Source: Promethearchaeota archaeon
Lineage (GTDB): Archaea > Asgardarchaeota > Lokiarchaeia > Sigyniarchaeales > SOKP01
Reading direction: 5' to 3'
DNA: 24,154 nt
Assembly: GCA_048938025.1 (NCBI GenBank)
Contig: JBHLMP010000053.1
Location: forward strand, 1 to 24,154
The notes below the pieces were generated by a model. The model made no database searches, was not told where the DNA came from, and saw only the letters and a list, made by a program, of their open reading frames with translations. The position numbers and the translations under genes were made by a program. Positions 1-24,154 of the stretch are shown here, one piece after another (position 1 is the first letter of the stretch; each line of letters begins with the position of its first letter).

Positions 1-1925
1 TTCTCGAGAGCTGTAATTGAAGCATTTCTTACAATTTCATTTAAATCATTTAATCCATCTAAAAATGGTGATACTGGAACTTTATTTTTTTTAAAATTAC
101 CAATCTGGCTAAAAACTTCAAAAACAGAAGCTCTCACTTCACTATTGGGATCCTTCATTAAAGGGGAAATTATAGATATAAATTTTTTATCTATAGCTTT
201 TACTTTATAAGATTTTATGGTTTTAATTGCTGCTGCTCTTATTTCTTTATTTATGTGAAATAGTTTATTAAAAATGATGCTGATGGGTATTTTAACAGAA
301 GATAATGATAAAATATTAAGTATTTCTGTTTGTACTTGATAATTTGGATCTTCAAGTAATTTATAAATATTTAAATTTTGAATTAATTCATCCTTATTTT
401 TAATTGTTCTATTAAGTAGCTTTAAACTTAATATTTTTGTACGCCATTCTGAATCCTCAACGAGATTTAAAATCAATCTTTTCGGTAAATTATCTATAAA
501 ATTTAAATCAGCATTCATAAGTGATTTTAGAATAGGTATAATTTTATCGTAATTTGGAGATTTTAAAGTTTCTATTATCCAAGGTAATATTATATTCGGA
601 ACATCTTTTTCTAATTGGACTAAAATTTTATAGCATATTCTCCTTGAATTCAAGTCATAATCACAAATACCGTCTAAAAGTAAATATTTGTATTTCCAAT
701 CGTTGAGATCTATCTCTGTTTTTAGTGGAATTCTTTCAAACATTAAAAGGATTGTATCTTCTGCATAATTTCTTATTATTGGATTCTTATCTTTAATAAA
801 AGTAAAAAGAGGGATTGGATCAAAATTTTGACCACACTCACTAATTTTTGAATATTTTATATTATACTTAAATTCACTTTTCGTAGATAAAAAGAAATAT
901 GATGTAAAAATTATTAGCGCAACTTCTTCTATTAATGCGGCCCATGTAAACATAAGATAATTTGGCTCAATTTCTCTGGTGATTGACCAGTAATTAAAAC
1001 TAGTGGATAATCTATTAATATTAACAAGTATAAAATTCACAAAAACATTAATACCTATAGCTGCCATTAAATATGCAGCAAAATATATATCAATTCCTCT
1101 ATATTTGATTTTTCTACCCCAAAAGCGAGTAAAATATCCAATAATGCCAAAGAATAGAGTTACATAAACAAAATATGAAGACATTGTTGATATTGCAAGT
1201 GATCTAGTAAAGAAAAAAGCAATTGTCTGAATCATAGAAATCCAAGCCCATACAAAAACAAATAACATAAAACCTAAAATGATATAAGGCTTGGGATTTG
1301 AAGTGAATTGTTTCAATCCTCTTTTACTATCTTCAAAATTTAGAAAGATTGATCTTTTTATGTCTGGTATATGATAAAACTCATTTGAAATTCCCGCTAT
1401 ATATCCTTTAGTTCCGTAGTGTACTATAATTATAAGAGGATATACGAGTATCCAAGAAACCCAAATCACAATGAATGGTAGCCCCAAAAGAGCCAATATA
1501 ATAGGAGGTAGAATTAAGAACAAATATAATATTATTGCCATAAAAGATGATTTTATCCTATTTTCAGATCTATTAATGATTTTATTACCAATTAATTTAT
1601 GAAATGGGGTAAGGCCCTCGTCAGATTCTTTGCTAAGAGCGATAAATAAGAAATCAATTAGGGGGTAAAAGGATATATAAATTAAACATACTGAAAAGGG
1701 TATTAGAAGTGCTAGCGGATGAACTGCATCAGTAGCGAAAATAAAACCCATTGCAACAACGACCAAAATCGCTATACCAAAAATGAGTCCATATAAAATG
1801 CATTGAACCCGATCTATGTTGCTGAATTCTCCTTTTTTTACTAGAGCTACTTGTCTATAAATTAGGAAAAACCCTACTAGGAAAAATCCTATAAAAATAA
1901 ATAACAATGTAATTTCTATCTGCAA
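1..1925 (-). CDS. Polytopic membrane protein with C-terminal HEAT-repeat region (3' end runs off the window; at least 641 aa)
   Basis: Manual translation from TTG at 1925-1923 (in-frame TAA two codons upstream) gives MQIEITLLFIFIGFFLVGFFLIYRQ... with about nine hydrophobic segments down to ~900. HEAT-like units follow (FIKDKNPIIRNYAE, LMKDPNSEVRASV, EIVRNASITALE). It is absent from the ORF track because no stop lies inside the window. Confidence 0.85.
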   Translation of the reverse strand, partial: MQIEITLLFIFIGFFLVGFFLIYRQVALVKKGEFSNIDRVQCILYGLIFGIAILVVVAMGFIFATDAVHPLALLIPFSVCLIYISFYPLIDFLFIALSKESDEGLTPFHKLIGNKIINRSENRIKSSFMAIILYLFLILPPIILALLGLPFIVIWVSWILVYPLIIIVHYGTKGYIAGISNEFYHIPDIKRSIFLNFEDSKRGLKQFTSNPKPYIILGFMLFVFVWAWISMIQTIAFFFTRSLAISTMSSYFVYVTLFFGIIGYFTRFWGRKIKYRGIDIYFAAYLMAAIGINVFVNFILVNINRLSTSFNYWSITREIEPNYLMFTWAALIEEVALIIFTSYFFLSTKSEFKYNIKYSKISECGQNFDPIPLFTFIKDKNPIIRNYAEDTILLMFERIPLKTEIDLNDWKYKYLLLDGICDYDLNSRRICYKILVQLEKDVPNIILPWIIETLKSPNYDKIIPILKSLMNADLNFIDNLPKRLILNLVEDSEWRTKILSLKLLNRTIKNKDELIQNLNIYKLLEDPNYQVQTEILNILSLSSVKIPISIIFNKLFHINKEIRAAAIKTIKSYKVKAIDKKFISIISPLMKDPNSEVRASVFEVFSQIGNFKKNKVPVSPFLDGLNDLNEIVRNASITALE

Positions 1926-1959
1926 TTTTTACACTAATTTTTTCAGTCTATTATTATAT

Positions 1960-1972
1960 TAATATAAGTTTT
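1960..1972 (-). promoter_or_regulatory. Putative BRE/TATA promoter of the HEAT membrane gene
   Basis: Minus strand reads AAAAC-TTATATTA ~35-45 nt upstream of the TTG start. Similar TTATATTA elements precede coaBC and the MoxR gene. Confidence 0.45.
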
Positions 1973-2033
1973 AATTTTCTAGTGCTAAATTGTTTAGTAT
2001 ATAATATAAAATTATTTTAATTTATTAGATCTG

Positions 2034-2603
2034 GTGAAAAATTTGTTGGAAAAAGTTGAAAGCCAATTAATTGATTCCCTAAATAGGATAAATTTTATGT
2101 TTATGAATGAAGAATTAACTATGGAATGTATAAAAAGTTTCAAAAAATTTTCCTTTCTAGGAGATTCATTTGGTCCATTTGAGAAGGGAAATAAATATAG
2201 GTTAAAATTGTTCTCAGCTATTCCTTTTATTGAAAATGATATTATGAAAATCGCCTCAAATGAAAAATGCGATAATGTTGATGTGCAAAGATTTGCTATT
2301 GATGAACGTGACGATCAAAAGCTTATTTTTAGAGATAATAATTATTTTCTAAACAAAATAAAGAATTTTAAATTTTTCTTGGAAAAGGATATTAAAGATA
2401 AAATCAAACCTCCTTTAGATTTAGATAGATATAATTCTTATATGTCAAATATTATTGATAGTCGATTATCAAAACTTTTAAGATTAGCAACGGCGGAGTT
2501 ATCCTTAGATGATGAGAGAAGGTTAACAAGTTCAGAAAAAATACTATTTAAACATTTATATAAGTCTATTAAAGTGTGGAGGAAATTTTATTTAACTCGT
2601 TAA
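2034..2603 (+). CDS. GINS complex subunit, GINS23 (Psf2/Psf3-like, B-A domain order)
   Basis: N-terminal beta-rich B-domain motif FGPFEKGNKYRLKLFSAIPFIENDIMKI. C-terminal helical A-domain with RLSKLLRLA and LTSSEKILF...IKVWR, typical of archaeal GINS23. GTG start; ATG at 2097 is an alternative. Confidence 0.7.
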   Translation: MKNLLEKVESQLIDSLNRINFMFMNEELTMECIKSFKKFSFLGDSFGPFEKGNKYRLKLFSAIPFIENDIMKIASNEKCDNVDVQRFAIDERDDQKLIFRDNNYFLNKIKNFKFFLEKDIKDKIKPPLDLDRYNSYMSNIIDSRLSKLLRLATAELSLDDERRLTSSEKILFKHLYKSIKVWRKFYLTR

Positions 2604-3277
2604 GAAAAATTTACTTCTCTAGTTCCATATTTTTTAAAATAGTCTTTTATATGTATTGCTATATCCTCATCTATCGTTAAAGTTGGTAACAAATCTACTG
2701 CGTTACTCATGGCAAAATAGTTGACATCCTCTTCTCGTATTACTTCTTCTACACTTCTTCCATCATCCCTTAGTTCATTTCTGTTAGTTATACCAATAGC
2801 AGCTATTATATCAACTTTAATTGCCTTTAAGTTTTGAATGCTTGTTATCAAAGATCCACCTGTTGTTGTCACATCCTCAATAACAATTACTTTTCCCTTT
2901 GGCATCCCAAGAAAAAATCTATCTTTTGGTTCACCATGATCTTTTGGCTTACCTCTTCCCATGGGTAAATTATAAGTTCCATTATGATAATTTTTTTGCT
3001 TTTTTGCCCATTTAAATTGTGTAATAATTCCAATTTTGCTAGCTCCCTCAGGTACTCCATAAAAACAATCAGGTTGCAAATTATGATATATCACGAATGA
3101 AATGATATAATCAGTTAATTTATCAATTAAATTTACATCCTCAGAAACATTTCTCCAATTTATATAAAAATAGGAAAGTCTATTAGATTTTAATCTTATT
3201 GGCTCCTTAAAGAATCCAATTACTTTATTTTTGATTATAAATTCATAAAATTCCTTTTTCTCTTTAGCCCAATTCAT
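2600..3277 (-). CDS. pyrE: Orotate phosphoribosyltransferase (type I PRTase)
   Basis: LKSNRLSYFYIN N-terminal motif, GVPEGA, KPKDHG flexible loop and VIVIEDVTTTGGS PRPP-binding motif. Its stop overlaps the GINS stop in a shared TTAA at 2600-2603. Confidence 0.8.
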   Translation of the reverse strand: MNWAKEKKEFYEFIIKNKVIGFFKEPIRLKSNRLSYFYINWRNVSEDVNLIDKLTDYIISFVIYHNLQPDCFYGVPEGASKIGIITQFKWAKKQKNYHNGTYNLPMGRGKPKDHGEPKDRFFLGMPKGKVIVIEDVTTTGGSLITSIQNLKAIKVDIIAAIGITNRNELRDDGRSVEEVIREEDVNYFAMSNAVDLLPTLTIDEDIAIHIKDYFKKYGTREVNFS

Positions 3278-3288
3278 AAGTAGTAAAA

Positions 3289-3813
3289 CTATTCCTTTAA
3301 TGTTAAATAATCTTTTCTTGCTTTCGCATATTCTTCAGCCTTTATTTTTCCAGCTAGGAATTCTTTTTCTTTTTCTCTCATAACCCTTCTTTTTTGAGCT
3401 AACTTTTTCCTTTTTTCTGCTTTTAGGAAATTATTTGAAATATTCTTAGCGATACTTACAATATCTTTATTTTTTTTGTTAATTAAATTGTCTAAATAAG
3501 GTTTGATAGGGATTACCATTTCAATGTTTTTATTGGAAAGTTCTTCAATTCGAATTAATGCGAGAATAATCTCCTCCTCATTTTCACCTTCTAAAACACT
3601 CATTAATCTTGGAATTGCAATATCTTTTGTTATATCGTTAAGATATTCTTCAATTTCCTTTTTTATTTGGGGATCTTTATAACTTTCTAACTTCTTACTA
3701 CGTATATACTCAACAAAAATAAGTGGTAATTCAATAGGCCAATCTTGCATTTTTTCTTTATCGATTAATTGAATAATTCCACCATCTTTTTTGTGAAAAA
3801 CTCTTATATCCAA
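3289..3813 (-). CDS. Hypothetical protein with HEAT-like repeat, coiled coil and SHOCT-like C-terminus
   Basis: TTG start overlaps the last codons of top6A. AIPRLMSVLEGENEEEIILAL and YLDNLINKKNKDIVSIA are HEAT-like; FLAGKIKAEEYAKARKDYL is SHOCT-like. Confidence 0.7.
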   Translation of the reverse strand: MDIRVFHKKDGGIIQLIDKEKMQDWPIELPLIFVEYIRSKKLESYKDPQIKKEIEEYLNDITKDIAIPRLMSVLEGENEEEIILALIRIEELSNKNIEMVIPIKPYLDNLINKKNKDIVSIAKNISNNFLKAEKRKKLAQKRRVMREKEKEFLAGKIKAEEYAKARKDYLTLKE

Positions 3814-4991
3814 TCACCTGTTGTTAATTTTTCTGGAAGGTATGTATTAGTAAGAAACTCAAAACCATGTTGAGAAAGAGCTTGAATTTCTGCTTTTTTC
3901 TTTAATTTTAGAGCTAGGCTTAAATCAAGTTCCCATTGTTTATTCTTTTTAACAAAATCTTCTTTTAATAATTCTTTTGTTCTTTTAACATCCATAGGTT
4001 TCATAGGAAGTCTTACTTCTTCTGGAATTTTGTATTTATCAAGATCTCTTGTTAATACTCCAAGTAGTTTAATATTTGGGGTCGCTAAAAAGGGTGATTC
4101 ATAACTTAATCTTTTTGAACCTCTTAAATATACGCTATGAATATAATGTCCATATGGATCACTATCTACTAGACTAAAAACAGGTAAATTTAATTCTTTA
4201 CTTAAGCGTTTCAAAAACATGCGTGTTGCAATATCTGCTGCTCCTTTTGCTGTAAGGATAATACAGGGATACTTCTTCCAAAACCTATCTTCAGCTAAAC
4301 GTATCATTGCTGCATCTTTTTCTACAACTAATATAAATTCCGCATCTGATTCTATTATTTCTATATTATCAAGCATAGGCGATACCATCCAACCACCACT
4401 ACCTAATCCTTCTAGATCGATTATATCATTTCGATCCCTTATTCTGAGTCTTCCAACGCACATACCTTTAGCAGATGCAACTATATGAGTCGAATTTCTT
4501 GTTGTATATAACATTGCAGCAACATCTTCAATACTTTTATCACTGTTCTTCTGTTCTGTAAATAATTTTACATCGGTATAGAATATTTCCCTTTTAGTAG
4601 CATGTATATCTTTAAATAATAGCTCATTTACGATTTCAAGAACTCTCATTAATCTTGTTAGATCTGCTACACTAGTAAGTGAATGAAATTGCTTTTCTAC
4701 TATTTGTTCACCTAAAAGCAAAAGATCATTCTCTTCATCCCAAATTATATTAGAACTCGTTCTAGCTGGAAGTTGGATGGATGGGCGACCTGTATTGTAA
4801 ATTTTTGTAATAGTATTATCTACTATTGTGTATAATCTTTCAAGAGTCTCGTTTCTGTTAAGATCATCAATCTTTACGGTCCCTTTTGGAAGATCAATTG
4901 ATTTTTCTTCTTTCTCTTTTTGTAAATATAAGTTAAATAATTCTCTAGCTGCTTTTAATTCTTTTTTATCATTTTTTTCTTTTTTAGCCAT
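3804..4991 (-). CDS. top6A: DNA topoisomerase VI subunit A (Spo11/Top6A family)
   Basis: ATKREIFY catalytic-tyrosine motif, F.EQ..SD..IED, TOPRIM motifs ILVVEKDA, TAKG.AD.ATR, LVDSDPYG..I, and KAEIQAL. Confidence 0.97.
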   Translation of the reverse strand: MAKKEKNDKKELKAARELFNLYLQKEKEEKSIDLPKGTVKIDDLNRNETLERLYTIVDNTITKIYNTGRPSIQLPARTSSNIIWDEENDLLLLGEQIVEKQFHSLTSVADLTRLMRVLEIVNELLFKDIHATKREIFYTDVKLFTEQKNSDKSIEDVAAMLYTTRNSTHIVASAKGMCVGRLRIRDRNDIIDLEGLGSGGWMVSPMLDNIEIIESDAEFILVVEKDAAMIRLAEDRFWKKYPCIILTAKGAADIATRMFLKRLSKELNLPVFSLVDSDPYGHYIHSVYLRGSKRLSYESPFLATPNIKLLGVLTRDLDKYKIPEEVRLPMKPMDVKRTKELLKEDFVKKNKQWELDLSLALKLKKKAEIQALSQHGFEFLTNTYLPEKLTTGDWI

Positions 4992-5010
4992 GATTAATAT
5001 AATAAAAATA

Positions 5011-8000
5011 TTATTTTAATTTCCAATGTTTTTTACCCATTTTAAGGTCAACTAGAATTTCTCCTTTACGCTCTAGCTCTTTGAGTTTTAACTGAAGGTA
5101 TCTAGCATCCATCATATCCTTAATTTTCAATTTGAATATCAAATGCTTTATTGTTTGCCATTCACCAGATAAAACTTCTAAAATTCGTTCTGTTGTAATA
5201 AGAAGTAATGTTTTTTGAACTGTTTTTGGTTTAGATATAACTCGAGGTTCAGGTCTGACTGCTTCTACTACGCCTTCTGCGATTGGTTTCTCTACTAGAG
5301 GTTTTTCTTTAAAGGATTCTTGTATATTTTTGATGAGATCAGCTTTTCGTATTTTAGAAGATATAGTTATTTTATTTTCTAAACAATATTCCTTAAGTTC
5401 TTTTATAGTCCAATTATTAAGAGTTTTTTCAGAATAGATTACCTTTTTGGGCCTAATTTTTTCAACAATTGGTTCTATCTTAGGAGCTATTACCTCTTTT
5501 TTGATTTCTACTTCCTTGGCTTCTATTTTCCTGGGTTTTTCTTTCTCTATTTCTTCTTTTTTAACTAGGGGCTTTTCTAATTGAATTTTTTCTTCAACAA
5601 TAGGTGTTGGTTTTCTACCAATAGCATTTTTCATTAAATCTTCTAATTCCTCTCTGGTGACCTTTCTACCATATTTACCATCGCCTTTAGAAGTTATATT
5701 GTATAAACTTTCAACGAATATTGGTATATATTTTTCAATTAGACTTGCTCTTTTTTCAGTTCTATGTATACTTGCTCTTCTATTAAGGTAAATTCGTAGT
5801 TTTCTTCCTATAGCTTCAAGACAATATTTTATTTCTTTAATTAGGTCTTCATCATCCGCTAAGGCATTTTTTGATTGAGATTTAAACATTAAATGGACAA
5901 ATGGACCAGAGACATTAACTAATAATTTAATCGGTCCTTTAGGTAAACTATTATCATAAGTATCCAAATTATAATTCTTCCAATTAACTGATTGTACAGC
6001 TTTAGTAATAGCACAATCGGCACTATCTCTTAATTTTGGTGTTCTATTTACAAATCTAGATAAAACATCTCTAGATCGTTTAGGGATTTCAATGTTTTTT
6101 GAATAAGCCATTACAGCTTCTACAACATAGGCTAAACCTTTTCCACTAGTGGGATCACGTGTTTCTGCTGCTACAAAATCATCGTCTCTTGTATAATTTT
6201 CAATAAAATATTCAAAAACATCAGAATAACTTTGAATTGAATCATCTTCTGGAATTATAAGAATTTCATCTATATTTTGCTTAAATTGTTGAAATTCTAG
6301 ACTGTCATCTTTAATATCAATATTTGCTAAAATTTTTGATTCTAAATCAGCAATTTCTCCATAATCTACAGGGATATCTTCCTTAACTTTTTGATCTTCT
6401 TTTTCTAAAGCAAATCTCTTTTCTTCACTTAATATAGAGGAGGTTTGGCTAATCTCGTCTACAGGAGTGTCAAAATCTTCTAGATTTTCTGAAATCCTTA
6501 ATCCTAATTCCTTTATTAATGTATTTTCCAAAATGGAATCACCTACTGGAATAGCTGTATCAGTAGGCGGTGCCATATACTTTATTGATTTGAAAGCAAG
6601 GAAAAGCGAATTAAATTGTTCTCTCGTCAAATCAGAAGGTTTTGCTTTAGAAATTTGAACTTCATTTATTAAATCCTCAAAATCACTTCTATTTTTAAAC
6701 TTTTTTAATTCAATTAGTCCTTCTCTAACATTTTTGAAAAGAATATTAAGTTGATCTTTAATATTTTCCTTTTCCTTCTTAATTCCTTCAATATCAATCA
6801 GAAAATGCTTAATTCTTTTTTCTAAATTTTTTATTTCTTTTTTCGTTTCTACTTTTTCAATACGATTATTAAGTTTTATTATTTCTTTATTTATTTTTTC
6901 ATAATCTTTATCAAAAGTATTATATTTTGAAACTAAATCCCAATATTTTCTTCTTAAATCATCTGATTCAACTTGATATATTATTAATTTATCTCTTGGT
7001 TTATCAGAACGGCCAAAAACTCTCTTTTCATTTCTAAAATAATGAATTTTATCTGTGTGCTTTTCTATTCTAGTAACGAATCCATCTTTTAGAATTAGAA
7101 GCTTTAGATTATCTTGTAAATCATTTTCAGCTTTATCTACAATTTCTTTAGCTATTTTTGAACTAATTCTCACAAAGTTATCTTGTAAGAATGAAGAAAT
7201 AGTTTTCTTTTCTGTTTTTGCAATTAAATCTTGCAGATCACCAATATTTACCGATGATGGGTGAGGTTTGGCATATTTAGGTTCCCGTGGAAAAGAAGAA
7301 GCTAATCTTCGATACATCTTTTCCTTGCCATATGGATCAATATAAATAATTGTAATATGAGGATTCATGAATGCCGTTTCTTCGATATATTTTTCGACAT
7401 AACCTCTAATAAATTTTACGTTTAAATAGTTCAGTTTTATATAAGTTCCATGGAGGAATGCACTGTCAATATCTGTTGGATGAATTAAATACTTTTTCTC
7501 ATTTTTAGATGTTGTAAAAAATTCAGTAACAGTAGCATAGATATTGTCCATTGATTTTGAAACAGCAATAACTGGTTTTCCTGTAGTATTTTGTGCATCA
7601 CTAAAAGCACTCGGCGCACCAAATCCTTGACTACCTCTCGTTTGTTTTAATTCCAATGATTTTGAGGAGGCAAGATATTTCCCAAATTTTCGTAAATCAA
7701 TTTTAGACATTCCCGTACCATTATCAAAAATTTCAAAAGTATAACTCATTACATTTTTCTGACTTATTTCGGAGGTTAAAAATGAAGGAGCTTCAAATTC
7801 TCTCATGCGAACAATTACAATAGGCTCAACATCAATGATATTTTCAACTGGTTTAATAAGTTCTTGCATATCGTCAATAATTCTTTTAACTTCCTCTTCC
7901 ACCTCTAACTCATCTTCTTCACTGATTTCTCCAGATTCCTCTAATTTTTCTTTTGATTCTTGAATAATTGATTCTTCAGATTCAATTGATTCTAAACCTA

Positions 8001-8259
8001 ACTCTTGCATCAATGTGTGTTTTGCTTCATTGTTTAAATGCTGAGATTTTTTTTCTTCTTTGGCTGTTTCAACAATTGAAAATTTCTCTAAAAATAGTTC
8101 TTGATCTAAGGAGAATTTAATTTTCGAATCAGTTTTTTCTAATTCTCTCCACTGAAAGCTTTCAATTGCGTCAAGGGCATTATCAATAAACTCTGCACAA
8201 TATTGTACATGCTTCCAATAACCAAACTCAAAACCAACTAGTTGAGTTCGCTTTCGCAT
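5011..8259 (-). CDS. top6B: DNA topoisomerase VI subunit B, enlarged by three insertions and a C-terminal HEH + winged-helix extension; true start probably upstream of 8259
   Basis: GHKL motifs EFIDNALDA, DNGTGM, FGKYLASSK, QTRGSQGFG; HGT, NPH, AKPHP; transducer motifs RFVNRTP, CAITKAVQSVNWKNY, FKSQSK. Adjacent to top6A. Confidence 0.95.
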   Translation of the reverse strand: MRKRTQLVGFEFGYWKHVQYCAEFIDNALDAIESFQWRELEKTDSKIKFSLDQELFLEKFSIVETAKEEKKSQHLNNEAKHTLMQELGLESIESEESIIQESKEKLEESGEISEEDELEVEEEVKRIIDDMQELIKPVENIIDVEPIVIVRMREFEAPSFLTSEISQKNVMSYTFEIFDNGTGMSKIDLRKFGKYLASSKSLELKQTRGSQGFGAPSAFSDAQNTTGKPVIAVSKSMDNIYATVTEFFTTSKNEKKYLIHPTDIDSAFLHGTYIKLNYLNVKFIRGYVEKYIEETAFMNPHITIIYIDPYGKEKMYRRLASSFPREPKYAKPHPSSVNIGDLQDLIAKTEKKTISSFLQDNFVRISSKIAKEIVDKAENDLQDNLKLLILKDGFVTRIEKHTDKIHYFRNEKRVFGRSDKPRDKLIIYQVESDDLRRKYWDLVSKYNTFDKDYEKINKEIIKLNNRIEKVETKKEIKNLEKRIKHFLIDIEGIKKEKENIKDQLNILFKNVREGLIELKKFKNRSDFEDLINEVQISKAKPSDLTREQFNSLFLAFKSIKYMAPPTDTAIPVGDSILENTLIKELGLRISENLEDFDTPVDEISQTSSILSEEKRFALEKEDQKVKEDIPVDYGEIADLESKILANIDIKDDSLEFQQFKQNIDEILIIPEDDSIQSYSDVFEYFIENYTRDDDFVAAETRDPTSGKGLAYVVEAVMAYSKNIEIPKRSRDVLSRFVNRTPKLRDSADCAITKAVQSVNWKNYNLDTYDNSLPKGPIKLLVNVSGPFVHLMFKSQSKNALADDEDLIKEIKYCLEAIGRKLRIYLNRRASIHRTEKRASLIEKYIPIFVESLYNITSKGDGKYGRKVTREELEDLMKNAIGRKPTPIVEEKIQLEKPLVKKEEIEKEKPRKIEAKEVEIKKEVIAPKIEPIVEKIRPKKVIYSEKTLNNWTIKELKEYCLENKITISSKIRKADLIKNIQESFKEKPLVEKPIAEGVVEAVRPEPRVISKPKTVQKTLLLITTERILEVLSGEWQTIKHLIFKLKIKDMMDARYLQLKLKELERKGEILVDLKMGKKHWKLK

Positions 8260-8584
8260 ATACTCTGCAATTGTACCTTGCTTAATTTTTCCTTCTTCAT
8301 CCTTGGTAATTTTAGGCGCACTCTATTGTGTTGTTATTCTATAATTTTTTAGAATTTAATTATAAATATATATACAATTATTACTGAATTAATTTATATT
8401 GTTATTTAATGTTAGATATAGAATCTAATATCTTAAGTTTCTATTATCTTCTTATAGTTTAATTGTTCCTTCACTTTTTAAAGAAATTGAACAAGTATTT
8501 AAATATTTTCTTTAAGTTGAAAATTATAAAAAGAGAGAGACTTATATTAAAGAACGTTTAGAATTAAAGGAAACAGAAATAAGT

Positions 8585-9865
8585 TTAGAGATCTTTAATT
8601 CTGTAAGCTTCTAAAGCCGCATCAATTATTTTTGAAGCTATGTATCGTTTTGTATTTTTTTCAACATGTGTTATGTGTTTTAATTTATCAATAATAAAGA
8701 CTTCATTATCCTTACTAGCAAAACCAACATCATCTCTTCCAATGTCATTAGCAACAATCATATCAATCTCTGATTTTTTAAGGCGCTCATATGCTCGATT
8801 TATTAATTCACTTTTTGAAACGTTTGTCTCTGCTTTAAATCCCACTATGAATAGGTTATAATCTTTCCTTCTTGCAACATCAATAATTTTTGGTGTTAAC
8901 ATCATATTTACTTGTAAGCTTTTAATATTATCAGATGATATTTTACCTTCAATACATTCTACGGGTTTATAATCACTAATAGCAGCAGCAGAAATAAAGA
9001 AATCATAATTATTATAAGCTAACTCATCTTTAACTGTTTTTATGAAATCTTCTGTAGAAACTACATGAATAGATTTAATGTATTCTGGAATCTTTACCAT
9101 ACATTTCCCTGCTATTAATAGTACATCAGCTCCCCGTGCAGATGCCTCCTTGGCTAATTCTATCCCCATTCGCCCTGAAGACCTATTTGATACGAAACGA
9201 ACCGAATCTATTGCTTCTCTGGTAGGTCCTGCTGTAATCAAAACTTTCTTTCCTTCAAGATCTTTCTTAGCCACCAATAAATCAATTACTCGATCAATTA
9301 CATCGTCTATTTTAGCTATTTTTGCTTTTCCTTCAGAGATCCTTGGAGCTAATATATCTAAACCTGCCTTTCTTAATTTTTTTTCATTTTTTGCCAAAAT
9401 TGGGTGGTTATACATGCTTTCATGCATAGCTGGAACAATTACAATTGGCAAGGACGACCCAAAAGCTGTAGAAACTACTGTTGTTACCGGTGTATCATCA
9501 ATCCCATTTGCTATTTTTGAAATAGTGTTTGCAGTTGCAGGACATACTAAAATTAGATCTGCTTTTCCCACACCTCTAGGTCTTTCCCCTGCTAAATACA
9601 CATGTTCAACTGCGCCAGTCAATCGGGTTATTGCTGGATTACCTGTTGCCCATTCCATTAATGCGGGATTTATTAATTCAGTAGCAGCTTTAGACATAAC
9701 ACAAATTACTTCGGCACCAAGTCTCATGAGCTCTCTTGCTATAATTGGAGCTGAAATAACTGCTACAGAACCGGTTAAACACAGACAGATCGTTTTTCCT
9801 CGGAGAATAGTTCCTTTGCTTTCAACAATGTCTTTTGATGGATGTTGGAAATTATTGTTTTTCAT
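8585..9865 (-). CDS. coaBC: Bifunctional phosphopantothenoylcysteine decarboxylase / phosphopantothenate-cysteine ligase
   Basis: TGSVAV, CPATANTISKIANGIDD, VPAMHESM, ITAGPTREAIDSVRFVSNRSSGRMG, AAAISDY, VGFKAET, IVANDI. Confidence 0.97.
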   Translation of the reverse strand: MKNNNFQHPSKDIVESKGTILRGKTICLCLTGSVAVISAPIIARELMRLGAEVICVMSKAATELINPALMEWATGNPAITRLTGAVEHVYLAGERPRGVGKADLILVCPATANTISKIANGIDDTPVTTVVSTAFGSSLPIVIVPAMHESMYNHPILAKNEKKLRKAGLDILAPRISEGKAKIAKIDDVIDRVIDLLVAKKDLEGKKVLITAGPTREAIDSVRFVSNRSSGRMGIELAKEASARGADVLLIAGKCMVKIPEYIKSIHVVSTEDFIKTVKDELAYNNYDFFISAAAISDYKPVECIEGKISSDNIKSLQVNMMLTPKIIDVARRKDYNLFIVGFKAETNVSKSELINRAYERLKKSEIDMIVANDIGRDDVGFASKDNEVFIIDKLKHITHVEKNTKRYIASKIIDAALEAYRIKDL

Positions 9866-9915
9866 AGGCTAATTATTTTATTTATTTAATATCACTTAAA
9901 CTTTCAGATTGTATC

Positions 9916-9928
9916 TAATATAAACTTA
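9916..9928 (-). promoter_or_regulatory. Putative TATA element upstream of coaBC
   Basis: Minus strand TAAG-TTTATATTA ~50 nt upstream of the ATG, with the same core as at 1960-1967 and 15890-15899. Confidence 0.4.
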
Positions 9929-10041
9929 TGCATAATATATAAATTATGATATAAAAAGATCAGTCATTTCAATTCGCTTCCTTTTGGATCTAACATCTAA
10001 CAGATGTATTTTTAAAAAAAAATATTGATATTACCAAACTT

Positions 10042-12393
10042 TTAGTTTTCGTATTTTATATTTAATTTTAATTTTAATTTTTTGGCATATTCAATAAATT
10101 GGTTGAATTTATCTGGTTTAAAAATTATTTTATCTTCCATATTTAAGATTTTTATAATTTTTTTCCCATAATATGTTTTACTAATTTCTGAGACATCATG
10201 TAATTTCTCTTTCTTATGATATAGTTGAATAATTTTTGAAGATTCAAATTCCTCTTTTCTAATTTTAATGATTTCATTAGAATATTTAAAAAACGGAGTA
10301 TTTCGCAACTTTTTCAAATCAAAAATTATAGTACTACCAATTTCTCTTTTATCCAAAATTTTTCTTATGTGGGCGTGAACCTTATTCAAAAATTTTGATT
10401 TGAATTCTTCTAAATTAATATCTTCATCAATTAATTTCTTTATTAATTCAGGGTAAGGCAAATCTAATCCTGCTAATTCATTGGTTAAATCCAATAATAT
10501 TAAGATTTGACTAGATTTTATCTCATAATCTGTTTTTAATTCCTCAAAAACATAGTCTTTTTCTTTATTAATAAAATTAAATAAAAATTCTTTGAAATCT
10601 TTGATAAATTGATTATAATTTGGTATAAATAGTTTATTTGGATTATTAACTACCATATCAATAGCATGAAAGGGACCAATTTCTTTATTTAATACATTTT
10701 TTACGAGAGAGAGTGGATAATATCCTTCTATAAAAGGCATTCCCCTAGAAACACTTTTTATTCCATCTTTAAATGAACATTTTGTAATTATATTAATGGT
10801 TTTAATAATATTACCCTCAATTTTAGTAGGTGTTTTCTTACAATAACAAAGATCAAAGGGTTTTAAATCGTGAAATAACGGATTATTTTGGTCAGGGATA
10901 ATAATTTGATTCCCATAAGCATTTACAATACTGCCTTGAATTGGTTTACTTGCTAAATCCCATTCAATTATCATTACATCATTTGAGTATTTCTGGTCAA
11001 TATCATAGCCATAATCTATACTTTTACTTAATAAAGAAAATCCATTGAGTGATTTTATCTCATAATTATCTATTTCTCCCCAAAATTGTTCTCTATAATA
11101 GTTTACATCTGGAAGATTACTTAGATCGTCCAAAAACAATTCTTTTATAATAAAGTAATTAATCCCAATTTCCGAGGATTTTATAATTTGTTCATTTATT
11201 CCAGAAAATCCTATTCGAGAAATTATATAATAATATACTGGATTTTTTAAATTATCATCATCGTGCGTAACTCTATATGTATTTCTTATTTTTCTGAATT
11301 CCCCTTTAGATTTCTTAATTTTGTATTTTTCTATTAAAAGCTTTAAATATGCAAATTTTTTTATATATACCTTTTTCTCTAATTCTTTTATTTCCTCTTT
11401 ATATTTTTTATAAGCATTGTAGAATTTTTCTGTAGGAATATTGATAATTTTAAATTGTTCCTTTAATAATTTCAATTTTTCAATAACACAAAAATTATCA
11501 ATTTCGGAGAAAAAATAATTTAGTAAACTCTCTCTTAAAGAATCGAGTTGATCTTGTGTTGGTATATTATTGAAACTAGGATCTAATTTTATTAGATTAT
11601 CAAAATTTCTTTTTATGAAATATATTGAAAAATATTTATCATTAAAATTTGTACTATTAACTAGTTTTTTTAACTTATTTCTGAAGGGTAATTTATATAG
11701 AATTCTGTTAAATTTTAAAATTTTATCTATAGATTCAATAATTCTTAGTAGATTAAAAAAAGAATAATCAGAAATGCAAATCATAAATCGTTTAAATCCT
11801 TTTTCTAAATAATCGATATGCTTGACAAAGAACGTTGCTATTTCATTTTCATAACTATATCTTAAAAATTCAAAGAATTCGATGAATAAATTATTTTCTA
11901 TCGAATTTATTAAAAAAGTTTCAATAATTTCTTCGCTTTCAAATTGGTTGATAATTGCTTTATTTAGGTAACTTAAGGCTTCAACACAATTATTACTTTC
12001 AAAACAAGTATTTGCTAGTAATAAATAATTTTTACTTTTTTTTTTTGATCCAAAATCTTCTGAAGTTAATAAGTAGTTTTCCAGATTTTCTAAGATTTTT
12101 ACGGCAAGTGAATTCTTAATGATCATTAGTAATTTTATTAAATGAACACACACTTTTTCACTTCTTTCAGAATGGATAAGAAATGAAGGGCAATCATGAA
12201 AAATTTCACCTTTTTTCTCATCAATAATAAGGTGGAATTCTCTTTCATTATCTAGAACTATACTCTTTATTTTTATTGGCTTTTCCCTTAAATAAATAAT
12301 GTTAATTTTGTTATTTGGAAAATTAAATGATTTTTGGTATAATTTTTCACCGAACTCGTTGATGATTTTCTTTGAAAGAGATGAAATTGTCAT
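10042..12393 (-). CDS. Large protein with an N-terminal SWIM-like zinc finger (HxC...CxH variant) followed by a TPR-like helix pair
   Basis: FHLIIDEKKGEIFHDCPSF-x9-VCVHLIKLL matches the SWIM pattern CxC-xn-CxH with the first Cys replaced by His. YLLLANTCFESNNCVEALSYLNKAI is TPR-like. It starts 6 nt after the vWA gene stop. Confidence 0.75.
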   Translation of the reverse strand: MTISSLSKKIINEFGEKLYQKSFNFPNNKINIIYLREKPIKIKSIVLDNEREFHLIIDEKKGEIFHDCPSFLIHSERSEKVCVHLIKLLMIIKNSLAVKILENLENYLLTSEDFGSKKKSKNYLLLANTCFESNNCVEALSYLNKAIINQFESEEIIETFLINSIENNLFIEFFEFLRYSYENEIATFFVKHIDYLEKGFKRFMICISDYSFFNLLRIIESIDKILKFNRILYKLPFRNKLKKLVNSTNFNDKYFSIYFIKRNFDNLIKLDPSFNNIPTQDQLDSLRESLLNYFFSEIDNFCVIEKLKLLKEQFKIINIPTEKFYNAYKKYKEEIKELEKKVYIKKFAYLKLLIEKYKIKKSKGEFRKIRNTYRVTHDDDNLKNPVYYYIISRIGFSGINEQIIKSSEIGINYFIIKELFLDDLSNLPDVNYYREQFWGEIDNYEIKSLNGFSLLSKSIDYGYDIDQKYSNDVMIIEWDLASKPIQGSIVNAYGNQIIIPDQNNPLFHDLKPFDLCYCKKTPTKIEGNIIKTINIITKCSFKDGIKSVSRGMPFIEGYYPLSLVKNVLNKEIGPFHAIDMVVNNPNKLFIPNYNQFIKDFKEFLFNFINKEKDYVFEELKTDYEIKSSQILILLDLTNELAGLDLPYPELIKKLIDEDINLEEFKSKFLNKVHAHIRKILDKREIGSTIIFDLKKLRNTPFFKYSNEIIKIRKEEFESSKIIQLYHKKEKLHDVSEISKTYYGKKIIKILNMEDKIIFKPDKFNQFIEYAKKLKLKLNIKYEN

Positions 12394-12399
12394 TTTCTT

Positions 12400-14880
12400 T
12401 TAAAATCTTGAATTTATTATTTCAGAGATTAATCTGGGAAATTCACTATAATCTTTGATGGTTAATAACTGACCCCCAGCTATTTTCACCATTTTTTTAG
12501 CTTCTTTAAGATTATAAGACTCTTCAGGACAAACTAAAATGAAATCGATACCCAATGAACGTAAAATTCTCAATTCCTCAATAGCTTCTCGAAGATCAAA
12601 AATCTCTGCGTCTGTGAATAGCACATTTAATTTTTCACGTGATTGCGCTGCTTCTTTAAATTGTTTTCTTGCCCATTCCAATGCACTTTGAATTTTTGTT
12701 CCTCCCTGTGCTTTAACGCTTAGTAATTCGTCAGCGAGTTTTTCTAGATCTATTTTTTGGGTCATTTCCTTTAATACATGAGTATTTGATTCGAAAAAAG
12801 TGATTGCAAGCTCATCCTTACGCAAACCATAACATAACATAGTTATGCAGATGCTCATATAAGCTAATTTATCACCAGTCATAGAACCGCTTATATCTAA
12901 TTCAAAACAAGCGCTTCTAAGACCTTTTGCGGTCTCAAAAACAAAGAAATCATCATATTGTATGTGGTCTAATTCTTTACCCTTCTCTAAAATGTTATAT
13001 ACGGTTTCTTCTAGATCAATATTCTCAAAATCGTCTCCAATTGAATAAGGTCTTACAATATTTATAGGAATAGGTCCTGTTGTTGCGCTTCCTAATCGTG
13101 CTCGTGAGTAATATATACCCAAGTCAATTAACATCTTTTTTGCCAATTCTTTAACTTTTTGTTTTGTTTTTTCTGGTAAGTCTCTACGATGAATAAACCA
13201 TTGTTTAAGTAAATTTTCTCCACTCCCAGCAGATAAGCATGAAATCATTTTATCTTGTCCTTCTTGACCACCAATTTGGGAAGCTCCTTTTAAAGCTTCA
13301 CTTAAATTGAAATTACCAAGAGCGCCTAATGCCTCTCTATTATCTGAAGCTAAACCACTAGCAATAAGTTCTTTTATCCTTTCATAATTCAATTGATCTT
13401 GAATTTGATTCATTAAATTACTTAAACGTTGAAAATCAGCTTGGTTCTTTTCAACTAATTTTTTTAATAGCTGATAATTTGGTTCTATTAATTCATAAAT
13501 TTCATCTTCAGGCATATCTAGTTCTTTTCCAATTCTTTTTATATCATCTGATTCTGGGTTTAGCCCTATTTTTCTTAAAAATTCAGTCACATTTCTTAGT
13601 TGAGAAGGTGTTTCACAAGATTCTAAAGTTAATGAAGTTAGATCTGGAAGTTCTTGAGCCATCTTTTGACTGCAATGCATATTTGCACAACTATTCATAA
13701 GTTGCTGTAATTGATGAGTTAAAGATTTAAATGCCTCAAACTTCACATTTTGATTTGATGCGTCTGATATTGCATTTTGAAGAGCTTGATTAAAAAGAGA
13801 ATTCCAAGATTTATTTGCAAATGCACTTTTAGTTAAGGTCTCTAAGGAAAGATTGATTTGATTTTGTTCATTGAATTTATCTAATAATGAAGTTCTGAGA
13901 TTTGTACCAAAATACTGATCCAATGAGTTAGCTAGATTAAAATTATGTTCAAATGTATTATTTTGTAAAGAGTTATTTAATACATTTTTTAGATTAAATT
14001 TAGGTGTTTCTCCTAAGTTTTTTGCTGCGCTAAATAATTGATCTAAATTACTTATGTGATCTTGAAGTTTATTTTTCAAATTTTGAAGAGTATCTTTTGG
14101 AATAGCATTAGTCTCATTTAAATATTTTAATGTTTGTAATAAATCTTCTAGATTTCTCGAATTAAGTAATTTATTTAAATCCTCAGAAATATTTTGACCA
14201 TTAAGAGCTTTACTTGTAATTTTTTCCCATGTACGTTTTGATTTTTCTTGGATCAAATCATCCAAGCCTAAAGAATCACCAGCTTTTAAATCTTTTGGAT
14301 CTAACGAATTAATTTTTTGTATTAACCTTTTTTTCGCTTCCTCTAATAATTTATCTAAAGAAGTTATTTCCTCTTTATATAACTCTGAATCATCATTAAA
14401 GAAATTAAGAGCGGATTTAAAGGGTTCTTCATCTCTTTTTTGATTCAACTCATCGAAAAACTGCTCTAATTGTTGGATAACATCTGTATCAACTGATTTA
14501 GTTAGTTCAATTTCATCAATTAAATCCTGAAGTTGATCTAACTCTGTTTTTAACTCAGGACTTATCAATTCTTCTCCAATTTCATTAATTTTATTTTGAT
14601 CGAAAAATGATTTCATTATATTTTTTTTATAATTTGGAAACAGGATCTCGAAAGCAATATCTTTTGCTAATTTTTGATTATCTGGAAATGAAGTAACTGA
14701 ACTAATTTCAATGAAATCATTTGGAGTAACTGATCCTTTACGATAATATCTCGAAACTATTAATTTAGGTATAGATAATACTTGCCTTGAAGATGGAATT
14801 TGTACAATATCGGGATGATTCCTCATTCTCCTAATAAATTCAACAGCAAATTCACACGGATTCTCAGGAAAAATCCCCAA
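12400..14880 (-). CDS. vWA (MIDAS) domain protein, CoxE-like MoxR partner, with N-terminal AAA-lid-like segment and long helical middle region
   Basis: C-terminal RPY...DD...IDLEETV, MIDAS LDISGSM, GGTKI and VLFTDA. TTG start preceded by GGAGGT Shine-Dalgarno in the end of the ATPase gene. Confidence 0.9.
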   Translation of the reverse strand: MGIFPENPCEFAVEFIRRMRNHPDIVQIPSSRQVLSIPKLIVSRYYRKGSVTPNDFIEISSVTSFPDNQKLAKDIAFEILFPNYKKNIMKSFFDQNKINEIGEELISPELKTELDQLQDLIDEIELTKSVDTDVIQQLEQFFDELNQKRDEEPFKSALNFFNDDSELYKEEITSLDKLLEEAKKRLIQKINSLDPKDLKAGDSLGLDDLIQEKSKRTWEKITSKALNGQNISEDLNKLLNSRNLEDLLQTLKYLNETNAIPKDTLQNLKNKLQDHISNLDQLFSAAKNLGETPKFNLKNVLNNSLQNNTFEHNFNLANSLDQYFGTNLRTSLLDKFNEQNQINLSLETLTKSAFANKSWNSLFNQALQNAISDASNQNVKFEAFKSLTHQLQQLMNSCANMHCSQKMAQELPDLTSLTLESCETPSQLRNVTEFLRKIGLNPESDDIKRIGKELDMPEDEIYELIEPNYQLLKKLVEKNQADFQRLSNLMNQIQDQLNYERIKELIASGLASDNREALGALGNFNLSEALKGASQIGGQEGQDKMISCLSAGSGENLLKQWFIHRRDLPEKTKQKVKELAKKMLIDLGIYYSRARLGSATTGPIPINIVRPYSIGDDFENIDLEETVYNILEKGKELDHIQYDDFFVFETAKGLRSACFELDISGSMTGDKLAYMSICITMLCYGLRKDELAITFFESNTHVLKEMTQKIDLEKLADELLSVKAQGGTKIQSALEWARKQFKEAAQSREKLNVLFTDAEIFDLREAIEELRILRSLGIDFILVCPEESYNLKEAKKMVKIAGGQLLTIKDYSEFPRLISEIINSRF

Positions 14881-14884
14881 ATAT

Positions 14885-15826
14885 TTAACCTCCTAGGGTT
14901 TTATGAATAATATTTTCTATAATGTTTTCAACTTTTACTCCAGGTTTGGGTTTAATACTTCCTAATAATACGTGTTTGGCAATTTCAGAGAGGTAAACAT
15001 ATACAGATTCTTTTTCCTCTGCTTTTTTTTCTTTTTCCAAGAGCCTTTTTCTACCTAACATCTTTGCTAATGCAATTCCAGCCCTTATTGATGCTGGAAC
15101 CTCAATATCAATTTTATTTTGTCTTGTTTCTTTTATTATTGAATATATTAATTCTAATTCAGATTCTTCTATAATGAAATGTTCTGGTAAATTAATCCTA
15201 ATAATATCTAATTCAGTAGATTTATCAGGATAAGTTAGTTTAATCCAAACCTTAATTCTATCTTTTAAAGCTTCAGATAATCGATGAGTCCCTGAAAGTT
15301 CTTCAGGGTTCATAGCACATATGAAGAAGAAATCGTTATCGGCTTTAATTCGTCCAAGGTGAGGAATACTAATCGAAGCTTCTTCTAAAGGTTCTAATAG
15401 AGTATTTTGTGAATATTCAGTTGCTCTATTAATTTCATTTGCGAGGAAAGTGCCTCCTTCTAACATTGCATTAAGTAGAGGTCCTGGATTAAACGCTTCT
15501 AATACAAAACCTTTTTTCAATGTGATAGCAGGATCAAATGATCCTATAAAATGGGATGGTTTAATGCTTTCATCCATTGTCAACCAGTTGAAACTTTTAT
15601 TTTTATTTTCTTGAGCTCTTAAACTTGCAAAGTATCTACATAATATGGTTTTTCCTACACCTGGTGGTCCAACAAGAGCAGGAAATAAATTTGTTGCCTC
15701 TGCGTCTCTCAATAATTCTAAGGCCTTACCATATTGTCCTGAAAGAACAATATCAATTTGTTCTTCAGAAATATCTTTGATAAGGCGTTGATTGAATAGT
15801 TCCTCGAACCTTTCTTTATTTATCAT
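14885..15826 (-). CDS. MoxR-family AAA+ ATPase (CoxD/GvpN-like)
   Basis: Walker A GPPGVGKT, GPLLNAM, Walker B FLANEINRA, QNTLL..LEE, sensor I AMNP, LSEALKDR arginine finger, sensor II ASIRAGI. Confidence 0.92.
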   Translation of the reverse strand: MINKERFEELFNQRLIKDISEEQIDIVLSGQYGKALELLRDAEATNLFPALVGPPGVGKTILCRYFASLRAQENKNKSFNWLTMDESIKPSHFIGSFDPAITLKKGFVLEAFNPGPLLNAMLEGGTFLANEINRATEYSQNTLLEPLEEASISIPHLGRIKADNDFFFICAMNPEELSGTHRLSEALKDRIKVWIKLTYPDKSTELDIIRINLPEHFIIEESELELIYSIIKETRQNKIDIEVPASIRAGIALAKMLGRKRLLEKEKKAEEKESVYVYLSEIAKHVLLGSIKPKPGVKVENIIENIIHKTLGG

Positions 15827-15848
15827 TTTAGATCTTAATCCAATTTTG

Positions 15849-15924
15849 AAAACATAGATGTTTTTATTACATGAATATTAAGTGTTAGATAATATAAAAC
15901 TTTAAAGTTAATAATTTAAAGTTA
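15849..15924. promoter_or_regulatory. Divergent promoter region with TATA-like elements, palindromes and a direct repeat
   Basis: AAAACAT-AG-ATGTTTT inverted repeat 15849-15864; minus-strand TTTTATATTA 15890-15899; perfect palindrome AACTTTAAAGTT 15898-15909; TTTAAAGTTA direct repeat at 15901-15910 and 15915-15924. Confidence 0.4.
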
Positions 15925-15953
15925 TTATAATTTCTTAGAATATTTTAAAAATC

Positions 15954-16820
15954 GTGGAAATTACCTATATAAATTTAGTCAAAATGATAGAGCCTTATTT
16001 TAAAGATAGAAATTTCACTTTATATCTTGGAGATACTTTGGAAATCCTCAATCAATTTGATGATACAAAATTTGATTTAATATTTGTTGATCCTCCCTAT
16101 TTCTTATCCAGTGGAGGGATTACGTGTTCATCAGGTAAGATGGTTTCAGTTAATAAAGGTGAATGGGATAAATCTAAGGGTTTTGATGAAGATATTATGT
16201 TTATTGATTCTTGGTTAAAAGCATGTAAGAGGGTATTAGGTGAAAATGGATCTATTTGGATTTCAGGAACTTTACATGTTATATATAAAGTTGGATATTT
16301 GCTAGAAAAAAATAGTTATGATATTATCAATGATATAATTTGGTTTAAACCCAATGCCCCACCGAATTTATCATGTAAATATTTTACGCATAGTCATGAA
16401 ATTGTTTTATGGGCTCGTAAATCTAAAAATTCATCTCATACATTTAACTATGAACAAATGAAAATTTGGAATAATCCTAAAGATAAATTAAAAAATAAAG
16501 ATAAACAAATGAGAAGCGTTTGGTCAATTCCATTAATTCCTAAGGAAGAGAAAGAATTTGGTAAACATCCTACTCAAAAACCGTTGGAATTATTAAACAG
16601 AATAATTTCATCATCTTCAAATGAAGGTGATTGGGTTTTAGATCCATTTGTAGGGTCTGGAACCACCGGTATTGTGTGTAGTATTTTAAATCGAAGTTTT
16701 GTTGGAATTGACTCAAATAAAGAATATCTGGATGTAGCTATTAAAAGATTTAAAGATAAACGAAAAAAAGAACTCTTATTTTCTTCTGAAAAAAAAAATC
16801 ATTTAATGAAATTTATGTAA
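15954..16820 (+). CDS. Site-specific DNA amino-methyltransferase, beta class, DpnA (M2.DpnII)-like
   Basis: Catalytic DPPY precedes the SAM-binding motif VLDPFVGSGTT (beta order). DPPYFLSSGGITCSSGKMVSVNKGEWDK, WFKPNAPPNLSC, KQMRSVW and GKHPTQKP are characteristic of DpnA-like GATC m6A MTases. ATG at 15984 is a likely alternative start. Confidence 0.92.
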   Translation: MEITYINLVKMIEPYFKDRNFTLYLGDTLEILNQFDDTKFDLIFVDPPYFLSSGGITCSSGKMVSVNKGEWDKSKGFDEDIMFIDSWLKACKRVLGENGSIWISGTLHVIYKVGYLLEKNSYDIINDIIWFKPNAPPNLSCKYFTHSHEIVLWARKSKNSSHTFNYEQMKIWNNPKDKLKNKDKQMRSVWSIPLIPKEEKEFGKHPTQKPLELLNRIISSSSNEGDWVLDPFVGSGTTGIVCSILNRSFVGIDSNKEYLDVAIKRFKDKRKKELLFSSEKKNHLMKFM

Positions 16821-16938
16821 GGTTTTTAACTTCCAGAAATTCTGTGATAGAATATAATAAAAACGTTTATTAAATAAAGCAATTATATTTTTAATTAAAT
16901 TAATTGCACAGAATGAATGATAAAAATTAGGGATCTTT

Positions 16939-19317
16939 ATGCAATTAGAACAAATTCCACCTTCAAATTATAAAGTACGTACATTGAGAATGAAAGATAA
17001 GGTTGTTAAACAACCACATGAAATTTGTGTAGAAAGAGCTAAATTATTTACGGAATCCTATAAAAAAACTAAAGGAGAAAATCCAATTATTCGATTTGCC
17101 AAAGCCATGGATTATTTATTAGCTAATATGACAATTAAAATTTGGGATGATGAATTTATAGTGGGTAATAGATGTACTAAATTTGTGGGAACTCCTTTAT
17201 ACCCTGAAGCACGAGTAGATACAATAGAGCAAGATATTGATAATTATGATACTCGTCCAGTCCAGAAATTTTTGTTAACTAACGAAGAAAAGCAGTATAT
17301 TAAGTCAAAAATCATTCCTTATTGGAAAAATGAAGAAGAGACTGTACAAGAAAGATTTCAATCATATTTAAGTCCAGATATGCGTGATATCATGGAAAAA
17401 ATGTTGTTTATTGTAGATGTAGAGCTCTCTAGTGGAATTGGTCATTTTTTTCCTGGTCATGAAATTGTTTTTAAAAATGGGATGAAAGGTTTGATTCAAA
17501 AAACAGAAGAACATCTGGAAAAATTTTCCAATGACAATAATAAAAAGATATTTCTGGAATCGGTATTAACAGTTTTAAATGCAGTATTAAAATTTATTCA
17601 GAGATTTTCAAGATTAGCAAAAACAAGGGCTGAGGAGGAATTAAACGCCGAACGCCAAAAAGAACTTCATGAAATCTCTGAGATTTGTTATAATATCTCT
17701 CAAAATCCCCCTAATAGTTTTAAAGAAGCTTTACAATTAATTTATTTTACCCACCTAATATGTGGCTTAGAGGATGGGGGCTTTGCTATTTCAGTTGGAC
17801 GCTTGGATCAATATTTATATACCTATTATTTAAAAGATTTAAAAGAAGGAAAGATTACAAAAGAAGAAGTTCAGTTTCTTATTGAATGTTTTTTCATTAA
17901 ACTTTCTACTCTATGGAATTATGTTATTTCAAAAGGAGTAGTGGCTACTGAAGGACCTCCTATTGCTGAAAATGTAGTAATTGGAGGATTAGATCGAGAA
18001 GGAAATGATGCCACTAATGATTTATCGTTAATTATTTTAGAGGCATACAATCATATAAAAACAGTTCAACCAACATTTTGTATCAGAATTCATAAAGATA
18101 CATCAGAAGAATTTTTGATAAATGTAGGAGAATCTATTAAAACTGGTACCAGTATTTCTTTACTTAATGACCAAGTGATGATACCTGGTCTTATAAGTCG
18201 AGGTTTTACCCTCGAAGATGCAAGGGAATATGCATCAATTGGATGTTTTGAACCTCAACATCCATACAAATCATTTGGATCAACGAATGCGAATCAATTT
18301 AATATTGTAAAATGTTTAGAGTTAGCATTAAATAATGGAGTTGACATGTTAACTAGAAAGGAATATGGATTGAAAGAATCTAGAAAGATTACTTCTTATG
18401 AAGATCTATGGGATGTTTTTACTGATCAAGTGAAATATTTCATTGATTATATGGTAAGAACGATGTTTTTTGTTGATAAAGCTATTGCAGAACTTACTCC
18501 ACAACCATTTTTATCTGCAACTATAGAGAATTGTATAGAACAGGGTCTCGATGTAACTAAAGGTGGAGCAGTTTACAATTTTACCGGTGCTCTACTAATC
18601 GGACTAGCCACAGTAGCAGATAGCCTTGCAGTAATTAAAAGTGTAGTTTTTGAAGAAAAACTCCTCCCATTTGAAGATTTAGTCCAATTACTTGCAAAAA
18701 ATTTTAGAGGGATATATCAAGGAAGAAAAGGAAAAGAATGGCGAGAAATTTTTATAAATAAAGTGCCTAAATTTGGGAATGATGATGATTACGTTGACCA
18801 GATAGCACTCAAAGTAGCTAAATTTTATTGTGAGGAAATTGCGAAGTATTCAAATTATCGCGGAGGAAAATTTAATCCTGGTATTTATTCCACCACCTTT
18901 CACTTAGCTTTTGGTATGTTTACAGGTGCTTCTGCTGATGGTAGAAAAGTAACGGAACCACTTTCAAATGGACTTGGTCCAACGAGCGGCATGGATAAAA
19001 AAGGTCCTACAGCCATTCTCAATTCTATTAAAAAACTTAAAAATGAGTTAATGACAAATGGTAATTCATTAATTTTAGCATTCCATCCAAATACATTAAA
19101 AATGGAAATTTTTATTCCACTTGTTAAATCCTTTTTCGAAACAGATGGGGGTTATCAAGTTCAATTTAACGTTGTAGGTAAAGATACTTTGTGTGATGCT
19201 CAAAAAGATCCGAATCAATACCGAGGTTTAGTTGTAAGAGTAGCAGGATATTCTGTATACTTTACAGAATTATCAAAACTTGCGCAAGATGAAATTATAG
19301 CTCGAACTGAGTATTAA
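16939..19317 (+). CDS. Glycyl radical enzyme (PFL-like superfamily, single-Cys dehydratase/eliminase type; substrate unknown)
   Basis: ICVERA, ISVGRLDQYL, QPTFCIRIH, Cys loop IGCFEP (18241-18255), PKFGNDDDYVD, ASADGRK, glycyl loop LVVRVAGYS near the C-terminus. Confidence 0.93.
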   Translation: MQLEQIPPSNYKVRTLRMKDKVVKQPHEICVERAKLFTESYKKTKGENPIIRFAKAMDYLLANMTIKIWDDEFIVGNRCTKFVGTPLYPEARVDTIEQDIDNYDTRPVQKFLLTNEEKQYIKSKIIPYWKNEEETVQERFQSYLSPDMRDIMEKMLFIVDVELSSGIGHFFPGHEIVFKNGMKGLIQKTEEHLEKFSNDNNKKIFLESVLTVLNAVLKFIQRFSRLAKTRAEEELNAERQKELHEISEICYNISQNPPNSFKEALQLIYFTHLICGLEDGGFAISVGRLDQYLYTYYLKDLKEGKITKEEVQFLIECFFIKLSTLWNYVISKGVVATEGPPIAENVVIGGLDREGNDATNDLSLIILEAYNHIKTVQPTFCIRIHKDTSEEFLINVGESIKTGTSISLLNDQVMIPGLISRGFTLEDAREYASIGCFEPQHPYKSFGSTNANQFNIVKCLELALNNGVDMLTRKEYGLKESRKITSYEDLWDVFTDQVKYFIDYMVRTMFFVDKAIAELTPQPFLSATIENCIEQGLDVTKGGAVYNFTGALLIGLATVADSLAVIKSVVFEEKLLPFEDLVQLLAKNFRGIYQGRKGKEWREIFINKVPKFGNDDDYVDQIALKVAKFYCEEIAKYSNYRGGKFNPGIYSTTFHLAFGMFTGASADGRKVTEPLSNGLGPTSGMDKKGPTAILNSIKKLKNELMTNGNSLILAFHPNTLKMEIFIPLVKSFFETDGGYQVQFNVVGKDTLCDAQKDPNQYRGLVVRVAGYSVYFTELSKLAQDEIIARTEY

Positions 19318-19405
19318 TCTCATTTTTATTTAATATTTTAAGAAAAATAATAAAAAATTTTAGTTATTCAGATTTTTATTATATAAAAATTTAATAATTA
19401 TAATT

Positions 19406-19507
19406 GGGCCTGTAGATCAGTGGAAGATCGCTTGATACAAATTCATATTGATTGAATTTGCATGTATCGCATTCAAGAGGTCGCGGGTTCAATTCCCGCC
19501 GGGTCCA
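19406..19507 (+). tRNA. tRNA-Ala(CGC) with a 30-nt intron at position 32/33 (19437-19466)
   Basis: Acceptor stem GGGCCTG/CGGGTCC with G3-U70 and A73; D stem GATC/GATC; anticodon stem CTTGA/TCAAG; spliced loop TT-CGC-AT; T arm GCGGG-TTCAATT-CCCGC. CCA is not encoded. TATA-like TTATATAAA lies ~20-27 nt upstream. Confidence 0.93.
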
Positions 19508-19540
19508 TTCTATTGAATGATCATCTAAAAAGGATTAATC

Positions 19541-22141
19541 ATGGCACAAGAAAGCATCTATCCAAAAAGATTTAAATTTAAAGAAATTCAAGAAAAATGG
19601 ATGAAATATTGGGCAGATTTAAGAATATATGCATTTGATAAAGATCGAAACGATGAAATTTTTACAATTGATACCCCACCACCATTTGTTAGTGGAGTTT
19701 TACATATTGGGCAATACCTTAATTATGCTTGGATTGATTTTGTTGCACGCTATCATAGAATGACGGGGGATAATGTGTATTTTCCGCAAGGTTGGGATTG
19801 CCACGGTCTCCCAGTAGAGCTCGCTGTCCAAAAAAGTTATAGAATCTCAAAAGATGAGAGAGAAAGCTTCTTAGAGAAATGTAAAGAGTGGGTGGAAAAT
19901 AATATTGAAAATATGACAAGACAATTAGATGAATTAGGATATTCTACTGATTGGAAATATGTTTATAGGACTATGAATGATGATTATAAACGAAAAGTTC
20001 AACTTTCTCTTTTAGATTTCTATGAAAAAGGTTTACTCTACCGAGAAAAATTCCCAATTCATTTTTGTGTTAATTGTGAAACATCCGTTGCAAAAGCAGA
20101 AGTGAGCTATAAAGAAGAAAAAGGAAAATTATGGTATCTAAAATTGCCAATTGTAGGTAGAGAAAATGAATTTGTAACTATAGCAACAACACGTCCTGAA
20201 TATATGGAGGCATGTGTTGCTGTAATGGTTAATCCAAATGATGAACGGTATTATGATCTTTCTGCTGCTGAAATAGAAATTCCATTTACGAATCGTACTG
20301 TAAGAGTTTATATGGATAATACAGTTGATATGAATTTTGGTACTGGTATAGTTTATGTTTGTACTTATGGAGATGAGATGGATATCAAATGGAAAATTGA
20401 ATATGATCTAGATGAGATAACAATTTTTACTGAAGATGGTCATATGAATAAAAATTCTAAATATCAAGGCTTAACTATTATGGAAGCTCGAGAACAAATA
20501 GTTAAGGATCTTGATAAAGAAGGGTTAATAGAAAAAATTGACGATTATGAACATAATTTAATAATTCATTCGGAACGGCCGTCTTGTAGAAAACCTATAG
20601 AATATCTACCAATATATCAGTGGTTTATAAATGTTAAAGACTTTAAGGATGAAATTATCGAATCTGGAGAATTAATGAAATGGTATCCTGAAAAGCAAAA
20701 ACAAAGATTAATAGATTGGGCAGAAGGCTTAGATTGGAATTGGGTGATTTCACGTCAGCGTGTGTTTGGTACTTCTATCCCATTTTGGTATTGTAAAGAT
20801 TGTGATGAAATTATACCACCAAAAAGGGAGGATTTACCACTAGATCCTGTGAAAGTTTCACCCCCAGTTGAAGAATGTCCTAAATGTAAGAGTCATAATA
20901 TTATTGGTGAAAAAGATGTTTGTGATTGCTGGATTGATTCTAGCATTACTCCCTTAGAAATATCAAATTGGAAGGAAGATGATGATTTTTTTAAGAGGGC
21001 TTATATGGATGCTAAAGTTCATCGTCCTCAAGGATATGAAATTATACGTACTTGGTTGTTTTACACTTTGTTTCGCTGTAAAGTTTTAACTGGAAAAGCT
21101 CCTTTTTATGAAACAATGATTAATGGAATGGTTGCTGGTCCAGATGGAAGGCATATGTCAAAAAGTCTTGGAAACTACATTGCGCCAGAGGAGGTTATGC
21201 CAGAATTTGGTACTGACGCAATTCGATATTGGACAGCAATGGGTTCTTTGGGTGATGATTATCCTTTTGAATTTACATGGATAGATCTTCAAACAAAACA
21301 ACCTATGTCAAATGAGTTTATTTTAGCAGAAAGACAAAAGCTTCTAGAAAGTAAATTTAATAAGAAATATCGACGAAGGTTTGAACAATTAATTGGTGCT
21401 TCAAAATTTTTAACTAAAATTTGGAATGCGTATAGATTTTTGTATTTAAATTTAAATAAGATAAAAATAACAGATATTGAAATTAATACTAAGGATTTAT
21501 CGGCGATTGACGCCTACTTCTTTTCAGAGTTTAACAAAAATTTAGATTTGATTACGAATTATTACGATGGATATAATTGGCATGAAGCCACGATGATTTT
21601 ACGTACTTTTTTTTGGAATGACATTTGCGATAATTATATTGAAGCAATAAAGCATAAATTTTATTCTGAAGACAAACAAACAAGAGAAAGTTCTCTAAAG
21701 AATGCATTAAACCTTTTTTACAGATTACTAAACATTTCTTCTATTATAATGCCATTTATTTCAGAAGAAATATATTCAATTCTTTTTAAAAAATATACAA
21801 ATCTAAAATCAATTCATTTAGAAAATTGGCCAACGCCATATGAAAATATTTCACAAGAATTAGCTGAGAGAGGTAAATCAGGTATTGAAATAATAAAATT
21901 TCTAAGAATGAATAAATCAAAACTTCAAATACCATTAAATCAAGAAATTTCGAAAGTATTCATTTTAACTGAAAAAAATAAGACAATAGACTTTAAAAAT
22001 TTAAAAGAAGATATTAAGAATACAATTAGAATAGATGATTTAGAGATAATCGATAAATCAATGGAAAATTCTATTAAAGAAAAACCAGATTTAAAACAAG
22101 AAATTAAAGAGTTAAATATTTCGGTTTACATTTTTAAGTAA
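19541..22141 (+). CDS. valS: Valine--tRNA ligase, archaeal type
   Basis: FTIDTPPPFVSGVLHIGQ, QGWDCHGLP, IATTRPE, FGTG.V.VCTYGD, WNWVISRQRVFG, DCWIDSSITP, RPQGYEIIRTW, HMSKSLGN, CDNYIEAIK. Confidence 0.97.
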   Translation: MAQESIYPKRFKFKEIQEKWMKYWADLRIYAFDKDRNDEIFTIDTPPPFVSGVLHIGQYLNYAWIDFVARYHRMTGDNVYFPQGWDCHGLPVELAVQKSYRISKDERESFLEKCKEWVENNIENMTRQLDELGYSTDWKYVYRTMNDDYKRKVQLSLLDFYEKGLLYREKFPIHFCVNCETSVAKAEVSYKEEKGKLWYLKLPIVGRENEFVTIATTRPEYMEACVAVMVNPNDERYYDLSAAEIEIPFTNRTVRVYMDNTVDMNFGTGIVYVCTYGDEMDIKWKIEYDLDEITIFTEDGHMNKNSKYQGLTIMEAREQIVKDLDKEGLIEKIDDYEHNLIIHSERPSCRKPIEYLPIYQWFINVKDFKDEIIESGELMKWYPEKQKQRLIDWAEGLDWNWVISRQRVFGTSIPFWYCKDCDEIIPPKREDLPLDPVKVSPPVEECPKCKSHNIIGEKDVCDCWIDSSITPLEISNWKEDDDFFKRAYMDAKVHRPQGYEIIRTWLFYTLFRCKVLTGKAPFYETMINGMVAGPDGRHMSKSLGNYIAPEEVMPEFGTDAIRYWTAMGSLGDDYPFEFTWIDLQTKQPMSNEFILAERQKLLESKFNKKYRRRFEQLIGASKFLTKIWNAYRFLYLNLNKIKITDIEINTKDLSAIDAYFFSEFNKNLDLITNYYDGYNWHEATMILRTFFWNDICDNYIEAIKHKFYSEDKQTRESSLKNALNLFYRLLNISSIIMPFISEEIYSILFKKYTNLKSIHLENWPTPYENISQELAERGKSGIEIIKFLRMNKSKLQIPLNQEISKVFILTEKNKTIDFKNLKEDIKNTIRIDDLEIIDKSMENSIKEKPDLKQEIKELNISVYIFK

Positions 22142-22171
22142 AATAAATTTGTTGATATTAAATTTTTTTTA

Positions 22172-22987
22172 TTATTCGTTTTCACCTAGTTGTTCACTTT
22201 TTCCTTCTTCCTCAACTCCTAACTGGGTGATCATTGCCTTTTTCAATTGACTTATATTTTTTGGTAATCCAAACATATCAGCATATTTATCAGTAGTAGT
22301 TAATTCTTGAGATCTTCCTTTTTTTATTGCATTTATGAACCCATTATCTAATAGATATTTTACATGTTCATAAGCTCCAGTTCCTCTTAATTTAATTACT
22401 GTTGATTTTAATATAGGTTGCTTTAATGCAATTACTGTTAAAGTTCTCAAATAACGTTCTGCAATAGCTCCACCTTTAGCAAATTTTGAAACTTTTTCCG
22501 TATATTCAGGTCTTATCTGCATTTGATACCTATCCCCAATTTGTGCTATTATTAATGCAGTGGAGCGATCTAAATAATCGAATGCTATTTCGTTGGTTAA
22601 TTCTTCCACTTCTTTTTTAGGTAATTCTAATTTTGTTGATAACTCTTCAATAGTTAAAGGTCGACCAGCAGCATATAAGGAAGCTTCAATTAGATTTCGA
22701 TGAAATTCTCTTAACTGTTTTTTTAATAATTCTTCATCCAATTCTTGAACTTCTATAGATTTTCCTTCAATAATAGAATCTACCTTTTCTATTATCGAGA
22801 GTTCATTATCAATTTCATCTACTTCTTCAGTAATATTATTTTCAGAAACAACTTCAAATTCTTCTTCATTCTTTTCAGTTTTAGTAATTTCGTCTAATTC
22901 TTTATCAAGATCTTCAGAAACTTCTTCTAAATCTTCAATAGGTTCTTTATCTAAATTATCATCTAAATTCTCGTTAGAATTATTCAT
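22172..22987 (-). CDS. scpB: SMC-Scp complex subunit ScpB with acidic N-terminal extension
   Basis: LIEASLYAAGRPLTIEEL, YQMQIRPEY, LRTLTVIALKQPI, IKLRG, TTDKYADMFGL (tandem winged helix). Downstream of scpA and smc. Confidence 0.93.
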   Translation of the reverse strand: MNNSNENLDDNLDKEPIEDLEEVSEDLDKELDEITKTEKNEEEFEVVSENNITEEVDEIDNELSIIEKVDSIIEGKSIEVQELDEELLKKQLREFHRNLIEASLYAAGRPLTIEELSTKLELPKKEVEELTNEIAFDYLDRSTALIIAQIGDRYQMQIRPEYTEKVSKFAKGGAIAERYLRTLTVIALKQPILKSTVIKLRGTGAYEHVKYLLDNGFINAIKKGRSQELTTTDKYADMFGLPKNISQLKKAMITQLGVEEEGKSEQLGENE

Positions 22988-23014
22988 ATTAAGATTTTTT
23001 AATTTTTAATTTTA

Positions 23015-24013
23015 CTATCTAGTAATTACAGAAATATCTTTAAAATCTTCATTTTGAGATAACGTCAATTTATTTCCAGTGGATAAAAACATTAATGCTA
23101 AAAACATCCTTACTAAGGAAAATTTCCTGCCAATATCACTTTCTTCTTCAGTTTTAATAATTTCAGTCAAGTTATAAAAACTAGTTGGTTTATTGTCTAA
23201 ATCAATTGTAGCTTTTATACGATTGAGCCATGATTCGTGTAATTCTTCTATTGTTTGATCTTTTCCACTGATATGTTTTAAGAGTTCCCTTGGTAATTGT
23301 GCTTTAGATTTAATTTGTAGTCTTTGTTGCTTTAATTCTTCCTTTCTCATTTGTCTTCTTCTTATTTTCTCCTTATTTTGCATTACTTCTATGATTGCTG
23401 ATCTCATTGCATCAAATAATTCATCTTTTGTAGCTAATTGCATTTTAGGTTGTATAGGTTGTGGTAATGCTTTTGGGATGGATCGCGCATGTGTTTCTCT
23501 AAATTTTTTTAACTCTTCCATTTTCTGTATTTGTTCTTCTTCTCTGATAATGCTTGAAATTTTATAATGATGCAAACTTGCTGATGTTTTAAGTGCTATA
23601 CCAGATATTTTATAATTAATTAAATCCTCGTGAAGCATATTGTCAAAAAATTTATCAACTAAACTAGCCAAATCATAAAATGCAATTTCCGATTCTTTTG
23701 CCAACTCAGGATCTAATAGACTTGAATAGGGTGGTTTTTGCCAAAATTTCAATTCCATCTTTTCTTTTCTTAATAAAGCAAGATCCTCTTCTTCATCAAA
23801 TCCAGCAACTAATTCTTCTTCAAGTTCTTCTGGTTCTTGAGACCTATCGACAAATTCAGGATGAGAAACAATTTTTTCAAGGAATTCGATAATTTCTTTC
23901 TTTTTAGACTTTGACGGTATTTTAATATTATTCTTACTAGCGAACTCTCTTAACTCCTTTACTGTCCATTGAGTAAAATCAAATTTATTCTGTAAATCTT
24001 GCTTTTCTGATAT
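23015..24013 (-). CDS. scpA: Kleisin ScpA with N-terminal HEH (SAP/Rho_N-like) extension; probable ATA start (ORF track starts at internal ATG 23758)
   Basis: Kleisin motifs YDLASLVDKF, SGIALKTSASLHHYK and the C-terminal LVRMFLALMFL...LSQNEDFKDI. The frame stays open 85 codons upstream of ATG 23758 to ATA 24013-24011, which lies 6 nt after an AGGTGA Shine-Dalgarno. Located between smc and scpB. Confidence 0.85.
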   Translation of the reverse strand: MSEKQDLQNKFDFTQWTVKELREFASKNNIKIPSKSKKKEIIEFLEKIVSHPEFVDRSQEPEELEEELVAGFDEEEDLALLRKEKMELKFWQKPPYSSLLDPELAKESEIAFYDLASLVDKFFDNMLHEDLINYKISGIALKTSASLHHYKISSIIREEEQIQKMEELKKFRETHARSIPKALPQPIQPKMQLATKDELFDAMRSAIIEVMQNKEKIRRRQMRKEELKQQRLQIKSKAQLPRELLKHISGKDQTIEELHESWLNRIKATIDLDNKPTSFYNLTEIIKTEEESDIGRKFSLVRMFLALMFLSTGNKLTLSQNEDFKDISVITR

Positions 24014-24027
24014 TTTTTCTCACCTTT

Positions 24028-24154
24028 TTAATTTTCTGTAATGGTTGGCTCAATATCTTCAAGTTCTAAAAGTCTTTTAGCTTCTTCTTCTAAATCAACA
24101 CTAAAGATATCGGTGATCCCACTCTGTTGCATTGAAACTCCATAGATTCTATCT
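24028..24154 (-). CDS. smc: C-terminal end of chromosome segregation protein SMC (partial)
   Basis: Minus-strand translation DRIYGVSMQQSGITDIFSVDLEEEAKRLLELEDIEPTITEN* matches the SMC C-terminal (A)DxxYGVxM..G motif and lies directly upstream of scpA-scpB. Confidence 0.85.
   Translation of the reverse strand, partial: DRIYGVSMQQSGITDIFSVDLEEEAKRLLELEDIEPTITEN

Follow-up and report, generated by a model that had tools for sequence, protein, structure and literature searches.

Topoisomerase VI and Smc-ScpAB are core machines of archaea for untangling and folding chromosomes. In the stretch of lokiarchaeal DNA analysed here (24,154 nt, hereafter "the window"), one subunit of each, Top6B and the kleisin-like ScpA, carries a similar small helix-extension-helix (HEH) module. 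What is such a module doing on both machines? A sequence-only reading of the window had proposed that it recruits the decatenase and the condensin to the same DNA feature or chromatin protein. Here, we ask whether the two modules are truly related, how the ScpA copy could be translated, which proteins of related genomes carry the module, and which of several possible roles best fits this distribution.

A common HEH module in the Top6B and ScpA genes

The topoisomerase VI genes are arranged in tandem, with Top6A immediately downstream of Top6B. The long C-terminal tail of Top6B alternates linkers with predicted folded segments:

5011..8259, minus strand: Top6B gene (topoisomerase VI subunit B), 1082 aa, containing large insertions and ending in a long tail
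5449..5637, minus strand: K/E/P-rich linker preceding the module, poorly conserved (alignment A3) and predicted to be disordered
5314..5421, minus strand: HEH module of Top6B, residues 947-982 (family HMM A1, AF2)
5194..5304, minus strand: second K/P-rich linker, from the module to the C-terminal domain, variable in length and sequence in A3
5014..5193, minus strand: winged-helix-like C-terminal domain of Top6B, nearly invariant (AF2)
3804..4991, minus strand: Top6A gene (TOP6A-Spo11_Toprim, E = 1e-59; TP6A_N, E = 1.3e-17)

Top6B scores 309.9 bits against the NCBIfam model NF003218 (cut-off 274) and matches Pfam Topo-VIb_trans (E = 1.5e-28); HATPase_c_3 reaches 23.4 bits, slightly below its cut-off of 25. 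In the AF2 model of the tail, pLDDT is <50 in both linkers (model residues 13-63 and 112-127), and the end domain is predicted as three helices plus a beta-hairpin (block pLDDT 89-94). A Foldseek search with this model gave no row at E <= 0.001; the leading rows were winged-helix structures (HlyU 3jth, E = 0.045, rmsd 1.5 over 59 columns), and Z-alpha 1qbj had a TMt of 0.70. The end domain is found in seven of the eight Top6B C-termini inspected from other families of the order (all except L041), and in two of three from genus g11; the sequence of the third (L172) breaks off inside the domain.

The second carrier lies near the other end of the window:

24028..24153, minus strand: 3' end of the upstream gene, taken as SMC; open frame leaving the window
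24020..24024, minus strand: GGTGA, Shine-Dalgarno-like, conserved upstream of an ATH codon; its TGA closes the ScpA frame
24011..24013, minus strand: ATA, proposed near-cognate start codon (comparison with relatives)
23015..24013, minus strand: ScpA-like kleisin gene, long form, 332 aa when read from ATA (NCBI table 11 starts)
23873..23980, minus strand: HEH module of ScpA (Rho_N, A1 HMM, AF2, dN/dS)
23756..23872, minus strand: conserved VSHPEFxDR motif and acidic linker, from the module to the kleisin core
22172..22987, minus strand: ScpB gene, with an acidic N-terminal extension of ~95 aa

The ScpA gene is flanked by the presumed 3' end of smc and, directly downstream, by scpB. We take the upstream gene to be smc from gene order and its resemblance to familiar SMC C-terminal motifs; the 41-aa piece within the window has no Pfam match. 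ScpB matches SMC_ScpB (PF04079) over residues 99-250 (E = 2.2e-33, 115.6 bits). ScpA matches SMC_ScpA (PF02616) in its C-terminal part only and below the cut-off (E = 0.003; 18.6 bits against 24.6); it is the sole PF02616 match in the genome, and its homologues bear the JGI name "Rec8/ScpA/Scc1 (kleisin family)". ScpA has no NCBIfam match, and its full-length profile matches no PDB sequence at E <= 1. When the whole-ScpA model was used for a fold search (VIA, wide), most rows were single long helices, with Z <= 5.9. The same search aligned the HEH region to residues 103-157 of T4 endonuclease VII (Z 5.8, rmsd 2.2, 51 aligned); we gave this row no weight because the model has a mean pLDDT of 58.

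The two modules are homologous, as the sequence-only reading had proposed, with support from HMM, Pfam and AF2 analyses. The Top6B copy, LNNWTIKELKEYCLENKITISSKIRKADLIKNIQES, is the translation of 5314-5421 on the minus strand; the ScpA copy, DFTQWTVKELREFASKNNIKIPSKSKKKEIIEFLEKI, is that of 23870-23980 on the same strand, and its frame runs on into the ScpA-like gene. We built an HMM from these two segments only and searched the 3.52-Mb genome with it, across 40,085 stop-to-stop frames (every frame of >=30 aa). One further copy was recovered at E = 5.4e-12, and the next-ranked match had E = 0.38. The similarity of the Top6B and ScpA modules is far above chance. The family HMM A1 recognizes both copies (5317-5424, E = 8.3e-17, for Top6B; E = 1.1e-18 for ScpA).

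Among Pfam families, the ScpA module matches Rho_N at 27.7 bits (cut-off 24.9). The isolated Top6B segment scores 21.6 bits for Rho_N and 19.9 bits for SAP and reaches no Pfam cut-off; a related Top6B representative scores 43.4 bits for Rho_N. Across 16 modules compared with Pfam at E <= 0.01, Rho_N and Ish1 each match 12, HeH eight and SAP six. A weak Rho_N match on contig C68 (E = 0.3), in a frame resembling a small GTPase, was taken as chance. The AF2 models agree on the fold: helix H18-27, an extension and helix H38-49 in ScpA (block pLDDT 78-80), and helix H78-87, a 10-residue extension and helix H98-110 in Top6B (block pLDDT 82-88). Both predicted modules are flanked by stretches with pLDDT <50; in ScpA, this holds from residue 60 on. 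A module profile found nothing meaningful among PDB sequences, the top match being R2D2, an unrelated dsRNA-binding protein (E = 0.011, nine columns).

The start of the ScpA frame

The sequence-only reading treated the ScpA extension as an ordinary part of its ORF. This did not hold up: past its TGA (24020-24022), the frame contains no ATG, GTG or TTG until the ATG at 23758. Among relatives, 41 of 58 distinct HEH-bearing ScpA frames have none of these codons ahead of the module. Of those 41 frames, 28 read GGTGA-NNN-NNN-ATH, placing the ATH codon 6 nt after GGTGA (equivalently, 7 nt after GGTG). In L008 and L121, an ATG occupies exactly the position of the ATA codon, and ScpA of genus g10 begins M-S-E at a seemingly matching place. 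The long form of ScpA most likely begins at ATA, 6 nt past GGTGA, and across relatives it would be made from an ATA, ATT or ATC start at this distance behind the motif. Two other routes were considered and rejected. The GTG within GGTGA lies in another frame and opens an ORF of only 12 codons. Against read-through or frameshifting from smc, the smc stop codon is in another frame, and the in-frame stop codon ahead of the ScpA frame differs among relatives, being TGA, TAG or TAA. A search for non-canonical starts in Lokiarchaeota gave nothing relevant in the parts of the literature available to it.

The ScpA copy could instead be an untranslated relic, with the true start of ScpA at the ATG at 23758. 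The lack of ATG, GTG and TTG ahead of the module would fit such a relic, as would the public gene calls for the closest relatives, in which ScpA is 247 aa long. However, the frame is open in all 18 host-genus genomes, and the module is under purifying selection (mean pS 0.65 and mean pN 0.13 over 153 pairs from these genomes; median dN/dS about 0.10 over the 118 computable pairs). The ATG at 23758 is itself not conserved, and L015 has no usual start in its first 110 codons. Taken with the ATG substitutions in L008 and L121 and the M-S-E start in g10, these observations make a relic extremely improbable. The lack of a usual start codon does explain why roughly half of the public gene calls miss the ScpA fusion: among the 120 best calls, 59 start within or past the module. 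Surveys of domains in predicted proteomes will therefore undercount this fusion.

Carriers of the module within and beyond the family

The module is concentrated in the host's family, f1. In a sample of the class, it is found in 96 of 102 f1 genomes and in one of 18 genomes from other families, the latter a weak match; in a sample of the phylum, the corresponding numbers are 22/25 and 2/125. Within the host genus, ScpA carries the module in 18/18 intact loci and Top6B carries it in 17 of 19 genomes. One of the remaining two Top6B genes is complete and lacks the module, and the other is cut by a contig end. Genome G013 has kept the module on ScpA and cleanly lost it from a complete Top6B.

A third regular carrier, present in nearly every host-genus genome, is a gelsolin-domain protein with the module at its C-terminus. 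As a single sequence it scores 18.3 bits against PF00626, below the cut-off of 21; a 24-sequence profile matches the structures of Thor ProGel (7c2f, E = 5.3e-6), Thor 2DGel3 and Loki 2DGel (7c2h, E = 4.3e-5, and 7whg, E = 4.6e-5, among the matches). Other genera of the family have the module on two more hosts, a GIFT-domain protein and a repeat protein of 784 aa, and tandem copies occur in Top6B and gelsolin-like proteins. Worldwide, 318 representative proteins match at E <= 0.001; partners among the 87 of these that were scanned include PolB, SNF2, HMG-box, kinase, LRR and methyltransferase domains. The superfamily sits on many unrelated proteins worldwide.

Outside f1, and in the f1 genus g11, no module was found on ScpA or Top6B orthologues. 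The three main carriers behave in an all-or-none fashion between genera: all lack the module in g11, and all have it in the others. ScpA of g11 is 52-54% identical, compared with 59-87% for the other genera, and from this lower identity alone we infer that g11 branches first. Other elements occupy the same sites in proteins without the module. ScpA of family f2 has a K/T/S-rich N-terminal tail, ScpA of g11 begins with a zinc-finger-like motif (MPKCPYCGK..QHKC), Top6B of f2, f3, f4 and g11 keeps a K/P-rich linker, and the gelsolin-like orthologues of g11 and f2 have basic tails. That basic tails or a zinc-finger-like motif stand where the module would be suggests a generic role in binding charge or DNA. 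These small basic or zinc-type appendages are natural variants for probing tail function.

Of the patterns that the sequence-only reading had named as counting against it, two are seen in part. The module is scattered over functionally unrelated proteins (gelsolin, GIFT, repeat protein, kinases, LRR, methyltransferase), and it was not found on the ScpA and Top6B orthologues of relatives beyond f1 and of g11.

Possible roles of the module and comparison with known systems

Judged from comparative sequence analysis, the module is most likely a generic DNA anchor rather than a dedicated shared address tag. We lean modestly toward an account in which a lineage-specific HEH subfamily was copied onto flexible tails, provides a sequence-independent anchor on Top6B and ScpA, and in ScpA is translated from an ATH start. 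In the ancestor of most f1 genera, copies of the ~36-residue module would have entered tails or linkers that are flexible and poorly conserved, in three proteins or more (Top6B, in its C-terminal linker; ScpA, at its N-terminus; the gelsolin-domain protein, at its C-terminus), and the module would later have spread to a few others. On Top6B and ScpA, it would act as a small anchor for DNA or another polyanion, held on a long leash. In Top6B, it would work together with the order-wide winged-helix-like end domain; in ScpA, its place would be next to the neck and heads of SMC. Either enzyme would thereby hold on to the chromosome with a higher local affinity. One Loki-type family has given both machines the same small domain, beside the winged-helix-like end that Top6B has throughout the order.

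The proposal of a co-recruitment tag survives in part: the modules are homologous and kept by selection across the family, but the gelsolin, GIFT and repeat-protein carriers take away its specificity for the decatenase and the condensin. A broader version would have the module read one DNA feature or chromatin protein and gather topoisomerase VI, condensin and the gelsolin-type actin regulator. The modules of the three main carriers group tightly in a single subfamily, to which the other Rho_N-like module of the genome does not belong, and the positions conserved in both ScpA and Top6B copies include W5, T6, L10, I19, K24 and K27. Nevertheless, ScpA and Top6B copies are just 31-47% identical, compared with 61-81% among ScpA copies within the host genus. 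In many family genomes, one contig bears both the top6BA and the smc-scpAB locus, separated by 10-28 kb, but close spacing is also found in g11, which has no module. The all-or-none pattern across genera, together with retention on ScpA and Top6B throughout the family, would also fit a shared specific partner, but it may also reflect one evolutionary event. Set against such a tag are also the GIFT-domain and repeat-protein carriers, which have no chromosome link, the loss from Top6B but not ScpA in G013, and the basic tails (K/P-rich in Top6B) or zinc-finger-like motif (in g11 ScpA) at the same sites in relatives. On balance, we regard a shared address tag as unlikely.

The gelsolin-domain carrier has no obvious need to bind DNA, so the ligand may not be DNA. 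One option is a protein-protein module, as in the LEM branch of the HEH superfamily, which binds a protein: it would dock on a partner, or on itself, and link or regulate the carrier complexes with no contact to nucleic acid. Gelsolin-domain and GIFT-domain proteins are odd hosts for a DNA binder, the tandem copies in Top6B and gelsolin-like proteins would suit docking, and the conserved VSHPEFxDR stretch after the ScpA module, in which S50, P52, F54, D56 and R57 are nearly invariant (alignment A2), resembles a docking motif. By contrast, the top Pfam matches are the nucleic-acid-associated branches Rho_N, SAP and HeH, conserved K and S residues are abundant in the extension and at the start of helix 2, and relatives have basic tails at the position of the module. 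We consider a pure docking role distinctly unlikely. We give similarly little credence to RNA, or to non-DNA acidic surfaces such as F-actin and acidic lipids, as the ligand, and to an effect of the module on the solubility or phase behaviour of the disordered tails. Rho_N is the top Pfam match, the module always lies within long, charged, low-confidence linkers, and a gelsolin-domain host would suit an F-actin or membrane ligand; however, DNA is the substrate of both Top6B and ScpA, and DNA enzymes are numerous among the carriers found worldwide (PolB, SNF2, HMG-box proteins, Top6B). If this reading were correct, little could be learned about chromosome biology from the presence of the module on Top6B and ScpA.

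The module on the gelsolin-domain protein could also link actin and DNA. At its most ambitious, this idea makes the module a common chromosome-contact handle for condensin, topoisomerase VI and the gelsolin-type actin regulator at segregation, with the supply of kleisin set by the weak ATA/ATT start. We think this combination very unlikely; were it true, these Asgard archaea, which belong to the group nearest to eukaryotes, would have a eukaryote-like physical coupling between the chromosome and an actin-based system.

The generic anchor that we favor, and the start proposed for ScpA, can be set beside several known systems. In E. coli, condensin and topoisomerase are coupled by direct protein contact between MukB and ParC. 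The host system shares the idea of an SMC complex and a decatenase acting at the same place; unlike MukB and ParC, its two complexes are known to have just a common small module in sequence. For the ScpA start, the closest parallel is the AUU of E. coli infC, a near-cognate start codon. Both genes have a conserved ATH codon well spaced from a Shine-Dalgarno-like motif, and by analogy the ATH start likely gives a low or regulated initiation rate. The ScpA case differs in that it concerns an archaeal kleisin gene just downstream of smc and is known from sequence comparison.

C-terminal accessory domains are familiar in type II topoisomerases, including the CTDs of GyrA and ParC and the tail of eukaryotic topo II. 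Like these, the Top6B tail is an addition that follows the transducer or core close to the DNA gate, where it could influence how DNA is bound. The Top6B of Methanosarcina mazei has an immunoglobulin-like CTD (PMC11302465). The tail described here, with ~200 residues of predicted disorder, an HEH module and a winged-helix-like end, is neither Ig-like nor a beta-pinwheel. The third carrier resembles the Asgard mini-gelsolins of architecture 1DGelX, which have one N-terminal gelsolin domain and then a further region; in PMC7444086, domain X is described as unknown and a predicted coiled coil, and the main text does not use the words SAP, HeH, LEM or DNA-binding. The gelsolin carriers of the host family differ from this description in that they end in one or two HEH modules.

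The literature available to our search, part of the whole, gave no description of fusions of the module to Top6B, a kleisin or a gelsolin-domain protein. The module itself has clear relatives. Like SAP, HeH, Rho_N and Ish1 (PF02037, PF12949, PF07498 and PF10281, respectively), it comprises ~35 aa in two helices separated by a 10-residue extension, with a hydrophobic/E-L-[KR] and [KR]-K-x-[ED]-[LI]-[LI] signature. It differs from them as a separate subfamily with an invariant W-T start, limited to one archaeal family, and in its hosts: Top6B, a kleisin and a gelsolin-domain protein. The module fusions are a novel fusion variant of a known domain.

A helix-extension-helix module in Top6B and ScpA

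Top6B and ScpA of the source genome each contain a ~36-aa helix-extension-helix (HEH) module of the HeH/SAP/Rho_N type. The peptides quoted for the two modules in the sequence-only reading are reproduced exactly by translating positions 5314–5421 and 23870–23980. The carriers belong to two loci, with other genes between them:

3804–4991, minus strand: Top6A, directly after Top6B
5011–8259, minus strand: Top6B, 1082 aa
12400–15826, minus strand: AAA_5 ATPase and VWA-domain protein, between the top6BA and smc-scpAB loci
15954–16820, plus strand: N6/N4 DNA methylase, between the two loci
16939–19317, plus strand: pyruvate-formate-lyase-like glycyl radical enzyme, between the two loci
22172–22987, minus strand: ScpB

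At the other end of the window from top6BA, the order on the minus strand is the 3' end of a presumed smc gene, an ScpA-like kleisin, and ScpB. ScpB has an acidic (D/E-rich) N-terminal extension of ~95 aa (22703–22987, minus strand); its Pfam ScpB match covers residues 99–250.

The Top6B and ScpA modules align without gaps. An HMM built from these two segments only was run on every one of the 40,085 stop-to-stop frames in the genome (3.52 Mb, 29% G+C), and it recovered its own two segments and one more copy (E = 5.4e-12), with the next match at E = 0.38. This separation indicates that the likeness is due to homology rather than chance, so the proposal that Top6B and ScpA share a module stands. 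Close copies in the source genome number three, in Top6B, in ScpA, and in a 320-aa protein encoded on contig C48. Between one and five copies occur in 39 of the 41 genomes of the genus (the remaining two are 58% and 62% complete), in ScpA-sized, Top6B-sized, and gelsolin-like frames of two paralogue types, with weak matches on a further type of protein. The latter is represented in the source genome by a 314-aa protein (C78:21254–22201, minus strand) with a more distant N-terminal Rho_N-type module (26.5 bits, above the cut-off). It is conserved within the genus (L090, L091) and has a CDCRIG...CSHFW motif (CxC...CxH) that we take to be SWIM-like; Pfam SWIM is not among the matches listed for it.

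The isolated segments match Pfam Rho_N, HeH, SAP, and Ish1. On Rho_N, the ScpA copy scores above the cut-off of 24.9 bits (27.7 bits) and the Top6B copy under it (21.6 bits). Among 16 orthologous modules, matches at E ≤ 0.01 were obtained for Rho_N and Ish1 (12 each), HeH (8), and SAP (6). AlphaFold2, run on orthologue alignments, predicts a helix, a 10-residue extension, and a second helix for both copies (block pLDDT of 78–80 for ScpA and 82–88 for Top6B, with flanks <50). A sequence-profile search returned no solved relative.

A probable unusual start for scpA

The ScpA frame contains no ATG, GTG, or TTG from its in-frame TGA (24020–24022) to an ATG at 23758, which is not conserved, and the module lies upstream of that ATG. 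Nevertheless, the frame is open (334–340 aa), with the module retained, in all 18 genus genomes with an intact locus. Across 153 pairs of genomes compared over 45 codons, pS averages 0.65 and pN 0.13, with a median dN/dS of 0.10 (118 computable pairs). Judged by these substitutions, the ScpA copy is coding.

24011–24024, minus strand: GGTGA and ATH (ATA, ATT, or ATC) proposed start region, also at loci L001–L018 and L094–L166

The HEH pattern is present in 58 of 65 distinct ScpA frames; two others (L152, L155) have a variant module with L in place of W, and five have none. No usual start precedes the module in 41 of the 58, and 28 of these 41 read GGTGA-NNN-NNN-ATH (16 ATT, 11 ATA, 1 ATC). Two loci (L008, L121) have ATG at the exact position of the ATH codon, and, by eye, a sister genus begins M-S-E where the source genus reads I-S-E. 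Given the conserved open frame, the GGTGA-N6-ATH pattern, the ATG swaps, and the non-conserved internal ATG, scpA probably starts at the ATA at 24011–24013 (minus strand), 6 nt past GGTGA. ATA is a listed start in NCBI table 11, and the ORF would then span 23015–24013 (332 aa). About half of public ScpA gene calls appear truncated because the usual start is missing: 61 of the best 120 public homologues have a complete module, and 59 begin within or past it.

Module sites in relatives and the spread of the module

The complete Top6B frames examined in the order are all long (1013–1246 aa); at about 1000–1250 aa, they far exceed studied Top6B proteins, which have ~530–620 aa. A poorly conserved K/P-rich linker, followed by a well conserved ~60-aa end domain, is found in seven of eight Top6B C-termini from other families of the order (not L041) and in two of three from g11, a genus of the module-bearing family f1; the third (L172, of loci L170–L172) is cut inside the domain.

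5014–5193, minus strand: winged-helix-like Top6B end domain, with relatives at loci L040–L049 and L170–L172

This domain is predicted to form three helices and a hairpin (block pLDDT of 89–94), and its best fold matches, which are weak, are winged-helix DNA binders. In the portion of the literature covered, we found nothing on this order-wide Top6B end or on the conserved ATH start of scpA. The module is an insertion within the Top6B linker. No module match was found in 11 Top6B loci from families f2, f3, and f4 (three cut by contig ends), nor on inspection of three g11 loci. In one genome of the genus, G013, precisely this piece has been cleanly deleted from an otherwise complete Top6B, while ScpA retains the module.

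Other sequences occupy the module position elsewhere. The f2 ScpA N-terminus is a K/T/S-rich tail; g11 ScpA (L167–L169), with a normal ATG, has a C2HC zinc-finger-like motif (MPKCPYCGK.F.RLSQHKC); and the gelsolin-like orthologues of f2 and g11 have T/K/S-rich or short basic tails. A whole-genome scan found the module in none of five g11 genomes, making g11 the one f1 genus without it. Of the class sample, 96 of 102 f1 genomes and 1 of 18 from other families (a weak match, E = 8.9e-4) have the module; of the phylum sample, 22 of 25 f1 genomes do, versus 2 of 125 others, both in small frames.

The sequence-only reading saw in the module a possible tag co-recruiting condensin and topoisomerase VI. 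Consistent with this idea, the three main carriers form a single close-knit subfamily, and between genera the module is either on all of them or on none. The top6BA and smc-scpAB loci are also often 10–28 kb apart on one contig in f1 genomes; however, this spacing holds in g11 too, though it lacks the module. In two single-contig genomes (G006, G035), the loci are far apart. Other f1 proteins also carry the module: gelsolin-like proteins with two tandem copies; a 423-aa protein (L109, G093 C13) with a C-terminal module and an IFT52-type GIFT domain (PF23355, 37.3 bits versus a cut-off of 27.2), similar-sized frames (420–437 aa) matching the module profile in many genomes of genus g12; and a 784-aa acidic repeat protein. 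One f1 Top6B has two copies. At E ≤ 0.001, the module has 318 matches among representative proteins worldwide; among 87 of the best 150 that were scanned are tandem arrays, two Top6B, PolB, SNF2, and an HMG-box protein, as well as kinases, LRR proteins, and a methyltransferase.

Because of the unrelated extra carriers, the loss from a single protein in G013, and the substitutable site, co-recruitment is the less economical reading. The HEH superfamily is already known and promiscuous, and the simplest account is probably domain shuffling of a generic anchor, in which copies of a small folded nucleic-acid-type domain would have entered the flexible tails of several proteins within one lineage, replacing basic tails that may do a similar unspecific job in others. 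The Top6B tail exits the transducer end, close to Top6A and the DNA gate, and the ScpA N-terminus lies at the SMC neck, beside the heads; a leash-held anchor at either place would plausibly aid DNA capture.

The gelsolin-like carrier

C48:1527–2582, minus strand: gelsolin-like protein of the source genome, with relatives at loci L081–L089, L108, L110, and L113–L116

This protein belongs to a large family, with 464 homologues at E ≤ 1e-5, unnamed or "hypothetical" among the matches listed. The N-terminal region of the family profile matches Asgard gelsolin structures (7c2f, E = 5.3e-6; also 7c2h and 7whg); a middle domain separates this gelsolin domain from the C-terminal end, where one HEH module or two are found. 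The family has two paralogue types, and the longer terminates in RRxLPKIPxxDD. In the portion of the literature covered, we found nothing on fusions of the module to Top6B, a kleisin, or a gelsolin-domain protein. Of these findings, the gelsolin link most deserves testing. The main text of PMC7444086 does not mention SAP, HeH, or LEM, and Loki gelsolin architectures are figured in its supplement; the C48 protein resembles the "1DGelX" architecture of that study.
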